Shown: positions 1-64,000 of the stretch, one piece after another
How positions within the stretch are numbered: position 1 is the first letter of the stretch
How the letters are laid out: the number at the start of each line of letters is the position of its first letter
DNA from: Escherichia coli O127:H6 str. E2348/69
GTDB taxonomy: Bacteria > Pseudomonadota > Gammaproteobacteria > Enterobacterales > Enterobacteriaceae
NCBI RefSeq assembly: GCF_000026545.1
Contig: NC_011601.1
Direction: 5' to 3' (one strand)
Length of the DNA: 64,000 nt
Translations under genes and position numbers: made by a program
The notes under the pieces: generated by a model
The model's database searches: none
What the model saw: the letters and a program-made list of their open reading frames with translations, nothing else
What the model was told of the DNA's origin: nothing

Positions 1-30
1 CAAAGCGACCATCATTAAACGTTTAAACAT
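1..30 (-). CDS. mlaC: MlaC phospholipid-binding periplasmic protein, first 10 codons only (gene continues beyond window start)
   Basis: Reverse complement of 1-30 reads ATG TTT AAA CGT TTA ATG ATG GTC GCT TTG (MFKRLMMVAL); GGAGAA RBS upstream; sits downstream of mlaD in the mla operon. Confidence 0.8.
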   Translation of the reverse strand, partial: MFKRLMMVAL

Positions 31-48
31 GCGTCGGTTCTCCTGAAA

Positions 49-600
49 TTATTTCGTTGTACCCACAGGTTCAGTGGTTTCATTATTACCTGGCGCAGCA
101 GCTGGCGCATCGCCACTATTCTTATTGTCATCGCCTTTACTACCGTAAAGGAACTGACCAATGAGATCTTCCAGCACCATCGCAGACTTGGTGTCCTGAA
201 TTGTATCGCCATCCTTCAGGATAGCAGTCCCCAGTTCCGGGTCTTCAAAACCGACGTTTAATGCCAGATATTGTTCCCCCAGCAGGCCGGAAGTACGAAT
301 GCTCAGCGAACTGGTATCAGGAATGTGGTTATAACGTTGTTCAATTTCCAGCGTTACGCGCGGCAGATAGGTTTTCGGGTCCAGCGTAATATCCGCCACC
401 CGGCCCACAACAACGCCACCAATGCTGACCGGAGAGCGCGCTTTCAGGCCGCCAATGTTATCGAACGTCGCATAAAGCGTATAGGTCGGTTCAGTACGTA
501 TAGACGTCACGTTCGCTGCCTTCAGGCAAACAAACAGCGCCGCCAGTAGTGCTGCTAATAAAAAGATACCCACCCAAATTTCATTTTTTTTCGTTTGCAT
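49..600 (-). CDS. mlaD: MlaD, MCE-domain periplasmic component of the Mla phospholipid transport system
   Basis: ORF 49..615; start taken at MQTKKNEIWVGIFLLAALL, 183 aa, matching known MlaD. Confidence 0.93.
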   Translation of the reverse strand: MQTKKNEIWVGIFLLAALLAALFVCLKAANVTSIRTEPTYTLYATFDNIGGLKARSPVSIGGVVVGRVADITLDPKTYLPRVTLEIEQRYNHIPDTSSLSIRTSGLLGEQYLALNVGFEDPELGTAILKDGDTIQDTKSAMVLEDLIGQFLYGSKGDDNKNSGDAPAAAPGNNETTEPVGTTK

Positions 601-604
601 GAAC

Positions 605-2204
<1,600 letters not shown>

Positions 2205-2413
2205 AATTCACCCTTCGTCTTGCGTTGATTTTCTAAGCATGGCGCTCAATTTAACCTTGAACCCAACATATTTACAGAATATTACCTGCCGTGGTTAGCG
2301 AAAGCTGGCATTTGTTTTACTTTTTAGCCGCATAAAGTCAAAATTAAGAATCTGTTACGGCTTTCTGAAAATCTTCAGCGGACCGGCGAGTATACCTGAA
2401 GAAAGGACGTTAG

Positions 2414-3391
2414 ATGCTTTTAGCTACGGCACTGTTAATTGTTGGTTTACTTTTGGTCGTTTACAGTGCCGACCGCCTGGTTTTTGCCGCGTCTATTCTT
2501 TGCCGAACCTTTGGCATCCCGCCGTTGATCATCGGCATGACGGTGGTCAGTATTGGTACATCGTTACCAGAAATCATCGTCTCGCTTGCCGCGTCTTTGC
2601 ACGAACAACGCGATTTAGCCGTTGGTACAGCCCTCGGCTCAAACATTATCAATATATTGCTGATCCTCGGTCTGGCTGCGCTGGTTCGTCCTTTTACCGT
2701 CCATTCTGATGTTCTACGCCGTGAATTACCCTTAATGTTGTTGGTCAGCGTGGTGGCCGGTTCCGTACTCTATGACGGACAACTTAGTCGCAGCGATGGT
2801 ATCTTTCTCCTCTTTCTGGCTGTGCTATGGCTGCTGTTCATTGTTAAACTTGCACGTCAGGCTGAACGTCAGGGGACTGACAGCCTGACCAGAGAGCAGC
2901 TTGCAGAGCTGCCGCGTGACGGCGGATTGCCCGTCGCGTTTTTATGGCTCGGCATTGCGCTTATCATCATGCCAGTGGCCACGCGGATGGTGGTTGATAA
3001 CGCCACGGTGCTGGCGAATTACTTTGCCATCAGCGAGTTGACGATGGGTCTGACGGCAATTGCTATCGGAACCAGCCTGCCGGAACTGGCAACCGCAATA
3101 GCGGGGGTTCGCAAAGGTGAAAACGACATTGCGGTCGGAAATATCATTGGCGCAAACATTTTTAATATTGTCATCGTGTTGGGTTTACCCGCGCTGATAA
3201 CGCCAGGAGAGATTGATCCACTGGCGTACAGTCGTGACTACAGCGTGATGTTGCTGGTGAGCATTATTTTTGCGTTGCTATGCTGGCGGCGCTCCCCGCA
3301 ACCGGGCCGTGGTGTAGGGGTATTATTAACTGGCGGATTTATCGTATGGCTGGCGATGTTGTACTGGTTATCGCCAATACTCGTTGAATAA
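2414..3391 (+). CDS. yrbG: YrbG, CaCA-family inner-membrane cation antiporter-like protein
   Basis: 325 aa, two internally repeated hydrophobic halves with GTSLPE motifs; divergent from mlaF. Confidence 0.93.
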   Translation: MLLATALLIVGLLLVVYSADRLVFAASILCRTFGIPPLIIGMTVVSIGTSLPEIIVSLAASLHEQRDLAVGTALGSNIINILLILGLAALVRPFTVHSDVLRRELPLMLLVSVVAGSVLYDGQLSRSDGIFLLFLAVLWLLFIVKLARQAERQGTDSLTREQLAELPRDGGLPVAFLWLGIALIIMPVATRMVVDNATVLANYFAISELTMGLTAIAIGTSLPELATAIAGVRKGENDIAVGNIIGANIFNIVIVLGLPALITPGEIDPLAYSRDYSVMLLVSIIFALLCWRRSPQPGRGVGVLLTGGFIVWLAMLYWLSPILVE

Positions 3392-3404
3392 CTGGAAACG
3401 CATT

Positions 3405-4391
3405 ATGTCGCACGTAGAGTTACAACCGGGTTTTGACTTTCAGCAAGCAGGTAAAGAAGTCCTGGCGATTGAACGTGAATGCCTGGCGGAGCTTGATCAA
3501 TACATCAATCAGAATTTCACGCTTGCCTGTGAAAAGATGTTCTGGTGTAAAGGGAAAGTTGTCGTCATGGGGATGGGGAAATCGGGGCACATCGGGCGCA
3601 AAATGGCAGCAACATTTGCCAGCACCGGTACACCTTCATTTTTCGTCCATCCTGGTGAAGCCGCGCATGGTGATTTAGGCATGGTCACCCCGCAGGATGT
3701 GGTGATTGCTATCTCTAACTCAGGTGAATCCAGCGAAATCACGGCCTTAATTCCAGTGCTTAAGCGTCTTCACGTACCGTTAATCTGCATCACCGGTCGC
3801 CCGGAGAGCAGCATGGCGCGCGCCGCAGATGTGCATCTGTGTGTTAAAGTAGCGAAAGAAGCCTGTCCGTTAGGGCTGGCACCGACCAGCAGCACAACCG
3901 CCACGCTGGTTATGGGCGATGCCCTCGCTGTCGCGCTGTTAAAAGCACGCGGCTTTACTGCTGAAGATTTTGCGCTCTCACACCCAGGCGGCGCACTGGG
4001 TCGTAAACTTCTGCTGCGCGTAAACGATATTATGCATACGGGCGATGAGATCCCGCATGTTAAGAAAACGGCCAGTCTGCGTGACGCATTGCTGGAAGTT
4101 ACCCGCAAAAATCTTGGTATGACTGTCATTTGCGATGACAATATGATGATTGAAGGCATCTTTACCGACGGTGATTTACGCCGTGTCTTCGATATGGGTG
4201 TGGATGTTCGTCAGTTAAGTATTGCCGATGTGATGACACCGGGGGGAATACGCGTGCGCCCAGGCATTCTGGCCGTTGAGGCACTGAACTTAATGCAGTC
4301 CCGCCATATCACCTCCGTGATGGTTGCCGATGGCGACCATTTACTCGGTGTGTTACATATGCATGATTTACTGCGTGCAGGCGTAGTGTAA
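3405..4391 (+). CDS. kdsD: KdsD, D-arabinose 5-phosphate isomerase (SIS plus tandem CBS domains)
   Basis: ORF 3384..4391; start moved to ATG at 3405 (MSHVELQPGFDF), 328 aa. Confidence 0.93.
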   Translation: MSHVELQPGFDFQQAGKEVLAIERECLAELDQYINQNFTLACEKMFWCKGKVVVMGMGKSGHIGRKMAATFASTGTPSFFVHPGEAAHGDLGMVTPQDVVIAISNSGESSEITALIPVLKRLHVPLICITGRPESSMARAADVHLCVKVAKEACPLGLAPTSSTTATLVMGDALAVALLKARGFTAEDFALSHPGGALGRKLLLRVNDIMHTGDEIPHVKKTASLRDALLEVTRKNLGMTVICDDNMMIEGIFTDGDLRRVFDMGVDVRQLSIADVMTPGGIRVRPGILAVEALNLMQSRHITSVMVADGDHLLGVLHMHDLLRAGVV

Positions 4392-4411
4392 AGATTCAAG
4401 GATAAACAACA

Positions 4412-4978
4412 ATGAGCAAAGCAGGTGCGTCGCTTGCGACCTGTTACGGCCCTGTCAGCGCCGACGTTATAGCAAAAGCAGAGAACATTCGTCTGCTGAT
4501 CCTCGATGTCGATGGCGTACTGTCAGATGGCCTGATTTATATGGGCAATAACGGCGAAGAGCTGAAAGCGTTCAATGTTCGTGACGGTTATGGCATTCGT
4601 TGTGCGCTCACCTCTGATATTGAAGTCGCTATCATTACCGGGCGAAAGGCTAAACTGGTAGAAGATCGTTGTGCCACATTGGGGATCACTCACTTGTATC
4701 AGGGGCAGTCAAACAAACTGATCGCCTTTAGCGATCTGCTGGAAAAACTGGCGATTGCCCCGGAAAATGTGGCTTATGTCGGCGATGATCTCATCGACTG
4801 GCCGGTAATGGAAAAAGTGGGTTTAAGCGTCGCCGTGGCCGATGCGCATCCACTGTTGATCCCGCGCGCCGATTACGTAACGCGCATTGCTGGCGGTCGT
4901 GGCGCAGTGCGAGAAGTTTGCGACTTATTACTCCTGGCGCAGGGCAAACTGGATGAAGCCAAAGGGCAATCGATATGA
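4412..4978 (+). CDS. kdsC: KdsC, KDO 8-phosphate phosphatase (HAD family)
   Basis: 188 aa, HAD motif LLILDVDGVLSDG; stop overlaps lptC start. Confidence 0.95.
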   Translation: MSKAGASLATCYGPVSADVIAKAENIRLLILDVDGVLSDGLIYMGNNGEELKAFNVRDGYGIRCALTSDIEVAIITGRKAKLVEDRCATLGITHLYQGQSNKLIAFSDLLEKLAIAPENVAYVGDDLIDWPVMEKVGLSVAVADAHPLLIPRADYVTRIAGGRGAVREVCDLLLLAQGKLDEAKGQSI

Positions 4979-5550
4979 GTAAAGCCAGACGTTGGGTTAT
5001 CATTGTGCTATCACTGGCGGTTCTGGTGATGATCGGCATTAATATGGCCGAAAAAGACGATACCGCCCAGGTGGTCGTCAACAACAATGATCCCACCTAT
5101 AAAAGCGAGCATACGGACACGCTCGTCTATAACCCAGAAGGGGCACTAAGCTATCGATTGATTGCTCAACACGTTGAATATTATTCCGATCAGGCCGTTT
5201 CGTGGTTTACGCAGCCGGTACTTACCACGTTTGATAAGGATAAAATCCCGACATGGTCCGTAAAAGCAGATAAAGCCAAGCTGACCAATGACAGGATGCT
5301 CTATTTATATGGACACGTTGAAGTCAATGCACTCGTGCCGGACTCTCAACTTCGCAGAATCACGACGGATAACGCGCAGATCAATCTGGTGACGCAGGAT
5401 GTTACCTCTGAAGACCTCGTCACGTTATACGGAACAACATTTAACTCCAGCGGTCTGAAAATGCGCGGCAACTTACGCAGCAAGAACGCCGAGCTGATTG
5501 AAAAGGTTAGAACATCCTATGAAATTCAAAACAAACAAACTCAGCCTTAA
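4975..5550 (+). CDS. lptC: LptC, LPS export inner-membrane anchored protein
   Basis: 191 aa, N-terminal TM helix; operon context kdsC-lptC-lptA-lptB. Confidence 0.95.
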   Translation: MSKARRWVIIVLSLAVLVMIGINMAEKDDTAQVVVNNNDPTYKSEHTDTLVYNPEGALSYRLIAQHVEYYSDQAVSWFTQPVLTTFDKDKIPTWSVKADKAKLTNDRMLYLYGHVEVNALVPDSQLRRITTDNAQINLVTQDVTSEDLVTLYGTTFNSSGLKMRGNLRSKNAELIEKVRTSYEIQNKQTQP

Positions 5551-6076
5551 TCTTGTGCTTGCCAGCTCACTTCTGGCCGCCAGCATTCCGGCATTTGCCG
5601 TAACCGGAGACACTGATCAGCCGATCCACATTGAATCGGACCAGCAATCTCTTGATATGCAAGGCAACGTGGTTACCTTTACCGGTAATGTCATCGTCAC
5701 CCAGGGCACCATCAAAATTAATGCCGACAAAGTGGTCGTTACCCGTCCGGGCGGCGAACAAGGTAAAGAAGTGATTGACGGCTACGGTAAACCGGCAACG
5801 TTCTACCAGATGCAGGACAACGGTAAACCCGTTGAAGGTCACGCTTCCCAGATGCACTACGAACTGGCAAAAGATTTTGTCGTTCTGACGGGTAATGCTT
5901 ATCTGCAGCAGGTCGATAGCAACATTAAGGGCGATAAGATCACTTACCTGGTGAAAGAGCAGAAAATGCAGGCTTTCAGCGACAAAGGCAAGCGCGTAAC
6001 CACCGTTCTGGTGCCGTCGCAGCTGCAGGACAAAAACAATAAAGGTCAGACCCCGGCACAGAAGAAGGGTAATTAA
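5519..6076 (+). CDS. lptA: LptA, periplasmic LPS transport protein
   Basis: ORF 5498..6076; start at ATG 5519 (MKFKTNKLSLNLVLASSLLAASIPAFA signal peptide), 185 aa. Confidence 0.93.
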   Translation: MKFKTNKLSLNLVLASSLLAASIPAFAVTGDTDQPIHIESDQQSLDMQGNVVTFTGNVIVTQGTIKINADKVVVTRPGGEQGKEVIDGYGKPATFYQMQDNGKPVEGHASQMHYELAKDFVVLTGNAYLQQVDSNIKGDKITYLVKEQKMQAFSDKGKRVTTVLVPSQLQDKNNKGQTPAQKKGN

Positions 6077-6082
6077 TTCGTT

Positions 6083-6808
6083 ATGGCAACATTAACTGCA
6101 AAGAACCTTGCAAAAGCCTATAAAGGCCGTCGCGTGGTAGAAGACGTCAGCCTGACCGTCAACTCCGGGGAGATTGTCGGTCTGCTGGGGCCAAACGGTG
6201 CCGGTAAGACCACCACTTTCTACATGGTTGTTGGCATTGTGCCGCGCGATGCGGGCAACATCATTATTGATGATGACGATATCAGTCTGCTGCCTCTACA
6301 TGCACGCGCGCGCCGCGGTATCGGCTATCTGCCGCAGGAAGCCTCCATTTTCCGTCGCCTCAGCGTTTACGATAACCTGATGGCGGTACTGCAAATTCGT
6401 GATGACTTGTCTGCTGAACAACGTGAAGACCGCGCGAACGAGCTGATGGAAGAATTTCACATTGAGCACCTGCGTGACAGCATGGGGCAGTCACTCTCCG
6501 GGGGTGAACGTCGCCGTGTAGAAATTGCCCGCGCACTGGCTGCGAATCCGAAATTTATTCTGCTCGACGAACCGTTTGCCGGGGTTGACCCGATCTCGGT
6601 TATCGACATTAAACGCATCATTGAGCACCTGCGCGACAGCGGCCTGGGCGTACTGATCACTGACCACAACGTGCGTGAAACACTGGCGGTTTGTGAGCGC
6701 GCTTATATCGTCAGTCAGGGGCATTTGATCGCCCACGGCACGCCTACAGAAATCTTACAAGACGAACACGTTAAGCGTGTATACCTTGGGGAAGACTTCA
6801 GACTCTGA
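6083..6808 (+). CDS. lptB: LptB, LPS export ABC transporter ATPase
   Basis: 241 aa, Walker [13 protein letters not shown] signature LSGGERRR. Confidence 0.96.
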
Positions 6809-6855
6809 TAGGGTAGAAGTTTGCGACGTTTTAGCAGGAGAGTACGATTCTGAAC

Positions 6856-8289
6856 ATGAAGCAAGGTTTGCAACTCAGGCTTAGCCAACAACTGGCGATG
6901 ACGCCACAGCTCCAACAGGCAATTCGTCTGTTGCAGTTGTCGACGCTGGAACTTCAGCAGGAGCTACAGCAGGCGCTGGAGAGCAATCCGCTGCTTGAGC
7001 AAATCGACACTCATGAAGAAATCGACACCCGCGAAACGCAAGACAGTGAAACACTGGACACCGCCGACGCGCTCGAACAAAAAGAGATGCCGGAAGAGCT
7101 GCCGCTCGATGCCAGTTGGGACACCATTTACACCGCTGGTACACCATCCGGCACCAGCGGTGACTACATTGACGACGAGCTGCCGGTCTATCAGGGCGAA
7201 ACGACGCAGACCTTACAGGATTACCTGATGTGGCAGGTCGAGTTGACACCGTTTTCCGACACTGACCGCGCTATTGCTACCTCTATCGTCGATGCCGTTG
7301 ATGACACCGGTTATCTGACTGTCCCGCTGGAAGATATTCTCGAAAGTATGGGCGATGAAGAGATTGACATCGACGAAGTTGAAGCCGTCCTTAAGCGGAT
7401 CCAACGGTTTGATCCGGTCGGTGTGGCGGCAAAAGATCTGCGTGACTGCCTGCTGATCCAACTCTCCCAATTCGATAAGACCACGCCATGGCTGGAAGAG
7501 GCAAGACTGATCATTAGCGATCATCTCGATCTATTAGCCAATCACGACTTCCGCACTTTAATGCGCATCACGCGTCTGAAAGAAGATGTGCTGAAAGAAG
7601 CCGTCAATCTGATCCAGTCGCTCGATCCGCGCCCCGGGCAGTCGATCCAGACTGGCGAACCTGAGTATGTCATTCCAGATGTGCTGGTGCGTAAGCATAA
7701 CGGTCACTGGACGGTAGAACTCAACAGTGACAGCATTCCGCGTCTGCAAATCAACCAGCACTACGCCTCGATGTGCAATAACGCGCGCAACGATGGTGAT
7801 AGCCAGTTTATCCGCAGCAATCTGCAGGATGCCAAATGGTTGATCAAGAGTCTGGAAAGCCGTAACGATACGCTACTGCGCGTGAGTCGCTGTATCGTTG
7901 AACAGCAGCAAGCCTTCTTTGAACAAGGCGAAGAATATATGAAACCGATGGTACTGGCCGATATCGCCCAGGCTGTCGAAATGCATGAATCGACGATATC
8001 TCGCGTGACCACGCAAAAATACCTGCATAGTCCACGAGGCATTTTTGAACTAAAGTATTTCTTTTCCAGTCACGTCAATACCGAGGGCGGCGGCGAAGCT
8101 TCCTCCACGGCTATTCGTGCGCTGGTGAAGAAATTAATCGCGGCGGAAAACCCAGCGAAACCGTTGAGCGACAGCAAGTTAACCTCTTTGCTGTCGGAAC
8201 AAGGTATCATGGTGGCACGCCGCACTGTTGCGAAGTACCGAGAGTCTTTATCCATTCCGCCGTCAAACCAGCGTAAACAACTCGTTTGA
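6856..8289 (+). CDS. rpoN: RpoN, RNA polymerase sigma-54 factor
   Basis: 477 aa, Gln-rich N-terminus, acidic region, C-terminal RpoN box [10 protein letters not shown]. Confidence 0.97.
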
Positions 8290-8311
8290 CCCAACCGATA
8301 AGGAAGACACT

Positions 8312-8599
8312 ATGCAGCTCAACATTACCGGAAATAACGTCGAGATCACCGAGGCACTGCGCGAATTTGTTACAGCCAAATTTGCCAAACTTGAGCAATA
8401 TTTTGACCGAATCAACCAGGTCTATGTTGTTCTGAAAGTGGAGAAAGTCACCCACACCTCAGATGCAACACTGCATGTAAACGGTGGTGAAATTCATGCC
8501 AGCGCGGAAGGTCAGGACATGTACGCTGCCATTGATGGCTTAATTGATAAGCTGGCACGCCAGTTGACCAAACATAAAGATAAACTGAAACAACACTAA
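8312..8599 (+). CDS. hpf: Hpf, ribosome hibernation promoting factor
   Basis: ORF 8228..8599; start at ATG 8312 (MQLNITGNNVEITEALREF), 95 aa. Confidence 0.93.
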   Translation: MQLNITGNNVEITEALREFVTAKFAKLEQYFDRINQVYVVLKVEKVTHTSDATLHVNGGEIHASAEGQDMYAAIDGLIDKLARQLTKHKDKLKQH

Positions 8600-8716
8600 T
8601 TGTCCGGGCAATTAGCATGTGCATGGCGGCCTGTTGTGCGGCACAACGGGCCATTTGTACGGTTAATGCTCCGAGCCTGTTCCACTGTTTGAGTGGGCAG
8701 GTTCTTAGGTGAAATT

Positions 8717-9208
8717 ATGACAAATAATGATACAACTCTACAGCTTAGCAGTGTTCTTAACAGGGAATGTACGCGAAGCCGCGTCCACTGTCAGAGCAAA
8801 AAACGCGCCCTGGAAATCATCAGCGAGCTGGCAGCGAAACAACTTAGCCTGGCGCCTCAGGTGGTTTTTGAAGCTATCCTGACGCGGGAAAAAATGGGCA
8901 GTACCGGTATCGGCAATGGTATTGCCATTCCGCATGGCAAACTGGAAGAAGATACTCTGCGTGCCGTTGGCGTTTTCGTTCAGCTCGAAACGCCTATAGC
9001 TTTCGATGCCATCGACAACCAACCGGTGGACTTACTTTTTGCCCTGCTGGTGCCGGCAGACCAAACTAAAACGCACCTGCATACTCTGTCGCTGGTGGCG
9101 AAACGTCTGGCGGACAAAACCATCTGCCGCCGTTTACGCGCAGCCCAGAGCGATGAAGAGCTGTATCAAATCATTACGGATACCGAAGGTACTCCGGATG
9201 AAGCGTAG
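8717..9208 (+). CDS. ptsN: PtsN (EIIA-Ntr), nitrogen-related PTS component
   Basis: ORF 8693..9208; start at ATG 8717 (MTNNDTTLQLSSVL), 163 aa. Confidence 0.93.
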   Translation: MTNNDTTLQLSSVLNRECTRSRVHCQSKKRALEIISELAAKQLSLAPQVVFEAILTREKMGSTGIGNGIAIPHGKLEEDTLRAVGVFVQLETPIAFDAIDNQPVDLLFALLVPADQTKTHLHTLSLVAKRLADKTICRRLRAAQSDEELYQIITDTEGTPDEA

Positions 9209-9253
9209 TTATTCGGTAATGTCTCTTTTAGACGTTGTGAGGAGAAACAGTAC

Positions 9254-10108
9254 ATGGTACTGATGATCGTCAGCGGACGTTCAGGTTCAGGTAAATCTGT
9301 CGCCCTGCGTGCGCTGGAAGATATGGGTTTTTACTGCGTGGATAACCTTCCCGTAGTGTTGTTACCCGATCTGGCTCGAACTCTGGCCGATCGAGAGATT
9401 TCTGCCGCCGTCAGCATTGATGTTCGTAATATGCCGGAGTCACCAGAAATATTCGAACAGGCGATGAGTAACCTGCCTGACGCTTTCTCACCGCAACTCC
9501 TGTTCCTGGATGCCGACCGTAATACCTTAATTCGTCGTTACAGTGACACGCGCCGACTGCATCCGCTTTCCAGCAAAAACCTGTCGCTGGAAAGTGCTAT
9601 CGACAAAGAAAGCGATTTGCTGGAGCCTCTGCGTTCGCGAGCGGATCTGATTGTCGATACCTCAGAAATGTCCGTTCACGAGCTGGCAGAAATGCTGCGT
9701 ACCCGTCTGCTGGGTAAACGTGAACGTGAACTGACCATGGTCTTTGAGTCTTTCGGCTTCAAACACGGTATCCCTATCGATGCAGATTACGTCTTTGACG
9801 TGCGCTTCTTGCCGAACCCGCACTGGGATCCGAAACTGCGTCCAATGACAGGTCTTGATAAACCTGTCGCCGCGTTCCTCGACCGCCACACAGAAGTACA
9901 CAATTTTATCTACCAGACGCGAAGCTATCTTGAGCTATGGTTACCTATGCTGGAAACCAACAACCGTAGCTACCTGACGGTCGCCATTGGTTGTACCGGC
10001 GGGAAGCACCGTTCGGTGTATATTGCAGAGCAACTGGCAGACTACTTCCGCTCGCGCGGTAAAAACGTCCAGTCACGCCATCGGACGCTGGAAAAACGTA
10101 AACCATGA
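9254..10108 (+). CDS. rapZ: RapZ (YhbJ), RNase adaptor protein with P-loop
   Basis: 284 aa, Walker A GRSGSGKS at N-terminus; operon context. Confidence 0.95.
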
Positions 10109-10377
10109 CCGTCAAGCAAACTGTTGAAATCACAAACAAGCTGGGCATGCATGCCCGGCCTGCAATGAAGCTGTTTGAATTAATGCAGGGTTTTGACGCT
10201 GAAGTGCTGTTACGTAATGACGAAGGCACCGAGGCTGAAGCCAACAGCGTTATTGCGCTGCTGATGTTGGATTCTGCCAAAGGACGGCAGATTGAAGTTG
10301 AAGCGACCGGTCCACAGGAAGAGGAAGCACTGGCCGCCGTTATCGCCCTCTTTAACTCTGGTTTTGATGAAGATTAA
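10105..10377 (+). CDS. npr: NPr, HPr-like phosphocarrier protein of the nitrogen PTS
   Basis: 90 aa, HPr-like fold signature GMHARPA; start overlaps rapZ stop. Confidence 0.95.
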
Positions 10378-10522
10378 TCTTCATCACTTTGACATTCAAA
10401 TCCCTTCAAGCTCCCCCGGCAATAAGAAAAGCGCGTACTGAAATCGTTATCAATCAACGTCGATTGTACATTTCGTGCGCTTTTTACTTTCAGAAGAACC
10501 TTAAGAAAACCTTAAGAAGCAT

Positions 10523-10539
10523 TGTTTAGATTTCGTTTA
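10523..10539 (+). promoter_or_regulatory. PhoP box upstream of yrbL
   Basis: Direct repeat TGTTTA-GATTT-CGTTTA (hexamer-5 nt-hexamer) ending 11 bp before a CATACT -10-like hexamer, 51 bp upstream of the yrbL ATG. Confidence 0.7.
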
Positions 10540-10589
10540 AGTTAATCGACCATACTGGAGATCGTCAGAAAATATTTCCAGGAGATGGC

Positions 10590-11222
10590 ATGATTCGCTT
10601 ATCTGAACAAAGTCCCCTGGGCACCGGAAGACATCGGAAATGTTATGCGCATCCGGAAGATGCCCAACGCTGTATCAAGATTGTCTACCATCGTGGCGAT
10701 GGTGGCGATAAAGAGATCCGCCGTGAGTTAAAGTACTACGCGCATCTTGGTCGCCGGTTAAAAGACTGGAGTGGAATACCGCGCTATCACGGTACCGTTG
10801 AGACGGATTGCGGAACCGGTTATGTCTACGATGTGATTGCCGATTTCGACGGCAAGCCTTCCATTACGCTGACCGAATTTGCAGAACAATGCCGTTACGA
10901 AGAAGACATTGCACAACTGCGCCAGTTACTGAAACAGCTGAAGCGTTATTTGCAGGATAACCGTATCGTGACGATGTCGCTGAAGCCGCAGAATATCCTC
11001 TGTCACCGCATCAGTGAGTCAGAGGTTACCCCCGTCGTCTGCGACAACATTGGTGAAAGCACATTGATTCCACTGGCGACCTGGTCGAAGTGGGGTTGTC
11101 TGCGTAAGCAAGAGCGGTTATGGAAACGATTTATCGCCCAACCGGCGCTGGCTATTGCCCTGCAGAAAGATCTGCAACCTCGTGAGAGCAAAACGCTGGC
11201 CCTCACTTCGCGCGAAGCTTAA
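10590..11222 (+). CDS. yrbL: YrbL, PhoP-regulated protein of unknown function
   Basis: 210 aa ORF preceded by a PhoP box; stop overlaps convergent mtgA stop. Confidence 0.92.
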
Positions 11223-11947
11223 TCAAGCTGGTGTTGTTGCATAAACGGCTCACCGCCTAACTGATACATCTGCCGTAAAATCCACGCCTGACGGCTACGC
11301 ACGTAGCCCGATGGCGCGGAGACTTTGAAACGAAGTGGATTAGGTAATACAGCTGCCAGTAATGCAGCTTGCGACCGGGTAAGTTTGCTCGCGGGTTTGT
11401 GGAAATAACGTTGTGCCGCAGCTTCGACGCCAAACACACCGTCGCCAAATTCGGCGATATTCAGGTAAACCGTCAGGATACGCTTTTTGCTCCAGACTGT
11501 TTCTATCCCCAGCGTTAATCCGGCTTCCAGCCCTTTTCGAACCCAGCTACGCCCATCCCATAAAAAGAGATTTTTGGCTGTCTGCTGAGAAATCGTTGAA
11601 GCACCGCGAATACGGTTTTCATTGCGCTCGTTGTGCGCCAGGGCTTGCTCAATGGAAGCGACATCAAAGCCCCAGTGCTCAGGAAATTTCTGATCTTCTG
11701 CGGCAATCACCGCCAGTCCCATCCACGGCGAGATTTGATCCATACTGACCCAGTCGGAATGTGCCACGTAACGAAAATTGCCATGCAGCCAAGCGCTGAC
11801 TTGCCGCTCGACCATTACCGCTGAGAAAGGAACAGGCGCAACGCTAAACAACGCGATGCCCCCGCCCCAGAAAATGGCGAGGACAACCATTAACCGCAGA
11901 AGAAAACGGCGAACGAAACTAAACACCGTTAAGCGGCTTTTACTCAT
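11219..11947 (-). CDS. mtgA: MtgA, monofunctional peptidoglycan glycosyltransferase
   Basis: 242 aa, N-terminal TM plus GT51 motifs ([19 protein letters not shown]). Confidence 0.95.
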
Positions 11948-12597
11948 TCAGCCAGAACCAGCACGCGGGAAGCCAGCTTATCAATGCCGCTCGCCGCTTC
12001 TGCAATGTTCTGCGCCAGCATATATGCCGGGGTGGTGACAATCTTATTGTCTTCATCAACCACGATATCATCGACAGGACACGGCACATGCTCCGCGCCC
12101 ATCTCTTCCAGCACTTCTGCGGTATCGATATCAGTACCGATGGTCAAACGCAGCGGGAAATCGAAAATTTTCGGCAGTATCGCCGGTGCAATACACATAA
12201 AACCAAGCGGTTTTCCGGCCTGATGCATCGCTTGTGCCAGCGCCTTTAATTCACGGTCAACGGTGCATTCGCTACCAAGACTGGCAAAATTGCTTAAATT
12301 CTTCGCCGCGCCAAAACCCCCCGGCACAATCAACGCATCCAGTTCAGCGGCATCGGCCTGGGCCAGAGGACGAATTTCACCGCGCGTTATTCGTGCCGCT
12401 TCAATCAGCACATTGCGCGTTTCCGTCATCGCTTCACCCGTTAAATGGTTGATAACATCAACCTGCTGCTTATCCGGTGCAAAGCAGACCGCCTGCGCAC
12501 CGCTGCGTGAAATAGCTAACAACGTCAACACCGCTTCATGAATTTCAGAACCGTCATAGACGCCGCATCCGCTCAGAATTACGCCAATTTTCTTCAT
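11944..12597 (-). CDS. elbB: ElbB, DJ-1/PfpI-family glyoxalase-like protein
   Basis: 217 aa, DJ-1/PfpI-like; stop overlaps mtgA start. Confidence 0.93.
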
Positions 12598-12714
12598 TGT
12601 GATCTTCCTTTCGCAATTGACTGAAACACATTAATTTTTTTAATAAAAATGCTATGCATCACACATTTAACTGATTCATGTAACAAATCATTTAAGTTTT
12701 GCTATCTTAACTGC

Positions 12715-12835
12715 GTGCGGCCTGAAAAACAGTGCTGTGCCCTTGTAACTCATCATAATAATTTACGGCGCAGCCAAGATTTCCCTGGTGTTGGCGCAGT
12801 ATTCGCGCACCCCGGTCTAGCCGGGGTCATTTTTT
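12715..12835 (+). ncRNA. arcZ: ArcZ (SraH/RyhA) Hfq-dependent small RNA
   Basis: 121 nt stretch beginning GTGCGGCCTGAAAAACAGTGCTGTGCCC and ending in the GC hairpin CCCCGGTCTAGCCGGGG plus T-run, which I recognise as ArcZ; convergent with arcB and overlapping its stop codon. Confidence 0.85.
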
Positions 12836-15163
12836 AGTGGCTTTTGCCACCCACGCTTTCAGTACTTCTACGTCGTGACGCCACTCTTCTTTCATCTCTT
12901 CAATCCATTCACCGACGTTATCTTCCCAGGCGGGAAGGTCAGGAGACTGAATTTGCTGACCCAGCTGTTGCAGATGGCGTAACCCCACTGACCCCGCCGC
13001 ACCTTTAATTTTATGCCCTTCCTCAACAATGCCTTTTTTATCCTGCGCCGTCAGATTCGACTCCAGCACGCTGACATAGCCCGGCATCATCCTCTCAAAC
13101 ACCGCTAACCCGTCGGTGATCAGCTTCGGTCCTACAAGTTCGAGATACTGTTCCAGCATGGGAATATCGAGCAATGCTTCTGATTTACTATTCTCTTCTG
13201 TCGTCACCGTACTCTCCTCATCATCCTGGGTATCCCAGAATTTCTTGATCATCGCGGTTAGCGCCGGAACAGAAAGCGGCTTACTCAGCACATCATCCAT
13301 TCCAGCATTGAGGTACTCTTGTTTGTCTTTCAGCACGTTAGCGGTTAAGGCCACCAGCGGCGGTAAATCCTCGCGCGGATAACGCTTCGTCAGTTCACGA
13401 GAGATATCCAGCCCGGTCATATCTGGCAACTGAATATCCAGCAACACCAGGTCGTATTCGCCCGGTTTAAACATCTCCAGCGCCGCCTTGCCGGTCATGG
13501 CGACATCAACGCTGTTACCTAATTTTTCCAGCACAGAGCGCGCGACAATCACGTTCAGTTCAATGTCTTCCACCAGCAGCACATTCAGCGCCGGTAAAGG
13601 CATATCGTCTTCATCAAACGCATCATCAACCTCTTCTGCTACCGACGGTGCGTGGATCGTCAACGTAAAGGTTGAACCTTTGCCCTGTTCGCTGGTAACC
13701 GTAATATCGCCGCCCATATTTTTCGCCAGACGACGAGAAACGGCCAGACCAATACCGGTGCCGGTGGCAGGTTTACCGCCATGACTGTCTTTCACCTGGT
13801 AATACATGGCGAAGATTTTATCCAGCTCATCCTGCGGAATGCCGATACCAGAGTCTTCCACTTCAAAATGCAGCATATCGCCTTCATCGTAGCGCACGCG
13901 CACGGTAACCTGGCCTTGCTGAGTGAATTTGACGGCGTTACTGATGAGGTTCCACAAGATCTGCCGTAAACGCGTCCCGTCGGTAATGACCTGATGCGGT
14001 AATGGCAGCGTCGGCTCCAGATTAAAGCGCAATCCTTTTTGTTGCGCCTGCAATGCGGAGAGATTTTCCAGATCGGCAAGGAAGCTGGTGAAATCAACCG
14101 GCTGATTATCAAGCTGGACCTTGCGCCGTTCCATCTTATCCATGTCGATAATATCGTTGAAGATATTCCCCAGCGTGACAGCCGAAACATGGATGGTTTT
14201 GAGATATTTTTCCTGCTCGGCGGTGAGTTCAGTATCCAGCAGAATGCGGCTCAGGCCGACGATACCGTTCAGCGGTGTACGCAATTCGTGACTGATGGTG
14301 GAGATAAACGTCGTTTTGTCGCGGCTGGCGCGCTCAAGCGCATCCTGATACCGCTTACGCTCGGTAATGTCGCGACCAAAGCCCATCAAACCGTGACGTT
14401 TACCCACGCGGTCGTAGTACGGTACTTTACGGATTTCAAAGCAGGCTTTGCGTCCGTCGGGATAATCCAGCCACTGCTCATAGGTCAGTGACACATTATG
14501 ACGGAACACTTTTTCATCGGTTTCAATGACTTTCGCAGCGGCTTCCGGTGAGTAAACATCAGCAGGTTTCAGGTGAACCAGTTGTTTTTCGCTTTTTCCG
14601 GTCAGCAGCTCCATCGCGCGGTTACAGCCGGAAAACTCTTTATCTTCGTTACGATAAAAAACCAGGTCGGGTGAAGCGTCAAGGAAGGAACGTAAGAATG
14701 AGGATTGCTGCTCGAGCTGAATTTGTGTCTCTTCGCGCTCTTTGATTTCAATTTTCAGTTGGCCGAAGGTTTCCTGCAGTTCTGCTTCCGCTTTTTCACG
14801 AACGGCGATTTCCTGATTTAGCTGGGCAATATTATCTTTTAACTGAACGTTGAGGCTCAAATCGCGCTCGCGCATCTCCTCCAGTTTTTGCACCAGTCGT
14901 GACAGACGTTGTCGTGACTCCTCCAGTTGCTCGACGACCACCGATAGAAAGTAGACCGCCCACGGTGTAATCAGCAAACCAAAGAAGATAGAACGAATAA
15001 CATCAATGCTTTCGACCTGACCATGCAGCACCATGGTTACCGCCATTTGTACCACAATGGCAAGAACGACGAGGGCCAGCGCCAGCAACATTGAGAAGCG
15101 CACCAGACCTAACTTCATCATCAGGTCAACATAATACTGCGCCAGCAGACGAATTTGCTTCAT
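12827..15163 (-). CDS. arcB: ArcB, aerobic respiration control hybrid sensor kinase
   Basis: 778 aa; TM N-terminus, PAS, HisKA (HELRTPLNG), receiver and HPt domains. Confidence 0.97.
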   Translation of the reverse strand: MKQIRLLAQYYVDLMMKLGLVRFSMLLALALVVLAIVVQMAVTMVLHGQVESIDVIRSIFFGLLITPWAVYFLSVVVEQLEESRQRLSRLVQKLEEMRERDLSLNVQLKDNIAQLNQEIAVREKAEAELQETFGQLKIEIKEREETQIQLEQQSSFLRSFLDASPDLVFYRNEDKEFSGCNRAMELLTGKSEKQLVHLKPADVYSPEAAAKVIETDEKVFRHNVSLTYEQWLDYPDGRKACFEIRKVPYYDRVGKRHGLMGFGRDITERKRYQDALERASRDKTTFISTISHELRTPLNGIVGLSRILLDTELTAEQEKYLKTIHVSAVTLGNIFNDIIDMDKMERRKVQLDNQPVDFTSFLADLENLSALQAQQKGLRFNLEPTLPLPHQVITDGTRLRQILWNLISNAVKFTQQGQVTVRVRYDEGDMLHFEVEDSGIGIPQDELDKIFAMYYQVKDSHGGKPATGTGIGLAVSRRLAKNMGGDITVTSEQGKGSTFTLTIHAPSVAEEVDDAFDEDDMPLPALNVLLVEDIELNVIVARSVLEKLGNSVDVAMTGKAALEMFKPGEYDLVLLDIQLPDMTGLDISRELTKRYPREDLPPLVALTANVLKDKQEYLNAGMDDVLSKPLSVPALTAMIKKFWDTQDDEESTVTTEENSKSEALLDIPMLEQYLELVGPKLITDGLAVFERMMPGYVSVLESNLTAQDKKGIVEEGHKIKGAAGSVGLRHLQQLGQQIQSPDLPAWEDNVGEWIEEMKEEWRHDVEVLKAWVAKATKK

Positions 15164-15258
15164 TAGGGAATTCCTTCACGACAACCTGCCCCAATAATAC
15201 CCAATTCTGACAGTTACGTTATAAATTGTGTGAGAAATGCGGAATTCCCCTCAATGGA

Positions 15259-16188
15259 CTACGCCGTTGGAGGTAGCCACGGACGTCCCAGCGCCGATCC
15301 CTGTACGCCATGTTCATTCAGATAACGATCCAGCTCGACCATTCCCGTCCATCGATTTTCGCACCACAGCGGAGCAAGCAGCGTCGGGCGACGGGCGCTG
15401 GCGGAAATGCGATGGTAGATCACTTCCGGTGGCGTATGGCGAATCATTTCTCCGGCAGTGAGCGTGTAATCCTCCAGTTCAATCCCGTTCAAACGCCCCG
15501 CTTCCCAGGCTTTCGCCATAATGCTGCCTTTCACTATATGCAGCGGATGCAGCTTTATGCCGTCCACGCCGGTTTCAACCACTCGCTCCAGCGTTTGCAA
15601 ACATTCAGCCTGCCCTTCGCCAGGCAGGCCGACAATTAAGTGAGAACACACCTTCAGCCCACGCTCACGCGCCAGCTGCGTCGTGCGCTGATAGCAGGCA
15701 AAATCATGACCGCGATTGATGCGATGCAGTGTTTTGTCGTGGGCGGTTTGTAGCCCCAGCTCCAGCCACACTTCGTAGCCCTGGTCCTTATATTCGCAAA
15801 GCAGATCCAGCACCGCATCCGGCACGCAGTCCGGGCGGGTACCAACACACAAACCGACAATATTGGCCTGGCTCACCGCCTGCTGATACATCGAACGCAG
15901 CACCTGAACTTCCGCAAAGGTGCTGGTATACGCCTGAAAGTAGGCCAGATAGCGTTTAGCGCGGTTAACTAAATTCGCCTGGTGCGCCAGTTGCTCGGCA
16001 ATGGAACGATGCTGCTGCGCTTCATCCGCAAACGAGGCCACATTACAGAATGTGCAGCCGCCACGCCCGATGGTACCGTCACGGTTAGGGCAGCTAAAAC
16101 CGCCGTGCAGCGTCAGCTTATGCACCTTTTGCCCATAACGACGGGTGAGATCACCACCAAACATATTGACTAATTTCTGTAACTGCAT
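15259..16188 (-). CDS. yhcC: YhcC, radical SAM family protein
   Basis: ORF 15259..16221; start moved to ATG at 16186-16188 (MQLQKLVNMFGG), 309 aa; Cys motif CPNRDGTIGRGGCTFC. Confidence 0.9.
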   Translation of the reverse strand: MQLQKLVNMFGGDLTRRYGQKVHKLTLHGGFSCPNRDGTIGRGGCTFCNVASFADEAQQHRSIAEQLAHQANLVNRAKRYLAYFQAYTSTFAEVQVLRSMYQQAVSQANIVGLCVGTRPDCVPDAVLDLLCEYKDQGYEVWLELGLQTAHDKTLHRINRGHDFACYQRTTQLARERGLKVCSHLIVGLPGEGQAECLQTLERVVETGVDGIKLHPLHIVKGSIMAKAWEAGRLNGIELEDYTLTAGEMIRHTPPEVIYHRISASARRPTLLAPLWCENRWTGMVELDRYLNEHGVQGSALGRPWLPPTA

Positions 16189-16862
16189 AATCTGATAGAC
16201 CGCGCCTTGAAAAGAGGCCAAAGCCTGCCATTTTTAGCCCAATTCGGCGATGACCTGGATCAATCGTCCCGGCCTGCTTTTATCAAATGCATAATAAATC
16301 AAAATTACCGAAATTTCATGCACAATCACATAAATCACTTTTGCTTATCTTGTGTCAGATTTTTTTATCTCCTTATGGATTTTAGGCAAAAACAGTAGCA
16401 TGAAACGTTATTACCAATTAAGGCAGTATAAAATGCTGGTTTTCTCGTCAGTTCAAGGCAGGATAAGGGTTAACACGCCTTTATGACAGTCAGGAACTGG
16501 CTGTTTCTCTAACGACGCCCCTTTTAGCCTTAAATAGAAAATCTACTTTAATTTCAGCCAATTAATAAAGAATTTTGCGCTAAAGCACATTTCTGTACCA
16601 ATAAGCTTGCCATTTGACCTGTATCAGCTTTCCCGATAAGTTGGAAATCCGCTGGAAGCTTTCTGGATGAGCAGCCTGCTCATCATATTTATGCAGTAAT
16701 TGAGATCCCCTCTTCACCGTATTAACCGATGCGAAAAGGACAACAAGGGGGCGAATGCGAGGCGCGCGTATGACACGCAAACCCCGTCGCCACGCTCTTA
16801 CTGTGCCCGTGCGCAGCGGTTCGGAAGTGGGGTTCCCGCAGAGCCTGGGGGAGGTTCACGAT

Positions 16863-19800
16863 ATGTTGTACGATAAATCCCTTGAGAGGGATAACTGTGG
16901 TTTCGGCCTGATCGCCCACATAGAAGGCGAACCTAGCCACAAGGTAGTGCGTACTGCAATACACGCACTGGCCCGCATGCAGCACCGTGGCGCGATTCTC
17001 GCCGATGGTAAAACCGGTGACGGTTGCGGCTTGCTGTTACAAAAACCGGATCGTTTTTTTCGCATCGTTGCGCAGGAGCGCGGCTGGCGTTTAGCAAAAA
17101 ACTACGCCGTCGGGATGCTCTTCCTGAATAAAGATCCTGAACTCGCCGCTGCCGCACGCCGCATCGTTGAAGAAGAGCTGCAACGCGAAACGTTGTCGAT
17201 TGTGGGCTGGCGTGATGTCCCCACTAACGAAGGCGTGCTGGGTGAAATCGCCCTCTCCTCTCTGCCACGCATTGAGCAAATTTTTGTGAACGCCCCGGCA
17301 GGCTGGCGTCCGCGCGATATGGAGCGCCGTCTGTTTATCGCCCGCCGCCGCATTGAAAAGCGTCTCGAAGCCGACAAAGACTTCTACGTCTGTAGCCTGT
17401 CGAATCTGGTCAATATTTATAAAGGTCTGTGTATGCCGGCGGATCTGCCGCGCTTCTACCTGGACCTCGCTGACCTGCGTCTGGAATCGGCCATCTGCCT
17501 GTTTCACCAGCGCTTTTCCACTAACACCGTACCGCGCTGGCCGCTAGCGCAGCCGTTCCGCTACCTCGCGCATAACGGTGAAATCAACACCATCACCGGT
17601 AACCGCCAATGGGCGCGTGCGCGTACCTATAAATTCCAGACACCGCTGATCCCTGACCTGCACGACGCCGCGCCGTTCGTCAACGAAACCGGCTCTGACT
17701 CCAGTTCGATGGATAACATGCTGGAACTCCTGCTGGCAGGCGGGATGGATATCATCCGTGCCATGCGTCTGTTAGTGCCACCCGCCTGGCAGAACAACCC
17801 GGATATGGACCCGGAACTGCGTGCCTTCTTTGACTTTAACTCCATGCATATGGAGCCGTGGGATGGTCCGGCAGGGATCGTGATGTCCGATGGCCGTTTC
17901 GCCGCCTGTAACCTCGACCGTAACGGTCTGCGTCCGGCGCGCTACGTCATCACCAAAGATAAGCTCATTACCTGCGCCTCTGAAGTCGGTATCTGGGATT
18001 ATCAGCCTGACGAAGTGGTCGAAAAAGGCCGCGTGGGGCCAGGCGAACTGATGGTTATCGACACCCGCAGTGGGCGTATTCTGCACTCGGCAGAAACCGA
18101 TGACGATCTGAAAAGCCGCCACCCTTATAAAGAGTGGATGGAGAAAAACGTCCGCCGTCTGGTACCGTTTGAAGATCTGCCCGATGAAGAAGTGGGTAGC
18201 CGCGAACTGGACGACGACACGCTTGCCAGCTACCAGAAACAATTTAACTACAGCGCGGAAGAGCTGGATTCGGTGATCCGCGTACTGGGTGAAAACGGTC
18301 AGGAAGCGGTCGGTTCGATGGGCGACGACACCCCATTCGCCGTGCTCTCCAGCCAGCCGCGCATTATTTACGACTACTTCCGCCAGCAGTTTGCTCAGGT
18401 AACCAACCCGCCAATCGACCCGCTGCGCGAAGCGCATGTTATGTCGCTCGCCACCAGCATTGGCCGCGAAATGAACGTCTTCTGCGAAGCTGAAGGCCAG
18501 GCGCACCGTTTAAGCTTTAAATCGCCGATTCTGCTCTATTCCGATTTCAAACAGCTCACGACGATGAAAGAGGATCACTACCGCGCAGATACGCTGGATA
18601 TCACCTTTGACGTCACTAAAACCACGCTCGAAGCGACGGTCAAAGAGCTGTGCGACAAAGCCGAAAAAATGGTACGTAGCGGCACCGTGCTGCTGGTGCT
18701 CTCCGACCGGAATATCGCGAAAGATCGCCTGCCGGTTCCGGCTCCGATGGCGGTTGGCGCGATCCAGACCCGTCTGGTCGATCAAAGCCTGCGTTGCGAT
18801 GCCAACATCATCGTCGAAACCGCCAGCGCCCGTGATCCGCACCACTTCGCCGTGTTGCTGGGTTTCGGCGCGACGGCTATTTATCCGTACCTTGCCTATG
18901 AAACGCTGGGCCGTCTGGTAGACACCCACGCGATTGCCAAAGATTATCGTACCGTGATGCTCAACTATCGTAACGGCATCAACAAAGGCTTGTACAAAAT
19001 CATGTCCAAAATGGGCATCTCCACCATCGCCTCTTACCGCTGCTCGAAACTGTTTGAAGCGGTCGGTCTGCACGATGATGTCGTGGGCCTGTGCTTCCAG
19101 GGGGCGGTTAGCCGCATTGGGGGGGCTAGCTTTGAAGACTTCCAGCAGGATCTGCTGAATCTGTCGAAACGAGCCTGGCTGGCGCGTAAGCCCATCAGCC
19201 AGGGCGGCCAGCTGAAATACGTGCACGGCGGCGAATACCACGCCTACAACCCGGACGTGGTGCGCACGCTGCAACAGGCGGTACAGAGCGGCGAGTATAG
19301 CGACTATCAGGAATACGCGAAGCTGGTTAATGAGCGTCCGGCAACCACGCTACGCGATCTGCTGGCAATTACGCCGGGTGAAAACGCGGTCAACATTGCT
19401 GATGTTGAACCGGCAAGCGAACTGTTTAAACGCTTCGATACCGCCGCGATGTCTATCGGCGCGTTAAGCCCGGAAGCCCACGAGGCGCTGGCGGAAGCGA
19501 TGAACAGCATCGGCGGTAACTCAAACTCCGGCGAAGGCGGTGAAGACCCGGCGCGCTATGGCACTAACAAAGTGTCGCGCATCAAGCAGGTGGCGTCCGG
19601 TCGCTTTGGGGTTACTCCGGCGTATCTGGTCAATGCCGACGTCATTCAGATAAAAGTCGCCCAGGGCGCGAAGCCGGGTGAAGGTGGTCAGTTACCGGGT
19701 GATAAAGTCACTCCTTACATTGCCAAACTGCGCTATTCGGTGCCGGGCGTGACGCTGATCTCCCCGCCGCCGCACCACGATATCTACTCTATTGAGGATT

Positions 19801-21323
19801 TAGCGCAGCTGATTTTCGACCTCAAGCAGGTCAATCCAAAAGCGATGATCTCCGTGAAGCTGGTTTCCGAACCGGGCGTAGGCACCATCGCGACTGGCGT
19901 GGCAAAAGCTTATGCCGATTTAATCACCATCGCAGGCTATGACGGCGGCACCGGCGCAAGTCCGCTTTCATCGGTGAAATACGCAGGCTGTCCGTGGGAG
20001 CTGGGGCTTGTTGAAACCCAACAGGCGCTGGTTGCCAACGGCTTGCGTCACAAGATCCGTTTGCAGGTCGATGGCGGCCTGAAAACGGGTGTCGATATCA
20101 TCAAAGCAGCGATTCTTGGCGCGGAAAGTTTTGGCTTCGGCACTGGCCCGATGGTAGCGCTTGGCTGTAAATATCTGCGAATTTGCCACCTGAACAACTG
20201 CGCCACGGGTGTAGCAACTCAGGATGACAAACTGCGTAAGAATCACTATCACGGCCTGCCGTTCAAAGTGACTAATTACTTTGAGTTTATCGCCCGTGAA
20301 ACCCGCGAGCTGATGGCACAGCTGGGGGTAACGCGTCTGGTGGATCTGATTGGTCGCACCGACCTGCTGAAAGAGCTGGACGGTTTCACCGCCAAACAGC
20401 AGAAACTGGCACTGTCGAAGCTGCTGGAGACTGCCGAGCCGCATCCTGGTAAAGCGCTCTACTGCACCGAAAACAACCCGCCGTTTGATAACGGCCTGCT
20501 GAACGCGCAGTTGCTGCAACAGGCAAAACCGTTTGTCGATGAACGCCAGAGCAAAACCTTCTGGTTCGATATCCGCAACACCGACCGTTCTGTCGGCGCG
20601 TCGCTTTCAGGCTATATCGCCCAGACGCACGGCGATCAGGGGCTGGCAGCCGATCCTATCAAAGCGTACTTCAACGGCACCGCAGGCCAGAGCTTCGGCG
20701 TGTGGAACGCGGGCGGCGTGGAACTGTACCTGACCGGTGATGCCAACGACTATGTCGGTAAAGGCATGGCGGGCGGCTTAATCGCCATTCGTCCTCCGGT
20801 TGGTTCCGCCTTCCGCAGCCATGAAGCGAGCATTATCGGCAACACCTGCCTGTATGGCGCGACCGGTGGTCGTCTGTATGCCGCAGGCCGCACGGGTGAA
20901 CGTTTCGGCGTGCGTAACTCCGGTGCTATCACCGTGGTAGAAGGCATTGGCGACAACGGCTGTGAATATATGACGGGTGGTATCGTCTGTATTCTGGGTA
21001 AAACCGGCGTTAACTTCGGCGCGGGCATGACTGGCGGCTTCGCTTACGTTCTCGATGAAAGCGGCGATTTCCGCAAACGCGTTAATCCGGAGCTGGTCGA
21101 GGTCTTAAGCGTTGACGATCTGGCGATCCATGAAGAGCATCTGCGTGGTCTTATCACCGAGCATGTTCAGCATACCGGTTCCCAGCGTGGTGAAGAGATT
21201 CTGGCGAACTGGTCAACCTTCGCCACTAAATTTGCGCTGGTTAAACCGAAGTCCAGTGATGTAAAAGCACTGCTGGGCCACCGTAGTCGTAGCGCAGCAG
21301 AGTTGCGCGTGCAGGCGCAGTAA
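16863..21323 (+). CDS. gltB: GltB, glutamate synthase (NADPH) large subunit
   Basis: ORF 16755..21323; start at ATG 16863 (MLYDKSLERDNCGFGLIAHIEG, amidotransferase Cys after propeptide), 1486 aa; upstream in-frame ATGs at 16755/16770 are alternative starts. Confidence 0.95.
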   Translation: MLYDKSLERDNCGFGLIAHIEGEPSHKVVRTAIHALARMQHRGAILADGKTGDGCGLLLQKPDRFFRIVAQERGWRLAKNYAVGMLFLNKDPELAAAARRIVEEELQRETLSIVGWRDVPTNEGVLGEIALSSLPRIEQIFVNAPAGWRPRDMERRLFIARRRIEKRLEADKDFYVCSLSNLVNIYKGLCMPADLPRFYLDLADLRLESAICLFHQRFSTNTVPRWPLAQPFRYLAHNGEINTITGNRQWARARTYKFQTPLIPDLHDAAPFVNETGSDSSSMDNMLELLLAGGMDIIRAMRLLVPPAWQNNPDMDPELRAFFDFNSMHMEPWDGPAGIVMSDGRFAACNLDRNGLRPARYVITKDKLITCASEVGIWDYQPDEVVEKGRVGPGELMVIDTRSGRILHSAETDDDLKSRHPYKEWMEKNVRRLVPFEDLPDEEVGSRELDDDTLASYQKQFNYSAEELDSVIRVLGENGQEAVGSMGDDTPFAVLSSQPRIIYDYFRQQFAQVTNPPIDPLREAHVMSLATSIGREMNVFCEAEGQAHRLSFKSPILLYSDFKQLTTMKEDHYRADTLDITFDVTKTTLEATVKELCDKAEKMVRSGTVLLVLSDRNIAKDRLPVPAPMAVGAIQTRLVDQSLRCDANIIVETASARDPHHFAVLLGFGATAIYPYLAYETLGRLVDTHAIAKDYRTVMLNYRNGINKGLYKIMSKMGISTIASYRCSKLFEAVGLHDDVVGLCFQGAVSRIGGASFEDFQQDLLNLSKRAWLARKPISQGGQLKYVHGGEYHAYNPDVVRTLQQAVQSGEYSDYQEYAKLVNERPATTLRDLLAITPGENAVNIADVEPASELFKRFDTAAMSIGALSPEAHEALAEAMNSIGGNSNSGEGGEDPARYGTNKVSRIKQVASGRFGVTPAYLVNADVIQIKVAQGAKPGEGGQLPGDKVTPYIAKLRYSVPGVTLISPPPHHDIYSIEDLAQLIFDLKQVNPKAMISVKLVSEPGVGTIATGVAKAYADLITIAGYDGGTGASPLSSVKYAGCPWELGLVETQQALVANGLRHKIRLQVDGGLKTGVDIIKAAILGAESFGFGTGPMVALGCKYLRICHLNNCATGVATQDDKLRKNHYHGLPFKVTNYFEFIARETRELMAQLGVTRLVDLIGRTDLLKELDGFTAKQQKLALSKLLETAEPHPGKALYCTENNPPFDNGLLNAQLLQQAKPFVDERQSKTFWFDIRNTDRSVGASLSGYIAQTHGDQGLAADPIKAYFNGTAGQSFGVWNAGGVELYLTGDANDYVGKGMAGGLIAIRPPVGSAFRSHEASIIGNTCLYGATGGRLYAAGRTGERFGVRNSGAITVVEGIGDNGCEYMTGGIVCILGKTGVNFGAGMTGGFAYVLDESGDFRKRVNPELVEVLSVDDLAIHEEHLRGLITEHVQHTGSQRGEEILANWSTFATKFALVKPKSSDVKALLGHRSRSAAELRVQAQ

Positions 21324-22754
<1,431 letters not shown>

Positions 22755-22767
22755 GCGAGGTAACAAT

Positions 22768-22796
22768 AAATTCGCCAGACAGTGTCTGGCGAATTT
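22768..22796. terminator. Bidirectional hairpin shared by convergent gltD and yhcH
   Basis: Inverted repeat AAATTCGCCAGAC-AGT-GTCTGGCGAATTT directly after gltD stop and before yhcH stop. Confidence 0.7.
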
Positions 22797-22821
22797 ATAA
22801 AACGAGCGATCCAACTAAATT

Positions 22822-24154
<1,333 letters not shown>

Positions 24155-24158
<4 letters not shown>

Positions 24159-24844
24159 AGCACCGCCTTTTTCATCACTGTGTTGTACCACTGACAAATG
24201 TGTTCAAGACGCGTAATGGCAGAACCGACCGTCACCGCCCACGCGCCGTGGCGCATCGCATCCGCCGCCTGAGCAGGCGTGTTGTAACGCCCTTCGGCAA
24301 TCACCCGGCATCCGGCGTCACTCAACGTTTTCACCAACGCCAGATCCGGCTCTTCTGGCGTTTCAGGCGTGGTATAGCCAGAAAGCGTAGTGCCAATAAT
24401 TTCGGCTCCCAGCTTTTGGCATGCCAGGCCGTCTTCCGGCGTTGAGCAGTCGGTCATCGCCAGTAAACCGTGATGGTGAATACGTGCCAGCAGCGTTTCA
24501 ACTGGCACCGGACGCGGTCGGTCGGTGCCGTCAATCGCGATAATGTCCGCGCCCGCCTGCGCCAGCGCATCAACATCTTCAATATAGGCCGTGATGCGTA
24601 CCGGAGAATCCTCCAGATCGCGCTTCACAATCCCGATAATCGGCACGCTCACCACCGCACGCGTGGCTTGCAGATTTGCCACACCTTCAATACGAATGGC
24701 GACCGCGCCCGCCTGCTCTGCCGCTAATGCCATGGCAGCGACGATTTCGGGTTTATCGAGCGGGCTGTCCGGAACCGGTTGGCAGGAGACAATCAGGCCA
24801 CCGTTAGCAGCGATTTTTTGATCCAGTTGTGCAAGTAACGACAT
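24155..24844 (-). CDS. nanE: NanE, N-acetylmannosamine-6-phosphate 2-epimerase
   Basis: ORF 24155..24886; start at ATG 24842-24844 ([23 protein letters not shown]), 229 aa. Confidence 0.93.
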
Positions 24845-24891
24845 ACATCTTCCCTTAGCGAAAGGCCCGGTACAGAGACCGGGCAACAGGA

Positions 24892-26382
24892 TTAACTTTT
24901 GGTTTTGACTAAATCGTTTTTGGCGCTGCCAAACGGCACGGCACCGCTAAATGGTTTGCCGTCGATAGCGTCATGAGTACGCAATGCTTCCGGGCGCAGC
25001 CAACGCTGAACACGAGAAGGCATATCCAGACCAATCAGCAGGATCACCACAAATGTCAGACTGAACGAGAGCGATGCCAGCGCAGTACCCAGATCCAGAC
25101 GTTGAGCGATCAACGCGCCGATGATTGGGGCCAGTGCACCGCCCAATGCGCCAACGTTGTAGGTAAAGCCCAGGCCCGCTGCACGCTGGTCGGTATCGAA
25201 ATAACCGCCAATCAGTTTCGGTAAGATCCCAGCGATCCCTTGTCCAAGCATTTGCTGGAAGAACAGTAACAGACCGAGCACCCAGACGTTTGCGCCGCCA
25301 ATCGCAAATACCGGAATAATCAGCAGCTGCGAGGCCAGCAGACTACAAACGTACGCTTTGCGGGTTCCCAGCCAGTCACCGAGGAAGCCACCGACGCAGC
25401 ACCCCACCGCCGCGCCAAAGCCACTAAAGAACAGCACATTGGCGACAGTATGCGGGTCATAAGCCAGATCGGTTTTCAGATACGTTGGCAGCAGCGCCTG
25501 AATCGGCCATGAGTAGAGGAAAGCAAACAACACGACCACCATCAGCATTACGCCCGTTGGCCAGCGTTTGCCCGTACTCTGCACCATAAAGCTGATAAAG
25601 ATTGCGGCGCATAACAGCCCAAGAACAGCGACGATCGCGGCATTTTGCAGGTTACCGGCGAAGCAGAACCACAGCGCAGTAGCCGCCGCCAGTGTCATTA
25701 CGATATTGGCAATGCGATGTTCACCACGGTAGAGAATATCCACCATTGTGCGTACCGGTGCTTTACCCCCGTGTTTCTCTTTCCAGTCTTCCGCTTCCGG
25801 GATGTTTTTACGCAGCCAGAGAGCAAAGATGATTGGCAAAATGCCGATAAAGAACAGCGCACGCCAGCCCCAGACCGGAACCACCAGACTATAGACCTGA
25901 GCGGCAACGACGGCCCCCACTGAGAAGCCTGAAATCAGAAAACCACTGGCTTTGTTACGCAGATGCTTTGGCCAGCTTTCAATGACATAGGTGGCGCTGG
26001 AACCGTATTCACCCGCCATCCCCATGCCAATGACCAGACGAGCGATAAACATGGTGATGTAGCCTGGCGCAAAGCCGCAGGCCAGCGTCCCGGCCGAGAA
26101 GAGAACGATGCTGGTGACCATTGCCAGACGACGCCCGTAGCGGTCACCCATAGCGCCGAGCATCAGGCCGCCGAACCAGCGAGAGATAAAGGCTGCGGAG
26201 ATCAGACTTGCCGCCTGCACCGTCGTCAGCCCGAATTCACCCTGTACTTCGGTGAGTACCAGGGCGATTAAAACGAAATCAAAACCGTCAAGCAGATATC
26301 CCAACCAGGCAGCGGAAAATGCCCGCCATTGTGCGCGGTTAAGATGGCGATACCACGGGATATTCTGGGTTGTAGTACTCAT
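24892..26382 (-). CDS. nanT: NanT, sialic acid MFS transporter
   Basis: ORF 24892..26412; start at ATG 26380-26382 ([15 protein letters not shown]), 496 aa, multi-TM. Confidence 0.93.
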
Positions 26383-26490
26383 TGTGAGTCTCCCGCGGTG
26401 GGCGATGCCCACACGCTTTGGTATGAAAATTGTAGGGTACAGATGCGTTTATTTCCCCTCACCCGGTAGGGGCGAGCGAGGAGAAACAAC

Positions 26491-27384
26491 TCACCCGCGC
26501 TCTTGCATCAACTGCTGGGCCAGCGCCTTCAGTTCTGGCAGATATTTTTCATCTACCGGACCAAACGGTTTGCGGCACAGCGGCACAGAAACGACATCCA
26601 TATAATGCAGGACAGTTTTCAGGCCGCGGAATACACCAGTTTTTATCAGTAAATCAATGACTTTATTGCACTCAGTTTGCAGTTTCTGCGCGGTCTGGAT
26701 ATCGCCTTCTTTCAGCGCCTTCACGATCCCCTGATAACGCCAGCCCATGATGTTGTAAGTGCTGCCGATACCGCCGTCTGCGCCCGCCAGAAGACCAGAG
26801 GCGAAAATTTCGTCGTAACCGTTATAGAGCACCAGATCAGGATGTTCACGACGGATCTGCTCCATCTGATAGAGATCGCCAGAGGTCTGTTTCAGCGCAC
26901 CTACACCAGGCAGCGTAACCAGGGTGTTGATCTGATCCAGGGTCAGTTTTACCCCGCTCAGGGCTGGAATGTTGTACACCACCATCGGCAACCCATCCGC
27001 CGAATCAATAATTGCCCGATAGTGATCGCAGTGTTCTTCAAAGCTGAAAGGATAGTAGAACGGCGTGACGGCGGAGACGGCATCGAAGCCATAACGTTTA
27101 GCCGATGCCGCAAGTTGTTGGCTTTCGGCGGTGCTGACGCAACCGACGTGGGCGATGAGTTTAATCTTACCTTTCGCCTCTTCAGCGACGATTTCCAGTA
27201 CCTGTTCACGCTCTGAAAGGCTCTGTACAAAGGCTTCGCCTGTCGAACCCCCCACGTACAAACCGTCGATGCCCTGCTGAATATTGAACTGAACCAGGCG
27301 GCGCAGACTCGCTTTATCCAGTGCTTGTTGTTGGTCAAAAGGAGTCAGGAGTGCAGCCATTACGCCACGTAAATTCGTTGCCAT
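26491..27384 (-). CDS. nanA: NanA, N-acetylneuraminate lyase
   Basis: 297 aa, DHDPS/NAL family ([16 protein letters not shown]). Confidence 0.96.
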
Positions 27385-27419
27385 AAATACCTCTGAAGTG
27401 ATGCTTGTCTGATAAACGA

Positions 27420-27442
27420 TATACCTTTATACCTGTTATACC
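27420..27442 (-). promoter_or_regulatory. NanR operator: three tandem GGTATA repeats upstream of nanA
   Basis: Plus strand TATACC TT TATACC TGT TATACC = minus strand GGTATA ACA GGTATA AA GGTATA, 36-58 bp upstream of the nanA ATG. Confidence 0.75.
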
Positions 27443-27505
27443 AGATCAATTAAGCAACACCCCATACAGAAAGCTTATAATGCGATCTGCTTCACTAAAG
27501 TGGCA

Positions 27506-28297
27506 TTATTTCTTTTTGTTGGTGGTCTGACCGAAGGCGTGCCAGGTAGCAGAGACGCTGTTGAGATGCGATTGCAACGCGCGATCGGCTTCGTCAGGAT
27601 CATGACGGCGGATCGCGTCAACGATCGCAATATGCTGTTGATAGCTAACGTTGTTATGCTCATGCAGAGCCTGATCAGCCACGGTTGGACGTGCGGCGAT
27701 TAGCCAGTCGAGCAGGGCAACGTGGATCGCCATGAAGATTGGGTTACCAGGGATCTCCGCCAGAACGCGGTGGAAATCAACGTCTGAGCGAATGAATGCC
27801 GCGTTGTTATCCAGCGACTGACTGTTGATTTCCAGTGCTTTTGCCAGCAAATCGATTTGCTCATTGGTGGCGTGTTCAGCCGCATAGCGCACCAGGCTGG
27901 ATTCAAAGAACAGACGTAATTGTTCGAAATGGGCAATCCCACCAGGATGAGAAAGGAAATCTTTCGCCATGCCGGAAAGCTCGCCGATGATGGTGTCCGC
28001 AGAAGGACGTGAGACGCGAGCGCGTTCGCCGTTGTTTATCTGCACCAGACCTTTGCGTTTTAACGCTGCCAGCGCTTCGCGCACCGAAGGACGCCCGACG
28101 TTAAAGAACGCCATCAGTTCGCGTTCAGACGGTAATTGTTCACCTTCGCCAAATTCACGACGGCGGATCATCTGTTCCAGCTCTTCTTCCACCATTTCGG
28201 AGAGTTTTTTACGCGCCAGCGGGCGGCTACGCAAGTTGCGACCAATTGCAGGTGAAGAATCTTCGGTTTGCGAATCAAATGCGTTCATAGGACTCAT
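27506..28297 (-). CDS. nanR: NanR, GntR/FadR-family repressor of sialic acid catabolism
   Basis: 263 aa, N-terminal HTH, C-terminal FCD domain. Confidence 0.95.
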
Positions 28298-28375
28298 TCA
28301 GGAAAATGCGTTAGCGAATAATAACGACGCTATCGTAGCACAGTATCAAAGTCAGGCGAAAAGATGACAGATAGC

Positions 28376-28400
28376 AAAACAGGCCACATGGGCCTGTTTT
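28376..28400 (-). terminator. Rho-independent terminator of sspB
   Basis: Perfect stem AAAACAGGCC / GGCCTGTTTT immediately 3' of the sspB stop, with A/T runs on both sides. Confidence 0.7.
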
Positions 28401-28404
28401 CATT

Positions 28405-28902
28405 TTACTTCACAACGCGTAATGCTGGTCGACCACCGCGTGGTGGCTGCGGTGGTTCATCGTCAGGATGAGTGTCATCATCGTGATCTGGCTTGTCGCC
28501 ATCGATAACCGACATAACGGTTTCGTTGTCTGCCGATGCCTCTTCATCATTCATGATGCTGGCATCTTCATCGTAGGCAGCTTCAGGCTCAAACATCGTG
28601 CCTGCGCCATTTTCACGGGCGTAGATAGCCAGCACGGCAGCCAGCGGCACAGAAACCTGACGCGGAATGCCACCAAAGCGCGCGTTAAAGCGCACCTCAT
28701 CATTCGCCAGTTCCAGATTGCCGACAGCACGCGGCGCAATGTTGAGTACGATTTGCCCGTCACGCGCATATTCCATAGGAACCTGCACGCCAGGGAGCGT
28801 CACATCCACCACCAGGTGCGGCGTGAGCTGGTTATCCAGCAACCACTCATAGAATGCACGCAGCAGATAGGGACGACGTGGTGTTAGCTGTGACAAATCC
28901 AT
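28405..28902 (-). CDS. sspB: SspB, ClpXP adaptor / stringent starvation protein B
   Basis: 165 aa, acidic linker and C-terminal ClpX-binding tail RGGRPALRVVK. Confidence 0.96.
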   Translation of the reverse strand: MDLSQLTPRRPYLLRAFYEWLLDNQLTPHLVVDVTLPGVQVPMEYARDGQIVLNIAPRAVGNLELANDEVRFNARFGGIPRQVSVPLAAVLAIYARENGAGTMFEPEAAYDEDASIMNDEEASADNETVMSVIDGDKPDHDDDTHPDDEPPQPPRGGRPALRVVK

Positions 28903-28907
28903 ACAGA

Positions 28908-29546
28908 TTAACTCCGGCCCAGACGCATTTCACGTTCTGCTTCAGTTAAAGAAGCAAGGAAAGAGTCACGTTCAAAGACGCGGGTCATATAGCCTTTCAG
29001 CTCTTTCGCACCCGGGCCGCTGAACTCGATGCCCAGTTGCGGCAGACGCCACAGCAGAGGAGCAAGGTAGCAATCGACCAGGCTGAACTCATCGCTCAGG
29101 AAGTACGGCTTCTGACCGAAGACCGGCGCAATCGCCAGCAGTTCTTCGCGCAGTTGCTTACGTGCGGCATCTGCTTCAGAAGCTGAACCGTTGATGATGG
29201 TGTTCATCAGCGTGTACCAGTCTTTTTCGATGCGATGCATGTACAGACGGCTTTCACCGCGAGCTACCGGGTAAACAGGCATCAGTGGCGGATGCGGGAA
29301 ACGCTCATCCAGATATTCCATAATGATGCGAGATTCCCACAGGGTCAGCTCACGATCCACCAGGGTCGGAACGCTCTGATTCGGGTTGAGGTCAATCAGA
29401 TCCTGAGGCGGATTGTCCTTTTCCACGTGTTCGATCTCGAAACTTACACCTTTCTCAGCCAGCACAATGCGGACCTGATGGCTATAGATGTCAGTAGGAC
29501 CGGAAAACAGCGTCATTACCGAACGTTTGTTGGCAGCGACAGCCAT
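28908..29546 (-). CDS. sspA: SspA, stringent starvation protein A (GST-like)
   Basis: 212 aa, GST fold. Confidence 0.96.
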   Translation of the reverse strand: MAVAANKRSVMTLFSGPTDIYSHQVRIVLAEKGVSFEIEHVEKDNPPQDLIDLNPNQSVPTLVDRELTLWESRIIMEYLDERFPHPPLMPVYPVARGESRLYMHRIEKDWYTLMNTIINGSASEADAARKQLREELLAIAPVFGQKPYFLSDEFSLVDCYLAPLLWRLPQLGIEFSGPGAKELKGYMTRVFERDSFLASLTEAEREMRLGRS

Positions 29547-29881
29547 GAAAACCTCCAGGTATAGTCAGAATTTTTACTGCTACCAGCCACCAGGTGGCCA
29601 GTCAGAAGTTGTGTTACCCAGTAAGGAACGACTCTCTTTGTTCGAAAATCAAACAAAAAATGAGCAATACCCGACATTTGGGCAGAAAATTGGATGATAG
29701 TTTACCAGATTTTGCGACCTTTGTGGTGAGTCGATGCCGGAAATGGGGAAAAAGAGATGCGCTTTAGTCTGAAATAGTTGACTTAGTCCCTTATTGGCGA
29801 TGTGGTTTTTGTTTTACCTGTCTGTCAGGTGGCAGCAAAAAGCAACTTTCCATTTTTTACGCTGATGCAGATTTTAGCCAT

Positions 29882-29908
29882 AAAAAAACCCGCCGAAGCG
29901 GGTTTTTT
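29882..29908 (-). terminator. Rho-independent terminator downstream of rpsI
   Basis: AAAAAAACCCGC-CGAA-GCGGGTTTTTT hairpin with flanking A/T runs. Confidence 0.75.
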
Positions 29909-29940
29909 CGCAAATTGTTTTCTGCCGGAGCAGAAGCCAA

Positions 29941-30336
<396 letters not shown>

Positions 30337-30348
30337 CTATAATCCCGA

Positions 30349-30864
<516 letters not shown>

Positions 30865-30996
30865 CTACCCCTTCGAATAGCCTATGCCAGCACACAAAAA
30901 GTTTCGGGAAAAAAAACTTTCTTGTAACGTGGGGTCGCAGGATTATAGAGAAGTCGGGGTCAAAGATCGACCCCTTTTTGTGATTTGTGGCAGGTT

Positions 30997-32124
30997 TTAC
31001 CCCGCCAAATGCTCGCGCTTCAAATACTCTTCGCTTTGCATCTCTTGCAGACGTGACAGGCAACGCTGGAACTCAAACTTCAGCCGCTCGCCCTGATAAA
31101 TTTCATACAGCGGCACTTCTGCACTCACCACTAATTTGACATGGCGCTCGTAAAACTCATCCACCAGCGCAATAAAGCGCCGCGCTTCGCTCTCCATCAA
31201 CCGCGTCATGACCGGCACATCAAACAACATCACTGTGTGAAACAGACGTGAGAGCGCAATATAGTCATGCTGACTGCGGGCATCAACGCACAAGGTAGTA
31301 AAAGAGACTGCCAGCGTCTGGTTCTCGACGCCCATTGTCGCCAACGGCCGATGGTTAATTTCTAACGTCGGTGAATTTTCTCGTTTCGCCCCCGCCAGCG
31401 CCAACCATAGTTTATCCATTTGCGTCCGGGTTTCATCGTTGAGTGGCGAAAGCCACAGATGCGCCTGAGTGAGTGTACGCAGTCGATAATCAACACCAGC
31501 GTCCACGTTCATTACATCACAATGCTGTTTAATGGCATCGATTGCAGGCAAAAAACGCGCACGTTGCAGGCCATTTCGATAAAGTTCGTCCGGCGGAATA
31601 TTTGACGTCGCTACCAGGGTAATACCACGGGCGAACAGGGCTTTCATCAGACCGCCAAGTAGCATGGCATCGGTAATATCAGAAACAAAAAATTCGTCAA
31701 AACAGAGCACGTCAGTTTCTGCTTTAAAGCGATCGGCAATAATTTCCAGCGGATCGCTTTGGCCTTGTAATTCGGTCAGCTCATCGTGCACCCGCAGCAT
31801 AAAACGGTGAAAGTGCAGGCGCTGTTTCCGCTCTCCCGGCAGACTTTGATAGAAAAGGTCCATCAGCCAGGTTTTCCCGCGTCCCACACCGCCCCACATA
31901 TATAAGCCACGCACTGGCATATGCTTTGTGTCTTCGCGTTTACCCCACAGCTTACCGACCCGCGCCATTAGCCCACTCGTCCTGGGGGCTGGTGGCGTGC
32001 TATTGACGAGTTCCTGATAAATAATGTCCAGGCGGCTGACGGCCTCTTTTTGAACGTCGTCGGGTTGATGGCTGCCTTCATTGAGCGCCTTCAGGTATTG
32101 CGATGTTGGGGTAACGCTTTGCAT
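30997..32124 (-). CDS. zapE: ZapE (YhcM), cell division AAA-type ATPase
   Basis: ORF 30997..32196; start at ATG 32122-32124 (MQSVTPTSQYLKAL), 375 aa, Walker A GGVGRGKT. Confidence 0.9.
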   Translation of the reverse strand: MQSVTPTSQYLKALNEGSHQPDDVQKEAVSRLDIIYQELVNSTPPAPRTSGLMARVGKLWGKREDTKHMPVRGLYMWGGVGRGKTWLMDLFYQSLPGERKQRLHFHRFMLRVHDELTELQGQSDPLEIIADRFKAETDVLCFDEFFVSDITDAMLLGGLMKALFARGITLVATSNIPPDELYRNGLQRARFLPAIDAIKQHCDVMNVDAGVDYRLRTLTQAHLWLSPLNDETRTQMDKLWLALAGAKRENSPTLEINHRPLATMGVENQTLAVSFTTLCVDARSQHDYIALSRLFHTVMLFDVPVMTRLMESEARRFIALVDEFYERHVKLVVSAEVPLYEIYQGERLKFEFQRCLSRLQEMQSEEYLKREHLAG

Positions 32125-32317
32125 GATCTTATTGTTATTCCTTGAATAATCGGTGCGCCGTTGTTCACGGTTGACGAAAAAAAGGCCGTTCCACACTACG
32201 CGATATGCTGTCGGGATTCCACTTCTGTGGAATTAACGGTTATAGTGGCATAATCAGCCGCAGGCATGGAGCCTGAAGCCAACACCCTACGGAAACAAAA
32301 GACAACGGGAGATGTTC

Positions 32318-32716
32318 ATGACCTGGGAATATGCGCTAATTGGGTTAGTCGTCGGCATCATTATTGGTGCTGTGGCCATGCGTTTTGGTAATCGTAAACT
32401 ACGCCAGCAACAGGCGTTGCAGTACGAACTGGAAAAGAATAAAGCTGAACTGGACGAGTATCGCGAAGAGCTGGTTAGCCACTTTGCCCGCAGCGCGGAA
32501 TTACTGGATACCATGGCGCACGACTATCGCCAGCTGTATCAGCACATGGCGAAAAGCTCCAGTAGCCTGCTGCCGGAACTGTCTGCGGAAGCAAACCCGT
32601 TCCGTAATCGTCTGGCAGAGTCTGAAGCCAGCAACGATCAGGCACCGGTGCAGATGCCTCGCGACTATTCTGAAGGCGCATCCGGCCTGCTGCGTACTGG
32701 CGCGAAGCGCGACTAA
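32318..32716 (+). CDS. zapG: ZapG (YhcB), inner-membrane protein
   Basis: ORF 32312..32716; start at ATG 32318 (MTWEYALIGLVVGIIIGAVAM TM helix), 132 aa. Confidence 0.88.
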   Translation: MTWEYALIGLVVGIIIGAVAMRFGNRKLRQQQALQYELEKNKAELDEYREELVSHFARSAELLDTMAHDYRQLYQHMAKSSSSLLPELSAEANPFRNRLAESEASNDQAPVQMPRDYSEGASGLLRTGAKRD

Positions 32717-32869
32717 TTTATTTTTCGGGCGCAGCCATTGCGCCCTCCTCTTCTCTCCCTCCCCGACTATCATTTAATCTGGTGTCTCATTGTTAGCCGT
32801 CTGAAAATTCAATAACATCAAACTGTTTTGAATCTCTTTTCTTATCATTCAGGTACGAGAGCAGGAATA

Positions 32870-34237
32870 ATGAAAAAACAAACCCAGCTGTTGAGTGCAT
32901 TAGCGTTAAGTGTCGGGTTAACTCTCTCGGCGTCATTTCAGGCCGTCGCGTCGATTCCAGGCCAGGTTGCCGCTCAGGCCCCCCTCCCCAGTCTGGCTCC
33001 AATGCTGGAAAAAGTGCTTCCGGCAGTGGTGAGCGTACGGGTGGAAGGAACGGCCAGTCAGGGACAGAAAATCCCGGAAGAATTCAAAAAGTTTTTTGGT
33101 GATGATTTACCGGATCAACCTGCACAACCCTTCGAAGGTTTAGGCTCCGGTGTCATCATCAACGCCAATAAAGGCTATGTGCTGACCAACAACCATGTGA
33201 TTAATCAGGCACAGAAAATCAGTATTCAGCTCAATGATGGGCGCGAGTTTGATGCAAAACTGATTGGTAGCGATGACCAGAGCGATATCGCCCTGTTGCA
33301 AATTCAAAACCCGAGCAAATTAACGCAAATCGCTATTGCCGACTCCGATAAATTGCGCGTCGGTGATTTTGCCGTGGCGGTCGGTAACCCATTTGGCCTT
33401 GGGCAAACCGCCACCTCTGGCATTATATCCGCATTAGGCCGCAGCGGGTTGAATCTTGAAGGTCTGGAAAACTTTATCCAGACAGATGCTTCCATTAACC
33501 GCGGTAACTCCGGCGGTGCACTGTTAAACCTTAACGGTGAGTTAATTGGCATCAACACTGCAATCCTTGCGCCTGGCGGCGGTAGCGTCGGGATTGGATT
33601 TGCCATTCCCAGTAATATGGCGCGAACACTGGCGCAGCAGCTTATCGACTTTGGAGAAATCAAACGCGGCCTGTTAGGCATCAAAGGCACCGAGATGAGT
33701 GCCGATATCGCCAAGGCCTTCAACCTTGACGTGCAGCGTGGCGCGTTTGTCAGCGAAGTGTTGCCAGGTTCTGGCTCGGCGAAAGCGGGCGTCAAAGCGG
33801 GCGATATTATTACCAGCCTCAACGGCAAACCGCTGAATAGCTTTGCTGAGTTGCGCTCTCGTATCGCGACCACCGAGCCGGGCACGAAAGTGAAGCTTGG
33901 CCTGCTGCGTAACGGCAAACCACTGGAAGTAGAAGTGACGCTCGATACCAGCACCTCTTCGTCGGCCAGCGCTGAAATGATCACGCCAGCGCTGGAAGGT
34001 GCAACGTTGAGCGATGGTCAGCTAAAAGATGGTGGCAAAGGTATTAAGATCGATGAGGTTGTCAAAGGAAGCCCAGCTGCTCAGGCTGGCTTGCAAAAAG
34101 ACGATGTGATCATTGGCGTCAACCGCGATCGGGTGAACTCGATTGCTGAAATGCGTAAAGTGCTGGCGGCAAAACCGGCCATAATCGCCTTGCAAATCAT
34201 ACGCGGCAATGAAAGCCTCTACCTACTAATGCGTTAA
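32870..34237 (+). CDS. degQ: DegQ, periplasmic serine endoprotease (HtrA family, two PDZ)
   Basis: ORF 32828..34237; start at ATG 32870 (MKKQTQLLSALALSVGL signal peptide), 455 aa; GNSGGAL catalytic Ser motif. Confidence 0.93.
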   Translation: MKKQTQLLSALALSVGLTLSASFQAVASIPGQVAAQAPLPSLAPMLEKVLPAVVSVRVEGTASQGQKIPEEFKKFFGDDLPDQPAQPFEGLGSGVIINANKGYVLTNNHVINQAQKISIQLNDGREFDAKLIGSDDQSDIALLQIQNPSKLTQIAIADSDKLRVGDFAVAVGNPFGLGQTATSGIISALGRSGLNLEGLENFIQTDASINRGNSGGALLNLNGELIGINTAILAPGGGSVGIGFAIPSNMARTLAQQLIDFGEIKRGLLGIKGTEMSADIAKAFNLDVQRGAFVSEVLPGSGSAKAGVKAGDIITSLNGKPLNSFAELRSRIATTEPGTKVKLGLLRNGKPLEVEVTLDTSTSSSASAEMITPALEGATLSDGQLKDGGKGIKIDEVVKGSPAAQAGLQKDDVIIGVNRDRVNSIAEMRKVLAAKPAIIALQIIRGNESLYLLMR

Positions 34238-34244
34238 TGTCGTA

Positions 34245-34278
34245 AACCGGGCATCAGGCTGACGTGTGATGTCCGGTT
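34245..34278 (+). terminator. Imperfect hairpin downstream of degQ (possible terminator or attenuator before degS)
   Basis: AACCGGGCATCA ... TGATGTCCGGTT inverted repeat with one mismatch; T-run follows at about 34305. Confidence 0.4.
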
Positions 34279-34326
34279 AACTCGTGGTATGCTGCTGCCG
34301 TTCCCTTTTTTAACGATGCCTCCATC

Positions 34327-35394
34327 ATGTTTGTGAAGCTCTTACGTTCCGTTGCGATTGGATTAATTGTCGGCGCTATTCTGCTGGTTGCCATGCCTTC
34401 GCTGCGCAGCCTTAACCCGCTTTCCACTCCGCAATTTGACAGTACCGATGAGACGCCTGCCAGCTATAATCTGGCGGTTCGCCGCGCCGCGCCAGCGGTG
34501 GTTAACGTTTATAACCGCGGTTTGAACACCAACTCTCACAACCAGCTTGAGATCCGCACCCTGGGATCTGGTGTAATCATGGATCAACGCGGGTATATCA
34601 TCACCAATAAACACGTGATCAACGACGCCGATCAGATCATCGTCGCCTTACAGGATGGACGTGTTTTTGAAGCGTTACTGGTTGGCTCTGACTCTCTAAC
34701 CGATCTGGCGGTGCTGAAAATTAACGCCACAGGCGGTTTACCAACGATTCCGATCAATCCACGCCGCGTACCGCACATTGGCGATGTGGTTCTGGCGATC
34801 GGTAACCCGTACAACCTCGGGCAGACCATTACCCAGGGGATTATCAGTGCCACGGGTCGAATCGGTCTGAACCCGACCGGGCGGCAAAACTTCCTGCAAA
34901 CCGATGCTTCCATTAACCACGGTAACTCTGGCGGCGCGCTGGTGAACTCGCTGGGCGAACTGATGGGCATTAACACGCTGTCGTTTGATAAGAGTAACGA
35001 TGGCGAAACGCCGGAAGGTATCGGCTTTGCGATTCCTTTCCAGTTAGCGACCAAAATTATGGATAAACTGATCCGTGATGGCCGTGTGATCCGTGGCTAC
35101 ATTGGCATTGGTGGACGAGAGATCGCCCCATTACATGCGCAGAGTGGCGGCATGGATCAACTGCAAGGGATCGTGGTTAACGAAGTGTCGCCTGATGGCC
35201 CAGCGGCAAATGCAGGCATCCAGGTCAACGATCTGATTATCTCTGTGAATAACAAACCCGCTATTTCCGCCCTGGAGACAATGGATCAGGTCGCGGAAAT
35301 TCGCCCTGGTTCGGTGATCCCGGTTGTCGTGATGCGTGACGATAAACAGTTAACATTGCAGGTCACCATTCAGGAATATCCGGCGACCAACTAA
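34327..35394 (+). CDS. degS: DegS, RseA site-1 protease (HtrA family, one PDZ)
   Basis: 355 aa, N-terminal TM anchor, GNSGGAL motif. Confidence 0.96.
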   Translation: MFVKLLRSVAIGLIVGAILLVAMPSLRSLNPLSTPQFDSTDETPASYNLAVRRAAPAVVNVYNRGLNTNSHNQLEIRTLGSGVIMDQRGYIITNKHVINDADQIIVALQDGRVFEALLVGSDSLTDLAVLKINATGGLPTIPINPRRVPHIGDVVLAIGNPYNLGQTITQGIISATGRIGLNPTGRQNFLQTDASINHGNSGGALVNSLGELMGINTLSFDKSNDGETPEGIGFAIPFQLATKIMDKLIRDGRVIRGYIGIGGREIAPLHAQSGGMDQLQGIVVNEVSPDGPAANAGIQVNDLIISVNNKPAISALETMDQVAEIRPGSVIPVVVMRDDKQLTLQVTIQEYPATN

Positions 35395-35411
35395 GGTCAG
35401 CGTAAAAAAAC

Positions 35412-35440
35412 AAAAACCGGAGTCTGTGCTCCGGTTTTTT
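35412..35440. terminator. Bidirectional terminator between convergent degS and mdh
   Basis: AAAAACCGGAG-TCTGTG-CTCCGGTTTTTT hairpin flanked by A-run and T-run. Confidence 0.75.
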
Positions 35441-35456
35441 ATTATCCGCTAATCAA

Positions 35457-36470
<1,014 letters not shown>

Positions 36471-36767
36471 TTACAATGACCACATCTCAAGAATGTGTAG
36501 TCACGCAAGTTTAGCGTTTATGCATTTAATTGCCGTAATCAGGAACCTAACTTACGTAATTAACAGTCACTTATGCATTAGCGCAACATTCCAACAGGTG
36601 GTGACAATATACCCTACCGCTCAGCCAAAACAATATCAATTTGATAACAATTAATTTACTTTTAAGCAGAATTTGCAGGCCGTGACGCAGGCATGTTTCT
36701 CAATAACGAAATTTGATAAAATCCCGCTCTTTCATAACATTATTTCAGCCTTCTTCAGGGCTGACTG

Positions 36768-36806
36768 TTTGCATAAAAATTCATCTGTATGCACAATAAT
36801 GTTGTA
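36768..36806 (+). promoter_or_regulatory. Probable ARG boxes (ArgR autoregulation) in the argR promoter
   Basis: TTTGCATAAAAATTCATCTGTATGCACAATAATGTT, two adjacent near-palindromic TGCAT-AAAA-ATTCA type half-site pairs 25-60 bp upstream of the argR ATG. Confidence 0.6.
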
Positions 36807-36826
36807 TCAACCACCATATCGGGTGA

Positions 36827-37300
<474 letters not shown>

Positions 37301-37663
37301 TCTCTGCCCCGTCGCTTCTGGCGGCGGGGAAAATGTTGCTTTTGCCTATCAACCCCCTGCTTTCCCCTGCGATTCATTTAACGAATAGTGCGTTTTACTG
37401 CGACATATCATTCACACAATGAATACATATAGTAAAAAAGCACATTATGCAAAATTCATTATCTAATTGAAAATACTATAATTAACAATAAATGATCGTG
37501 TTTTTAATTCTTTTTTGTTATTAAAATTCACATTTTTAACACTTGGTATCAACTGAAACAGTTAGCGTGGTATTAATTAGTTCAATAATTAGTGTATACT
37601 TGATTTTGTGATATGGGTCACGAAACAAAGGCCCAGCTAAAAGATTATGTCGAGGTAAAAATC

Positions 37664-37927
37664 ATGAAAATCAAAACCACTGTTGCTGCATTAAGTGTGC
37701 TTTCTGTTCTCTCTTTCGGTGCATTCGCTGCCGACTCCATTGATGCTGCACAAGCACAAAATCGTGAAGCAATCGGGACCGTATCCGTAAGTGGTGTGGC
37801 GTCTTCGCCAATGGATATGCGTGAAATGCTGAACAAAAAAGCGGAAGAGAAAGGCGCAACGGCCTACCAGATTACTGAAGCTCGTAGTGGTGACACCTGG
37901 CACGCTACGGCTGAACTGTACAAATAA
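37664..37927 (+). CDS. yhcN: YhcN, small secreted stress-induced protein (YdgH/BhsA/McbA-like)
   Basis: ORF 37613..37927; start at ATG 37664 (MKIKTTVAALSVLSVLSFGAFA signal peptide), 87 aa; AT-rich upstream region. Confidence 0.88.
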   Translation: MKIKTTVAALSVLSVLSFGAFAADSIDAAQAQNREAIGTVSVSGVASSPMDMREMLNKKAEEKGATAYQITEARSGDTWHATAELYK

Positions 37928-37954
37928 ACCCTCATCGTCTTGTCCGACGATATT

Positions 37955-37978
37955 GCCCCCGGTTCGGGGGCTTTTTTT
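37955..37978. terminator. Terminator hairpin between convergent yhcN and yhcO
   Basis: GCCCCCGG-TT-CGGGGGC followed by TTTTTTT. Confidence 0.75.
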
Positions 37979-37981
37979 GCG

Positions 37982-38254
37982 CTAATGACGAACATTAAAA
38001 CGCAAATGCCCTTCCAGCTCTTCCTCTGCCTCATCAAACAGCAATATTAACGCGCCAAAACGGCGACGCGTTTTCTCTCCCAGATGAACAAATTCAATCT
38101 CAAGTGGTAGCGGCAGGACATCGTTCATTAACACATCCCATAGTGAGTCGAGATCGCGTACCTTATCTTTCGCCAGACCAAAGGTTTGGCTAAAGTCACG
38201 ATAAAAATCCTCCTGACTCTCAATCTCATCAAAATCAAAGGTATAAATATTCAT
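37982..38254 (-). CDS. yhcO: YhcO, barstar-like small protein
   Basis: 90 aa ORF, acidic, barstar-like. Confidence 0.88.
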
Positions 38255-38345
38255 CTGTTGCCACCGTCACGTTTCGCGGCGAGTTCTGCCGTTCATCGCT
38301 AAGTATAGCCATGAAAAAACCGACGCTTCGGGCGTCGGTTTTGAC

Positions 38346-40313
38346 TTAACTATCGGTCAACGCATGTTGATACTTATGGAGCATACCCGTAAGCCGATGT
38401 ACTGGTTCCGTCACCTGCGGTGGCGCTTGCCAGATGCGTAGCTTTTCCTGGTAGATTTCCAGTTCTTCCAGCAACTGGCCAAAGTACCGACGACGTTTAT
38501 CATCGCTACGGGCAGATATCACATGGTCTGCTGTGCGGCGCATTTGTCGGTGAAACGCCGATAAATCCTCGTTAACCGGGATCGGCGCATCACGCAGGCG
38601 CTGGTGCGCGATAATCATCGTCAGCGCCAGGCGAAATTTCGGCAAATCCCCTGGGAACTTATTCATCAGCAAAAACAGCTGCTGATAAAGTGCCGGGAGG
38701 TGGTTCTCTTTACGACGTGCCACATTGGTAGTCATCGCGGAAACAGCAGCAGAAACAAACTGATTAAGCAGTACACGTCCAGTCCTGTCGCGCGATTTAT
38801 CCCGCACCAGCAAAATAACGGTGAACGCGAGCACACAGCCGACGATTTGCCCTAATGCGCTGTCGAGAAACTGACTGAAATGGAAAGTCATCGGATTATC
38901 CAGCACGATAATGTTTATGGTGCTGGCCAACGCCCCCATCGAGCCCAATCTCCGTTTCTGTACTTCTATACCGAGGAAGAATCCCAGCACTGCCAGGCTA
39001 ATACACAGCAGCAACATGCTCTGTTGGGTATTAGGGATAATCACCAAAAAGTAGAGCAGCCCTAACGGTAGCGCTGCCAGCGTCCCGTAGATAAAGTCGA
39101 TCGCCACCATGCGTGGATTCGGCAAACGCATTGCCAGTGACGTCACGACCGCAATCATCACCATTGCACCACTGCCGGAAGTCCAGCCCGTCCACAGCCA
39201 AAAAAGCGTGCCCAGAATGCAAGAAAGTGTGGTTCGCCAGAAGTTAACCATTGCATGATGACGTTCGGCTGACTCTACTTTTACTTCCGGTTCGCCTTGC
39301 AGGATCTCTTCTTCAGTGGCGTTGATTTTTGTGTTACTGATAACGCCGCGCTTGAGAAGCTGATAACGCGTTGCCGCCGCGACCCAGCTATAAATGGTGA
39401 CAGGCGTTTCCCGTTCCCCGGTCCAGGCGATCACTCTCCGCAGGCGTTTGAGCTGCTTGTGGACGTCCTGCGCAGTTTCTACCGGCGTGTCAAAAAATTC
39501 GCGGAAAGTATCAGTGATCAATTCCGGGCGCGTATTCTGAATAAGATAAGTTTCGCAGGATTGGGTAATCAGCGTCAGCGATAGCGTATTGATCGCTTTT
39601 AAACGTCGATTGGCCCGCGCCCAGCGGGAAGATTCCATATTCAGGTTGCTGCGCATACCTTGTAACGCCGTAGTACGTCGCACCAGATCGCCCCAGGCTT
39701 TATCGACAACTTCACCATCGCCATGCTTGATACAGAGTTGCATTAATTGATATTGCGCGACCAGCAAACTTTCCAGCTCTCGATCCACTTCTTGTTTGAT
39801 CGATCGCGGAGAAAAGAGCAAATCCGCCATAATTGCACACACAATACCGATAACGATCTCGCTACAACGTTCGACGGCAAACTGCGGCGTAAGCAATGGT
39901 TCCGGCTGAATGGTGATCACAATGATCAGCGCGGTATAACCGGCCAGCCCCCACGCATACGAGTTTTCTATTCGTACCAGCGAGGATATCCAGGTACAAA
40001 AACCGGCCCAGATACAGCACACCAGAATCATCAATAATGGTGCTCGGATCATCGCAATGATGATTACCAGTCCGGCAATACAGCCAATAAATGTGCCGAT
40101 GATGCGCAAAAAGCCACGATAGCGAATAGCGCCAGAATACGGTTCACCTCCCGCAGCAAAGGCCGGACCGGCGGCAACAATCGCCGCTGTCAGTACCGCC
40201 CAGCGTGGCGTTTCCAGCTGGAAGTGAAAGCCAACAAACAGCGCCAGTACAATGGCGGTCGCCAGTTTTACCGCAAAGCGAATATGTTGATTAGCAATGG
40301 AGAAAATACCCAT
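38346..40313 (-). CDS. aaeB: AaeB, p-hydroxybenzoic acid efflux pump subunit
   Basis: 655 aa, multi-TM N-terminal half, FUSC family. Confidence 0.95.
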
Positions 40314-40318
40314 CGTGA

Positions 40319-41251
40319 TTAACCAAACTCACGCAGGCGATGAGCCATTTTACGGAAGAACGAATCCTGACTTTCGTCGCGATCTTGTTTGCCAGTGACT
40401 ACCACCGTAGCAGTGGTGCCCGCAGGCCAGATGTTCTCTTGCTGGTTGTCGAGACGAATACGTACCGGAACACGTTGCGCCAAACGTACCCATTCAAGGT
40501 TAGAGTCGATGGTCGCCATCCCTTTGTCGTCACGCGTGCTGCTGGCATTGGTGACCCCTGCGGCAACACTATCAACAGTCCCTTTCAGCACTTTGTTACT
40601 GCCAAGCGGCGTGATCTCCGCACGATACCCAGGGCGCACCCCTTCCAGCTTAGTTTCTTCCATATAGGCCAGTACATAGAAGGAGTTCTGTTTCACCAGC
40701 GCAACCGCCGTTGATCCTCGAGTAATAAACTCACCGGTATAGACGTTGAGGTTGGTCACCCAGCCATCTGCTGGCGCGCGGATGACTGTACGTTCAAGAT
40801 CCAGTTTTGCCAGATCGCGGGTCGCCTGCGCTTTCGCTAACTGATGCAGAACTGTTTGTAGTACGTTGTTGGCCTGGTCGATCTCTTCGCGAGACATCGC
40901 CTGCACACCGAGACGGTTACGACGTCCGGCCTCCTGGCGTTTCTCCTGTGCCAGTACCTGATAATAAGCAACATCGGCTTGCGCTTCCTCAAGCGCCTTT
41001 TGATAACGCGGCTGGTCGATGGTGAACAGTACCTGTCCTTTTTTCACCAGCTGGTTATCATGAACATTCACCTGGGTAATGAGTCCAGAAACGTCCGGCG
41101 CGATCGCAACGACGTCAGCGCTAAAGCGCGCGTCACGCGTCCACGGGGATTCGGTGTAATAGACCCAGGCATTAAAAATTGCGATGAAGGCCAGAATGAC
41201 TAATACGACCGTGATGGCCGTACGGGAGAATTTTCTTATTAGTGTTTTCAC
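40319..41251 (-). CDS. aaeA: AaeA, efflux pump membrane fusion protein
   Basis: 310 aa, N-terminal TM, HlyD-like. Confidence 0.95.
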
Positions 41252-41258
41252 TTCAACC

Positions 41259-41462
41259 TCAAACGAACAGTCGCGATATCAAATAAAACAAGCAGCAATA
41301 GAGCGCGGTGTTGAACAACGCCGGATGCCAGACAAAGTCGTAGATACCTGTTGGCACAAGTACCCGGCGCACCAGCCAGAAAATCGCCAGTGATAAAAGC
41401 AATTCGAAAAATATCGGTGGGAAGGACAGCCCAAACACCACGATAACGGGAAACAGACTCAT
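41259..41462 (-). CDS. aaeX: AaeX, small membrane protein
   Basis: ORF 41259..41531; start at ATG 41460-41462 ([19 protein letters not shown]), 67 aa. Confidence 0.88.
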
Positions 41463-41644
41463 GTTGACCTTGGTTGTATAGAGAGAGCAGGCGTTATTAT
41501 TTTCAGCATCTGTCGCCGCAGAGAAGGGCATGGAAAGCCGGGCGAGAGCAACATTGCTGTAGATTGATATTTAATATATTAACGTAACTGTTATGCTGTT
41601 ATCTATATTATGTGATCTAAATCACTTTTAAGTCAGAGTGAATA

Positions 41645-42574
41645 ATGGAACGACTAAAACGCATGTCGGTGTTTGCCAAAGTAGTTGAATTTGGCTCTTT
41701 TACCGCCGCCGCCAGACAGCTACAGATGAGCGTTTCGTCCATCAGTCAGACGGTGTCAAAACTGGAAGATGAGTTACAGGTAAAGCTGTTAAACCGTAGT
41801 ACACGCAGCATTGGCCTGACTGAAGCCGGCAGAATTTACTACCAGGGCTGCCGTCGGATGCTCCATGAAGTGCAGGATGTTCATGAGCAACTGTATGCCT
41901 TCAATAACACCCCCATCGGGACGCTGCGCATTGGCTGTTCTTCAACTATGGCACAAAATGTTCTCGCCGGGCTGACGGCAAAAATGCTGAAAGAATACCC
42001 AGGTTTGAGCGTCAATCTGGTTACCGGAATTCCTGCCCCCGACCTGATTGCCGACGGTCTGGATGTGGTGATCCGCGTCGGCGCGTTGCAAGATTCCAGC
42101 CTGTTTTCCCGCCGTCTGGGCGCGATGCCAATGGTGGTGTGCGCCGCAAAAAGCTATCTCACACAATACGGCATACCAGAAAAACCCGCCGATTTAAGTA
42201 GTCATTCATGGCTTGAATACAGCGTGCGACCCGACAATGAATTTGAACTGATCGCACCGGAAGGGATCTCGACTCGCCTGATCCCGCAAGGGAGATTTGT
42301 GACTAATGATCCGATGACGCTGGTGCGCTGGCTGACGGCGGGTGCCGGGATCGCCTACGTGCCGCTGATGTGGGTGATCAACGAGATCAATCGCGGGGAA
42401 CTGGAGATCCTGCTGCCACGTTACCAGTCAGACCCACGCCCGGTTTATGCGTTATATACCGAAAAAGATAAGCTGCCGCTGAAGGTACAAGTCGTGATCA
42501 ACTCGCTAACGGATTATTTTGTTGAGGTCGGTAAATTGTTTCAGGAGATGCACGGGCGCGGGAAAGAGAAGTAA
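41645..42574 (+). CDS. aaeR: AaeR, LysR-family activator of aaeXAB
   Basis: 309 aa, N-terminal HTH, divergent from aaeXAB. Confidence 0.95.
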   Translation: MERLKRMSVFAKVVEFGSFTAAARQLQMSVSSISQTVSKLEDELQVKLLNRSTRSIGLTEAGRIYYQGCRRMLHEVQDVHEQLYAFNNTPIGTLRIGCSSTMAQNVLAGLTAKMLKEYPGLSVNLVTGIPAPDLIADGLDVVIRVGALQDSSLFSRRLGAMPMVVCAAKSYLTQYGIPEKPADLSSHSWLEYSVRPDNEFELIAPEGISTRLIPQGRFVTNDPMTLVRWLTAGAGIAYVPLMWVINEINRGELEILLPRYQSDPRPVYALYTEKDKLPLKVQVVINSLTDYFVEVGKLFQEMHGRGKEK

Positions 42575-42629
42575 TTAATATTGTACTGTTACGTTGTACA
42601 AACCTGTGCCAACGGGTTTCCCTCACCCT

Positions 42630-42637
42630 AACCCCAG
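42630..42637. repeat. Left copy of 8-bp flanking direct repeat AACCCCAG (target-site duplication)
   Basis: Identical 8-mer immediately abuts both IS termini (42630-42637 and 44188-44195). Confidence 0.75.
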
Positions 42638-42656
42638 CTGTCTCTTATACACAAAT
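42638..42656 (+). repeat. IS left terminal inverted repeat
   Basis: CTGTCTCTTATACACAAAT; overlaps a perfect 10-bp stem ACAAATCCCC / GGGGATTTGT at 42651-42674. Confidence 0.85.
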
Positions 42657-42802
42657 CCCCACCCGGGGATTTGTGATGTCTGTCAGTCTGCTTTAGGGGG
42701 ACTCTTTCCATCCGGTAGTTTCCTTCCTCCCCGGCAGCGATTTTTTGAACTTTTTCCTCACCCGTTGATCTTCTCTTATATTTCATTTTCTTCGGGTCTG
42801 TT

Positions 42803-44176
42803 ATGGTACTTTCTGATTGTTATTCATGGGCTAACGAGCAGTTTGGACATGCCCGTCTCGGTGATCCGCGTCGTACACGACGCCTTGTGTCACTGGCCTC
42901 TTCTCTCGCTCAGCATGCAGGTCTTTCTATTGTGAAATCATCCCAGTCCACTGCTCAGGTTGAAGGTGCGTACCGCCTGATACGTAACCCGTCTGTGTCC
43001 CCGCAAGCCATTGCCGAAGCCGGATTTACCGCCACTGTAAGGGCATGTGAGGCTCATCCGCTGCTCCTCGCGCTGGAAGACACCACCACCATTAACTTCA
43101 GTCACAGTACGGCATCTGATGACCTGGGGAATACCACCACTAACCCGAAGACGCGCGGGCTGCTGGCTCACTCTGTCCTGATGTACGCCCCCGACAGCGC
43201 CCTGCCAGTCGGTCTTATCGAACAGCAGCGCTGGAGTCGTGCCACGGACACCTACGGTGTTAAGCACCAGCGAAAAGAACGTCCCTATGAAGAAAAAGAA
43301 AGTTACCGCTGGCAGCAGGCTTCGGAGCGCATGGCCGAACGGCTGGGGGAGATACAGAAACGGGTAATCACTGTCTGTGACCGGGAAGCGGATATCTGGC
43401 ATTACCTGCATTATAAAGTCAGCCACGGGCAGCGCTTCGTGGTGCGTGCAGCACAGAATCGCCGGCTGGAAGAAGCACCCGGCAAGCTCTTCGAACTGCC
43501 GGAAGTCCTGGCAACCGCGGGAAGCCACACGCTGAATGTGATGCAAAAAGGCGGGCGGGCAGCCCGCCAGGCCCGGATGTTCATCAGTTACAGCGAAGTC
43601 AGCATAAAAAATCCCGACAACAGCGGCCAGGCGCTCCCGCTCACGTATGTCTGTTGCCGGGAGCAGGCAGAGGACGGCGCCTGCTGGCATCTGCTGACGT
43701 CAGAAAAAGTGGCGAGTGCCGCCGATGCGCGACGTATCGTCAGCCATTACGAGCGACGCTGGCTGATAGAGGAATACCACAAGGCGTGGAAAAGTGGTGG
43801 TACATGTGTGGAATCGCTGCGAATGCAGACCCGGGATAACCTCGAGCGCATGGTGGTTATCAAGGCGTTTATCGCGGTGCGGGTGCTGGGCCTGCGGCAG
43901 GGCGGTATCAGTGAAGAAACACAAAATGACAGCTGTGAGAAAATACTGACGCCGACAGAGTGGAAACTGCTGTGGGTTAAGCTGGAAGGAAAACCGCTTC
44001 CGTCACAGATGCCGACACTGAAATGGGCCTGTCTGAAACTGGCGAAACTGGGGCGATGGCATGACAGCAAACGCACCGGTCGCCCCGGTTGGGTAGTCAT
44101 GTGGGATGGCTGGTTCAGACTTCAGGATATGGTTGAGGGTTACCTGGTGATGAAGTCTCTTGATCAGGAGATCTGA
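42803..44176 (+). CDS. IS50-group DDE transposase (Tn5 Tnp homologue)
   Basis: 457 aa; blocks shared with Tn5 Tnp: GDPRRTRRLV, EGAYRLIRNP, LALEDTT (D93), VCDREADIWHYL (D193), YERRWLIEEYHKAWK (Y316-R319-E323-K330 YREK signature), DSKRTGRPGW; stop codon lies inside the right IR. Confidence 0.92.
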   Translation: MVLSDCYSWANEQFGHARLGDPRRTRRLVSLASSLAQHAGLSIVKSSQSTAQVEGAYRLIRNPSVSPQAIAEAGFTATVRACEAHPLLLALEDTTTINFSHSTASDDLGNTTTNPKTRGLLAHSVLMYAPDSALPVGLIEQQRWSRATDTYGVKHQRKERPYEEKESYRWQQASERMAERLGEIQKRVITVCDREADIWHYLHYKVSHGQRFVVRAAQNRRLEEAPGKLFELPEVLATAGSHTLNVMQKGGRAARQARMFISYSEVSIKNPDNSGQALPLTYVCCREQAEDGACWHLLTSEKVASAADARRIVSHYERRWLIEEYHKAWKSGGTCVESLRMQTRDNLERMVVIKAFIAVRVLGLRQGGISEETQNDSCEKILTPTEWKLLWVKLEGKPLPSQMPTLKWACLKLAKLGRWHDSKRTGRPGWVVMWDGWFRLQDMVEGYLVMKSLDQEI

Positions 44177-44187
44177 TCAAGAGACAG
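44169..44187 (-). repeat. IS right terminal inverted repeat
   Basis: Plus strand AGATCTGATCAAGAGACAG = reverse complement of CTGTCTCTTGATCAGATCT. Confidence 0.85.
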
Positions 44188-44195
44188 AACCCCAG
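44188..44195. repeat. Right copy of 8-bp flanking direct repeat AACCCCAG
   Basis: Identical to 42630-42637. Confidence 0.75.
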
Positions 44196-44259
44196 AGGGG
44201 CGAGGGGACCGTTCGTACACGGAGAAGGATTAATTATCCTTCTGAAAATACTGAAATTA

Positions 44260-45720
<1,461 letters not shown>

Positions 45721-45752
45721 TTAGTTACTGCAGTAGAGGATTTTTTACGGCT

Positions 45753-45786
45753 GCCGGATGCGGCGTGAACGCCCTGTCCGGCCTAC
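45753..45786. repeat. REP (repetitive extragenic palindrome) element
   Basis: GCCGGATGCGGCGTGAACGCCCTGTCCGGCCTAC in the tldD-yhdP intergenic region. Confidence 0.85.
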
Positions 45787-45860
45787 GGTTATGTTCTGGC
45801 TCGTTGGCCTTTGGCAACGATTATCATATGAGATTGGGGCAATTACGCGCCCTCGTCAAA

Positions 45861-48800
45861 TCATTGCGCTTTTTCTTTGCGCGGTTGTCGCAACACTTCG
45901 TTGATTTGCGGATCGTCCAGCGGACCCGAAATGTGATAGCGCAAAATGGAGACTTTGCTCCACAGCGGTCCCAGCACTTTACTGGCGGCAAACACTGCCG
46001 CGCCAACAATGGGGTTAACCGCAAAGGCCGCAGCCACGCCGACCGTCGCAGAAATCTCTGGTGCGACAACCGCTTCCATATTCAGGTCGCGACGTACCAG
46101 ATTTACCGACCCTTTCATAGCGATGTCCGCTTCCAGGCCATCCACCAGCGTGTCGTCGGTGTGCATAACGCCGTCTTTAATCCACGCGGTGCTGCGAATG
46201 GAGTCAAAATAGAACCCTTCGCCAAAAGTGTCTCTGAAATCAAAACGCAGCTTACGCATCAGGGCATCTACGCTCAATAAGCGCAGCAATTGCCCGGCAT
46301 GTCCGGTATTGATTTCGGTAATTTCGCCTTTACCCAGTTGAGTATGAATGATGCCATTCAACGTCGCCTCATCTGGCTGCCAGGGTGCTTTGCGCCAGTG
46401 TAAATCGTAATCCACATTAAATGACGACTGGCGTATGGGCGTCGTGACACCAAAAAATTCTGCGGCGGCATCAATTTTCTGCCCGCGCAGTTTTCCTTTC
46501 AGCGAGGTACGTTCATTCCCCGGATTGTTAACCCATTCACCATCGGCAGTGAGCCGCGAAAAACCAGTATCAATCAGTCCATTAGTCAGCGTTAACGTAT
46601 CGCCAGAAATGGTGATATCACTGTCAATACGACCGAATTTTTGCCCCCAGAACCAGCACTCTGCGCATCGTATTTGTGCGTCTGGCCAGCCACGGAAGTT
46701 AATGCGTTCCGTTGTCGGGAAAGGTGATGACTGTGTTGAATCACCACGAGTTTTCGCCACGCTTGGGTTGTAATAAAGATATTTGATATTCGCCAGCCAC
46801 GGTGCGTTATTACGCATCGCCAGCGTGGCGTTGATTTCACGCCCTTGCGCCTCAACCAGGGTGCCATTTGCCGTCGGTTGCGAAACAATACTCAGGTTAT
46901 TCCATTGCTGATTTCCCAGCGACAACATAGGCGTACGTAACGTTATGTGTTGTGGGAAACTCGCTGCACCACCGACACTCTCCGCCGCGCCTTTCTGGAA
47001 CAGGGCCAGCCACTCGGCACCATTCATCGGCGGCATATTGAGTTCAACGCCACTTTGTTCCGGCAACGGCGGGAGCGTTTTACTGTCTGCCGCCCAAATA
47101 GCACGATCGAGCGTCAGCTTTTGACCGAGCAACCAGCGGCTATTGAAATGGTTATCCGCACCAGCCTGTCCGGTTAATTCAAAGCTGTTGAGATTGCCAT
47201 CAACCTTAACGTTTACCGGTAGTGGTTCACCCGCAGGTTTGGCTAACGGTGAAGGTAAGTGACTGCTCACATTCTTCAAATCGCCGTTCAGCTCTACGTT
47301 ATACGTCGCGCCAGCATGATAAGGCAGCTCAATGCCCACTTTACCATCCCACGCCACGCTGCCACTTAATGCTTCGTTCACCGCTGCAGGCAGAACGCCG
47401 GTTTTCGCTGGTTGCCAGTTACCGTTGAGATTCACCGCGACCTGGTAGGCTTTTGCCCCTTCTTTGGTGGAAAAATCCACGTTCAACGGCTGATTAAACC
47501 AGCTTGCTGTCAGTGGTTCACTTTGCAGATCGCCATTAATAAAGCTGAATTTCCCGCTCAAATTTTTCAGGGTGCTGTCGAGTGGTTTGATAAACAGACT
47601 GTTATTACGCAGCGTCACTTCACCTTTCGCGGTTACCAGTTCGCCGTTCAGCGGAATATCGAGATGTAAGCGAGCATTCACATCGCCGTCGAGCTGGAGT
47701 TCTTGCAGGGTCGCCCCCAGAGAATCTTTCAGCGGTGTCTCATCAAAGTAAGGGCCAACGGCTTTACCCGGACCTTTAATGTCAGCGTCAATCAGCAGTT
47801 TTTCTTTTGAGTAGTCAGGGATCACTGCGGTGAGATTACTCGCGCGCACGCCGCCCAGATTAACGCCATCGGTTTTCATCCATAAACCGTCGTTAATAAA
47901 GTCCAGTTCAATATCAAGGTTAGTTAATGCAGGCCAGTCCGGCTGGAAGGCAAACTTCGCGTTGCGCAGCGGCACCAGCACTTCAAACTGACCTTCGTTG
48001 TGTTTATAGGGGAAGAGTTGCGGATTGCCACCATAAACCAGCGTCGCGTTATCCGCTTCACCGCCCTGAATCGCGCCACTTAAGTAATCAACCAGGTCTT
48101 TACCCATCAAGTTTTCCGGGAAATAGCGCCAGGCTTGTGAACCATCATCGGTACTGATGCCAGCCAGAATACCCAGCCAGGGTTCATCGTTAGCAGGTTG
48201 CAGGTAACGAAAACCGCCGCGCGCATGGACGGCTTTGGCTTTAACGTCAATATTACGCCCATCCAGCTGGAAACCTTTGTCATTGTTCAGCCAGCTTATC
48301 GTTGCCTGGCCGTCGGCGATTTCCAGTGGCGCACGGAATACCGTTTCGTAAGGCATCTTTGCCTGCTTCATCGACGCAGTAAGCAAACCATTTTCTACGC
48401 TGCCGGAAAGCGTCCCGGAGAAGTGTTCCGCACCCGGTAATAATTTCCATTGCTTCCAGGCCAGATCGCTCCACGATGCCTGAAAACGGGTCTTGTCTGC
48501 CGCCTGAAGCGGGATATCCAGCGCCAGAGTGTTAATCTTGCCGCTCGGTTGTGTGGAGCGCCAAACATCACCCAGTGCAGGTGAAAGTTTCGCGACCAGC
48601 GGGCGTACGCCCTCCAGGCCTGCCAGCTCCAGATTACTGGCGCGAATCCGGAGTTCGTCACTGCGTTTATTGTCTTTGCCGCCAACGTCCTGTTCCGGTA
48701 TCCAGGCCAGCGTCAATGCTCCGCTCGGCCAGGGTTTGCCGTCCATCGTGATCCGTGTATCGGGAATAGAGAACTGCCATCCCGGATTTTCACGCGTAAT

Positions 48801-49661
48801 ATGCGCAGTCAGATTATCCACCGACAGCGTATGTGTTTCCTTCTCGCCCAACCAGCTGGCACCGCCCTGTTTCAGCCAGACGTCACCGCCGGTTACATCG
48901 CCTTTGTCGATCGTCATCCAGCCTTCAAGGGAGAACTGTGCCGTTTCCAGCGCAATATTGTCCTGCATCCATTTACCGAGCCACGGCTTCAGGTCGATGT
49001 CATCCGCCTGGAGCCAGACGCGACCATTGCTTAACAACCCCTCATCATCGCGCAAATCCATACGCACCTGCATCACGCCGTGCTGTCCGGTAAGGCTGGA
49101 GAGGCTTACCAGGCCTTCCGCACGGTGTCGACGTGGATCGTTCAGCCAGGTGAGCTGTGGGATCGCCAGCTCGGCGCGCTGACCGGATGGCGTCAGGAAA
49201 CTGACTTCACTGTCGCGGAGATCGAAATGGTCAAATTGACGAAGAAACAGATCGCTGATGTGACTGGCTTCCAGGCTATCATTACCACCGCCGCTGGTGA
49301 TAGGAGTGTTGGTGCGAAAGCGCAGCTGCCAGAAAGTGAGGTCGCGAAACTGCCAGCGCATATGTAACAGGCTCTGCCAGACATCCAGCGCAAGAGTAAC
49401 GCGTTTAACCGAAAATTCGCCGCCATCTTTTAGTTCTGCACGGATGTCGTGCGCTTCAAGCGTCGGACCAAAATTCTGCCAGCTGGCTGAGAGCTGACTG
49501 GCTTCTACCGGCATGCCAGTCGCGGATTCTATTTTGTTGAGGATTTCCGGACGCCAGGCGTCAAGATGCGGTAAAGCAATACGCAGGCCGCTAACCAGCA
49601 GAGCAGCGATCACAACGAGCGCGGCTCCAGTAAGCAGTAAAATCCCCGGCAATCGCCTCAC
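45861..49661 (-). CDS. yhdP: YhdP, AsmA-like/TamB-like envelope protein (phospholipid transport)
   Basis: 1266 aa, N-terminal TM anchor, large periplasmic beta-rich protein. Confidence 0.95.
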   Translation of the reverse strand: MRRLPGILLLTGAALVVIAALLVSGLRIALPHLDAWRPEILNKIESATGMPVEASQLSASWQNFGPTLEAHDIRAELKDGGEFSVKRVTLALDVWQSLLHMRWQFRDLTFWQLRFRTNTPITSGGGNDSLEASHISDLFLRQFDHFDLRDSEVSFLTPSGQRAELAIPQLTWLNDPRRHRAEGLVSLSSLTGQHGVMQVRMDLRDDEGLLSNGRVWLQADDIDLKPWLGKWMQDNIALETAQFSLEGWMTIDKGDVTGGDVWLKQGGASWLGEKETHTLSVDNLTAHITRENPGWQFSIPDTRITMDGKPWPSGALTLAWIPEQDVGGKDNKRSDELRIRASNLELAGLEGVRPLVAKLSPALGDVWRSTQPSGKINTLALDIPLQAADKTRFQASWSDLAWKQWKLLPGAEHFSGTLSGSVENGLLTASMKQAKMPYETVFRAPLEIADGQATISWLNNDKGFQLDGRNIDVKAKAVHARGGFRYLQPANDEPWLGILAGISTDDGSQAWRYFPENLMGKDLVDYLSGAIQGGEADNATLVYGGNPQLFPYKHNEGQFEVLVPLRNAKFAFQPDWPALTNLDIELDFINDGLWMKTDGVNLGGVRASNLTAVIPDYSKEKLLIDADIKGPGKAVGPYFDETPLKDSLGATLQELQLDGDVNARLHLDIPLNGELVTAKGEVTLRNNSLFIKPLDSTLKNLSGKFSFINGDLQSEPLTASWFNQPLNVDFSTKEGAKAYQVAVNLNGNWQPAKTGVLPAAVNEALSGSVAWDGKVGIELPYHAGATYNVELNGDLKNVSSHLPSPLAKPAGEPLPVNVKVDGNLNSFELTGQAGADNHFNSRWLLGQKLTLDRAIWAADSKTLPPLPEQSGVELNMPPMNGAEWLALFQKGAAESVGGAASFPQHITLRTPMLSLGNQQWNNLSIVSQPTANGTLVEAQGREINATLAMRNNAPWLANIKYLYYNPSVAKTRGDSTQSSPFPTTERINFRGWPDAQIRCAECWFWGQKFGRIDSDITISGDTLTLTNGLIDTGFSRLTADGEWVNNPGNERTSLKGKLRGQKIDAAAEFFGVTTPIRQSSFNVDYDLHWRKAPWQPDEATLNGIIHTQLGKGEITEINTGHAGQLLRLLSVDALMRKLRFDFRDTFGEGFYFDSIRSTAWIKDGVMHTDDTLVDGLEADIAMKGSVNLVRRDLNMEAVVAPEISATVGVAAAFAVNPIVGAAVFAASKVLGPLWSKVSILRYHISGPLDDPQINEVLRQPRKEKAQ

Positions 49662-49728
49662 CCGTCACTCCTTGTCTGCTAAAAATGTGACTCAAAAACC
49701 CTTTGCCGGATGGCGGCCCAGCATCTGT

Positions 49729-51198
49729 TTACATCATTACGACGTCAAACTGCTCCTGGTTATAGAGCGGTTCAATTTGTACTTTAACCTGTTTGCCAAC
49801 GAAAATTTCCACTTCCGCCAGCGAGTGTGACTCTTCGCCTTTCAAGGCTTCGGCTACTGCCGGAGAAGCATAGACCAGGAAACGGTCGGAGTCGTAAGCA
49901 TGGTGGACACGAACAATCTCGCGCATGATTTCATAGCATACCGTTTCCACGGTTTTCACCGTTCCGCGACCGTGGCAGGTTGGGCATTCGTTACACAGTA
50001 CGTGCTCAATGCTTTCGCGGGTGCGTTTACGCGTCATCTCCACCAGCCCCAGCGCCGAAAAACCATTAACGCTGGTTTTCACCCGATCTTTGCTCAACGC
50101 CTGCTCCAGCGAGTGCAGCACGCGGCGACGGTGATCTTCATTATTCATATCGATGAAATCAATAATGATAATCCCGCCCAGATTGCGCAACCGTAACTGG
50201 CGAGCGATAGCCTGCGTCGCTTCAATATTGGTATTGAAAATGGTGTCGTCCAGATTGCGATGACCGACAAACGCCCCGGTATTGATGTCCACGGTGGTCA
50301 TCGCTTCGGTCTGGTCGATAATCAGATAACCACCGGATTTCAGTTCTACTTTGCGTTCCAGCGCTCGCTGGATTTCGTTTTCGACATCAAAGAGATCGAA
50401 AATCGGCTGACGTCCGGTGTAATGCTCCAGCTTGCTGGTCATCTCGGGAATGTACTCTGAGGTAAACTCCAGCAATGCTTCGTAAGTCAGGCGTGAGTCA
50501 ACGCGAATGCGGTCGAGTTCGGCGTCGGCGAAATCACGCAGAACACGCTGCGCCAGCGCCAGTTCGCCGTACAGCTGATAACGGGTCTGCGGGCGTTTTT
50601 TACGCTCCATAACTTTGGTCCAGACGCGTTTCAGATAAGCGGCATCGGAGGCCAGTTCAGCCTCGCCAACCCCTTCCGCTGCAGTACGGATGATAAACCC
50701 GCCCTGCTCGTCGCAATACTCTGCGACCACTTTTTTCAGGCGTTCACGTTCTGATTCGCTTTCAATACGTTGGGATACCCCAACGTGAGAAGCCCCTGGC
50801 ATAAACACCAGATAGCGAGAAGGCAGCGTGATATCGGTGGTCAGGCGCGCACCTTTAGTGCCAAGCGGATCTTTCACCACCTGCACCATCAGATCTTGCC
50901 CCTGACGGACCAGTTCCGAGATGTCGCGCACCGTGAATTGCTTTTGTTCTTCACCCGCCACACATTCGGTGTGCGGCATGATGTCAGATGCATGAAGAAA
51001 CGCGGCTTTATCCAGCCCAATATCTACAAAAGCCGCCTGCATACCCGGAAGTACACGACTTACACGACCCTTGTAGATATTGCCTACTATTCCGCGTCGC
51101 GCCTCACGTTCAATATGAATTTCCTGCAGAATACCGCCATCAATATACGCCACTCGCGTTTCCGAAGGCGTTACGTTTACCAACAATTCAGCCGTCAT
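49729..51198 (-). CDS. rng: RNase G (Rng)
   Basis: ORF 49729..51216; start at ATG 51196-51198 ([22 protein letters not shown]), 489 aa, S1 domain plus RNase E/G catalytic domain. Confidence 0.93.
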
Positions 51199-51781
51199 GT
51201 TTATCCCTTTTCTCACGCAGTGCGTTAAAATTACTTAATAATTCATACGTTTCAACCAGCGGTAAGCCGACTACGGCGTGAAAGCTGCCATTTATCTTCC
51301 TGACAAAACAGCCACCCAGCCCCTGAATACCGTATGCACCTGCTTTATCTAACGGTTCGCCGCTGGCGACATAGCCCGCGATGTCTTCGTCTGTTAACGT
51401 TCTGAAAGTCACATCGGTGACCACCAGGCAATCGAGAATGTGCTGGCTGTCGGCCAACGCCACTGCCGTCATCACCTGATGGGTCTGACCCGATAATTTG
51501 CGCAACATCTGCGCCGCATGCTCTGCGTCGCGCGGTTTCTCGAGCACTTCTCCGTTCAGGATAACGATAGTATCCGCACCCAGCACCGGGAGATCCTGCG
51601 CCGTTTGCGCGACACCCGCCTGTGCTTTCTCGCGCGCCAGACGCACAACATACTGCTGCGCGCTCTCCTGCGGCTGACGCTGCTCCTCAATGCCCGTAAC
51701 AATACGTTCAAAGGTCACGCCAAGTTGCGCAAGTAACTCCTGACGACGCGGAGAACCGGAAGCTAAATACAGAGAAGTCAT
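51188..51781 (-). CDS. yhdE: YhdE, Maf-family nucleoside triphosphate pyrophosphatase
   Basis: 197 aa, Maf signature [17 protein letters not shown]. Confidence 0.95.
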
Positions 51782-51789
51782 AGAAACCT

Positions 51790-53381
<1,592 letters not shown>

Positions 53382-53446
53382 AAGTTATGCGTATTCTCGT
53401 ATCAGACCAGGCAGGGTAAACAGACACTTCCCCTGCCTGCATCCGA

Positions 53447-54616
<1,170 letters not shown>

Positions 54617-54794
54617 TTACAAATCTCTGCCTGAGTCCAGAAAGGCTTAATGCATCAGCAGCATTCCTCGCCTGTTTGCAACCGCGTAAGGTCATTCATC
54701 TGCATATGTGCTGCAACAATCTGGCGAGCAGACAAGCACACTCCCATGAGACGCAGCGCGCGTTATTCTACGTGAAAACGGATTAAACGGCAGG

Positions 54795-56735
54795 TTAAAC
54801 CGAGTATCTTTGTGAATATTTTTTCACGTTAGTATCAAGTGGCTGTGAGGACGCGAAAAAATCCCCTTGCCCACCTGTAACACCGCGCTGAATCAGGGTC
54901 TGCCACTCGCTTCGCGAACGCACGCCGGTGGCGTAAACCTGGGTGCTGGTCCCGGAGCAGGCTTCCACCAGGCTTTGAACCAGCAGCTGGTTCTCCGTTC
55001 GCTTCTCAATGTTTCTGACCAGCCCCGGATGGAGCTTGAGTAACTCAACATTAAGTTCTTTGATCCAGCTGGTGCTTACCAGCGTCAAACCAGCCTGGTT
55101 GACGGCTACCCGTACCCCTAAAGCATTCACTAAACGAATAACAGGTTGTAAGCGACTGATATGTTGACCAACATCGGCCTCTGCAAGTTCAATAATTATG
55201 CGTCTTCGTTGCGATTTTTCACATTGCATTAACGTATCGCGCAGCCAACGCTGAAAACGCGGGCGAATCAGCGACTCAACGGTAACCTGAATCGCCAGAT
55301 TTTCCTCTGGCCAGTAACGCAATAGTGGAATAAGACGGCTGATTTGCAGGCGGTCATACTCTTCCGATAAACCAAACTGCAAGACCATCGGCATATACTC
55401 CGCCGAACTAACCTCTTCATTACCATCGAAGATGCGGCACATGAGTTCACGATGATGAACCTGGCCTTCGCGAGTAACCGCCGGTTTTTGATAAAGGCGC
55501 GGGCCGCCGCGACTGAGCATTTGCTCGATAAGCGTACGCCAGCGAACATTACCGCGTCCTTTTTCAGGCAACGAGTCATCGTAAATAGCCCAGCTATTGC
55601 CGCCCTGCAATCCCGCATTACGCGTGGCAGACTCTGCATGTTCCATTACCTGCTCGGTATCCTGACCACTACGCCAGGCACAGATACCAATGTGGATCAT
55701 ATCGTCGCGATCGAGCATTTTATTGTTCGGCAAGGTATCGACGGCTTTGATTAACTGACTGGCGATGCTCTCTGCCTCTTTTAACGTCCGGTGCGGTAAC
55801 AACGCAGCAAAATCACTGCGGTGGTAACGCGCCAGCAGTGCGCCAGGGTAGCGCATCATAAATGTCGATAGCAGATTCGTCAGAGAGAAGAACTGTTCTT
55901 CAACCTGGCTGTGCCCCCAGGTATCACTCAACATATTGAAATCCGGCAGACGAATCATCATCACGATTCCGTGGGTACCTACTTTCTCTTGATCTTCCAG
56001 TAACGTTGCTAACTGATTATCGAAAAAGAGTCGGTTATTGAGGCCGGTTTTCATGTCCTGGGCGGCATAAGAGCGGATCAGAGTATCAAGACGGCTGTGT
56101 TGTTCGCGTGCGTTCTGAATTTCACAAAGCAGCGTATCCAGCGCACTGCTGGTTCTGGGCGGCCATTCATAGATGGTTCCCAACACATTAGAGCCACGCT
56201 CACCGTTTAAGATACGAGTAGCCCGGGTTTCCAGCAATTCTTGCCCGGCAAGTTGCCGTTGTAACCAGCGTACCGCCAGGAAGAGCATAAGAATGATAAA
56301 GCCAATCGCCCCCGTGAGCGGCGCGGTAGTCATTAAAGAATGGAAATAGTTGCCCATCGGATCCTGATAAACCAGACGCAGCGACATCCCCGGATGCTTT
56401 ATCAATGGAACGCTCAGTTCACGAAACAGATCGTTGGTGCCAACCGGACGATAACTACCATTTCTGGTCAGGGTATAAACCTGCTTATCACCATGGAGCA
56501 GGTCTACACGAACGATATCTGCCGACATCATTAATTCGGTAATTTGTGGCCTTAATGTGCTGAAGTCATTCGACAGTAGGTGGGTATCAATCGCCGCCGC
56601 CACCGCCTGAACACGATGACTAAACTTATACTGAATGGCGTTGTAGAAACTTAGCGAACAGCCCAGCAAAGTCACAAAAATTGTTAACCCGGTGAGCAGC
56701 GTGACAAAGGCCGAAAATTTCGTCGTTAATCTCAT
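54795..56735 (-). CDS. csrD: CsrD, degenerate GGDEF-EAL protein targeting CsrB/CsrC for RNase E decay
   Basis: 646 aa, two N-terminal TM segments, GGDEF-like and EAL-like domains. Confidence 0.95.
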   Translation of the reverse strand: MRLTTKFSAFVTLLTGLTIFVTLLGCSLSFYNAIQYKFSHRVQAVAAAIDTHLLSNDFSTLRPQITELMMSADIVRVDLLHGDKQVYTLTRNGSYRPVGTNDLFRELSVPLIKHPGMSLRLVYQDPMGNYFHSLMTTAPLTGAIGFIILMLFLAVRWLQRQLAGQELLETRATRILNGERGSNVLGTIYEWPPRTSSALDTLLCEIQNAREQHSRLDTLIRSYAAQDMKTGLNNRLFFDNQLATLLEDQEKVGTHGIVMMIRLPDFNMLSDTWGHSQVEEQFFSLTNLLSTFMMRYPGALLARYHRSDFAALLPHRTLKEAESIASQLIKAVDTLPNNKMLDRDDMIHIGICAWRSGQDTEQVMEHAESATRNAGLQGGNSWAIYDDSLPEKGRGNVRWRTLIEQMLSRGGPRLYQKPAVTREGQVHHRELMCRIFDGNEEVSSAEYMPMVLQFGLSEEYDRLQISRLIPLLRYWPEENLAIQVTVESLIRPRFQRWLRDTLMQCEKSQRRRIIIELAEADVGQHISRLQPVIRLVNALGVRVAVNQAGLTLVSTSWIKELNVELLKLHPGLVRNIEKRTENQLLVQSLVEACSGTSTQVYATGVRSRSEWQTLIQRGVTGGQGDFFASSQPLDTNVKKYSQRYSV

Positions 56736-56886
56736 CCTTGTGTTAACTCCGATAGTGAGGAAGCGGGCATACTAGCAAATCAGATTTATCTCGCAATTTA
56801 TTGCGCTTCATCGGCTTTGCTTTTCCATTAGCGAGTATAGTCTTCAGAAATTATTTTCCAATCCATCATGCACATGAGGACCACTT

Positions 56887-57861
56887 ATGCAGGCGTTACT
56901 TTTAGAACAGCAGGACGGCAAAACTCTCGCATCAGTACAGACTCTGGACGAAAGTCGCCTGCCGGAAGGCGATGTCACGGTTGATGTTCACTGGTCGAGC
57001 CTGAACTACAAAGATGCGCTGGCGATTACCGGTAAGGGAAAAATCATCCGTAATTTTCCGATGATTCCTGGGATCGATTTTGCCGGAACTGTACGCACCA
57101 GCGAAGATCCGCGTTTTCATGCCGGTCAGGAGGTGTTACTCACTGGCTGGGGCGTTGGTGAAAACCACTGGGGTGGGCTGGCGGAACAGGCGCGAGTGAA
57201 AGGTGACTGGCTGGTTGCCATGCCGCAAGGGCTGGACGCGCGTAAAGCAATGATTATCGGTACTGCCGGTTTTACCGCCATGCTGTGTGTGATGGCGCTG
57301 GAAGATGCCGGTGTTCGCCCGCAGGATGGGGAGATTGTCGTGACGGGTGCCAGTGGTGGCGTCGGCAGTACCGCCGTGGCGCTGCTGCATAAGTTGGGTT
57401 ATCAGGTCGTTGCTGTTTCCGGTCGCGAAAGTACCCATGAATATCTGAAAAGTTTAGGTGCCAGCCGTATTCTTCCTCGCGATGAGTTTGCCGAATCCCG
57501 TCCTCTGGAAAAACAAGTCTGGGCTGGGGCAATTGACACCGTTGGCGACAAAGTGCTGGCAAAAGTGCTGGCGCAAATGAATTACGGCGGCTGCGTGGCG
57601 GCCTGTGGTCTGGCGGGTGGTTTTACTCTGCCAACCACGGTCATGCCATTTATTCTGCGTAATGTCCGTTTGCAAGGGGTGGATTCAGTAATGACGCCAC
57701 CAGCACGCCGCGCACAAGCCTGGCAGCGACTGATCACCGATTTACCGGAATCATTCTATACCCAGGCGGCAAAAGAGATATCTCTGGCAGAGGCACCGAA
57801 GTTTGCCGAGGCCATCATTAATAACCAGATCCAGGGTCGCACGCTGGTGAAGGTTAACTAA
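56887..57861 (+). CDS. acuI: AcuI (YhdH), acrylyl-CoA reductase (MDR zinc-independent family)
   Basis: 324 aa, Rossmann motif VTGASGGVGS. Confidence 0.95.
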   Translation: MQALLLEQQDGKTLASVQTLDESRLPEGDVTVDVHWSSLNYKDALAITGKGKIIRNFPMIPGIDFAGTVRTSEDPRFHAGQEVLLTGWGVGENHWGGLAEQARVKGDWLVAMPQGLDARKAMIIGTAGFTAMLCVMALEDAGVRPQDGEIVVTGASGGVGSTAVALLHKLGYQVVAVSGRESTHEYLKSLGASRILPRDEFAESRPLEKQVWAGAIDTVGDKVLAKVLAQMNYGGCVAACGLAGGFTLPTTVMPFILRNVRLQGVDSVMTPPARRAQAWQRLITDLPESFYTQAAKEISLAEAPKFAEAIINNQIQGRTLVKVN

Positions 57862-58838
57862 CCATTTAGCAGGGAATAATAAGAGAGGGAACTCATTTTG
57901 AAATCATTATTCAATCGGTTAACGGGAAAAGCGGTTAGCCGGACAGCTTTCGTCGAACATCTTGGTTATGAAGTTGTACAACATCATCCAAACTGGAAAG
58001 TCATGATTTCGACTGACCATAAATTGATGCGCATTGATGCTCCACCAAACAGCCATTATTGATACGCCTCCGTCGCCTGTTAGGTTTATGGTGCTTTGCC
58101 TTGGCGACGCTACGCTTAATCTGTTACTGATTTCTGGTACCATGGGGGGAATAATCTGATTTTATTTGATTACAAATTAACCACTTAAACCTATTGAATG
58201 CGGAGCATTGTCAGTCGGTTAATTTTGCGCGCTTTAGCATTCACATCTTTCCAGACGATGCAGTGAAAATTGGGTAATCCCCAGCAACCGCTGCGTAATG
58301 TCGTCTATCTTGTCGCGATCCTGGCATCCCTACATTATTTGTGGTCTGTGAAGATTATCTCATTGCAGCCCCCCATCTTCGCAGGGCTGGCTTTACAGCT
58401 TTTCACCTTACGTTATAAGAAGTTCCGTCGATGATGGCGCTAATTTCGTGAATTGTGCGGCTTGTTGCAAATTACACGGTGTTGAAGGTTATTTACATGT
58501 TAGCTGTTGATTATCTTCCCTGATAAGACCAGTATTTAGCTGCCAATTGCTACGAAATCGTTATAATGTGCGACCTCGTCCTCCCTGACGCAGTTTTTGC
58601 ACTGCGGAAAAGGTGACATTGGCGCAACGAAGGTATATTTTGTTTTTTGCCGGAGGATAGCAGCAGATCGCTGCACAATGTCCGTCAAGTCTAACATTGA
58701 CACTCTGGGGCAAAATAGACCGGCGTCCCGGCCTGCTGGAATTTATCGCTATGCATACAGCTGTCGGGGCATACGCTTTACAGACGGCGGTGAAACGCCT
58801 GTCACAATCACACTAAACAAAGAGTACGGAACCCACTC

Positions 58839-59309
58839 ATGGATATTCGTAAGATTAAAAAACTGATCGAGCTGGTTGAAGAATCAGGCATCTCCGAACT
58901 GGAAATTTCTGAAGGCGAAGAGTCAGTACGCATTAGCCGTGCAGCTCCTGCCGCAAGTTTCCCTGTGATGCAACAAGCTTACGCTGCACCTATGATGCAG
59001 CAGCCAGCTCAATCTAACGCAGCCGCTCCGGCGACCGTTCCTTCCATGGAAGCGCCAGCAGCAGCGGAAATCAGTGGTCACATCGTACGTTCCCCGATGG
59101 TTGGTACTTTCTACCGCACCCCAAGCCCGGACGCAAAAGCGTTCATCGAAGTGGGCCAGAAAGTAAACGTGGGCGATACCCTGTGCATCGTTGAAGCCAT
59201 GAAAATGATGAACCAGATCGAAGCGGACAAATCCGGTACCGTGAAAGCAATTCTGGTCGAAAGTGGACAACCGGTAGAATTTGACGAGCCGCTGGTCGTC
59301 ATCGAGTAA
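58839..59309 (+). CDS. accB: AccB, biotin carboxyl carrier protein
   Basis: 156 aa, Ala/Pro-rich linker and biotinylation motif [10 protein letters not shown]. Confidence 0.97.
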
Positions 59310-59319
59310 CGAGGCGAAC

Positions 59320-60669
59320 ATGCTGGATAAAATTGTTATTGCCAACCGCGGCGAGATTGCATTGCGTATTCTTCGTGCCTGTAAAGAACTGGGCATCAAG
59401 ACTGTCGCTGTGCACTCCAGTGCGGATCGCGATCTAAAACACGTATTACTGGCAGATGAAACGGTCTGTATCGGCCCTGCTCCGTCAGTAAAAAGTTATC
59501 TGAACATCCCGGCAATCATCAGCGCCGCTGAAATCACCGGCGCAGTAGCAATCCATCCGGGTTACGGCTTCCTCTCCGAGAACGCCAATTTTGCCGAGCA
59601 GGTTGAACGCTCCGGCTTTATCTTCATCGGCCCGAAAGCAGAAACCATTCGCCTGATGGGCGACAAAGTATCCGCAATCGCGGCGATGAAAAAAGCAGGC
59701 GTTCCTTGCGTACCGGGTTCTGACGGCCCGCTGGGCGACGATATGGATAAAAACCGCGCCATTGCTAAACGCATTGGTTATCCGGTAATTATCAAAGCCT
59801 CCGGCGGCGGCGGTGGTCGCGGTATGCGCGTAGTGCGCGGCGACGCTGAACTGGCACAATCCATCTGCATGACCCGTGCGGAAGCGAAAGCAGCTTTCAG
59901 CAACGATATGGTTTACATGGAGAAATACCTGGAAAATCCTCGCCACGTCGAGATTCAGGTACTGGCTGACGGTCAGGGCAACGCTATCTATCTGGCGGAA
60001 CGTGACTGCTCCATGCAGCGCCGCCACCAGAAAGTGGTCGAAGAAGCACCGGCTCCGGGCATTACCCCGGAACTGCGTCGCTACATCGGCGAACGTTGCG
60101 CTAAAGCGTGTGTTGATATCGGCTATCGCGGTGCAGGTACTTTCGAGTTCCTGTTCGAAAACGGCGAGTTCTATTTCATCGAAATGAACACCCGTATTCA
60201 GGTAGAACACCCGGTTACTGAAATGATCACCGGCGTTGACCTGATCAAAGAACAGCTGCGTATCGCTGCCGGTCAACCGCTGTCGATCAAGCAAGAAGAA
60301 GTTCACGTTCGCGGCCATGCGGTGGAATGCCGTATCAACGCCGAAGATCCGAACACCTTCCTGCCAAGTCCGGGCAAAATCACCCGTTTCCACGCACCTG
60401 GTGGTTTTGGCGTACGTTGGGAGTCTCATATCTACGCGGGCTACACCGTACCGCCGTACTATGACTCAATGATCGGTAAGCTGATTTGCTACGGTGAAAA
60501 CCGTGACGTGGCGATTGCTCGCATGAAGAATGCGCTGCAGGAGCTGATCATCGACGGTATCAAAACCAACGTTGATCTGCAGATCCGCATCATGAATGAC
60601 GAGAACTTCCAGCATGGTGGCACTAACATCCACTATCTGGAGAAAAAACTCGGTCTTCAGGAAAAATAA
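59320..60669 (+). CDS. accC: AccC, biotin carboxylase
   Basis: ORF 59281..60669; start at ATG 59320 ([28 protein letters not shown]), 449 aa. Confidence 0.96.
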
Positions 60670-60684
60670 GACTGCAAAAGCGTC

Positions 60685-60711
60685 AAAAGGCCGGATTTTC
60701 CGGCCTTTTTT
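60685..60711 (+). terminator. Rho-independent terminator of accBC
   Basis: AAAAGGCCGGA-TTTT-CCGGCCTTTTTT. Confidence 0.8.
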
Positions 60712-60777
60712 ATTACTGGGGTTCGACAACCCCTATAAGGTACAATCCCCGCTTTCTTCACCCATCAGGGACAAAAA

Positions 60778-61020
60778 ATGGACACTCATTTTGTTCAGGC
60801 CCATAAAGAGGCGCGCTGGGCGCTGGGGCTGACCCTTTTGTATCTGGCGGTATGGTTAGTAGCCGCTTACTTACCTGGCGTTGCTCCCGGTTTTACCGGC
60901 TTTCCGCGCTGGTTTGAGATGGCCTGCATCCTGACGCCGCTGCTGTTTATTGGACTGTGCTGGGCGATGGTGAAATTTATCTATCGCGATATCCCACTGG
61001 AGGATGACGATGCAGCTTGA
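60778..61020 (+). CDS. yhdT: YhdT, small inner-membrane protein (DUF997)
   Basis: 80 aa, two TM segments, overlaps panF start. Confidence 0.9.
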   Translation: MDTHFVQAHKEARWALGLTLLYLAVWLVAAYLPGVAPGFTGFPRWFEMACILTPLLFIGLCWAMVKFIYRDIPLEDDDAA

Positions 61021-62461
61021 AGTAATTCTACCGCTGGTCGCCTATCTGGTGGTGGTGTTCGGTATCTCTGTTTATGCGATGCGTAAACGGAGCACTGGCA
61101 CCTTCCTTAATGAGTATTTCCTCGGCAGCCGCTCTATGGGCGGTATTGTGCTGGCGATGACGCTCACCGCGACCTATATCAGTGCCAGTTCGTTTATCGG
61201 CGGGCCTGGAGCTGCTTATAAATACGGCCTGGGCTGGGTATTGCTGGCGATGATTCAGCTTCCTGCAGTCTGGCTTTCGCTCGGTATTCTCGGCAAGAAG
61301 TTCGCAATTCTTGCGCGCCGCTACAATGCGGTGACGCTGAACGATATGCTGTTTGCCCGCTACCAGAGTCGTCTTCTGGTGTGGCTGGCGAGTTTGAGTT
61401 TGCTGGTTGCGTTCGTTGGTGCGATGACCGTGCAGTTTATCGGCGGTGCGCGCCTGCTGGAAACCGCGGCGGGTATTCCTTATGAAACCGGGCTGCTGAT
61501 TTTCGGTATCAGCATTGCGTTGTATACCGCCTTTGGCGGCTTTCGCGCCAGCGTGCTGAACGACACCATGCAAGGGCTGGTGATGCTGATTGGCACCGTT
61601 GTGCTGCTTATTGGCGTGGTACATGCCGCAGGTGGTTTAAGTAATGCGGTAGACACGCTGCAAACCATCGATCCGCAACTGGTTACGCCACAAGGCGCTG
61701 ACGATATTCTGTCGCCTGCCTTTATGACGTCGTTCTGGGTACTGGTGTGCTTTGGCGTTATAGGCCTGCCACATACTGCGGTGCGCTGTATCTCTTATAA
61801 AGACAGCAAAGCCGTACATCGGGGGATCATTATCGGTACGATTGTAGTCGCAATCCTGATGTTCGGTATGCATCTGGCCGGAGCGTTAGGTCGGGCGGTG
61901 ATCCCCGATCTCACCGTACCGGATCTGGTGATCCCGACGTTAATGGTAAAAGTGCTGCCACCGTTTGCCGCCGGGATCTTTCTGGCTGCACCGATGGCTG
62001 CGATCATGTCGACAATTAACGCCCAACTGCTGCAAAGTTCCGCTACGATCATTAAAGATCTCTATCTGAATATCCGTCCGGATCAAATGCAAAACGAGAC
62101 GCGTCTGAAGCGGATGTCGGCGGTGATCACGTTGGTTCTCGGTGCGTTGCTGCTGCTTGCCGCCTGGAAGCCGCCAGAAATGATCATCTGGCTGAATTTG
62201 CTGGCCTTCGGTGGGCTGGAAGCCGTTTTCCTGTGGCCGCTGGTGCTGGGTCTTTACTGGGAACGTGCCAACGCCAAAGGCGCGCTAAGTGCGATGATCG
62301 TTGGCGGCGTGCTGTATGCCGTACTCGCGACGCTGAATATTCAGTACCTGGGCTTCCACCCTATCGTGCCCTCGTTACTACTAAGTTTGCTGGCTTTCCT
62401 GGTCGGAAACCGTTTCGGTACATCCGTCCCGCAAGCTACCGTTTTGACTACTGATAAATAA
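61010..62461 (+). CDS. panF: PanF, sodium/pantothenate symporter (SSS family)
   Basis: ORF 61004..62461; start at ATG 61010 ([20 protein letters not shown]), 483 aa. Confidence 0.93.
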
Positions 62462-62472
62462 AGAGTTTTGCC

Positions 62473-63354
62473 ATGCCTTGGATCCAACTGAAACTGAACA
62501 CTACCGGCGCGAACGCGGAAGATCTTAGCGATGCGCTGATGGAAGCGGGTGCCGTTTCTATCACTTTTCAGGATACCCACGATACGCCAGTATTTGAGCC
62601 GCTGCCGGGCGAAACGCGCCTGTGGGGCGACACCGATGTGATTGGTCTGTTCGACGCTGAAACCGATATGAACGACGTGGTGGCGATTCTGGAAAACCAT
62701 CCGCTGCTCGGCGCGGGCTTCGCGCATAAAATCGAACAACTGGAAGATAAAGACTGGGAGCGCGAATGGATGGATAATTTCCACCCGATGCGCTTTGGTG
62801 AACGACTGTGGATCTGCCCAAGCTGGCGTGATGTGCCGGACGAAAACGCCGTCAACGTGATGTTAGACCCAGGGCTGGCGTTTGGTACGGGTACCCATCC
62901 AACTACCTCTCTGTGCCTGCAATGGCTCGACAGCCTCGATTTAACCGGTAAAACAGTCATCGACTTTGGCTGCGGTTCCGGCATTCTGGCTATCGCGGCG
63001 CTGAAACTGGGTGCAGCAAAAGCCATTGGTATTGATATCGATCCGCAGGCGATCCAGGCCAGCCGCGATAACGCCGAACGTAATGGCGTTTCTGATCGTC
63101 TGGAACTCTACTTACCGAAAGATCAGCCAGAAGAAATGAAAGCCGACGTGGTGGTCGCTAACATCCTTGCAGGCCCATTACGTGAACTGGCACCGTTAAT
63201 CAGCGTCCTGCCAGTTTCAGGCGGTTTGCTGGGCCTTTCCGGTATTCTGGCAAGCCAGGCAGAGAGCGTTTGCGAAGCTTATGCCGACAGCTTCGCTCTG
63301 GACCCGGTCGTGGAAAAAGAAGAGTGGTGCCGCATTACCGGTCGTAAGAATTAA
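62473..63354 (+). CDS. prmA: PrmA, ribosomal protein L11 methyltransferase
   Basis: 293 aa, SAM-binding motif [15 protein letters not shown]. Confidence 0.96.
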
Positions 63355-63614
63355 CCTTCGCATCGCCGTATGGCGACTCAGAGCGAAGTGCGAGCGATGT
63401 CACAAAAGGCACGTTAATTTGCCGATTATTTACGCAAATTTGCGTGCCAAAATTTTCATTCATAAAGAAAAATTGAGAACTTACTCAAATTTCTTTGAGT
63501 GTAAATTTTAGTCACTATTTTCTAATATGATGATTTTTATGAGTAATTATCGCGCTACGCTCATTTTAAATGCAATTCTTTGATCCATCTCAGAGGATTG
63601 GTCAAAGTTTGGCC

Positions 63615-63643
63615 TTTCATCTCGTGCAAAAAATGCGTAATAT
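63615..63643 (+). promoter_or_regulatory. dusB-fis operon promoter (stringently controlled)
   Basis: TTTCAT(C) -35-like element, 17-bp spacer, TAATAT -10, followed by GC-rich discriminator ACGCCGCC; about 40 bp upstream of the dusB ATG. Confidence 0.7.
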
Positions 63644-63682
63644 ACGCCGCCTTGCAGTCACAGTATGGTCATTTCTTAACTC

Positions 63683-64000
63683 ATGCGCATCGGACAATAT
63701 CAGCTCAGAAATCGCCTGATCGCAGCGCCCATGGCTGGCATTACAGACAGACCTTTTCGGACGTTGTGCTACGAGATGGGAGCCGGATTGACAGTATCCG
63801 AGATGATGTCTTCTAACCCACAGGTTTGGGAAAGCGACAAATCTCGTTTACGGATGGTGCACATTGATGAACCCGGTATTCGCACCGTGCAAATTGCTGG
63901 TAGCGATCCGAAAGAAATGGCAGATGCAGCACGTATTAACGTGGAAAGCGGTGCCCAGATTATTGATATCAATATGGGTTGCCCGGCTAAAAAAGTGAAT
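63683..64000 (+). CDS. dusB: DusB, tRNA-dihydrouridine synthase B, N-terminal 106 codons (runs off window end)
   Basis: ATG at 63683 opens [36 protein letters not shown]... with no stop before position 64000; not in the ORF track because it is open-ended. Confidence 0.9.

Follow-up and report, generated by a model that had tools for sequence, protein, structure and literature searches.

Convergent gene pairs in which a small RNA (sRNA) and a protein gene have complementary 3′ ends are exemplified by GadY/gadX, where perfect pairing in cis is possible and each RNA can affect the other; arcZ and arcB form a pair of the same kind. The main documented activity of ArcZ nevertheless differs from that of GadY, as ArcZ acts by seed pairing in trans with many distant mRNAs, while its effect on arcB in cis is secondary and the mechanism of this effect is a matter of speculation. 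By function, the nearest described sRNAs are DsrA and RprA, which part of the source literature presents as Hfq-dependent activators of rpoS translation, like ArcZ. These two are unrelated to ArcZ in sequence and structure, respond to other signals, do not lie beside arcB and are not known to need RNase E processing for activity.

The 121-nt primary transcript of ArcZ binds Hfq via its 3′ region, and RNase E cuts it once to give a 56-nt 3′ fragment, which is the active form (2024 review). ArcZ is reported to control 10–15% of the genome in several species (2024 review). Its seed pairs with many mRNAs, of which rpoS is activated and tpx, sdaC, flhDC and mutS are repressed, and further seed partners include CyaR and hundreds from RIL-seq. 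At rpoS, ArcZ pairs with the 5′ leader and thereby frees the ribosome-binding site, and an anti-Rho action is included in the activation. With regard to its neighbor, ArcZ lowers arcB, and arcB transcription destabilizes ArcZ, for which antisense pairing has been speculated (2024 review; 2024 RpoS review). The usual arrangement is that arcZ is convergent with arcB and that the two overlap, usually by ten bases (2024 review).

Here, we examined the arcZ locus of Escherichia coli E2348/69 in a 64-kb stretch of its genome (the window; unless MG1655 is named, coordinates are positions in this stretch). A sequence-only reading of the window had noted an ArcZ terminator overlapping the end of arcB on the opposite strand and had called this the known ArcZ/arcB arrangement. 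This assessment was sound: the arrangement was described in 2001–2010 and is summarized in the 2024 review. It is already known, is widely conserved and needs no new explanation.

Results

Identity and ends of ArcZ

We scanned the window with the Rfam covariance models. RF00081 (ArcZ; gathering score 66) matched the + strand at 12715–12822 with 120.8 bits (E = 3.8e-28), and its alignment was complete, covering model positions 1–106 of 106 with no non-canonical pairs flagged. A scan of 10000–16000 at a permissive threshold gave one match, ArcZ, and a scan at the gathering threshold returned the same match again, as the sole Rfam family in the whole 64 kb. Since the RF00081 model stops at 12822, inside the terminator, the 12835 end of ArcZ needs support beyond Rfam. 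All 121 nt of 12715–12835 (+ strand, GUGCGGCCUGAAAAACAGUGCUGUGCC...CACCCCGGUCUAGCCGGGGUCAUUUUUU) are the same as in the curated arcZ gene of MG1655 (b4450, 3350577..3350697, +). Moreover, Term-seq of MG1655 (Adams et al. 2021) placed the dominant ArcZ 3′ end, classed there as "internal arcZ, antisense arcB", at 3350696 in three growth conditions. With the MG1655-to-window offset of 3337862, this is position 12834, one base before the annotated 12835; therefore, ArcZ mostly ends at U 5 of 6, and the overlap with arcB is 8–9 nt. The ArcZ ends given here for E2348/69 are those of K-12, carried over by sequence identity.

The sequence-only reading had proposed a 121-nt ArcZ at 12715–12835 and had named an Rfam scan and a comparison with mapped ArcZ ends as the checks. 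Both came out in its favor: the scan gave a full-length match far above threshold that starts at 12715, and the K-12 annotation and the Term-seq end agree within 1 nt, with the T-run of the terminator extending to 12835 and the whole sequence identical to that of MG1655. We are left with hardly any doubt that 12715–12835 is arcZ, which encodes the Hfq-dependent sRNA formerly called SraH or RyhA, and that it lies where arcZ is normally found, convergent with arcB. The features of the locus are collected in Table 1.

In comparison with the ArcZ of K-12 (SraH/RyhA, RF00081, b4450), the E2348/69 gene has the same 121 nt, start, terminator, RNase E site, seed, position relative to arcB and 9-nt overlap. 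The loci differ by three substitutions in the elbB–arcZ spacer, upstream of the conserved promoter block; these, at 12605, 12652 and 12655 (T/A, C/G and T/C), are the only differences from MG1655 within 12598–12850. The 501-bp stretch 12500–13000 was present in 5416 of the 5426 complete E. coli genomes, with 10 giving no match and about 55 showing partial coverage. One match to this stretch was on a plasmid, and some genomes carried it in two places; such cases may represent disruptions or duplications of the junction.

Table 1 Features of the elbB–arcZ–arcB locus in the window
Feature	Position	Strand	Basis
elbB, divergent from arcZ; bounds the 229-bp gap	11944..12597	-	ORF list, RefSeq annotation
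Conserved block, candidate operator region; ends in a putative -35, GTAACA (12680-12685)	12658..12685	+	column conservation
Putative extended -10, TGcTATCTT; 17 bp after the -35, 6 nt before the start G12715	12700..12708	+	read by eye
Full-length ArcZ sRNA gene, 121 nt	12715..12835	+	RF00081, MG1655 identity, Term-seq end
5′ stem-loop, 8 bp, A/U-rich loop; GCUGUGCC (12734-12741) with GGCGCAGC (12767-12774)	12734..12774	+	Rfam consensus-structure line
Putative RNase E site, GA/UUU, cut between 12779 and 12780	12778..12782	+	matches consensus RN/WUU, directly before CCCUGGUGUUGGCGCA
Predicted processed active ArcZ, 56 nt (seed, small hairpin, terminator)	12780..12835	+	length and sequence as in the 2024 review
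Seed, CCCUGGUGUUGGCGCA; partly within the second small hairpin	12783..12798	+	
Second small hairpin, GCGC (12794-12797) with GCGC (12805-12808)	12794..12808	+	Rfam structure line
Rho-independent terminator; hairpin ACCCCGGU-CUA-GCCGGGGU (12809-12827), spacer CA, U-tract (12830-12835)	12809..12835	+	terminator scan, MFE fold, conservation
9-nt two-strand overlap; + strand U-CA-UUUUUU (ArcZ end), - strand AAA AAA TGA (Lys777, Lys778, stop)	12827..12835	both	
arcB, sensor histidine kinase, 778 aa, ending ATKK-stop	12827..15163	-	ORF list, same boundaries in RefSeq, Pfam

The elbB–arcB gap and the arcZ promoter

The gap between elbB and arcB spans 12598–12826, which agrees with the 229 bp given in the sequence-only reading, where ArcZ was taken to account for the otherwise empty gap. 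This account holds for the larger part only, as arcZ with its promoter occupies about 170 bp; the ~60 bp left over on the elbB side must accommodate the ribosome-binding site and the upstream leader region of elbB. The accompanying remark that arcZ is invisible to ORF-based annotation was borne out by the RefSeq/PGAP record of E. coli E2348/69 (NZ_CP059840.2), which is 100% identical in sequence and shows elbB and arcB here without an arcZ feature; the curated MG1655 record has arcZ.

We aligned 114 distinct Enterobacterales sequences of the region upstream of ArcZ. The candidate operator block showed 80–97% identity per column against much less conserved flanks, and, in the -10 region, TTTGCTA and the final T were 97–99% conserved. 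A sigma-70 consensus scan of 12400–13100 with a cut-off of 9/12 passed no site; the elements that we read by eye amount to 8/12 of the consensus, plus the TGn extension. Their conservation supports the notion that 12680–12708 would act as the arcZ promoter.

Repression of arcZ by ArcA is reportedly described by Mandin and Gottesman in 2010, in what is said to be the primary paper on ArcZ/arcB regulation. The 2024 review states that ArcA-P represses arcZ directly when oxygen is low, and a genome-wide ArcA ChIP study did not find a site upstream of arcZ. When we searched the window for the classic ArcA box, GTTAATTAAATGTTA, with at most 3 mismatches, we obtained 3 matches, none of them near arcZ, a count no better than chance; a looser scan with an ArcA 16-mer gave only matches with 6 mismatches. 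The GTTA half-sites in the arcZ promoter region have spacings of 13 and 27 bp instead of 11 bp.

The ORF list also contains an ATG-initiated ORF of 62 codons at 12649..12837 (+), spanning both the arcZ promoter and ArcZ, from which a small protein could in principle be made. However, the first codon of this ORF precedes the transcription start (12715), it covers an ArcZ 5′ half that is poorly conserved and that in relatives contains indels of lengths not divisible by three, and its locus matches a structured-RNA model with the E value given above. We rejected it as a coding sequence on account of its start and of these indels, and we consider the probability of a small protein here negligible.

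Parts and structure of ArcZ

The 5′ half of ArcZ (columns 12715–12779) was poorly conserved in the Enterobacterales alignment and contained indels, and the two strands of the 5′ stem differ in sequence among species (GCUGUGCC/GGCGCAGC, CAACCUGC/GCAGGUUG, GCUGUUGC/GCAACAGC). The stem itself is nevertheless kept, as structure. In the Rfam alignment, 8/8 of its pairs are canonical, and, when 107 distinct homologues were folded singly, the 46-nt segments equivalent to 12730–12775 had a mean z of -2.68 against shuffled sequences, with 92% below -1. When 35 sequences were aligned by MAFFT and analyzed with RNAalifold, the stems obtained were limited to the invariant ones of the 3′ half, without compensatory changes, and the divergent 5′ hairpin was left unaligned. 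Thus, the ArcZ 5′ hairpin is kept in structure, not in sequence. This is what would be expected of a region hypothesized to hold the seed unavailable until cleavage; according to the hypothesis in the 2024 review, pairing of the 3′ seed is prevented for as long as the 5′ region has not been removed by cleavage.

For the cleavage itself, the 2024 review, citing Chao et al. (2017), gives the RNase E site of ArcZ as RN/WUU (the slash marks the cut) followed by the 16-mer CCCUGGUGUUGGCGCA, the order that is also read at 12778–12798. Once exposed in the 56-nt fragment, the seed CCCUGGUGUUGGCGCA would pair with target mRNAs.

The 3′ half showed the opposite pattern of conservation to the 5′ half. 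Its stems are invariant or changed only from G-C to G-U, and GGGG-TCA-T6 at the ArcZ 3′ end is near-100% conserved. In the terminator scan, the stem at 12809–12827 had 8 bp, 6 of them G-C, and was followed by CATTTTTT; the same hairpin was present in the MFE fold. The segment 12809–12835 on the + strand was the only intrinsic-terminator-like site found on either strand within 12400–13100.

The overlap between ArcZ and arcB

The + strand reads "tca" at 12827–12829, and therefore the arcB stop codon is TGA, at the position where the sequence-only reading had put it and where the ORF list and RefSeq agree in putting it. The same reading had described the ArcZ terminator as complementary to the very end of the arcB ORF. 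This is correct for one part of the terminator, namely the U-tract (opposite Lys-Lys) and the UCA spacer (opposite the stop codon), which includes the last stem base, 12827. It does not apply to the remainder of the hairpin, 12809–12826, which lies opposite the arcB 3′ UTR. The annotated ends give an overlap of 9 nt (12827–12835), which the Term-seq end shortens to 8 nt, and the same 9 nt overlap in MG1655 (3350689–3350697; arcB 3350689..3353025, -).

The Pfam architecture of ArcB comprises TM, PAS, HisKA, HATPase_c, receiver and Hpt. Since the Hpt match extends no further than residue 760 in a protein of 778, the two lysines encoded opposite the ArcZ U-tract lie outside the last Pfam domain match.

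Conservation of the junction

We surveyed species-representative Enterobacterales genomes that contain an exact copy of a 36-nt ArcZ core (12780–12815), of which there were at least 120, from genera including Escherichia, Salmonella, Citrobacter, Enterobacter, Kosakonia, Cedecea, Yersinia, Rahnella, Rouxiella, Erwinia, Pantoea and Mixta. In each genome, we determined where the T-run lies and where the long convergent ORF stops. Because the survey selects on the exact 36-nt core, lineages with a diverged seed are excluded from it; species with ArcZ seed changes are Dickeya, Pectobacterium, Erwinia amylovora and Edwardsiella (2024 review).

Among the matches listed, the junction in 95 of the 120 genomes was like that of the window (stem, TCA or TTA, T6–8), with a spread from Escherichia to Yersinia, Rahnella and Erwinia, and ArcB ended in KK directly before the stop in 95/95 of them. 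The stop codon in these 95 listed genomes was TGA in 77 and TAA in 18. Within the same listed set, the overlap was 9 nt with T6 (as in all five Escherichia), 10 nt with T7 and 11 nt with T8. The "usually ten bases" of the 2024 review is thus the middle of a 9–11-nt range, which is set by the length of the T-run.

The other genomes among the matches listed fell into four classes. The arcB stop was inside the T-run in 10/120, leaving an overlap of 1–2 nt; there was no overlap in 9/120 (Pantoea, Mixta and Chimaeribacter), where a gap of 4–58 nt separated the two; arcB ran into the hairpin in 2/120, for an overlap of 22–23 nt; and 4/120 were not assessable (3 without a detected long convergent ORF and 1 with too short a flank). 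In the 21 listed genomes whose arcB stop is elsewhere, the ArcZ terminator was still GGGG-TCA/TTA-T5-9.

Individual loci illustrate the variation. Those with little or no overlap (Pantoea, Mixta, Pluralibacter and Chimaeribacter; loci L022, L031, L033, L050, L055, L073, L102 and L111, among others) have retained GGGGTCAT(5-9). In Enterobacter sichuanensis (L091) and Pantoea sp. 1.19 (L016), the TCA is not in the arcB reading frame, which extends beyond it into the ArcZ hairpin. The T-run of L091 is 8 nt, and its ArcB ends in KKMTPA before the stop; for L016, the ORF call is based on a flank of only 88 codons.

On the protein side, the residues before the KK of ArcB, which are beyond the Hpt match, vary freely (WVAKATKK, WVESRKK, WAAEAEKK). 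The simplest reading of the survey is that the ArcZ 3′ end is the constrained partner and that the ArcB tail adapts to the ArcZ terminator. It could be argued instead that the 9–11-nt overlap of ORF and terminator is itself a selected regulatory device, with ribosomes ending on arcB, or polymerase collisions, modulating ArcZ. Such a device would be in keeping with an exact junction kept in 95 of the 120 genomes among the matches listed, with the mutual regulation of ArcZ and arcB described in the reviews and with the + strand coverage antisense in arcB, which goes from 20 to 418 when Rho is inhibited (see below). However, in Pantoea, Mixta, Pluralibacter and Chimaeribacter, the arcB stop has moved by up to 58 nt while the ArcZ terminator is intact, and Pectobacterium has no overlap (2024 review). 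Because the stop has moved in several lineages and the overlap is absent from Pectobacterium, the overlap is dispensable, and the conservation of the junction is more simply explained by constraint on the ArcZ 3′ end combined with a free ArcB tail. We therefore assign the regulatory device a low probability; the ORF overlap is best explained by an sRNA terminator that determines the sequence of a structurally free ArcB tail, rather than by a regulatory function of the overlap as such.

The arcB transcript end and antisense transcription

Terminators that work in both directions are known to occur between convergent genes of E. coli. The hairpin at 12809–12827 might accordingly be an economical intrinsic terminator for both ArcZ and arcB, in which case the arcB mRNA would not be antisense through arcZ. 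Its stem is a near-perfect palindrome that forms equally well on the - strand, an A-tract lies on the arcB side of the hairpin, and arcZ and arcB are convergent and tightly packed. On the - strand, however, the hairpin is followed by GCGCGAAUAC, so that the U-tract expected of a bidirectional terminator on this side is missing. In agreement with this, the terminator scan of 12400–13100 found no - strand terminator-like site, and the Term-seq tables, which represent one dataset, contain no 3′ end for arcB or elbB and no - strand end in MG1655 3350000–3350699, an interval that holds the ArcZ end alone. The published arcB-dependent destabilization of ArcZ also argues that the two transcripts overlap. 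Taken together, these results make a terminator shared by both genes very improbable.

Since the - strand hairpin is not followed by a U-tract, arcB appears to be without a terminator signal of its own, and its mRNA would therefore run antisense through arcZ. Most likely, then, the arcB mRNA continues antisense across arcZ, and the complementarity of the two RNAs extends far beyond 9 nt. The overlap between the arcB and arcZ transcripts is likely to be the physical basis of their mutual repression. Transcripts of arcB may also run through arcZ into elbB.

There is antisense transcription on the other strand as well. In their Rho table, Adams et al. (2021) report a region of Rho termination on the + strand that is antisense to arcB and has its peak at 3351461 (window 13599). 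In their DirectRNA-seq, the coverage of the 800 nt upstream and downstream of this position was 2219 and 20, respectively, without bicyclomycin, and 3049 and 418 in the presence of the drug (Rho score 15.2, p = 1e-68). The position of the peak probably reflects the 800-nt scoring window. We found no + strand promoter-like site by consensus between the ArcZ end and the Rho peak (~12836–13599; MG1655 3350698–3351461), and ArcZ read-through is thus weakly favored as the source of the antisense coverage. This suggests that transcription of ArcZ sometimes passes the terminator and that Rho normally ends it.

Discussion

The preferred reading of this locus is that the ArcZ terminator is constrained and the end of ArcB is free to follow it. 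One could go further and propose that ArcZ and arcB repress each other through the physical coupling of their genes and not through seed pairing in trans. The coupling would have three elements. Lacking a terminator, arcB would run antisense through arcZ; ArcZ read-through would run antisense into arcB, where it would normally be stopped by Rho; and the U-tract of ArcZ would encode the terminal Lys-Lys-stop of ArcB. We consider it unlikely that coupling replaces trans pairing in this way. If it did, the near-universal junction would be kept as the setter of the balance between head-on transcription and antisense RNA.

To what was known of arcZ and arcB, our analysis adds a count of how far the exact junction has spread (95/120 genomes among the matches listed). 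It also places the constraint on the sRNA terminator and not on the protein; the terminator fixes the "KK" of ArcB and, via the length of the T-run, the size of the overlap. Furthermore, an arcB gene that lacks both a terminator signal and a mapped 3′ end would give the antisense mechanism speculated on in the reviews a concrete and testable basis. The locus is at the same time an example of a conserved global regulator that sits in a gap left blank by protein-centered annotation, as automated annotation omits arcZ.

What the first reader, a model, noticed from the sequence alone, without database searches (positions are those of the whole stretch)
22752..22824. gltD abuts the nan operon directly: the K-12 block gltF-yhcA-yhcD-yhcE-yhcF-yhcG is absent
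Only 67 bp separate the gltD stop from the convergent yhcH stop, and the gap is filled by a single bidirectional hairpin. From memory of K-12 gene order, the regulatory gene gltF and a chaperone-usher fimbrial cluster (yhcA, yhcD, yhcE, yhcF) plus yhcG lie between these genes there. This lineage therefore appears to have a gltBD operon without gltF and without that fimbrial cluster at this locus. The junction is clean, with no IS scar or pseudogene fragments.
Basis: partly seen in the sequence, partly recalled or inferred. Interest (0 to 1): 0.4.

Follow-up and report, generated by a model that had tools for sequence, protein, structure and literature searches.

The report
Empty gltD–nanQ junction in EPEC E2348/69
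In this E. coli strain (E2348/69) the glutamate-synthase and sialic-acid operons meet tail to tail with only a hairpin between them, because the fimbrial genes that K-12 carries here are a K-12-lineage addition; this is ordinary strain variation, but the hairpin is a copy of a conserved palindrome otherwise found inside yhcG nuclease genes.

Summary
The window is E. coli O127:H6 E2348/69 (100% match). gltD ends at 22754 and the convergent nanQ (yhcH) ends at 22822. The 67-bp gap holds one perfect 15-bp-stem hairpin (22766-22798). K-12 has 8,348 bp here (gltF-yhcA-yhcD-yhcE::IS5-yhcF-yhcG).

None of these genes lies elsewhere in three E2348/69-type assemblies.

The locus has three states among 5,426 complete E. 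coli genomes:
- empty: 945 genomes
- yhcG only: about 3,130
- K-12-like fimbrial block: 1,229, almost all ≥99% identical, low GC

No other Escherichia, Citrobacter, Kluyvera or Pseudocitrobacter genome examined has the fimbrial block after gltD. It is therefore an insertion in the K-12 lineage, not a deletion here. The sporadic, phylogroup-A distribution of Yhc fimbriae is already published, so the finding itself is known and of low interest.

One thing may be new. The hairpin is a stand-alone copy of an AATT-N8-N3-N8-AATT palindrome that sits inside YhcG/DUF1016 nuclease genes across phyla and co-varies to stay palindromic. In K-12, Term-seq puts the gltD mRNA 3' end 3 nt after the orthologous hairpin.

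The parts
16863..21323 (+). gltB, glutamate synthase large subunit
   Evidence: RefSeq annotation of E2348/69 mapped to the window; 99.7% aa identity to K-12 GltB
21336..22754 (+). gltD, glutamate synthase small subunit; stop TAA at 22752-22754
   Evidence: 99.4% aa identity to K-12 GltD
22755..22821 (.). 67-bp convergent intergenic spacer: the 'empty' allele of the gltD-nanQ indel site
   Evidence: The same junction is present in 945 of 5,426 complete E. coli genomes and in Escherichia sp. MOD1-EC7003
22766..22798 (.). Perfect palindrome/hairpin ATAAATTCGCCAGAC-AGT-GTCTGGCGAATTTAT. Likely 3'-end-forming or stabilising stem-loop for gltBD (+), and possibly for nanATEKQ (-). It is a stand-alone copy of the YhcG-family palindrome.
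   Evidence: Fold. The 28-nt core AAATTCGCCAGACAGTGTCTGGCGAATT is identical to the first internal palindrome of O157-type yhcG. Covariation is shown. In K-12 the orthologous hairpin sits 3 nt before the mapped gltD 3' end (PMC7815308 supplementary file 1)
22795..22812 (.). Breakpoint interval: the 18 window bases that align to neither K-12 flank. K-12 carries 8,348 bp here (3360657-3369004).
   Evidence: megablast of the window against MG1655
22822..23286 (-). nanQ (yhcH), N-acetylneuraminate anomerase; last gene of the nan operon
   Evidence: Pfam DUF386/YhcH family, E 6e-41
23283..28297 (-). nanK, nanE, nanT, nanA and nanR (sialic acid catabolism operon and its regulator)
   Evidence: annotation; tblastn with K-12 proteins

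Best explanation
The 67-bp gap is the 'empty' haplotype of a small indel hotspot between two convergent core operons, gltBD and nanATEKQ.

Shown:
- E. coli carries three main states here: nothing; a 1.2-1.3-kb yhcG module (a PD-(D/E)XK nuclease that matches the candidate phage-defence family PDC-S02); or, in the K-12 lineage, the low-GC beta-class chaperone-usher cluster gltF-yhcADEF plus yhcG.
- The fimbrial cluster is a lineage-restricted insertion. E2348/69 never had it at this site as far as the outgroups show, and it does not have it elsewhere.
- The empty haplotype is old. A different Escherichia species shares it, with about 7% divergence in gltD.

Inferred:
- The single hairpin defines or stabilises the 3' ends of the converging transcripts. 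In K-12 the orthologous hairpin lies 3 nt upstream of the mapped gltD 3' end. There is no U-tract there, so it probably acts as a barrier to exonucleases or as a non-canonical terminator.
- The hairpin is homologous to the palindrome that all YhcG-family genes carry inside their coding region.
- K-12's 8.3-kb insert sits immediately 3' of this palindrome and ends with a second copy. The palindrome is therefore the constant right-hand boundary of the variable segment and the likely site of the recombination that built the K-12 allele.
For: Identity and observation:
- The window is E2348/69 at 100% identity; anatomy.

Allele counts:
- 945 genomes have the direct junction.
- 4,075 genomes have an insert of at most about 1.5 kb. 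Subtracting the 945 leaves about 3,130 with yhcG only; examples are O157, IAI39, 2016C-3878 and DG341-1.
- 1,229 genomes carry the K-12 gltF-yhcD DNA. 1,223 of them are ≥99% identical, and all copies are chromosomal.

Polarity of the fimbrial block:
- Of the 22 GTDB species loci found with the gltD C-terminus, those with readable downstream sequence show nanQ directly (10), yhcG (8, followed by nanQ wherever the locus extends that far) or sspB (2). None shows gltF-yhcADEF.
- The block has 40-48% GC against 54-59% in the flanks.
- The literature restricts yhc to phylogroup A and calls it 'sporadic'.

Not elsewhere in the genome:
-.

Age of the empty allele:
- MOD1-EC7003 has the same left flank (GTGGTAACAAT, against GAGGTAACAAT in the window), the same palindrome and the same right flank, but is only 93% identical in gltD.

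Hairpin function:
- The primary gltD 3' end in MG1655 is at 3360660 (+), 3 nt after the stem.

Hairpin ancestry:
- The 28-nt core is identical to the yhcG internal copy.
- The right flank TTTATAAAACGA matches the flank of the post-yhcG copy, TTTAAAACGA.
- Genera without yhcG at this site have unrelated REP-like hairpins instead.
- In K-12 the insert is bracketed by two copies.
Against: - No 3'-end data exist for E2348/69 itself.
- The consensus terminator scan finds no site.
- The + strand has no U-run after the stem.
- In K-12, nan-direction transcription appears to read through the nanQ-proximal copy into yhcG antisense, where a Rho-dependent region is mapped (supplementary file 2). The 'bidirectional' part is therefore unproven.
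- The outgroup sample lacks E. fergusonii and Salmonella, because the pattern scan did not return them.
- Whether the empty state or the yhcG state is ancestral in Escherichia is unresolved. E. albertii, E. whittamii and most E. coli have yhcG.
- Similarity between the hairpin and yhcG is confined to the 28-nt palindrome, so convergence cannot be formally excluded.
Confidence: 0.85

Rival explanations
1. Deletion in the E2348/69 (B2) lineage: the ancestor of E. coli had the full K-12 block gltF-yhcADEF-yhcG, and this lineage lost it cleanly.
For: K-12's block is flanked by two direct copies of the palindrome. Recombination between them would leave almost exactly the E2348/69 spacer: left flank GAGGTAACAAT, one palindrome, right flank TTTAAAACGA. 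E. albertii shows that palindrome-to-palindrome deletion does happen at this locus: its yhcG is truncated, with a hybrid palindrome whose arms are tgg/cag.
Against: No outgroup species has the fimbrial genes after gltD. The block is present in only 1,229 of 5,426 genomes, is ≥99% identical in 1,223 of them, and has low GC. The empty allele is shared with a species-level-distinct Escherichia (93% gltD identity, spacer about 85% by my count), so it predates the young K-12 block. Both arms of the E2348/69 palindrome are of the cgc/gcg type, not the cgc/cag hybrid that a crossover within the palindrome's core or loop between K-12 HP1 and HP2 would give.
Confidence: 0.05
2. Loss of yhcG only: the Escherichia ancestor had gltD-yhcG-nanQ, and the B2/E2348/69 haplotype is a secondary deletion of the yhcG module that left one palindrome as a scar.
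For: yhcG with the same 185-bp upstream region directly after the gltD stop is present in E. albertii (remnant), E. whittamii, Escherichia sp. E1V33, two divergent 'E. coli' species representatives and Pseudocitrobacter vendiensis, and in more diverged form in Citrobacter amalonaticus. The palindrome is a hallmark of yhcG coding sequence family-wide. It is found in 'empty' sites only in genera that also have yhcG alleles; the Pseudocitrobacter MAG empty site keeps part of the yhcG upstream hairpin plus one palindrome.
Against: A single palindrome-to-palindrome deletion from the O157-type allele cannot produce the E2348/69 spacer. That allele has no palindrome upstream of codon ~104, and the 11-nt flank GAGGTAACAAT is absent from it. 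The empty allele is itself old. Many outgroup genera have gltD-nanQ adjacent without yhcG.
Confidence: 0.35
3. Assembly or rearrangement artefact: the genes exist in this genome but were moved or collapsed.
For: None found. The first-stage reader raised the possibility.
Against: Three independent O127:H6 assemblies (NZ_CP059840.2, NZ_LT827011.1, NZ_LT903847.1) have the identical junction and no second match to K-12 gltF-yhcA or the yhcG 3' half. 945 genomes share the junction. The window is otherwise collinear with K-12.
Confidence: 0.01
4. The hairpin is just a generic intrinsic terminator. Its resemblance to the yhcG palindromes is coincidence or convergence.
For: Its position between two convergent stop codons is typical of shared terminators. 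A 3' end maps next to the K-12 ortholog. Similarity to yhcG does not extend beyond the palindrome itself.
Against: 28 of 28 nt are identical to the internal yhcG copy of O157-type alleles. It has the family architecture AATT-N8-N3-N8-AATT. The right flank is shared with the post-yhcG copy. Outgroup genera without yhcG use unrelated REP-like hairpins at this site. It lacks the U-tract of a canonical terminator.
Confidence: 0.15

Closest known systems
Yhc (beta-class) chaperone-usher fimbrial locus of E. coli K-12 and its sporadic distribution (Wurpel et al. 2013, PMC3559732; Del Canto et al. 2017, PMC5216030)
   Same: It is the same chromosomal site. The published surveys already report Yhc as 'highly under-represented' or 'sporadic', found in K-12 strains and phylogroup-A ETEC, with gltF counted as a putative structural subunit. 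E2348/69 (B2) is in the 2013 survey (9 CU operons); the passages read do not give its per-strain Yhc status.
   Different: The window is the unoccupied state, so it contains no member of the family. Wurpel et al. had left open whether Yhc is an ancient remnant or a recent acquisition.
Shared (bidirectional) stem-loop terminators and 3'-stabilising hairpins between convergent bacterial genes (general knowledge; E. coli Term-seq data in PMC7815308)
   Same: One GC-cored hairpin with A/T-rich symmetric flanks lies between two convergent stop codons. A primary 3' end is mapped 3 nt after the orthologous K-12 stem.
   Different: There is no U-run on the + strand, and the consensus scan did not call a terminator. 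No 3' end is recorded for the nan direction in K-12; instead there is a Rho-dependent region 400 nt further on.
Protein-coding palindromes: Rickettsia palindromic elements (Ogata et al. 2000, 2002; cited in PMC4316617)
   Same: Palindromic DNA is tolerated in frame inside ORFs, with copies also found in intergenic DNA.
   Different: RPEs are 100-150-bp mobile elements inserted into unrelated genes of a single genus. Here a 27-bp palindrome sits at one homologous position of one gene family (YhcG/DUF1016) across phyla, with extra tandem in-frame copies in some alleles.
REP/BIME extragenic palindromes of enterobacteria
   Same: They are intergenic hairpins at operon 3' ends. Citrobacter species have true REP-like units at this very site.
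   Different: The hairpin occurs once in the 64-kb window and by eye bears no resemblance to the REP-like units at this site in Citrobacter. Its relatives lie inside or next to yhcG, not dispersed in the loci examined.
Defence-gene hotspots between core genes (PADLOC candidate system PDC-S02 = YhcG family)
   Same: A single candidate defence nuclease is variably present at a fixed site between conserved operons. Homologs occur on plasmids next to integrases or inside type I R-M operons.
   Different: PDC-S02 is only a candidate system. No defence phenotype was found in the literature searched. The window itself has no such gene.

Membership tests
Yhc beta-class chaperone-usher fimbrial operon | Usher (PF00577), PapD-like chaperone (PF00345) and DUF1120 subunits encoded together | tested here: not met
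   The K-12 proteins have these domains. tblastn of GltF, YhcA, YhcD and YhcF against the window found nothing at E ≤ 1e-3. There is no megablast match elsewhere in the E2348/69 chromosome.
YhcG/DUF1016 PD-(D/E)XK nuclease gene (PADLOC PDC-S02) | ORF with DUF1016_N and YhcG_C domains | tested here: not met
   No YhcG homolog was found in the window or elsewhere in E2348/69 at megablast level. K-12 and O157 YhcG match PF17761 + PF06250 and PDC-S02 (E down to 4e-136).
YhcG-family palindrome (defined here) | About 27-bp palindrome AATT-N8-N3-N8-AATT, arms complementary | tested here: met
   Window 22769-22795 is AATTCGCCAGAC-AGT-GTCTGGCGAATT with 12 of 12 pairs, identical to the internal copy of O157-type yhcG.
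YhcG-family palindrome (defined here) | Located at the codons for the I-x-Q-T-x-S motif of a yhcG gene | tested here: not met
   The window copy is intergenic and solitary. It resembles the extra copies that lie after the yhcG stop and after gltD in K-12.
Canonical intrinsic (Rho-independent) terminator, bidirectional | GC-rich stem-loop | tested here: met
   15-bp perfect stem with an 8-bp GC-rich core, dG -24.3 kcal/mol, z -4.6.
Canonical intrinsic (Rho-independent) terminator, bidirectional | U-tract of at least 5 in 8 immediately 3' of the stem on each strand | tested here: not met
   The consensus scan found 0 sites. After the GC core the + strand reads AAUUUAUAAAA and the - strand AAUUUAUUGUU.
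Canonical intrinsic (Rho-independent) terminator, bidirectional | Transcript 3' ends mapped at the hairpin on both strands | tested here: inconclusive
   The K-12 ortholog has a primary gltD 3' end at +3 nt (PMC7815308 supplementary file 1). None is listed for the nan strand. No data exist for E2348/69.
IS or transposon excision scar | IS terminal inverted repeats, target-site duplication or a transposase remnant at the junction | tested here: not met
   The 67-bp spacer contains only the palindrome and unique flanks. There is no ORF of 80 aa or more lying wholly within it. The whole spacer is shared with a distinct Escherichia species.
REP/BIME | Dispersed multi-copy family | tested here: not met
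   One copy in the 64-kb window. No Rfam match reaches the threshold. A genome-wide copy number was not measured.

The most novel reading that the evidence does not exclude
The hairpin may be more than a terminator. It would be a stand-alone copy of an apparently undescribed DNA-level element: a ~27-bp palindrome (AATT-N8-N3-N8-AATT) embedded at one conserved position in the coding region of YhcG/DUF1016 nuclease genes from Proteobacteria, Cyanobacteria, Bacteroidota and many viral contigs. The element stays palindromic through compensatory changes. On this reading it is a functional site for this Holliday-junction-resolvase-like nuclease or for an associated recombinase (a cruciform or operator). 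Recombination at it would create the presence/absence polymorphism at gltD-nanQ, including K-12's 8.3-kb insertion and E. albertii's truncation. The existence and covariation of the palindrome family are shown here. Its function, and its causal role in the indels, are conjecture.
Probability: 0.3. Interest if true: 0.65.

Novelty: already known. Interest (0 to 1): 0.22.

Why it matters
The finding as stated matters little. It is a reminder that K-12 is atypical at this locus. 'gltBDF' is not a general operon: 77% of complete E. coli genomes have no gltF, and gltF is a fimbrial-type DUF1120 gene. The Yhc fimbrial cluster is a lineage-restricted, low-GC acquisition. That settles a small question left open in the 2013 fimbrial survey, namely whether Yhc is an ancient remnant or a recent gain.

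The side observation could matter more. A nuclease family listed as a candidate phage-defence system carries a conserved, co-varying DNA palindrome inside its own gene. Copies of that palindrome mark the boundaries of indels at this site. This gives a concrete, testable handle on what YhcG proteins recognise.

Tried and rejected
- ER2796 was the first K-12 record fetched, but it is a deletion strain lacking gltBD. I replaced it with MG1655.
- The consensus promoter/terminator scan of 22300-23300 found no terminator.
- Rfam on 22500-23100 gave only chance-level hits far below the gathering scores.
- The first chimeric query, meant to test for the block elsewhere in E2348/69, was badly designed. 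The K-12 part was longer than the anchor, so K-12 strains filled the table. I redid it with a shorter block.
- blastn of K-12's 560-bp gltD-gltF spacer against all fetched loci found no relative. A roughly 50-nt resemblance to the Pseudocitrobacter MAG spacer rests on my own reading only.
- I looked for a predicted intermediate allele (GAGGTAACAAT + palindrome + yhcG without fimbrial genes) in IAI39, 2016C-3878 and DG341-1. All three have the O157-type left junction.
- A single-protein scan of viral contigs returned only one locus. An alignment-based scan returned 80.
- My first regex for locating the L(S/P)W(S/G)H motif mis-anchored many loci. I replaced it with a position-window test plus a control window.
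- Goss et al. 2001 (gltF in K. aerogenes) could not be retrieved by PubMed id, so it is not used as evidence.
- An RNA-level explanation for the intragenic palindrome is disfavoured, because sense-strand G.T mismatches (22) do not outnumber A.C mismatches (24).

Full report
**1. What is in the sequence**

The window matches the chromosome of enteropathogenic E. coli O127:H6 strain E2348/69 (NZ_CP059840.2) at 100% identity.

- gltD occupies 21336..22754 on the + strand.
- The convergent nanQ (formerly yhcH), the last gene of the nanATEKQ operon, occupies 22822..23286 on the - strand.
- One perfect hairpin fills its centre: arms 22766-22780 and 22784-22798 with loop AGT. It folds at -24.3 kcal/mol with z = -4.6.
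- The consensus scan calls no intrinsic terminator there, because no run of T follows the stem.
- Rfam has nothing at the site.

**2. The K-12 comparison**

The window is collinear with MG1655 3337862-3410597 apart from four differences:

- At 22795-22812, K-12 has 8,348 extra bases.
- At 28300-28374, K-12 has 1,758 extra bases carrying dcuD.
- At 42635-44188, the window has an extra Tn5/IS4-type transposase gene.
- There is a roughly 210-bp difference in the tldD-yhdP spacer.

tblastn with K-12 GltF, YhcA, YhcD, YhcF, YhcG and DcuD finds nothing in the window.

To test the rest of the genome I used a chimeric query: 3 kb of the window joined to reverse-complemented K-12 gltF-yhcA plus the 3' part of yhcG. 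It returns E2348/69 and two other O127:H6 assemblies with a single matching place each. The block is therefore not elsewhere at megablast sensitivity.

**3. Population picture**

Among 5,426 complete E. coli genomes:

- 945 have the direct gltD-nanQ junction.
- 4,075 have the two flanks within about 1.5 kb of each other. About 3,130 therefore carry only the 1.2-1.3-kb yhcG module, as O157:H7, IAI39, 2016C-3878 and DG341-1 do.
- 1,229 carry K-12's gltF-yhcD DNA. 1,223 of these are ≥99% identical, and all copies are chromosomal.

K-12 is thus the minority state. Direct-junction genomes listed include 81009, H105, Z247 and SA186, which I recall to be ST131 (own knowledge, not tested here). E2348/69 itself is listed as phylogroup B2 (PMC3559732).

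**4. Polarity**

I scanned one genome per GTDB species for the GltD C-terminus and obtained 22 loci. Their gene order was read by tblastn.

- gltD is followed directly by nanQ in three Kluyvera species, three Citrobacter species, a Pseudocitrobacter MAG, Enterobacter sp. kpr-6, two unnamed Enterobacteriaceae and Escherichia sp. MOD1-EC7003.
- yhcG lies immediately after gltD in E. albertii (a remnant), E. whittamii, Escherichia sp. E1V33, two divergent 'E. coli' species representatives, Citrobacter amalonaticus and Pseudocitrobacter vendiensis. nanQ follows wherever the stored locus extends far enough; the E1V33 and E. whittamii loci end within yhcG.
- gltD is followed by sspB, with the nan genes absent, in two species.
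- None has gltF-yhcADEF.

The K-12 block also has 40-48% GC against 54-59% in gltBD and the nan genes. The fimbrial cluster is therefore an acquisition in the K-12 lineage. Published surveys agree: they find yhc only in phylogroup A and call it sporadic, and they left open whether it is a remnant or a gain.

GltF and YhcF are both DUF1120 proteins, YhcA is a PapD-like chaperone and YhcD is an usher. gltF thus belongs with the fimbrial genes rather than with gltBD.

For yhcG the polarity is unresolved. The yhcG allele, with a conserved 185-bp upstream region that starts right at the gltD stop, is shared across Escherichia species and with Pseudocitrobacter. But the empty allele is also old. MOD1-EC7003 has the same left flank, the same palindrome and the same right flank, while its gltD is only 93% identical to that of E2348/69.

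**5. What the hairpin is**

K-12 has two related hairpins.

- One lies just after gltD: GAATTCGCCAGAC-TGT-GTCTGGCGAATC. Its left flank, GAGGTAACAAT, is the same as in E2348/69.
- The other lies just after yhcG: GAATTCTGCAGAC-AGT-GTCTGCAGAATC. Its right flank, TTTAAAACGA, is the same as in E2348/69.

The 8.3-kb K-12-specific segment therefore begins immediately 3' of one copy and ends with another.

The same palindrome also occurs one to three times, in frame and 39 bp apart, inside every enterobacterial yhcG examined. There it encodes I-x-Q-T-x-S-x-E/K-L/F. The E2348/69 copy is identical over 28 nt to the first internal copy of O157-type yhcG. The three base pairs next to the CAGAC/GTCTG core differ among copies by compensatory changes: cgc/gcg, ctg/cag, ctc/gag, tgg/cca, gtg/cac and ccg/cgg.

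In E. albertii, yhcG is cut off after 122 codons at a hybrid palindrome. Its left arm comes from an internal copy and its right arm and flank come from the post-stop copy. Palindrome-to-palindrome deletion therefore does occur at this locus.

Genera that lack yhcG here have unrelated REP-like hairpins in the gltD-nanQ spacer.

**6. The palindrome is a family-wide feature of YhcG/DUF1016 genes**

Nine homologs were examined first. They come from plasmids of Citrobacter, Pseudomonas, Nostoc, Glaesserella, Parabacteroides, Aeromonas, Enterobacter and Legionella, plus one viral contig, at 31-60% amino-acid identity. Each has a palindrome or near-palindrome at the same codons, with different sequences in different homologs. 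The Nostoc copy was scored only with a 1-nt centre, and the viral-contig copy is 10 of 12 pairs.

I then tested 75 distinct loci drawn from 80 viral contigs, eight plasmid homologs and one earlier viral locus.

- 63 have at least 10 of 12 arm pairs in the motif window.
- Only 1 of 75 reaches that in an equal-sized control window 150 nt downstream.
- The consensus is AATT-N8-N3-N8-AATT, and all 12 pairs show changes on both sides.
- The aligned copies were selected for being palindromic, so the percentage paired is not independent evidence. The control window and the diversity of pair types are.
- Sense-strand G.T mismatches (22) do not exceed A.C mismatches (24). This argues against selection on an mRNA hairpin and for a DNA-level cause: a cruciform, a symmetric protein site, or quasi-palindrome correction.

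YhcG's nuclease domain was predicted to resemble archaeal Holliday-junction resolvases (PMC1189080). It matches the PADLOC candidate defence family PDC-S02. On plasmids it often follows a site-specific integrase gene or sits inside a type I R-M operon. 'DUF1016 family protein' is also enriched next to genes targeted by programmed inversions (PMC9881135). I found no paper in the held library that links DUF1016 with a palindrome.

**7. How the hairpin most likely works in E2348/69**

Published Term-seq data for MG1655 list a primary gltD 3' end at 3360660 (+), three nucleotides after the stem of the gltD-proximal copy (PMC7815308 supplementary file 1). This is experimental support, in the orthologous K-12 element, for a role in forming or protecting the gltBD 3' end. 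The end sequence ...GAAUCAAA has no U-tract. An exonuclease barrier or non-canonical termination is therefore more likely than a textbook intrinsic terminator; this is inference.

For the nan direction, K-12 has no listed 3' end at the nanQ-proximal copy. It does have a Rho-dependent region about 400 nt further on, antisense to yhcG (supplementary file 2). In E2348/69 the - strand has a better U-rich tail (AAUUUAUUGUU), but this is untested. 'Bidirectional' therefore remains a plausible inference.

**8. Verdict**

The gene-content difference is ordinary, already published in substance, and explained as an insertion in the K-12 lineage. Interest in the finding as stated is low.

The residual novelty lies in the hairpin. 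It belongs to a conserved, co-varying palindrome family that characterises YhcG nuclease genes, and copies of it bracket the indels at this site. Whether it is a functional DNA site and the cause of those indels remains open.

Noticed in passing
L003 16137-16240 (K-12 yhcG), L004 3448; plasmid loci L033-L040; viral loci L041-L120: YhcG/DUF1016 nuclease genes carry an in-frame ~27-bp palindrome (AATT-N8-N3-N8-AATT) at the codons for I-x-Q-T-x-S, just before the L(S/P)W(S/G)H motif. 63 of 75 distinct loci have at least 10 of 12 pairs, against 1 of 75 in a control window. All 12 pairs co-vary. There is no G.T over A.C bias. Copy number is 1-3 (39-bp in-frame repeats) among E. coli alleles. No description was found in the held literature.
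   Followed up: partly
window 28300-28374 (between nanR 27506..28297 and sspB 28405..28902): dcuD, which lies between nanR and sspB in K-12 (1,758 bp), is also absent here. The direct nanR-sspB junction is present in 1,039 of 5,426 complete E. coli genomes, a number similar to the 945 with the empty gltD-nanQ junction. dcuD is present in several Citrobacter species and in Escherichia sp. MOD1-EC7003 but absent in Kluyvera.
   Followed up: partly
window 42635-44188 (ORF 42803..44176, +): A 1.55-kb segment absent from K-12 lies between aaeR and tldD. It encodes a 457-aa Tn5/IS4-type transposase (Tnp_DNA_bind and DDE_Tnp_1 above the Pfam cutoffs; Dimer_Tnp_Tn5 at 24.1 bits, just below its 26.7 cutoff).
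   Followed up: partly
L005 3114-3500 (Escherichia albertii NBRC 107761): yhcG is truncated after about 122 codons at a hybrid palindrome. The left arm comes from an internal copy; the right arm and flank come from the post-stop copy. This is a natural example of palindrome-to-palindrome deletion that removed the nuclease domain.
   Followed up: yes
L003 8661 (MG1655 3360660, +) and MG1655 3368581 (-): Published Term-seq lists a primary gltD 3' end 3 nt after the gltD-proximal palindrome, upstream of gltF. This argues that gltBD and gltF are largely separate transcripts. A Rho-dependent region antisense to yhcG suggests nan-operon read-through past the nanQ-proximal palindrome.
   Followed up: partly
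L033, L034, L039 (plasmids of Citrobacter, P. putida, E. hormaechei); L038 (Aeromonas plasmid): YhcG homologs on plasmids start within, or a few bases after, the end of a site-specific integrase gene (overlapping reading frames), or lie between hsdM and hsdS of a type I restriction-modification operon.
   Followed up: no
L009 3267-3467 (Pseudocitrobacter MAG) compared with L019 795-980 (P. vendiensis): The 'empty' gltD-nanQ spacer of the MAG keeps part of the yhcG upstream hairpin plus one tgg/cca-type palindrome, followed by REP-like units. It therefore looks like a deletion derivative of a yhcG allele. The roughly 50 nt after its palindrome resemble the start of K-12's gltD-gltF spacer, by my own reading only.
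   Followed up: partly
NZ_CP062908.1 524777-533140 and NZ_CP062863.1 (hits H136, H137): In two pig isolates, the gltF-yhcA and yhcG portions matched on the same strand as the reverse-complemented query part, with two IS1B copies annotated. This suggests an IS1-mediated inversion within the K-12-type block.
   Followed up: no
window 45747-45810 against MG1655 3392133-3392344: K-12 has about 210 extra bases in the tldD-yhdP intergenic region. The cause was not examined.
   Followed up: no

Follow-up and report, generated by a model that had tools for sequence, protein, structure and literature searches.

A BoxC repeat interrupted by ISEc13 at aaeR-tldD and a probable BoxC remnant between nanA and nanT in Escherichia coli E2348/69

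Results

The stretch of DNA analysed here, referred to below as the window, is 64 kb of the chromosome of E. coli O127:H6 str. E2348/69. Two of its intergenic regions carry the same pair of short GC-rich sequences: copy 1 lies between nanA and nanT, and copy 2 between the convergent genes aaeR and tldD. A preliminary description of the window had reported the pair twice, beside these same genes, and its positions agree with ours within 1-2 nt. CCCTCACCC is found at 26456-26464 and 42620-42628, and AGGGGCGAG at 26468-26476 and 44196-44204, each occurring twice in the window. The uninterrupted pair CCCTCACCC...GGGGCGAG is present at a single place, 26456-26476, in the nanA-nanT spacer. Taken singly, each 9-mer is mildly unexpected (two occurrences observed against 0.2-0.35 expected); the combined pattern appeared in none of 100 dinucleotide-preserving shuffles of the window.

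At copy 2 the two halves are separated by an insertion sequence of 1550 bp (42638-44187, plus strand), which lies exactly inside the motif, as had been proposed, and is flanked by an 8-bp target-site duplication, AACCCCAG, at 42630-42637 on the left and 44188-44195 on the right. The element is 100% identical to RefSeq copies named 'IS4-like element ISEc13 family transposase', and belongs to the IS4 family, with a Tn5-type DNA-binding N-terminus. The ends of this copy read CTGTCTCTTATACACAA... and ...AGATCTGATCAAGAGACAG, and the terminal inverted repeats of ISEc13 are CTGTCTCTT.../...AAGAGACAG. Its transposase ORF (42803-44176, 457 aa) matches NF033590 with 514 bits (cut-off 160) and also NF049926, and contains the domains PF14706 and PF01609. 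ISEc13 is present at 30 places in the E2348/69 chromosome.

When the element and one copy of the duplication are removed, the junction reads ...TTTCCCTCACCCTAACCCCAGAGGGGCGAGGGGACCG... This agrees with the empty site CCCTCACCC-TAACCCCAG-AGGGGCGAGGGG reconstructed in the preliminary description. The corresponding 400-bp junction is uninterrupted in 5416 of the 5425 E. coli genomes that match it (with 99.8% identity in ATCC 11775), and therefore the reconstruction is right and the occupied state is rare.

By sequence, CCCTCACCC corresponds to block 1 and GGGGCGAG to block 3 of BoxC, a family also known as PIT and TMECO. BoxC is a GC-rich intergenic repeat of three blocks, with a 36-nt core (about 50 nt with flanks) and roughly 20-30 copies per E. 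coli genome. A list of 22 members in K-12 is given in the supplement (E.coli_BoxC.txt) of Petrillo et al. 2008 (PMC2267715), and Holder et al. 2015 (PMC4666352), who list 23 TMECO members, trace the family from BoxC in the 1990s through the PIT elements (2000; Hoyne/Maher) to TMECO. Within the published K-12 BoxC set, 20 of the 22 members contain CCCTCACCC and 17 of the 22 contain GGGGCGAG; 15 of the 22 have both halves in order, with a gap of 16-17 nt. The block sequences CCCTCACCC / CCCTCTCCCC / GGGGCGAGGGG and the type-A TAA and type-B CGG loops agree with those of the family.

For copy 2 the assignment is clear. An nhmmer profile built from the published K-12 members matches the sequence with the element removed at 35.6 bits (E 8.5e-10), in an alignment that spans positions 3-50 of the profile and has a single gap of 6 nt, and also finds 44190-44216 in the raw window (E 7.3e-5). 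The element at aaeR-tldD in K-12, CCCCTCACCCTAACCCTCACCCCAAAGGGGCGAGGGGACCG, is identical to eco:13_BoxC in the list of PMC2267715, and TMECO no. 14 of PMC4666352 is its reverse complement. In the window the left part of copy 2, TTTCCCTCACCCTAACCCCAG (42617-42637, plus strand), holds block 1, the type-A TAA loop and the rest of block 2 up to the insertion, and the right part, AGGGGCGAGGGGACCGTTCGT (44196-44216, plus strand), holds block 3 and the conserved 3' tail. Across 5425 E. coli genomes, a 50-mer from K-12 aaeR-tldD has between 2 and 35 places in each, with a median of 18.

The preliminary description had suggested a small intergenic repeat family, and had named membership of an already catalogued repeat as one observation that would refute it. 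Both copies do lie between genes, and the family is dispersed and multi-copy in the genome. However, comparison with the catalogues identifies the pair as blocks 1 and 3 of BoxC, and therefore the family is not new; the core finding is already known. The genome search that had been proposed, for the two halves within 12 nt of each other, is not well suited to this family, because canonical BoxC copies, with a gap of 16-17 nt, escape it. A scan of genome contigs for CCCTCACCC-N(0-12)-GGGGCGAG gave at least 120 matches, and among the matches listed nearly all come from high-GC Actinobacteria, Deltaproteobacteria and similar taxa, where they are presumably due to chance. The sole relevant locus among those listed is in Enterobacter, where a two-block sequence, CCCCTCACCCCAGAGGGGCGAGGGG, lies beside an inverted partner. 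Rfam has no family at either motif site at the gathering threshold, giving only noise at E values up to 10. By eye the motif bears no resemblance to what we take to be the REP (PU) consensus. REP/BIME sequences are likewise short GC-rich imperfect palindromes in transcribed intergenic regions, but consist of a single palindrome present in far more copies, in contrast to the three blocks of BoxC. A published survey of stem-loops treats BoxC and PU-BIME as separate families, and the literature gives copy numbers of 22-32 for BoxC and 301-485 for PU-BIME.

Alignment of the aaeR-tldD spacer from five strains shows that its length differs in steps of 6 bp, within a series of CCCTCA/CCCTAA/CCCTCT hexamers. 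K-12 and CP53 have all three full blocks, and AVS0967 has lost 12 nt. Copy 2 differs from the canonical element in being split by the insertion sequence and in lacking 6 nt from its middle block: its first and third blocks are intact, and a deletion common to the window and ATCC 11775 has reduced block 2 to CCCC. The 6-bp steps probably reflect slippage between the CCCTNN hexamers, and one hexamer was lost in the lineage of the window before ISEc13 inserted. We infer that slippage between internal direct repeats is a general route by which BoxC decays.

The two halves had been described as not being reverse complements of each other. In fact CTCACCC and GGGCGAG fail to pair at a single position only, and each copy folds into an imperfect hairpin. 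In copy 2 either block 1 or block 2 pairs with block 3, with ordinary shuffle z-scores of -1.1 to -2.0. These are unremarkable because GC-rich shuffles fold nearly as well, and folding energy by itself does not set BoxC apart.

The nanA-nanT spacer is 108 nt long (26383-26490). Both genes are on the minus strand; the nanA stop codon is at 26491-26493 and the nanT start codon ends at 26382. Copy 1, CCCCTCACCC-GGTA-GGGGCGAGCGAGG (26455-26481, plus strand), does not have the three-block architecture: block 1 is CCCCTCACCC, block 3 is GGGGCGAG with a duplication of CGAG, and GGTA lies between them. Because it has two blocks only, it is classed here as a putative internally deleted, type-B BoxC remnant rather than a canonical member, and a three-strand (triplex) fold is impossible for it. 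Its match to the BoxC profile is weak: 9.6 bits and E 0.11 when the window is searched, with a gap of 12 nt; a second possible alignment, on the opposite strand, has 4.7 bits. Copy 1 is absent from the published lists of 22 BoxC and 23 TMECO members. In 5408 E. coli genomes the 131-bp region around copy 1 is found with at least 95% identity and no change in length, and so copy 1 is no recent accident of one strain.

Orthologous nanA-nanT spacers were retrieved from six other genera through their NanA homologues. The spacer of Pseudocitrobacter faecalis contains a complete inverted pair of BoxC elements, one of type A and one of type B (profile E 2.5e-14 and 1.7e-7). That of Kluyvera has a two-block BoxC-like hairpin, and those of Salmonella, Klebsiella, Citrobacter and Enterobacter have unrelated sequence. 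Copy 1 aligns with the type-B element of Pseudocitrobacter, the two having in common TTTCTCC in the 5' flank, the CCG loop of type B, GGGTGAGGGGA and, in the 3' flank, AAACGCATC; the distal part of the spacer is likewise conserved between them. Most simply, copy 1 can be read as a type-B BoxC whose middle block would have been lost, leaving blocks 1 and 3 to pair with each other. The comparison, with one informative outgroup, suggests an origin by deletion and not an independent one. Comparable two-block decay is seen at aaeR-tldD in AVS0967, where 12 nt are missing, and at the Enterobacter locus mentioned above. The nan copy is an uncatalogued degenerate member of the family.

Different repeat families appear to have colonised the nanA-nanT position in different genera: the spacers of Citrobacter enshiensis and Enterobacter bugandensis look REP/PU-like by eye (GCCGGATAAG...).

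The motif of copy 1 and its flanks are predicted to form an RNA hairpin of 17 bp with a 7-nt loop (CCCCUAC) at 26449-26489 on the minus strand, beginning 1 nt past the nanA stop codon. On the mRNA strand it has a folding energy of -23.8 kcal/mol (z = -5.28), and none of 200 shuffles reached this stability; for the opposite strand the values are -15.6 kcal/mol and z = -2.58. The mRNA strand folds better because three mismatches of the opposite strand become G.U pairs on it. The whole spacer has a folding z of -3.9. At position 26482 most E. coli, including K-12, have G, which turns a U.G pair into C-G. The hairpin lies inside the nanATEK transcript and is fixed across E. coli. It is not an intrinsic terminator, having no T-run after the stem, which is followed on the mRNA strand by AAAUAAACG; a promoter at copy 1 was likewise rejected. 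No terminator-like site (either strand) and no promoter-like site was detected in 26300-26600.

A second, small hairpin, GUGGGCAUCGCCCAC, is located at 26398-26412 on the minus-strand RNA, directly before the CGCGGGAGACUCAC-AUG of nanT, so that it adjoins the nanT Shine-Dalgarno sequence on its upstream side. Conservation of this hairpin extends across E. coli, Pseudocitrobacter, Kluyvera, Klebsiella and Salmonella, with a closing pair that is G-C in E. coli, A-U in Salmonella and G.U in Klebsiella. It may be a conserved element for the translation or processing of nanT. In the mechanical ORF list nanT extends over 24892-26412 on the minus strand (506 aa) with a GTG start at 26412, whereas the RefSeq start codon ends at 26382, giving a gene of 1491 nt and 496 codons. 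The annotated start is the more plausible, because the longer ORF would cross the conserved hairpin and the Shine-Dalgarno sequence.

Further ISEc13 insertion sites were collected: ten in CP148541.1, a copy in dgoD in E2348/69, and others from metagenome contigs, viral contigs and other E. coli genomes. Sixteen complete sites could be reconstructed. They reveal a palindromic target, CYCY-N8/9-RGRG, with the duplicated bases in its centre; eleven sites have a duplication of 8 bp and five one of 9 bp. Thirteen of the 16 match this consensus, against a background of about 1e-4, the loose fits being dgoD, L127 and L134. The first 13 sites, drawn mostly from two related genomes, always have C at -4 and -2 and G at +2 and +4. 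Of the 16 sites represented by their left flank alone, 13 show CYCY at the offset expected (background 1.7%) and 3 do not fit. Quoted P values are inflated, because the consensus was derived from and first tested on the same sites; among sites gathered after the rule had been set, all 3 complete ones and 8 of 9 with the left flank only fit it.

With the duplicated segment in brackets, the empty site in the window is CCCT[AACCCCAG]AGGG, and a second, full-length BoxC was struck at the equal relative position, CCCT[CTCCCCAA]AGGGGCGAGGGG. Other examples are AACCCTCT[CCGCCCGG]AGAGGGTT, ACTCCCCC[GCGTGAAGC]GGGGGAGT, a terminator, ATCCCC[CCGCTCGG]GGGGATTTTTTT, and a prophage hairpin, GCCCCT[GTTTATGC]AGGGGC, located between a KilA-N gene and an antiterminator-Q gene. 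The prophage hairpin is a hot spot that has been struck independently: ISEc13 is in one orientation at L131, L188, L192 and L200 and in the opposite one at L160 and L195.

All 22 published BoxC copies contain CYCY-N8/9-RGRG. The preliminary description had raised a possible preference of such elements for the motif, and this holds in part: ISEc13 does prefer a short palindrome that is present in BoxC, but terminator hairpins carry the target too. Among the 16 complete sites 2 fall in BoxC, and one site with the left flank only (L156) is BoxC-like; the rest of the complete set consists of hairpins, either terminator-like or from prophages, and a single coding site, in dgoD. The share of 2 in 16 is not clearly above the share of BoxC among available targets, and the consensus has 11 start positions in the 64-kb window. 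A preference specific to BoxC was therefore rejected. ISEc13 lies inside a BoxC copy because BoxC carries the short palindromic target that the element prefers, and its insertion at copy 2 is target-directed and not BoxC-specific. The transposase would select the symmetric CYCY-N8/9-RGRG and duplicate its central 8-9 bp, and every canonical BoxC has such a site, preceded by block 2 (or block 1) and followed by block 3.

Copy 1 also holds a good target, CCCT[CACCCGGT]AGGG, and in none of the 5408 E. coli genomes is it split in a way consistent with an ISEc13 insertion. Insertions there could be selected against through polarity on nanT, nanE and nanK.

The dgoD (galactonate dehydratase) site is the sole coding-region site among the 16. 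It is in E2348/69 NZ_CP059840.2 (11111-13460), where ISEc13 leaves two pseudogene fragments, and fits the consensus loosely, TCTCT[CCCATGCA]GGCGG.

Two ISEc13 copies in CP148541.1 (L132, about 2,304,317-2,307,690; L133, about 2,364,794-2,368,167) have no matching duplications. Swapping their flanks restores the 8-bp duplications CTCCCCAA and CGAACCAG. This points to recombination between ISEc13 copies in opposite orientation, with inversion of about 60 kb. Of the two original sites, one is a BoxC of full length.

Discussion

We consider it very probable that, taken as a whole, both motif copies belong to BoxC, with copy 1 a remnant of it, and that ISEc13 entered copy 2 in a target-directed manner. 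Copy 2 should accordingly be annotated as a BoxC/TMECO element disrupted by ISEc13, and copy 1 as a BoxC-derived intercistronic hairpin in nanATEK; neither site needs a new class of repeat.

It is scarcely credible that intergenic DNA rich in GC shares these 9-mers by coincidence and that the insertion sequence took its position by accident. Each 9-mer alone exceeds expectation only modestly, and many high-GC genomes have the pattern, presumably by chance, but the shuffles did not reproduce the combined pattern and the ISEc13 target consensus is far from random; for copy 2 the profile match and the presence of about 18 places per genome refute chance. A small repeat family distinct from those catalogued in E. 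coli is very improbable. It would account for the lack of copy 1 from both published lists and from Rfam, yet copy 2 is orthologous to a listed BoxC/TMECO and the two halves are the consensus of BoxC blocks 1 and 3. An alternative that concerns copy 1 only is that it evolved independently as a functional stem-loop in the nan operon RNA, such as a processing site or a stabiliser between the cistrons, and resembles BoxC by convergence. The low profile score would be expected, as would the much better folding of the mRNA strand with its three G.U pairs (z -5.3 vs -2.6), the fixation in 5408 genomes and a common polymorphism (26482) that keeps the pair. We nevertheless find this quite unlikely, given that copy 1 has the 13-nt TTTCCCCTCACCC, the GGGGCGAG block, the CCG loop and both flanks in common with the orthologous BoxC of Pseudocitrobacter, and that two-block decay products occur in AVS0967, in Enterobacter and in the literature; moreover, descent from BoxC and a present function can coexist. 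As points of difference from BoxC, copy 1 has two blocks, the CGAG duplication and no entry in the 22-member and 23-member lists.

As to the insertion, ISEc13 might recognise a DNA structure, namely a hairpin or cruciform at GC-rich palindromes, and not the bases of CYCY and RGRG. Many of its targets are true stem-loops that go on pairing past the four conserved positions: among the first 13 sites, 7 have five or six of the six flanking pairs complementary, a level reached by 0.6% of random positions, and several targets are terminators, such as the one shown above. Against this, the reverse polarity (G-rich arm, spacer, C-rich arm) would make an equally good hairpin and is found in none of the sites examined, positions -4, -2, +2 and +4 are invariant in sequence in the first 13 sites, and sites that pair poorly beyond these positions are still used (L126 and that in the window). 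Recognition of structure is unlikely. At all examined sites the C-rich arm is 5' of the duplication, which favours recognition of the sequence by a symmetric transpososome over recognition of any hairpin, and we infer that the target is chosen by its bases.

The best-supported account of BoxC is that of a structured, largely neutral dispersed repeat. Consensus TMECO oligonucleotides form an intrastrand triplex in vitro (PMC4666352), and Holder et al. also describe degenerate TMECOs, derivatives that are stem-loops only, and a 'palindrome effect'. Published work on BoxC/PIT reports no promoter or terminator activity, no effect on polymerase in vivo, no functional bias in the neighbouring genes and no proven function, and any function of the nan hairpin is speculative for this reason. 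Our best guess, held with low confidence and by analogy with REP, is that the nan hairpin may act as a barrier to 3'-5' exonucleases that favours expression of nanA over nanT; REP hairpins stabilise upstream mRNA. Its strand-specific stability and its fixation in the species are compatible with such a role and do not prove it, and it may equally be a neutral relic. It is a candidate for setting the nanA:nanT expression ratio.

The target rule of ISEc13 is possibly the sole new item here. In the searchable literature, with ISfinder outside the scope of the search, no description of the target choice of ISEc13 was found: papers that mention the element do no more than name it, and the IS4-family review is silent on it. 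Symmetric targets are known in the IS4 family: A-GNTYWRANC-T for Tn5/IS50, NGCTNAGCN for IS10 and GGG(N)5CCC for IS231A. ISEc13 resembles these in having a DDE transposase with a Tn5-type N-terminus, a duplication of 8-9 bp and a palindromic target, which is expected because a symmetric transpososome should give one. It differs in that its conserved bases lie outside the duplicated segment, in the CYCY and RGRG flanks, and its specificity appears much stronger than the weak preference of Tn5. Elements that target palindromes are also known, IS1397 and ISKpn1 inserting in BIME loops. REP is the target of IS110-family elements such as ISPpu9 (PMC12288879). ISEc13 similarly enters the apex of a GC-rich palindrome or terminator, but with a transposase of another family and with no limitation to one repeat family.

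The rule predicts where ISEc13 will land, and accounts for most of its copies being at hairpin apices between genes, where they are harmless. We suggest tentatively, and with slightly less than even weight, that ISEc13 is strongly site-selective through CYCY-N8/9-RGRG, and that BoxC/TMECO elements and many terminator hairpins are built-in landing pads for it. If true, this would explain how some 30 copies persist in E2348/69 with little gene disruption. Raised local variability has been reported at BoxC loci, with its mechanism unexplained; the present results link an active insertion sequence to such loci, and, if the suggestion is true, the landing pads would supply one mechanism for part of the unexplained genomic instability around TMECO loci.

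An unoccupied site of this kind is also present elsewhere in the window, in the gene for the small RNA ArcZ (12715-12822, plus strand; Rfam RF00081, 120.8 bits), whose 3'-terminal hairpin, presumably the terminator, has the sequence CCCCGGTCTAGCCGGGG at 12810 and fits the ISEc13 target.

Follow-up and report, generated by a model that had tools for sequence, protein, structure and literature searches.

A known locus very similar to the one described here is that of E. coli K-12. In strain MG1655 (NC_000913) the genes nanA (b3225), nanR (b3226), dcuD (b3227), sspB (b3228) and sspA (b3229) follow one another in this order, which agrees with the statement, put down in an earlier note on this DNA, that dcuD lies between nanR and sspB in K-12. 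The dcuD gene of K-12 comprises 1,368 bp on the strand opposite to nanR and sspB, and its product matches the DcuC family (PF03606) of Pfam over the full length (E = 3e-142). Where PMC6414658 cites Janausch & Unden (1999), DcuD is described as a cryptic paralogue within the DcuC anaerobic C4-dicarboxylate carriers.

Alignment of alleles with and without the gene places the dcuD cassette between the hairpin that follows sspB and the conserved nanR promoter block. The K-12 cassette measures about 1.69 kb (positions 6560-8250 of the K-12 locus, L001) and consists of dcuD as its sole gene, an AT-rich upstream region of 310 bp and 13 bp downstream. The GC content of dcuD is native-like (51%), and that of the 310-bp region is 32%. 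No mobile-element signature was detected around the K-12 cassette, and its ends carry no terminal repeats beyond chance-level short repeats and the candidate terminator hairpin.

The nanR-sspB junction of strain E2348/69

In strain E2348/69 the two genes that flank dcuD in K-12 are direct neighbors. The window matches this strain at 100% identity. The window, by which we mean the whole stretch of 64 kb that was analyzed, contains nanR and sspB on the minus strand, with sspA, rpsI, rplM and zapE in line beyond them (Table 1). Pfam assigns GntR and FCD domains to NanR and an SspB domain to SspB. Both the open reading frame listing and the sequence itself bear out the noted distance of 107 bp between the two genes, and from the sspB stop to the fourth codon of nanR (Met4, see below) there are 116 bp in the window versus 1,798 bp in K-12.

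Table 1. Coordinates of the features discussed in the text, as positions within the window.
Feature	Position	Strand	Length or motif	Basis or remark
gltD	21336-22754	+		
Palindrome	~22769-22796			within the ~70 bp between gltD and nanQ
nanQ/yhcH	22822-23286	-		
TATACC repeats	27420-27425, 27428-27433, 27437-27442		three copies (GGTATA on the nanA strand)	nanR-nanA intergenic region
nanR	27506-28297	-		ORF listing; annotated as nanR in E2348/69; GntR/FCD-family repressor of the sialic-acid regulon
nanR Met4 ATG	28288-28286	-	ATG	probable start codon
sspB-nanR spacer, dcuD-less allele	28298-28404		107 bp	116 bp to nanR Met4
nanR leader	to ATG at 28288	-	about 40-43 nt	
Candidate nanR extended -10	28332-28342	-	TGTGCTACGAT (TG-n-TACGAT)	43 nt upstream of Met4 ATG
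TGcTACGAT part of the candidate extended -10	28340-28332	-	TGcTACGAT	
nanR -35/-10 spacer	28354-28338	-	17 nt	
Candidate nanR -35	28355-28360	-	TTCGCC (TTCACC in most genera)	sequence and conservation only
Empty site	28367-28375	-	9 bp, GCTATCTGT	between hairpin and conserved nanR promoter block
Hairpin	28376-28400		10-bp stem, AAAACAGGCC-ACATG-GGCCTGTTTT	terminator scan
sspB	28405-28902	-		ORF listing, annotation, Pfam SspB; ClpXP specificity-enhancing factor

The absence of dcuD from this junction is complete. No open reading frame of the DcuC family (~455 aa, PF03606) was found between nanR and sspB. The spacer contains just two open reading frames of at least 20 aa, with 30 and 35 aa, and therefore no remnant of a transporter with multiple transmembrane segments, as had been noted from the sequence. 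If K-12 DcuD was compared by tblastn against all 64 kb, the best match had an E value of 0.9, and neither tblastn up to E 10 nor blastn with a word size of 7 revealed any dcuD remnant in the window.

The hairpin previously proposed within the spacer was recovered by the terminator scan and by RNA folding. As RNA of the sspB strand it yields -18.1 kcal/mol with a z-score of -3.0 against shuffled sequences, and it is kept in all aligned genera. Its K-12 counterpart is inverted repeat I2, and in genomes that possess dcuD the hairpin lies between the convergent genes sspB and dcuD. The terminator scan called it on the plus strand only, which is the direction of dcuD in K-12, while on the minus strand, i.e. 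that of sspB, the run behind the full stem comprises just UUUUGCUAU, with the stem cut back to 6 bp. We thus regard the hairpin as a candidate intrinsic terminator of sspB.

Another part of the window deserves mention. Downstream of gltD, about 70 bp with a palindrome lead directly to nanQ (yhcH), and the K-12 sequence upstream of nanQ (the end of yhcG, L001 1-1005) has no counterpart in the window. Since K-12 carries gltF-yhcADEF-yhcG between gltD and nanQ, this gap would be a second and larger difference in gene content between K-12 and B2 strains, 5 kb from the dcuD site.

Distribution of dcuD and of the compact spacer

How common such a junction is within the species was surveyed in 5,426 complete E. 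coli genomes. We found nanR and sspB to be contiguous in 1,041 of them, and the 79 bp of spacer that are unique to the B2-type allele were present with at least 95% identity, and in a single copy each, in 1,039 genomes. An identical junction that occurs once in each of 1,039-1,041 independent complete genomes speaks against a misassembled or collapsed region as the cause of the missing gene, and the probability of such an artifact is practically negligible.

DNA of dcuD was detected in 4,386/5,426 genomes by megablast, and a sensitive blastn search returned the same 4,386, so that no diverged dcuD copies came to light in the dcuD-less genomes. Since the count stays at 4,386 even at low stringency, about 1,040 genomes are without any dcuD. 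The absence claimed for this locus is thus not only confirmed, without a remnant, but also extends to about a fifth of E. coli. Might the gene instead have moved, and persist intact elsewhere in the E2348/69 genome? The window represents 64 kb of the chromosome and leaves room for such a relocation. However, the genomes with dcuD and those with contiguous nanR and sspB complement each other almost perfectly (4,386 plus 1,041, hence 5,427 versus 5,426 genomes), the sensitive search adds none, and all 4,396 places at which dcuD was found are chromosomal, with a median of one per genome and none in the window. A relocated copy is therefore extremely improbable. That dcuD is not intact elsewhere, as the earlier note required, holds for the collection as a whole, and we infer it from these counts for the chromosome of E2348/69.

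Among the listed matches to the B2-type spacer are UTI89, SE15, F11, Nissle 1917, O25b:H4-ST131 and APEC O1:K1:H7, all of which belong, like E2348/69, to phylogroup B2. In turn, dcuD is carried by O157:H7, BL21, DH5alpha and other non-B2 strains. The dcuD-less allele is lineage-wide and not peculiar to E2348/69, and, judged by this handful of named strains, it apparently tracks phylogroup B2. One of the 1,039 spacer matches sits on a record classed as plasmid, which is probably a mis-assigned replicon or a chromosomal fragment.

A further observation concerns nomenclature. In most genomes PGAP labels the orthologue of K-12 dcuD as 'dcuC: anaerobic C4-dicarboxylate transporter DcuC', and consequently pan-genome tables based on gene names may conflate dcuD with the true dcuC. 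In a previous study dcuD was counted among the 'extended-core' genes with the lineage unmentioned (PMC12595684). Our literature search, which was a thin one, retrieved no work on dcuD in combination with phylogroup and nothing relevant on nanR in combination with dcuD.

For the wider distribution, one genome per species with NanR was scanned, which gave 80 loci mapped by tblastn. The order sspA-sspB-nanR-nanA without dcuD is the arrangement of most NanR-encoding Enterobacteriaceae that have sspB nearby. It was found in E. albertii, Salmonella enterica subsp. arizonae, Citrobacter koseri, C. amalonaticus, C. sedlakii, Kluyvera and Raoultella, and also in Yokenella, Trabulsiella, Lelliottia, several Enterobacter, Cedecea and Buttiauxella. 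The dcuD-less spacers elsewhere are 109-137 bp long and align with that of the window over its whole length. K-12-type Escherichia have dcuD at the same site, and so do many Citrobacter, among them members of the freundii complex. By this distribution, the compact form of the sspB-nanR region is the general enterobacterial state.

Divergence and origin of the two alleles

BLAST homology between K-12 and the window ends at 28299 and restarts at 28375. The alignment nevertheless shows that about 85 bp beside nanR are homologous in all genomes, yet strongly diverged between the two alleles of E. coli. We compared the alleles by pairwise identity over the 84 nanR-proximal alignment columns, a measure that is short and near saturation between genera. 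By this measure the window shares no more than 52% with K-12, as against 93% with E. albertii (L006), 88% with L002 and 80% with L007, all three of which lack dcuD. K-12, for its part, shares 91-96% with the dcuD-positive Escherichia L003, L004 and L005 (the latter being E. whittamii) and 61-73% with Citrobacter alleles.

L002 (NZ_JAATUR010000001.1, strain SCPM-O-B-8794) and L007 (CP089930.1, strain E69) are both recorded as 'Escherichia coli', and both lack dcuD. They are about 89-94% identical to the window in nanR, sspB, nanA and nanT, and 96.9-98.7% in sspA, and they probably represent cryptic clades or Escherichia species other than E. coli.

The flanks of the spacer give a different picture. 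When the window is compared with K-12, 0 differences fall in the first 200 bp of nanR, counted from Met4, and 3 in the last 142 bp of sspB. The diverged segment thus extends precisely from the stop codon of sspB to Met4 of nanR. This matters for the simplest scenario, in which a K-12-type ancestor of the B2 strains recently lost about 1.7 kb. On gene content such a loss would seem parsimonious, as the non-B2 E. coli and the close relatives L003-L005 all have dcuD, and the gene does decay in some strains (300081, MS 115-1 and the 34 genomes with less than 80% coverage described below). However, a recent deletion would have left K-12-type sequence beside nanR. Those 84 bp instead show 52% identity to K-12 and 93% to E. 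albertii, although K-12 matches the neighboring 200 bp of nanR without a difference. Moreover, no sequence of the K-12 cassette was found in the spacer of the window by BLAST. A recent deletion is therefore very unlikely.

Both alleles are instead old. The nucleotide identity between K-12 and Citrobacter is 77-80% for dcuD and 78-82% for the flanking nanA, nanR and sspB, so that the divergence of dcuD equals that of its neighbors, and each allele is shared across species. The gene has thus resided in a part of Escherichia and Citrobacter for roughly as long as these genera have been separate. Very probably, then, the window carries an old dcuD-less sspB-nanR allele, characteristic of phylogroup B2 and complete with a candidate nanR core promoter, and not the product of a recent deletion from a K-12-like ancestor. 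Each of the two alleles is shared with other Escherichia species. Next to the indel a short linked stretch has drifted apart to 52% identity, whereas the flanking genes would have been kept almost uniform within E. coli by recombination. The state of B2 would in this case be an inherited or anciently exchanged allele that matches the usual arrangement of Enterobacteriaceae. The direction of the historical event is a matter of inference: dcuD may have spread after a single gain, or it may already have been present in the ancestor of Escherichia and Citrobacter, with several losses afterwards. A neighbor-joining tree of the 84-bp block, which is too short and too diverged a region for this purpose, was set aside when gain was weighed against loss.

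As a sub-variant of this explanation, the B2 ancestor might have swapped a dcuD-positive allele for an imported dcuD-less one by crossovers in sspB and nanR, the donor being another Escherichia lineage (E. albertii-like or a cryptic clade). The sharp edges of the diverged segment at the sspB stop and at nanR Met4 would fit such an exchange, as would the identity to E. albertii, which is 93% in the spacer versus 87% in the first 100 bp of nanR and 88.8% in nanR overall. However, the difference between 93% over about 100 bp and the divergence of the flanks is not significant, the flanks of the junction are E. coli-like rather than E. albertii-like, so that no imported tract is visible beyond the spacer, and a retained ancestral polymorphism fits the data equally well. 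We hence consider an import possible, though with less than even probability.

Returning to the preferred explanation of an old B2 allele, one might speculate further, and only tentatively, that the spacer is a long-lived trans-species presence/absence polymorphism, of which the dcuD-less form is native to Escherichia and the dcuD-positive form stems from a Citrobacter-related lineage. The nanR promoter and leader that came with the dcuD-positive allele may then be Citrobacter-like (70-73% versus 52-63% identity), recombination may have cut the diverged tract down until just the non-coding segment was left, and the holders of the dcuD-less form may comprise B2, E. albertii and two other lineages.

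The candidate nanR promoter and the meaning of the locus

If the spacer separates sspB from nanR by so little, it should also hold the nanR promoter, as was previously argued. A candidate with a conserved extended -10 element supports this view. The block (T)TTCaCCC is found 17 nt 5' of the -10 in all aligned alleles, and in 65/81 loci, including loci in which nanR is located away from sspB, the conserved ATG is preceded by TGTGnTAnGAT at a distance of 32-53 nt. The candidate thereby shows the conserved TGnTAnnnT, with a -35-like hexamer 17 nt upstream, of an extended -10 promoter of the sigma-70 type. Owing to the weak -35, no promoter was returned by a generic sigma-70 scan of 28100-28600, and consequently the assignment rests on conservation and not on a consensus score. 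The searched literature gave no data on the transcription start of E. coli nanR. Based on the conserved motifs, the layout in the window would comprise the sspB hairpin, 9 bp, the -35 TTCGCC, a 17-nt spacer, TGcTACGAT and a leader of about 40 nt, and these elements probably function as the nanR promoter. In B2 the candidate sspAB terminator hairpin is situated about 15 bp upstream of the nanR -35, whereas K-12 interposes 1.7 kb with a convergent gene. With the hairpin this close, read-through into nanR is conceivable in B2.

The start codon of nanR requires attention as well. The annotated protein begins with MSPM in the window (codons 1-4, 28286-28297) and with MGLM in K-12. Met1-3 fall inside the diverged segment, and the ATG of Met1 is missing in L007, C. 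amalonaticus, C. sedlakii and Kluyvera. In contrast, 73/81 loci have the ATG of Met4, and a purine-rich GAG/AGG/GGG precedes it by 5 nt. Met4 is therefore probably the true start, which would result in a NanR of 260 aa and would make the annotated start three codons too long. At the other end of nanR, three TATACC repeats occur in the intergenic region toward nanA, which match the known NanR operator of the nanATEK promoter; it appears intact here.

What does the lack of dcuD mean for the cell? DcuD is cryptic: the carrier lacks evident expression and has no clear phenotype. Two matches (NZ_CM128587.1 and NZ_CP146665.1) show the gene broken, by an IS1 insertion in strain 300081 and by loss of all but the last 291 bp (a 21% remnant) in MS 115-1, and coverage is below 80% in 34 of the 4,386 dcuD-positive genomes. 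Such disrupted copies are consistent with weak selection on dcuD. Since some dcuD-positive strains carry them, the absence of the gene is unlikely to be of much phenotypic consequence.

The absence of dcuD in B2 is an ordinary accessory-gene difference, which any pan-genome table already records. What this study adds is the lineage-wide nature of the allele, the case against a recent deletion, the confinement of the divergence to a non-coding segment, a candidate promoter and a probable corrected start codon. Three aspects make the locus modestly useful nevertheless. First, the 79-bp spacer offers a clean marker at a single locus, which divides E. coli at about 19:81 and seems to follow phylogroup B2. 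Second, it can be seen here how recombination is able to restrict old divergence between alleles to some 100 bp on either side of and around an indel. Third, comparative footprinting yields a testable nanR promoter and raises doubt about the start annotated earlier. If the trans-species reading is true, NanR dosage might moreover differ systematically between B2 and other E. coli, because the promoter-proximal region and the leader differ and the candidate terminator lies near the -35 (15 bp) only in B2. Such a difference, if it exists, could shift the set-point of the sialic-acid regulon.

Taken together, the window and the K-12 locus agree in the flanking genes, in their order and orientation, in the sspB hairpin and in the core layout of the candidate nanR promoter (the -35 block and TGnTAnGAT), and nanR from Met4 as well as sspB are near-identical in sequence. 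K-12 differs by the additional dcuD with its 310-bp region of 32% GC, and by 84 bp of promoter and leader that are only 52% identical. The DcuC family (PF03606), to which the missing gene belongs, has no member encoded in the window. E. albertii and the other dcuD-less Enterobacteriaceae, in contrast, share the compact succession of hairpin, promoter block and nanR, with a spacer that in E. albertii is 93% identical to that of the window in its nanR-proximal part, while in the other dcuD-less genera identity falls to 54-63% outside the hairpin and the promoter motifs.

Follow-up and report, generated by a model that had tools for sequence, protein, structure and literature searches.

An ISEc13 copy between aaeR and tldD of Escherichia coli E2348/69 and a possible target-site rule for its branch of the IS50 subgroup

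The window analyzed here, a stretch of 64,000 nucleotides from Escherichia coli O127:H6 str. E2348/69 (NC_011601.1), contains a 1550-bp insertion sequence between the stop codons of two convergent genes, aaeR (ORF 41645-42574, + strand) and tldD (ORF 44260-45705, - strand). The annotated order at the locus is aaeB-aaeA-aaeX-aaeR-ISEc13-tldD. The insertion interrupts no gene and splits a GC-rich palindrome of the host. Identical 8-mers, AACCCCAG, abut the two ends of the element (Table 1). We re-checked these boundaries, and all agree with a preliminary description that had been made from the sequence alone. The empty site in other strains reads CCCTCACCCT-AACCCCAG-AGGGGCGAGGGG. A chance origin of the element is excluded, because the same 1550 bp occur elsewhere at 100% identity and because deletion of the element together with one AACCCCAG restores the sequence of other strains. 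Rfam models identify nothing within the element.

Table 1. Features of the ISEc13 insertion and its flanks (positions within the window)
Feature	Position	Strand	Remark
Left arm of host GC-rich palindrome, CCCTCACCCT	42620-42629		Last 4 nt, CCCT (42626-42629), are the CYCY half of the target motif
Left copy of 8-bp target-site duplication, AACCCCAG	42630-42637		
ISEc13, complete 1550-bp insertion sequence	42638-44187	+	100% full-length identity to annotated copies
Left terminal sequence CTGTCTCTTATACACAAAT, IS50 outside-end type	42638-42656	+	
Perfect hairpin, 11-bp stem, 4-nt loop	42650-42675	+	Overlaps left terminal sequence
Transposase gene, 457 aa, uninterrupted	42803-44176	+	Product identical to WP_000244358.1
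Perfect 13-bp inverted repeat GTCTCTTGATCAG/CTGATCAAGAGAC, 5-nt loop	44155-44185	+	Covers stop codon and most of right terminal sequence
Right terminal sequence, reading inward CTGTCTCTTGATCAGATCT	44169-44187	-	Identical to IS50 inside end
Right copy of 8-bp target-site duplication, AACCCCAG	44188-44195		
Right arm of host palindrome, AGGGGCGAGGGG	44196-44207		First 4 nt, AGGG, are the RGRG half of the target motif

The single ORF of the element encodes a transposase with the acidic residues Asp93, Asp193, and Glu323; Tyr316, Arg319, Glu323, and Lys330 are located within YERRWLIEEYHKAWK. Members of the IS4 family are defined by a D(60-110)D(100-150)E spacing, a Y(2)R(3)E(6)K motif, and a transposase produced from a single ORF (PMC2266710). 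The spacers of the present protein are 99 and 129 residues long, its YREK residues follow the family spacing, and the region aligns with the catalytic region of Tn5. The duplication, at 8 bp here and 7-11 bp over the 31 insertion events described below, corresponds to about one turn of the helix, as in the family. With the NCBIfam model transpos_IS4_3, the protein reaches 514 bits (cut-off, 160), and Pfam identifies Tnp_DNA_bind (PF14706), DDE_Tnp_1 (PF01609), and Dimer_Tnp_Tn5 (PF02281), which is the Tn5-type domain architecture. Residues 6-453 align to residues 9-469 of the Tn5 transposase structures (E = 6e-84), with 39% identity to the IS50-type/Tn5 enzyme. The preliminary description had proposed an uninterrupted 457-aa transposase carrying D93, D193, E323, and the YREK residues, in an IS50-group member distinct from Tn5. 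All of these residues are in place, and an end-to-end Tn5 homolog of 39% identity that RefSeq assigns to the ISEc13 family supports that proposal. A simple scan detects no sigma-70-like promoter upstream of the transposase gene, and there is no clear Shine-Dalgarno sequence at its ATG.

The termini point to the same subgroup. Both ends of the element begin CTGTCTCTT. IS50-subgroup ends start with 5'-NT and those of the other IS4 subgroups with 5'-NA (PMC2266710); the present ends start with 5'-CT. The last 19 bp of the right end, read inward as CTGTCTCTTGATCAGATCT, are identical to the inside end that adjoins aph(3')-IIa on actual Tn5-type plasmid copies, and complete IS50-type elements on plasmids terminate in the same 19 bp. 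On the left, CTGTCTCTTATACACAAAT and the outside end of a complete IS50-type copy, CTGACTCTTATACACAAAT, disagree only at position 4. Both assignments of the preliminary description, an IS50 inside end on the right and an outside/mosaic-end-like variant on the left, are thereby borne out on real sequences. Compared with the canonical outside end and the mosaic end, the left end matches at 17 of 19 positions in each case. The left end also includes TTATACACA (42645-42653), which matches the DnaA-box consensus. Two GATC sites lie within the right terminal sequence (44170 and 44175), with a third at 44162, and a further site is found 36 bp upstream of the transposase ATG. The transposase stop codon sits inside the right end. 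The DnaA-box match, the GATC sites, and this placement of the stop are traits that ISEc13 has kept in common with IS50.

Among 5426 complete E. coli genomes, there are copies that match the element from end to end at 100% identity. Their RefSeq label is "IS4-like element ISEc13 family transposase", and we take the name from this rule-based "ISEc13 family" label on identical copies. Isoforms in ISfinder conventionally share >95% DNA identity. ISEc13 is routinely listed among E. coli mobile elements in the literature. The object that was flagged as possibly new is therefore the already catalogued ISEc13, present as an ordinary copy in the known E2348/69 genome. Matches to the element are found at 30 places on the E2348/69 chromosome and two on plasmid pMAR2. 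Near-full copies occur in 873 of the 5426 genomes and at least a fragment in 2991, and a protein identical to the transposase is recorded in 1261 blocks of a public collection. Copies from many strains are separated by no more than 1-2 nt, if at all. The feature is almost certainly one of about 30 chromosomal ISEc13 copies in enteropathogenic E. coli (EPEC) O127:H6 E2348/69, and an autonomous IS4-family element of the IS50 subgroup.

Occupancy of the aaeR-tldD site is rare. An uninterrupted empty site is present in 5416 of the 5426 genomes, so the 8-mers represent a true target-site duplication, as had been supposed. K-12 and the type strain show a single 8-mer region, in agreement with the preliminary description, which supposed no element at this site in K-12. 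A 400-bp query across the aaeR/element junction has a full-length match in only four of the 5426 genomes, namely three independent E2348/69 assemblies (100% identity) and isolate 538, which is unrelated to E2348/69. Because the junction recurs in three independent assemblies, it is not an assembly artefact, a possibility that the preliminary description had allowed for. Isolate 538 is occupied identically, and its flanks are 0.55-1.16% diverged from those of E2348/69 and include a 6-bp indel, whereas the element differs by only 0.13%.

The sequences around ISEc13 insertions follow a regular pattern, which we derived from 31 events that carry a duplication. For the first five rebuilt empty sites, the hits had been ranked by how similar their flanks were, which biases this subset; the remaining 26 were sampled regardless of flanks, through exact-protein look-ups and hits ranked on the element alone. 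The pattern held after this resampling. Counted from the duplication, positions -4 and -2 are C and positions +2 and +4 are G in all 31 events. A pyrimidine occupies -3, and a purine occupies +3 in 30 of the 31, giving the consensus 5'-CYCY / duplication / RGRG-3'. Of the duplications, 17 are 8 bp and 11 are 9 bp long, and lengths of 7, 10, and 11 bp occur once each; the motif stays attached to the borders at every length. The full motif occurs at only five sites with an 8-nt spacer and nine with a 9-nt spacer in 62 kb of the window; it is sufficiently rare that chance agreement is excluded. At aaeR-tldD, the sequence CCCT-AACCCCAG-AGGG fits the motif, which accounts for both the position of the insertion and its 8-bp duplication. 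The duplication noted in the preliminary description is thus real, but its length is no anomaly for an element that gives 8 bp and 9 bp at similar frequencies.

At many of its sites, ISEc13 occupies the tip of a terminator or of a BoxC-like, GC-rich repeat (...CCCTCACCCTAACCC...AGGGGCGAGGGGAC...). More than 5 bp away from the duplication, complementarity is close to the chance level of 25% (9, 5, and 13 of 23 at pairs 6-8). We therefore reject a requirement for a long hairpin and conclude that the common feature is a short symmetric motif. We also reject the idea that ISEc13 always faces the same way at its target hairpin, as the agp/yccJ hairpin is occupied both ways: it was hit in three strains, with a 9-bp duplication, an 8-bp duplication, and an insertion in the opposite orientation. 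The dppA/tRNA-Pro hairpin was hit in two strains, which carry 9-bp and 8-bp duplications, respectively. Together with aaeR-tldD in isolate 538, these are sites that ISEc13 has re-used independently. ISEc13 copies that lack a duplication still have half-motifs at the right distance, and they pair as flank-swapped partners, which indicates recombination between copies. In our view, the ISEc13 transposase more likely reads the two-fold symmetry of the duplex sequence than an extruded hairpin. No description of an ISEc13 target preference was found in the openly searchable literature, and the supplementary material of the IS4 family review is silent on ISEc13. The flank rule seen in 31 of 31 events may be undescribed.

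Relatives of the element were collected with a scan for the left end followed by TCCCC, using one genome per species. The pattern fixed only the first four C residues of the left-end hairpin, leaving its 3' arm and apical pairs free. The scan returned 97 loci, from Vibrio, Photobacterium, Aeromonas, Shewanella, Alishewanella, Neiella, Budvicia, Aliagarivorans, Marinomonas, and Escherichia whittamii. Complete relatives are 1480-1505 bp long, and the transposase of a Vibrio owensii plasmid copy is 52% identical to that of ISEc13. These complete elements occupy the tips of GC-rich hairpins and have mostly duplicated 8-9 bp. An A-run lies just before the GC-rich stem in 62 of 90 distinct left flanks, compared with 5.8% at random positions, and the last two bases of the left flank are mostly GC. 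The stem sequences of the targets differ between relatives (GCCAG, AGGCC, and others) and are not CYCY. Because they vary from element to element, the relatives appear to select terminator hairpins as such. The A-run bias, which is seen from left flanks alone, possibly reflects an orientation bias or a preference for A-tract terminators.

The left end of ISEc13 itself encodes a hairpin. Its arms, CACAAATCCCC (42650-42660) and GGGGATTTGTG (42665-42675), form a perfect stem across a 4-nt loop. The preliminary description correctly reported a perfect hairpin overlapping the terminal repeat, but the stem comprises 11 bp rather than 10. In the minimum-free-energy fold, the hairpin closes on itself and shows no pairing to the start region. 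Each of the 29 different left ends recovered by the scan folds into a hairpin of 7-13 bp at the same place, with 11-13 bp in all but three, and three apical pairs are changed on both sides in 8-11 of 22 sequences. In nearly all variants outside Escherichia, the stem runs directly into six to nine T residues followed by GAAC. The T-run is broken in the Escherichia lineage (GGGGATTTGTGATG), which also has about 75 extra bp before the shared ATTTTTTGAAC. Most likely, the ISEc13 hairpin is a degenerate form of an intrinsic terminator that is conserved in the relatives, and without the T-run it is probably weakened and may no longer terminate. No description of a left-end terminator in ISEc13 or its relatives was found in the openly searchable literature. 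The right end has its own perfect 13-bp hairpin (44155-44185), and similar GTCTCTTGA...TCAAGAGAC repeats are found in the relatives.

Several other readings of these observations were weighed. The exact IS50 inside end on the right, and a left end that agrees at 17 of 19 positions with the mosaic end, might suggest IS50/Tn5 itself, or a laboratory or library artefact resembling the Tn5 mosaic-end adaptor. We give this next to no credence. What lies between the ends is a 1550-bp element flanked by a target duplication, and the reading is refuted by a transposase only 39% identical to the IS50-type enzyme, by the presence of the element in three independent E2348/69 assemblies, and by the distribution of near-full copies over 873 genomes. 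It is extremely unlikely that the element is a decayed, immobile relic, even though no upstream promoter match was found, the element exists only as fragments in many E. coli genomes and plasmids, and a single variant copy is broken by an internal stop. The present copy retains its two ends, its 457-aa ORF is uninterrupted and encodes all catalytic residues, and its sequence is identical to that of other genomic copies. The roughly 30 copies and the independent re-use of sites with different duplication lengths point to recent activity. As judged from sequence comparison, the differences of 0-2 nt across many strains and the repeated, independent use of sites argue that ISEc13 is active, or was so very recently.

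The flank pattern might instead reflect selection against gene disruption, with the element landing by chance and being kept where it is harmless. Most sampled copies are indeed intergenic, and persistence is expected at harmless sites. We nevertheless regard this as very unlikely, since all 31 events, one of which disrupts dgoD, show the four invariant flank bases, and since the flank bases are tied to the borders of duplications of 7-11 bp. Nor does a generic filter for intergenic hairpins provide an explanation when outer complementarity is near the 25% chance level, and the same sites have been hit independently with 8- and 9-bp duplications and in both orientations. A preference of the transposase for its target is the reading that we retain. 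For the left-end hairpin, the preliminary description had proposed a block to translation of read-in transcripts, by analogy with IS10 and IS50, both of which limit read-in expression through RNA structure. A stable hairpin with a perfect stem, located directly inside the element end, would suit such a role. However, it ends 128 nt before the ATG and leaves the start region untouched, with no pairing there in the predicted fold, and most of the 29 variants have a T-run directly after the hairpin, which is the signature of an intrinsic terminator. Translation block is therefore unlikely, and the T-run behind the same hairpin in the relatives favors a terminator of read-in transcription.

By homology with Tn5, the 457-aa DDE transposase would bind the two different 19-bp ends as a dimer, excise the element by cut-and-paste through hairpin intermediates, and join it to staggered target cuts, producing the duplication. 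Insertion is not random, but directed to sites with 5'-CYCY immediately left, and RGRG-3' immediately right, of the 7-11 bp to be duplicated; at aaeR-tldD, the GC-rich palindrome supplies this motif as CCCT-AACCCCAG-AGGG. The left-end hairpin is most likely the remnant of a terminator that shielded the transposase gene from outside transcription, which at this locus would come from aaeR. Taken together, we tentatively propose that ISEc13 and its relatives form a branch of the Tn5/IS50 group with an undescribed target rule. ISEc13 would cut inside 5'-CYCY / N7-11 / RGRG-3' and the marine relatives at the apex of terminator hairpins, the duplication length would follow the spacing of the half-sites, and the elements would carry a left-end terminator hairpin of their own. 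This proposal as a whole is possible, though we hold the odds to be somewhat against it.

If the target rule is confirmed and new, ISEc13 would provide a natural Tn5-family transposase with strong and simple site selectivity, and a system for studying how a Tn5-type transpososome reads its target. Hot spots of the element, such as terminators and GC-rich palindromic repeats, would become predictable. The aaeR-tldD copy by itself changes nothing. It lies harmlessly between two genes of a reference EPEC strain, and with four occurrences in 5426 genomes it is useful mainly as a strain marker.

Among known systems, the copies labelled ISEc13 family by RefSeq show no difference from the present one: their nucleotide sequence is 100% identical from end to end, and the encoded protein is likewise WP_000244358.1. 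IS50/Tn5 shares with it the domain order, the catalytic DDE/YREK residues, a stop codon within the right end, the 19-bp inside end with its GATC sites, and a left end that differs by one base. The proteins are only 39% identical, however, and Met56, the start of the IS50 inhibitor, is absent from the ISEc13 transposase, which has valine in that position and thus no inhibitor start. IS50 generates a fixed duplication of 9 bp, whereas that of ISEc13 varies between 7 and 11 bp and is mostly 8 or 9 bp. The target preference of Tn5 is a weak A-GNTYWRANC-T, in contrast to the strict CYCY/RGRG rule of ISEc13, which also differs in having a left-end hairpin that overlaps the terminal sequence.

The IS50-subgroup relatives from marine and other Gammaproteobacteria (Vibrio, Photobacterium, Shewanella, Alishewanella, Neiella, Budvicia, and Aliagarivorans) have a 19-bp left end identical to that of ISEc13, the same right terminus ...GATCAAGAGACAG, and the left-end hairpin at the same place. 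They are shorter, at 1480-1505 bp, and follow the hairpin with a T-run, whereas ISEc13 has none and carries about 75 additional bp before ATTTTTTGAAC. In target choice, there are parallels elsewhere in the IS4 family. IS231A and IS186 also use a two-fold symmetric G/C motif around staggered cuts, with duplications of variable length. Their motifs, GGG(N)5CCC and GGGG(N6-7)CCCC, begin with the G-run and lie partly inside the duplication, whereas in ISEc13 the C-run comes first and the motif lies outside the duplication; moreover, the elements belong to different IS4 subgroups.

Every one of the 31 ISEc13 insertion events examined, drawn from the window and from loci L004-L031, L033 and L134-L143, shows C at both -4 and -2 to the left of the target-site duplication and G at both +2 and +4 to its right, and the consensus of the sites is 5'-CYCY-N(7-11)-RGRG-3'. 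The duplication is 8 bp long in 17 events and 9 bp in 11, with single instances of 7, 10 and 11 bp. Identical hairpins have been targeted independently in different strains, with duplications of 8 bp versus 9 bp or with the element in reversed orientation. Furthermore, the unrelated isolate 538 (L002) harbors ISEc13 at exactly the same aaeR-tldD position as the window copy, and the flanks of these two copies have diverged far more than the elements themselves.

The aaeR-tldD junction carries a GC-rich palindrome that differs among strains in 6-bp units. Compared with the window, the palindrome of K-12 (L132) has 6 bp more, in its CCCT(C/A)A-type repeats; that of isolate 538 has 6 bp less. A motif site, CCCT-CACCCCAA-AGGG, is still present in the K-12 palindrome. 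Another match to the motif, CCCCGGTCTAGCCGGGG, lies in the 3' hairpin of ArcZ (~12810) and is empty in the window.

Features of the window and re-used hairpin sites
Feature	Location	Remark
ArcZ sRNA	12715-12822	Rfam RF00081, 120.8 bits
GC-rich palindrome	42615-42637	aaeR-tldD
Motif half-sites of window copy	42626-42629 and 44196-44199	Either side of duplicated 8-mers
Perfect 13-bp inverted repeat	44155-44185	Covers transposase stop codon and right terminal sequence
dppA/tRNA-Pro hairpin	L006 vs L134	Re-used site
agp/yccJ hairpin	L011 vs L138 vs L028	Re-used site

ISEc13 insertions are not restricted to intergenic sites, as a further E2348/69 copy (L139, NZ_CP059840.2 11212-13360) splits the galactonate dehydratase gene dgoD, which is annotated there as two partial pseudogenes. 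Some copies lack a duplication and have flanks that match crosswise, namely L015/L016 (CP148541.1), L101/L102 (Alishewanella jeotgali), L135 (pMAR2) and L140 (LT827011.1), indicating inversion or other recombination between two element copies. Only fragments of ISEc13-like sequence are found in ~2100 further complete E. coli genomes and many F-type plasmids; one such remnant, 97% identical, comprises residues 356-457. The remnants on Shigella virulence plasmids are ~60% identical.

Because the 13-bp inverted repeat takes in the right terminal sequence, the element contains the inside-end sequence twice, in opposite orientations. Similar repeats also occur in relatives.

The 19-bp left end of ISEc13 is identical in relatives from many marine and other Gammaproteobacteria (L032 and L034-L130). 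There it is followed by a hairpin (window 42650-42675 in ISEc13) and T-run, predicted from sequence to be an intrinsic terminator, and the apical pairs of the hairpin show compensatory changes. Of the 90 distinct left flanks compared among the marine relatives (L034-L130), 62 have an A-run immediately before a GC-rich stem, against a background of 5.8%, and the flanks usually end in GC. As left flanks alone were compared, the A-run could mean either that A-tract terminators are preferred or that insertion has an orientation bias. In ISEc13 the T-run has been lost, and ~75 bp have been added relative to these elements.

Follow-up and report, generated by a model that had tools for sequence, protein, structure and literature searches.

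An intact ISEc13 element between aaeR and tldD of Escherichia coli E2348/69 and the transposase stop codon within its right terminal repeat

A complete ISEc13 in the aaeR-tldD spacer

The window, i.e. the whole stretch of 64,000 nt that was analysed, contains two convergent genes, aaeR (41645-42574, + strand) and tldD (44260-45705, - strand), with a complete copy of ISEc13 (IS4 family, IS50 subgroup; 42638-44187, + strand; 1,550 bp) between them. The gene aaeR encodes a LysR-type activator (ORF, Pfam HTH_1 and LysR_substrate, RefSeq) and its stop is located 63 bp ahead of the left tip of the IS, and tldD encodes the 481-aa metalloprotease TldD (ORF, Pfam, RefSeq) and ends with the stop TAA at 44260-44262. 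RefSeq annotates ISEc13 at the same site in E2348/69, and the sequence matched the annotated ISEc13 copies of this strain over 1,550/1,550 bp at 100% identity, the product of these copies being 'IS4-like element ISEc13 family transposase' (WP_000244358.1). E2348/69 contains roughly 30 copies of ISEc13, and 873 genomes have full-length elements. The papers that can be searched list ISEc13 and say no more about it.

The transposase ORF (42803-44176 with its stop codon, + strand; 457 aa) has no frameshift and was identified by matches to Pfam and to Tn5 structures. Both Tnp_DNA_bind (70.1 bits, cut-off 24) and DDE_Tnp_1 (30.9 bits, cut-off 23) were found, Dimer_Tnp_Tn5 scored slightly below its cut-off (24.1 against 26.7 bits), and the C-terminal region aligned with the Tn5 transposase up to residue 453; the match to the solved Tn5 transposase structures had E = 6e-84. 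Residues D93, D193 and E323, which were invariant in a three-way alignment with an IS50-like and a Vibrio transposase, form a DDE triad with IS4-type spacing and align to the catalytic region of the Tn5 transposase. The Y-(2)-R-(3)-E-(6)-K signature (De Palmenaer et al. 2008) was present as Y316, R319, E323 and K330 in HYERRWLIEEYHKAWK, with all columns invariant. According to the same paper, elements of the subgroup have a size of 1,350-1,550 bp and direct repeats of 8-9 bp (Table 1 for the repeats), and ISEc13 is within these norms with its one 457-aa ORF, its 1,550 bp, ends of the 5'-CT/CW type, both beginning with CTGTCTCTT, and an 8-bp duplication. ISEc13 is a Tn5/IS50-like cut-and-paste DDE element, and it shares with IS50 (Tn5) the protein fold and domains at 39-42% protein identity.

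The left terminal repeat CTGTCTCTTATACACAAATCC (42638-42658, + strand) is of the outside-end type and is unique in the window. Its first 22 nt show 0-1 differences in 12 relatives, with 62-71% nucleotide identity between sub-clades, and there is one difference in the first 19 positions when the left end is compared with the outside end of an IS50-like element, designated L003. Overlapping the left repeat is a hairpin with an 11-bp stem and a 4-nt loop (42650-42675, + strand), and a hairpin adjoining this repeat is a feature that distinguishes ISEc13 from IS50. The corresponding hairpin of the relatives is an inward-facing intrinsic terminator that lies immediately past the left repeat and is followed by TTGAAC; the T-run was lost in ISEc13. 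Given that the left-end hairpin of ISEc13 is without a T-run, transcripts from aaeR could run on into the left end of the IS, which would raise + strand transcription over the element.

The empty site was reconstructed from strains Nissle and K-12, in which a single AACCCCAG is located in the loop of a long GC-rich palindrome that forms one long hairpin between aaeR and tldD. In E2348/69 this native palindrome is split by the IS into a left half (42603-42637) and a right half (44188-44222), and AACCCCAG is found on both sides as an 8-bp target-site duplication (42630-42637 and 44188-44195). Thus, ISEc13 inserted at the apex of a palindrome, the only large one in the spacer that forms a hairpin, and duplicated 8 bp of it. 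Because the palindrome was split at its apex, no intact hairpin of this native structure remains between the IS tip and tldD. With the loss of the palindrome common to their 3' regions, aaeR and tldD of the E2348/69 lineage must have 3' ends other than those in K-12. A second native hairpin, A/T-rich and also present in the empty site, is located in the tldD 3' region (agaaggat / atccttct, loop taatt; 44223-44243); its 8-bp stem (44223-44230 / 44236-44243) has a predicted energy of -11.3 kcal/mol (z = -3.0) and there is no U-tract on either strand. The insertion junction was found in 4 of 5,426 E. coli genomes (the E2348/69 lineage and one other), and the remaining genomes matched only from the first base past the IS tip. 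An Rfam scan of 42300-46000 (E <= 1) gave no family for the IS end or the spacer, and the sole match was a sub-threshold naRNA4/REP at 45739-45783.

The right end, its stop codon and its hairpin

The right terminal repeat CTGTCTCTTGATCAGATCTCC (44167-44187, - strand) is of the inside-end type with its tip at 44187, and this sequence was found once in the window compared with 0 expected. The junction reads ...GAG ATC TGA TCAAGAGACAG|AACCCCAG..., where the bar marks the IS tip. The preliminary description had placed the transposase stop within the terminal repeat, with the transposase oriented towards tldD, and both points were borne out: the ORF at 42803-44176 (+) faces tldD at 44260-45705 (-), and the TGA at 44174-44176 (+ strand) makes up nucleotides 12-14 of this repeat and is separated from the tip by 11 bp. 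The distance of 84 bp given between the two stops is a coordinate subtraction, which corresponds to 83 nt between the codons; from the IS tip to the tldD stop there are 72 nt (44188-44259). For this interval no obvious terminator hairpin had been described, which holds for a hairpin-plus-U structure on the + strand (consensus scan) but not for hairpins in general, as hairpins without a U-tract do occur.

The position of the stop codon is not specific for this locus. A right end reading TGA-TCAAGAGACAG, which leaves 11 bp between stop and tip, was found in IS50 and in 34/43 distinct relatives, the 43 being the distinct right ends with a placeable stop, from relatives at 38-57% protein identity. 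The IS50-like element L003 terminates with ...ATC TGA TCAAGAGACAG, has a 9-bp duplication, and shares with ISEc13 the first 19 nt of the right repeat and the GATC sites. The stop is inside the repeat because the conserved end of the subgroup is ...TGATCAAGAGACAG, whose TGA serves as stop, and the overlap is a compact layout inherited across the IS50 subgroup. Three GATC (Dam) sites are present at the right end of ISEc13 (44162, 44170 and 44175, together spanning 44162-44178), and in the inside end of IS50 methylation of GATC regulates transposition. The layout is standard for a catalogued IS, and the insertion is already annotated in the well-studied EPEC strain E2348/69. In elements of the IS50 group, a stop within the repeat and the lack of a terminator behind it are to be expected and do not point to regulation. 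The preliminary description overlooked this subgroup-wide layout, the native hairpin lost through the IS and a strong, conserved hairpin that covers the stop codon immediately ahead of the interval that it considered.

The latter is a palindrome at 44155-44185 that overlaps the stop codon and consists of an inner arm GTCTCTTGATCAG, a loop GAGAT and an outer arm CTGATCAAGAGAC. The stem (44155-44167 / 44173-44185) is complementary at 13/13 positions; its inner arm encodes the codons S-L-D-Q and its outer arm is positions 3-15 of the IS tip. It is possible, but in our judgement rather unlikely, that this hairpin sets the 3' end of the transposase mRNA, either as an attenuator or pause site without U-tract or as a barrier for 3'-5' exonucleases, with the consequence that little, if any, RNA antisense to tldD accumulates. 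Compatible with such a role are the perfect stem and the stability of the 51-nt fold around it (-26.6 kcal/mol, z = -5.0), as well as the conservation of the palindrome in ISEc13, a Shigella remnant and relatives from Vibrio, Shewanella, Alteromonas and Xenorhabdus. Moreover, the inner-arm codons TCT-CTT were used in 26/30 tails, where about 2% would be expected and each of the two is used at about 15% elsewhere in those genes, and in one case there was a compensatory change, the CAG/CTG pair of ISEc13 being CAC/GTG in the relative L004. On the other hand, the absence of a U-tract on both strands means that this is not a canonical intrinsic terminator, and the palindrome is dispensable to the family, since it is absent from IS50, the Photorhabdus clade and remoter clades. 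Furthermore, the outer arm is the transposase-binding tip, so the palindrome could act at the DNA level, and as this arm is fixed it provides no usable covariation.

Conservation of the K-S-L-D protein sequence as the mere reason for the inner arm was ruled out, as the synonymous sites are fixed; their pattern argues for selection at the nucleotide level in this clade. That the inner arm might be a second transposase-binding site or a decoy end was considered, and it has AAG at the place of the CTG of the tip. The hairpin could also stabilise a long-lived 3' end instead of limiting read-through. A composite terminator, formed by the IS-end hairpin and the T-run of a split host terminator, was examined separately and rejected, since the T-run is 15-20 nt off the stem in the relatives and absent here. 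IS10/Tn10 and IS50 are protected from outside transcription, and IS10 has the antisense RNA-OUT. The ISEc13 group resembles these elements in having secondary structure near an IS end that overlaps transposase expression signals, and ISEc13 differs from IS10 in that neither an antisense promoter nor an Rfam family was found and in that the structure covers the stop codon (3' end) and not the ribosome-binding site.

Transcription across the right end

For outward transcription towards tldD, a consensus scan of 44177-44320 revealed no terminator-like sites on the + strand. Directly after the hairpins at 44155-44185 and 44223-44243 the sequence reads AGAACCCC and GAAAAUAC, respectively, without a U-tract, and the earliest run of at least four T on this strand is at 44462. 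RNA antisense to tldD has a C/G ratio of 1.6-1.8 over 44257-44416, which is a composition favourable for Rho, and E. coli Rho suppresses untranslated C-rich antisense transcripts. No sigma-70-like promoter, either outward-facing or for the transposase, was scored within the IS by a crude consensus scan, which gave 2 matches compared with 2.2 expected (chance level) and may miss a weak Dam-regulated promoter. A candidate promoter could be placed by eye at TTGAAC (42745-42750), a 16-nt spacer and GATCTT (42767-42772), with a GATC at 42767 in the putative -10 sequence; IS50-type transposase promoters are weak and Dam-repressed. Transposase transcription would by analogy with IS50 be weak, and any transcripts extending beyond the 13-bp end hairpin would be untranslated and C-rich and would be stopped by Rho within a few hundred nt. 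Read-through limited in this way would have a negligible effect on tldD, and the antisense effect of the IS on this gene is probably small. In agreement with the K-12 data described below, the stronger flow is probably the opposite one, in which tldD transcripts run on into the IS and are antisense to the 3' end of the transposase gene. We conclude with good confidence that the right terminus seen here, of the inside-end type, belongs to an intact ISEc13 that inserted recently into the spacer of the convergent genes aaeR and tldD, with an inherited stop-codon overlap and a read-through that is probably weak and Rho-limited.

The relevant antisense RNA might instead run in the reverse direction, such that transcription of tldD, with the palindrome gone, enters the right end of the IS, crosses the end sequence antisense to the 3' part of the transposase gene and damps ISEc13 activity there, an explanation that we consider doubtful. 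In line with this, tldD is a housekeeping gene whereas the IS has no scoring promoter. Minus-strand transcription traverses the intact spacer in K-12 and has a Rho-dependent end, for which Supplementary file 2 of Adams et al. 2021 (eLife) gives a termination region at 3390148 that lies antisense to aaeR on this strand (Rho score 5.99, p = 5.5e-18). This region is 435 nt past the K-12 tldD stop at 3390583, a distance that applies to a spacer without the IS and is relevant for tldD under the assumption that tldD is the source of the minus-strand reads. No tldD 3' end is listed in Adams et al. 2021, only the Rho region antisense to aaeR. The terminator-like matches of the minus strand near the junction are only weak 5-bp stems (44201-44189 and 44205-44190), which would favour entry of tldD transcripts into the IS. 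Against this, the K-12 evidence comes from a strain that does not carry the IS at this site, tldD transcripts might be halted early by the IS-end hairpin or by Rho sites within the IS, and any effect on transposition would follow from the general inhibition of IS ends by impinging transcription.

It is very unlikely that transposase read-through gives antisense RNA over the tldD 3' end that measurably lowers or alters tldD expression: the + strand from the stop codon to tldD is without a hairpin-plus-U terminator, the native palindrome is split and both hairpins on the route lack a U-tract, but no promoter-like match was scored within the IS, promoters of the IS50 type are as a rule weak and repressed by Dam, the read-through RNA would be untranslated, C-rich and of the type suppressed by Rho, and it would meet opposing tldD transcription that in K-12 is able to cross the spacer.

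Insertion at hairpin apexes

Insertion at a palindrome apex was not restricted to the aaeR-tldD spacer. Among 28 reconstructed sites of ISEc13 and its relatives, 20 had a duplication whose centre ranked in the highest 5% of the local palindrome scores (binomial 2e-20), and for ISEc13 alone this applied to 7/11 sites (2e-7). ISEc13 and its relatives insert at the axis of hairpin-forming palindromes far more often than expected by chance, whether this is driven by the transposase or by selection. Selection alone is an unlikely source of these insertions, because the centring is within about half a nucleotide in spacers of 100-200 bp and an insertion at the apex destroys the hairpin. The target pattern for ISEc13 is CCCC-N8-GGGG. 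Of 13 fetched ISEc13 copies ten had a duplication of 8 bp, two of 9 bp and one of 7 bp; the length differed between identical copies, and a 12-bp duplication was found in a relative with 93% identity.

We tentatively suggest, with somewhat more doubt than confidence, that ISEc13 and its relatives constitute a Tn5-like clade that targets palindrome apexes by a stem-symmetric strand transfer, with duplications that track the loop size and with compensating structures of their own. The targeted palindromes may often be bidirectional intrinsic terminators between convergent genes. The two points of strand transfer appear to have no fixed stagger but a symmetric placement in the stem, some 2-3 bp below its loop, and symmetric cuts of this kind would lead to duplications that follow the loop size, i.e. 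8, 9 or 10 bp from identical copies. The compensating structures would be the inward-facing terminator past the left repeat and a selected palindrome made of the right tip and the last transposase codons. If the transposase drives apex targeting with a flexible stagger, this would be an unusual mode of target capture for a Tn5-like enzyme, and apex targeting, if true, would bear on safe landing sites for ISs and on the engineering of Tn5-type transposases. In the literature that was searched, no description of apex targeting by IS50-subgroup elements was found; ISfinder or Figure 3 of De Palmenaer et al. 2008 may record it.

ISEc13 thus differs from IS50 in several respects: the duplications are mostly 8 bp and not 9 bp, a perfect 13-bp subterminal palindrome is present that IS50 does not have, and the insertions are at hairpin apexes whereas the single IS50-like site examined had no hairpin. 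The target of IS231A is GGG(N)5CCC; its insertion involves bending of the DNA and gives duplications of 10-12 bp. It resembles ISEc13 in belonging to the IS4 family, in its symmetric GC-rich target and in a variable duplication length, and differs in its subgroup and its ends; the polarity of the ISEc13 target is reversed, and the ISEc13 duplication is placed at a hairpin or terminator loop. De Palmenaer et al. 2008 cite the insertion specificity of IS231A. The ISs that insert into REP palindromes, namely IS1397/ISKpn1 (IS3 family), ISPsy8, ISPpu9/10 and IS621 (IS110 family), likewise integrate at or close to the symmetry axis of extragenic palindromes that form hairpins (Tobes and Pareja 2006). 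These have unrelated transposases and mechanisms (copy-out-paste-in; bridge-RNA recombinases), and they hit a single repeat family, in contrast to ISEc13 and its relatives, for which the targets are numerous hairpins and terminators unrelated to each other. Bacterial group II introns of class C home to intrinsic terminators and, like ISEc13, use terminator stem-loops as landing sites, which limits gene damage; these introns belong to the retroelements and insert behind a stem-loop that they recognise in single-stranded form, whereas ISEc13 is a DDE transposon that inserts into the apex.

The right end of ISEc13

The 1,550 bp at 42638-44187 showed 100% identity to annotated copies of ISEc13 (IS4 family), and the RefSeq annotation of E2348/69 already places ISEc13 at exactly this position between aaeR and tldD. 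The size of the element, its CT-starting ends and its 8-bp duplication agree with the IS50 subgroup table (De Palmenaer et al. 2008). The transposase ORF (42803-44176, + strand, 457 aa) was the sole long ORF ending at this point; residues 6-453 matched solved Tn5 transposase structures (E = 6e-84), identity to IS50-type transposases was 39-42%, and the DDE triad (D93, D193, E323) and the Y-2-R-3-E-6-K signature (Y316, R319, E323, K330) were invariant in the alignment. The protein has a DNA-binding domain of the Tn5 type and a DDE domain, and the Tn5 dimerisation domain scored just below the cut-off. EPEC E2348/69 assemblies contained 27-30 ISEc13 matching places per chromosome. Of the 5,426 complete E. 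coli genomes, just 4 had the element at the aaeR-tldD junction, namely three O127:H6/E2348/69 assemblies and a further human isolate, and in the remaining genomes the match began precisely one base past the IS tip, the outermost base of the element (44187); this insertion is recent and lineage-specific.

The left terminal repeat CTGTCTCTTATACACAAATCC (starting at 42638, + strand) and the right terminal repeat CTGTCTCTTGATCAGATCTCC (44187-44167, - strand) each occurred once in the 64-kb window, with 0 expected by chance. The preliminary description had placed the transposase stop within the right repeat, converging on the stop of tldD, and this layout was confirmed. The TGA at 44174-44176 occupies repeat positions 12-14, 11 bp from the tip, and tldD (44260-45705, - strand, an ORF with all three PmbA/TldD domains) ends with a TAA at 44260-44262, giving 83 nt from stop to stop and 72 nt from the IS tip to the tldD stop. 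The segment 44140-44262 reads ...AAG TCT CTT GAT CAG GAG ATC TGA TCAAGAGACAG/AACCCCAGAGGGG...ACTGAAATTA/TTA.

The same layout recurred among 80 fetched loci, whose encoded relatives are 38-57% identical and derive from Photorhabdus, Xenorhabdus, Vibrio, Shewanella, Alishewanella, Legionella and further sources. The stop could be placed in 43 distinct right ends: 34 of them have TGA-TCAAGAGACAG, with 11 bp between stop and tip, and the majority of the rest have the stop at 18-23 bp, still in the end region. A Citrobacter plasmid carries an IS50-like element, flanked by a 9-bp duplication, whose right end reads ...ATC AAG ATC TGA TCAAGAGACAG and whose TGA is placed identically within an identical 19-nt end sequence. 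The stop codon is thus part of the conserved transposase-binding end, and its layout is inherited. A stop within the end is a general trait of compact IS elements with nothing specific to tldD. The feature is real and ordinary: a known IS is annotated here, and its right end has the architecture shared by the family.

The preliminary description overlooked a hairpin that spans the stop codon. Positions 44155-44167 (GTCTCTTGATCAG, coding for S-L-D-Q) are perfectly complementary (13/13) to 44173-44185 (CTGATCAAGAGAC, tip positions 3-15), which forms a hairpin at 44155-44185 with a 5-nt loop and the stop codon within the 3' arm; a 51-nt segment here gave -26.6 kcal/mol (z = -5.0). The hairpin is shared by a Shigella remnant and by a Vibrio owensii relative (52% protein identity) in which the innermost pair shows a compensatory change (CAG/CTG to CAC/GTG), and most relatives from Vibrio, Shewanella, Alteromonas and Xenorhabdus have it as well, with a palindrome at the equivalent position in loci L004, L005, L016-L048, L055 and L074. 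It was missing from the Photorhabdus clade, from more distant clades and from IS50, which, unlike ISEc13, has no palindrome between the right tip and transposase codons. TCT-CTT was exact in 26 of 30 relatives with an S-L motif in the C-terminal tail (mostly K/Q/M-S-L-D/E), whereas in the rest of the same genes TCT and CTT each made up about 15% of the Ser and Leu codons, respectively, and the inner arm therefore appears to be selected at the nucleotide level. Since no U-run follows the stem on either strand, this is not a canonical terminator; it may stabilise the 3' end, act as a pause site or work at the DNA level in the IS end.

Insertion into hairpin apexes

The aaeR-tldD spacer of Nissle 1917 and K-12 has a long imperfect palindrome, cctgtgccaacgggttCCCCTCACCCTaaccccagaGGGGCGAGGGGaccgttcgtacacgg, which folds as a single hairpin on either strand. 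Similar palindromes occur at a median of five places per E. coli genome and make up a small repeat family. ISEc13 occupies the loop of the spacer palindrome: AACCCCAG is single in the empty site and doubled in the window (42630-42637 and 44188-44195), so that the only large hairpin of the spacer is split. The right half of the palindrome survives between the IS tip and tldD, as does a native hairpin (8 bp, A/T-rich, 44223-44243); no U-tract follows either. The claim that a terminator is missing before tldD was borne out, as a consensus scan of the + strand at 44177-44320 gave no terminator-like site and the earliest T4 run on this strand was at 44462; this absence is due to the insertion site.

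Some minor differences were seen at this junction. On the - strand (tldD sense), 44189-44205 generates two weak terminator-like matches, one of which is GCCCCTCTGGGGT then TCTGTCTCTT, with a T-rich tail that comes from the IS tip. Window position 42617 in the left arm is T, compared with C in Nissle (locus L001, position 1490) and K-12 (gggtttccc vs gggttcccc), and the loop is 6 bp longer in K-12 than in Nissle and E2348/69.

Rebuilding empty sites from the flanks gave 19 distinct sites for the fetched elements, with the IS50-like element and the window copy counted in, and 13 more fetched ISEc13 copies in E. coli gave 10 additional distinct sites. At most sites the duplication coincided with a hairpin loop and the uppermost base pairs of the stem (window 42603-42637 and 44188-44222; L004, L016, L030, L034-L038, L043-L045, L051, L055, L074 and L087-L097). 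Ranked by palindrome score within 40 nt, the duplication centre (within 0.5 nt) was among the top 5% at 20 of 28 sites (binomial, 2e-20), and at 7 of 11 sites for ISEc13 alone (binomial, 2e-7). Many targets are textbook bidirectional intrinsic terminators, e.g. aaaaggccaCCTTCGGGtggccttttttt and aaaaaaggcaGCCATTGGCtgccttttt, and CCCTCTCC...GGAGAGGG hairpins also host more distant relatives. The ISEc13 target is approximately CCCCT-N8-AGGGG and several sites are flanked by convergent genes (agp/yccJ, ybaY/MGMT-family gene, symE/DUF1127 gene and yehA/rcnB).

Duplication length varied with the size of the loop in the target hairpin, and the duplications took in about 2-3 stem pairs to either side of the loop. 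Four 100% identical Alishewanella copies (L036, L037, L038 and L051) had duplications of 8, 8, 9 and 10 bp, a second 100% identical pair (L045 and L055) had 10 and 8 bp, and a 93%-identical relative had 12 bp; a DDE transposase of fixed stagger would not usually give such a spread. Terminator-homing group II introns and IS231A (IS4 family) are parallels to this apparent targeting. Further parallels are the REP-targeting IS1397, ISPsy8 and ISPpu9 (Tobes and Pareja 2006). No description of hairpin-apex targeting by the IS50 subgroup was found in the searchable literature, and only this putative targeting with its flexible stagger might merit further work.

Several copies departed from the pattern. 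One ISEc13 copy (L086) interrupts dgoD in E2348/69 at a target of weak resemblance (CTCT...GGCGG), and another (L088) is without a duplication, which suggests rearrangement between copies. In Photorhabdus thracensis (L015) the flanks are mutual reverse complements up to the IS tips (…ccctcgtccagtg/IS/cactggacgaggg…) and no direct repeat was present at the flanks. An exact duplication was also lacking in L006, L009, L025-L027 and in L023, L046, L057, L059 and L060, the last five being readable as decayed or offset duplications.

Transcription across the junction and the left end

DirectRNA-seq with and without bicyclomycin identified a Rho termination region at 3390148 of K-12 (NC_000913.3, minus strand, antisense to aaeR), with coverage of 148 upstream and 26 downstream without bicyclomycin and 231 and 243 with it (Rho score 5.99, p = 5.5e-18; Adams et al. 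2021, eLife, Supplementary file 2). Given that tldD ends at 3390583 and aaeR at 3390449 in K-12, this position is inside aaeR (approximately window 42270) and 435 nt beyond the tldD stop, and minus-strand transcription therefore crosses the intact K-12 spacer palindrome, most simply originating in tldD. In E2348/69 such flow would run into the right end of the IS, antisense to the transposase. Putative transcription from tldD into ISEc13 is accordingly a tentative reading, somewhat doubtful but better supported than transcription in the opposite direction.

That opposite direction, in which read-through from the IS would produce antisense RNA on tldD as the preliminary description proposed, is very unlikely to matter: some read-through is plausible because nothing canonical halts + strand transcription after the transposase stop codon, but the promoter scan scored no sigma-70-like promoter in ISEc13, and RNA past 44176 would be untranslated, with a C-rich, G-poor composition at 44257-44416 (C/G 1.6-1.8) that favours Rho. 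Rho suppresses antisense transcripts in E. coli, and transposase promoters of the IS50 type are weak and Dam-controlled. A GATC is located at 42767, within the possible -10 region, and three further GATC are in the right end. Any effect of the putative antisense tldD RNA is probably minor. Separately, the stretch between tldD and yhdP contains a REP-type palindrome, gccggatgcggcgtgaacgccctgtccggcctac, at 45739-45783, which gave a sub-threshold Rfam naRNA4 match (31.4 bits vs a gathering score of 59.5).

At the left ends of relatives (L004, L017-L052 and L074) the order is repeat, covarying hairpin, T7-8 and TTGAAC, with GATC sites near the -10 position; this order makes an inward-facing terminator, after which comes a likely -35 element. 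ISEc13 has retained the hairpin (42650-42675), has lost the T-run and has about 45 extra bp ahead of TTGAAC compared with the relatives (42638-42675 and 42745-42772). The first 16 nt (42638-42653), CTGTCTCTTATACACA, are identical to the opening bases of the engineered mosaic end of Tn5 that serves as the Nextera adapter sequence, and in E. coli data the trimming of adapters could cut authentic reads at the left ends of ISEc13.

Follow-up and report, generated by a model that had tools for sequence, protein, structure and literature searches.

The 977-bp spacer between acuI and accB (57862-58838 of the window, the whole 64,000-nt stretch of Escherichia coli O127:H6 str. E2348/69 DNA that was analysed) contains a 54-codon open reading frame (ORF) that starts with TTG, raising the question of whether this frame encodes a small protein, is what is left of a larger gene, serves as non-coding DNA or RNA, or is there by chance.

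The reading frame and its K-12 counterpart

The coordinates, TTG start, 54 codons and peptide given for this ORF in the initial annotation were reproduced exactly, as was the length of the spacer; the purine-rich stretch, which had been placed 8 nt before the TTG, lies 7 nt upstream of it (Table 1). A gap of 36 nt separates the end of acuI from the ORF, which starts 37 nt past the last base of acuI, and a terminator scan detected no site between the two or anywhere else in the acuI-accB spacer. The 54-aa peptide had no Pfam match even at E = 10 and no NCBIfam match, so the description of it as lacking a recognisable domain holds for the fragment in both collections. An Rfam scan of 57700-58900 at E <= 1 returned nothing in the ORF region (57700-58500), and a repeat search of the spacer yielded only a 14-nt palindrome inside the ORF that looks insignificant. 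An antisense ORF of 74 codons (57919-58143, minus strand) was considered as a gene and rejected; in 6 of 10 strains it is interrupted by an internal stop, and it extends across the deletion junction described below.

Table 1. Positions of the acuI-accB features within the window.
Feature	Position	Strand	Remarks
acuI (yhdH)	56887..57861	+	intact upstream gene
Shine-Dalgarno-like AGAGAGGGA	57882..57890	+	invariant in the DNA alignment of alleles
54-codon ORF	57898..58062	+	K-12 pseudogene yrdF (b4697) plus 7-codon junk tail and stop; TTG start, TGA stop 58060-58062
true yrdF remnant (ORF codons 1-47)	57898..58038	+	homologous to the 5' end of the intact 831-nt gene
deletion junction ATTGATGCTCCACCAAAC	58033..58050	+	hybrid of ATTGATACGGGTCACCAAAC (yrdF) and CTTGATACTCCACTAAAT (msrQ-like)
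yrdE, dead msrQ/yedZ-like gene	58047..58434	+	PGAP: cytochrome b/YedZ pseudogene
highly conserved accBC promoter and leader block	58435..58838	+	bounds the remnant, not part of yrdF
accB	58839..59309	+	intact downstream gene

In shuffled versions of the spacer, an ORF of at least 54 codons appeared on some strand in 894 of 1000 cases; since chance alone gives ORFs this long, the length of the frame is no evidence in itself, and the shuffles would fit a chance ORF without any gene history. However, the DNA of codons 1-47 shares about 98% identity with the beginning of an intact, conserved gene of 276 codons at this position, a homology that refutes this reading and leaves it practically no probability. 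Judged from the alignments, it is this homology to the start of a real 276-aa gene that lifts the ORF beyond chance.

At the same place, K-12 MG1655 carries the pseudogene yrdF (b4697; 3404495-3404637, annotated as 143 bp), directly followed by the pseudogene yrdE (b4646; 3404638-3405031). As yhdH ends at 3404458 and yrdF starts at 3404495, yrdF has the same offset from acuI/yhdH as the window ORF and lies on the same strand, and a collinear global alignment with about 96-97% identity over the ORF indicated that the two are orthologous. Identity over the whole spacer was 100% with E2348/69 and 97% with K-12-type genomes, and the spacer was found in 5425 of the 5426 complete E. coli genomes. 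Both yrdF and yrdE are regarded as pseudogenes in the literature (PMC7648144), and a kan marker cassette inserted into the intergenic DNA immediately 3' of yrdE was accompanied by wild-type-like growth and cell dimensions (bioRxiv 10.1101/359208). The ORF had initially been called unannotated, which is wrong for the species: in addition to b4697 in K-12 MG1655, some RefSeq records carry it as the hypothetical protein WP_000838287.1, and it is absent from the PGAP annotation of E2348/69. It is therefore the already catalogued remnant yrdF and not new, a result that accounts for the disagreement between pipelines, which call a pseudogene, a hypothetical protein or nothing here, and that provides no ground for promoting the ORF to a new small-protein candidate.

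Intact yrdF, the msrQ-like tail and the deletion junctions

Some strains carry about 755 bp more in the spacer and, within it, an intact 831-nt gene, which has the same Shine-Dalgarno sequence, starts from the same TTG and encodes a 276-aa product whose first 47 residues match those of the remnant; PGAP names this product either "DUF1444 domain-containing protein" or "hypothetical protein" (for example, WP_000838294.1). DNA specific to this long allele was present in 670 of the 5426 complete E. coli genomes (about 12%) and the short junction in 4746, and E. albertii has the long form as well, with a 271-aa ORF that is 92% identical. When the window was compared with the long allele, DNA similarity ended at 58038 and resumed at 58142, with 103 bp in place of 858 bp. 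Of the three options initially entertained for the ORF, that of a gene remnant was therefore the one that stood, and it can be made more specific: the ORF joins the first 141 nt of yrdF to msrQ-like DNA read out of frame. An AlphaFold model of intact YrdF, built with 67 sequences, was confident (pLDDT 91.2, pTM 0.80), and its comparison with solved structures gave no meaningful match. In this model, residues 1-47 make up no more than two helices and two strands, which sit at the edge of a larger alpha/beta fold; because they are an edge piece of that fold, the 47-residue fragment is predicted to be unlikely to fold alone.

The nature of the tail became apparent from a tblastn search in which the product of a real msrQ gene, that of E. 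coli E2863, served as the query. Residues 69-95 of MsrQ matched 58047-58127 in a frame differing from that of the ORF, and residues 101-193 matched 58144-58422 in another frame with internal stops; overall, yrdE DNA from 58047 is homologous to MsrQ 69-193, with 62-68% amino-acid identity (E = 2e-28). No intact MsrQ frame is left in yrdE, given a frameshift between residues 95 and 101, internal stops and the loss of the N-terminal 68 residues. In the msrQ-like frame, the TGA of the ORF falls across the Leu and Ile codons TTG ATA, and because the end of the ORF reads msrQ-like DNA out of frame, codons 48-54 are junk.

The working msrPQ of E. coli is found at another locus, flanked by hiuH and zinT. 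A metagenomic contig (L011) that shares 81-85% DNA identity with E. coli, and hence belongs to a different enterobacterial species, carries in order the 3' end of acuI, a 276-aa YrdF homologue (78% identical) and the start of msrP (1934-2083), the last of these with 82.7% DNA identity to functional E. coli msrP and 50 of 61 residues matching. This arrangement implies, as far as gene order can tell, an ancestral acuI-yrdF-msrP-msrQ-accB locus, in which the order beyond msrP would be as proposed; a contig search with a single YrdF protein recovered only E. albertii and did not retrieve the ancestral locus beyond msrP. The long allele of E. coli and the E. albertii locus retain yrdF-msrP intergenic DNA and the first ~35 msrP codons, joined to msrQ from about residue 97. 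A hairpin with a T-run after intact yrdF of the long allele was considered as a terminator and discarded; it sits inside the msrP-like N-terminal coding remnant.

Only the short allele contains msrQ residues 69-96, and only the long allele contains yrdF residues 48-276 and the 5' end of msrP. As each allele keeps DNA that the other has lost, neither derives from the other, and the two would represent independent deletions from acuI-yrdF-msrP-msrQ-accB. E. coli would thus once have had a second msrPQ beside accB, whose wreck remains at 58047-58434. We take STM3377/STM3378 (msrP/msrQ) of Salmonella to adjoin accB. The identification of STM3377 and STM3378 as msrP and msrQ comes from the literature (PMC10083560).

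A likeness between YrdF and MsrQ was also observed. The YrdF N-terminus (M)KSLFNRL (57898-57921) and the C-terminal LRSLFNRL of MsrQ (residues 194-201) match at 7 of 8 positions, the end of yrdE (...LRYKKFRR*, about 58420-58434) falls just short of the expected LRSLFNRL site, and more distant YrdF relatives begin MIKKLLNRLTGK (L012 3449-4084). The shared SLFNRL could be due to chance or could be the trace of an old rearrangement.

When the 54-aa peptide was compared with 5.8 billion proteins, only E. coli entries were found, and their ends varied. The 54-aa form (P0013, 483 contigs) runs ...RID and then TPPNSHY; a 65-aa form (P0023) runs ...RIDTGHQTVE and then NPLDTPLNSHY; an 87-aa form (P0021) runs ...RIDTGHQT and then AIIDTPPSP...; a 77-aa form (P0022) runs ...RIDTG followed by 18 residues in frame with msrQ; and an 85-aa form (P0019) is K-12-like but shifted into the msrQ frame. 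All three frames are used by the tails of the 65-, 87-, 77- and 85-codon alleles. In the 65-codon allele, found in 6 of the 5426 complete E. coli genomes, DNA alignment showed that yrdF is kept to ...GGTGGAAA and joined to ACCCCCTTGATACTCCACTAAATAG, msrQ-like DNA from about residue 62, and that an imperfect direct repeat is present, with the yrdF copy ATTGATACGGGTCACCAAAC and the msrQ-like copy CTTGATACTCCACTAAAT 33 nt from each other. The 54-codon allele corresponds to this allele minus 33 nt, in frame, with the msrQ-side repeat copy kept, and the 87-codon allele equals it minus 31 nt, with the yrdF-side copy kept. From these present-day alleles, the likely order is 276 to 65 to 54 or 87 codons, with the reservation that the 87-codon allele could alternatively be a recombinant between long and short alleles.

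We therefore propose the following course of events. In the ancestor, acuI would have been followed by yrdF (276 aa, DUF1444 family), an msrP-like gene, an msrQ-like gene and accB. On the branch that gave rise to most E. coli, a first deletion would have taken out the part of yrdF from about codon 56 on, the whole of msrP and the portion of msrQ up to about residue 61, leaving the 65-codon frame, and a second deletion of 33 nt, in frame and between the imperfect direct repeats, would have produced the 54-codon frame of the window and K-12. Of the present ORF, codons 1-47 are true yrdF sequence, and codons 48-54 and the stop belong to msrQ-like DNA in the wrong frame. The alleles of 276, 65, 54 or 87 codons are a tidy illustration of repeat-mediated gene decay, and with both independent deletion products of the yrdF-msrPQ cluster still segregating in E. 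coli, the locus would be a natural series for stepwise, microhomology-mediated pseudogene decay.

Several strains with the long allele showed further changes. Many of them (P0002, P0005, P0008 and P0010) have truncated versions of the 276-aa gene (241, 198, 181 and 156 aa), and piN/piS was 0.41 among three E. coli long alleles; the full yrdF may therefore also be decaying within E. coli. In the long-allele strain 23AR0998, IS1A is inserted between intact yrdF and the msrQ-like remnant (L004 2198-2895). One protein called on a Logan contig (P0012, 205 aa) is AccB as far as ...EPLVV and continues as the K-12-type yrdF peptide from residue 4 of the latter; this fusion probably stems from a chimeric assembly or a laboratory construct.

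Constraint on the remnant and on the accBC control region

The pattern of substitutions was assessed among ten short alleles from diverse E. coli strains, a small sample, with acuI from the same ten strains for comparison. The TTG, the Shine-Dalgarno sequence and the open 54-codon frame were kept in 10 of 10 alleles; these open frames carry little weight, given that at ~3% divergence about half of neutral histories would contain no stop. The replacements were K2T, R7Q, G10E, A17T, H24Y/Q, E25K, V27I, W33C, T48A, L50P and H53Y. In remnant codons 2-47, piN/piS was 0.59 (9 amino-acid-changing versus 3 synonymous), and in the whole ORF it was 0.70 (12 versus 4), compared with 0.11 for acuI (8 versus 19; Fisher's test of each against acuI, p = 0.014 and p = 0.005, respectively); the 0.6-0.7 of the remnant rests on 12-16 variable codons and is not demonstrably 1. 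Between species, intact yrdF gave 0.15 (E. albertii) and 0.21 (L011), indicating that the full gene was under purifying selection. Nucleotide diversity (pi), calculated from a MAFFT alignment, was 0.011 in acuI, 0.028 in the yrdF remnant, 0.054 in 58039-58141, 0.037 in 58142-58434, 0.002 in 58435-58838 and 0.004 in accB. As the values of the ORF region (0.028-0.054) are comparable to the piS of acuI (0.034), the ORF DNA drifts about as fast as synonymous sites do. Evolution of the remnant is nearly neutral.

These data bear on the possibility that the remnant has taken on a new role as a functional small protein of 54 aa, made from the retained Shine-Dalgarno sequence and TTG and co-transcribed with acuI. 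Such a protein would be in keeping with the invariance of both signals, with the open frame in every sampled short allele, with the lack of a terminator-like site between acuI and the ORF and with the hypothetical protein called by some pipelines. However, the frame is restricted to E. coli and does not end in one way there, since the 54-, 65-, 77-, 85- and 87-codon alleles terminate in different frames and about 12% of strains have the full gene instead; its substitutions are close to neutral, with three replacements in the seven-codon tail between E2348/69 and K-12; and the fragment is an edge piece without a family match. In one supplement of the ribosome-profiling study of E. coli sORFs by Stringer et al. 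(2021), neither yrdF nor its coordinate is listed, a weak negative as far as that supplement goes. Two of the checks put forward with the initial annotation, conservation of the frame and codon substitution, went against the small protein that it had entertained, which we consider very unlikely.

Because the ribosome-binding site and TTG survive and no terminator follows acuI, a short unstable peptide may still be made from these inherited signals; nothing points to selection maintaining it. That the fragment is still translated within the acuI transcript as a strain-variable peptide of 54 to 87 residues, providing raw substrate for gene birth or playing a minor role, seems very unlikely to us.

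We also considered whether the region acts as non-coding RNA or DNA, either as part of the leader or promoter of accBC or as an element of the 3' UTR of acuI, with the ORF being incidental. The location in the acuI-accB spacer would suit such a role, and accBC is reportedly transcribed with a long leader. Nevertheless, the constrained block with a pi of 0.002 starts only after the pseudogenes, at 58435, which argues against the ORF being part of the accBC leader; the best sigma-70-like site (58540-58567) lies about 480 nt 3' of the ORF; no Rfam match was found in 57700-58500 even at E = 1; and long-allele strains carry about 755 extra bp at this very place. The initial suggestion that the ORF lies within the long accBC leader is thus a poor fit, and a non-coding role is extremely unlikely. 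A literature search for the accBC transcription start yielded nothing usable. Within the conserved block, the Rfam scan gave its only match, a weak full-length one to the Yersinia sRNA Ysr190 (RF02764), at 58542-58641 (25 bits versus a gathering cutoff of 66, E = 0.26), overlapping the sigma-70-like site. The acuI-accB "spacer" is best described as two dead genes and a roughly 400-bp conserved accBC control region.

Homology, the structure of the junction, the allele series and the relaxed constraint all point to the same explanation, namely that the ORF is very probably a decaying pseudogene fragment derived from yrdF that would have no function of its own. The biological significance of this result at large is small, and its practical value is modest.

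Comparison with known genes and protein families

The intact 276-aa protein scored below the gathering cutoff of Pfam DUF1444 (PF07285; 16 versus 23.8 bits), aligning over profile positions 15-254 of 264. With phmmer, intact YrdF had 965 homologues at E < 1e-3 and 370 at E < 1e-10 among 1.84 billion representatives, and 7 of 10 tested homologues scored above the DUF1444 cutoff; intact YrdF is tied to the DUF1444 family because these relatives pass the cutoff. A homologue with 62% identity was observed among plasmid- or phage-like genes (KfrA_N, Aca2_YdiL) on a further contig (L007, Logan ERR11172932), a neighbourhood that suggests that the family is sometimes mobile.

The founding DUF1444 member, YtpQ of P. 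megaterium, is CgoN, an FAD-dependent oxygen-independent coproporphyrinogen III oxidase, and it is the only protein of the family known to have this activity (PMC10965808). The family relation of YtpQ/CgoN is distant and is to the intact YrdF ancestor only, with an identity of about 30% or lower; the CgoN activity should not be inferred for YrdF, and less still for a fragment of 47 residues. Haem synthesis in E. coli follows another route than that of CgoN. Compared with the intact YrdF-like DUF1444-family proteins (WP_000838294.1 and relatives), the window ORF lacks residues 48-276 and with them most of the fold. Likewise, MsrQ/YedZ is the haem-binding subunit of the periplasmic methionine sulfoxide reductase, whereas its homologue in the window is frameshifted, contains stops and lacks the N-terminal third.

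The closest known counterpart of the ORF is K-12 yrdF (b4697), with which it shares its position, the TTG, the 54-codon frame, the position of the stop and the msrQ-like remnant directly after it. The differences between the two are allelic only: three replacements in codons 1-47 (Y24Q, V27I and the junction codon) and three of seven in the tail, which reads APPNSHY in the window and TPLNSYY in K-12. They also differ in how they are delimited, the K-12 annotation being a 143-bp pseudogene, whereas the window ORF runs on to the first stop.
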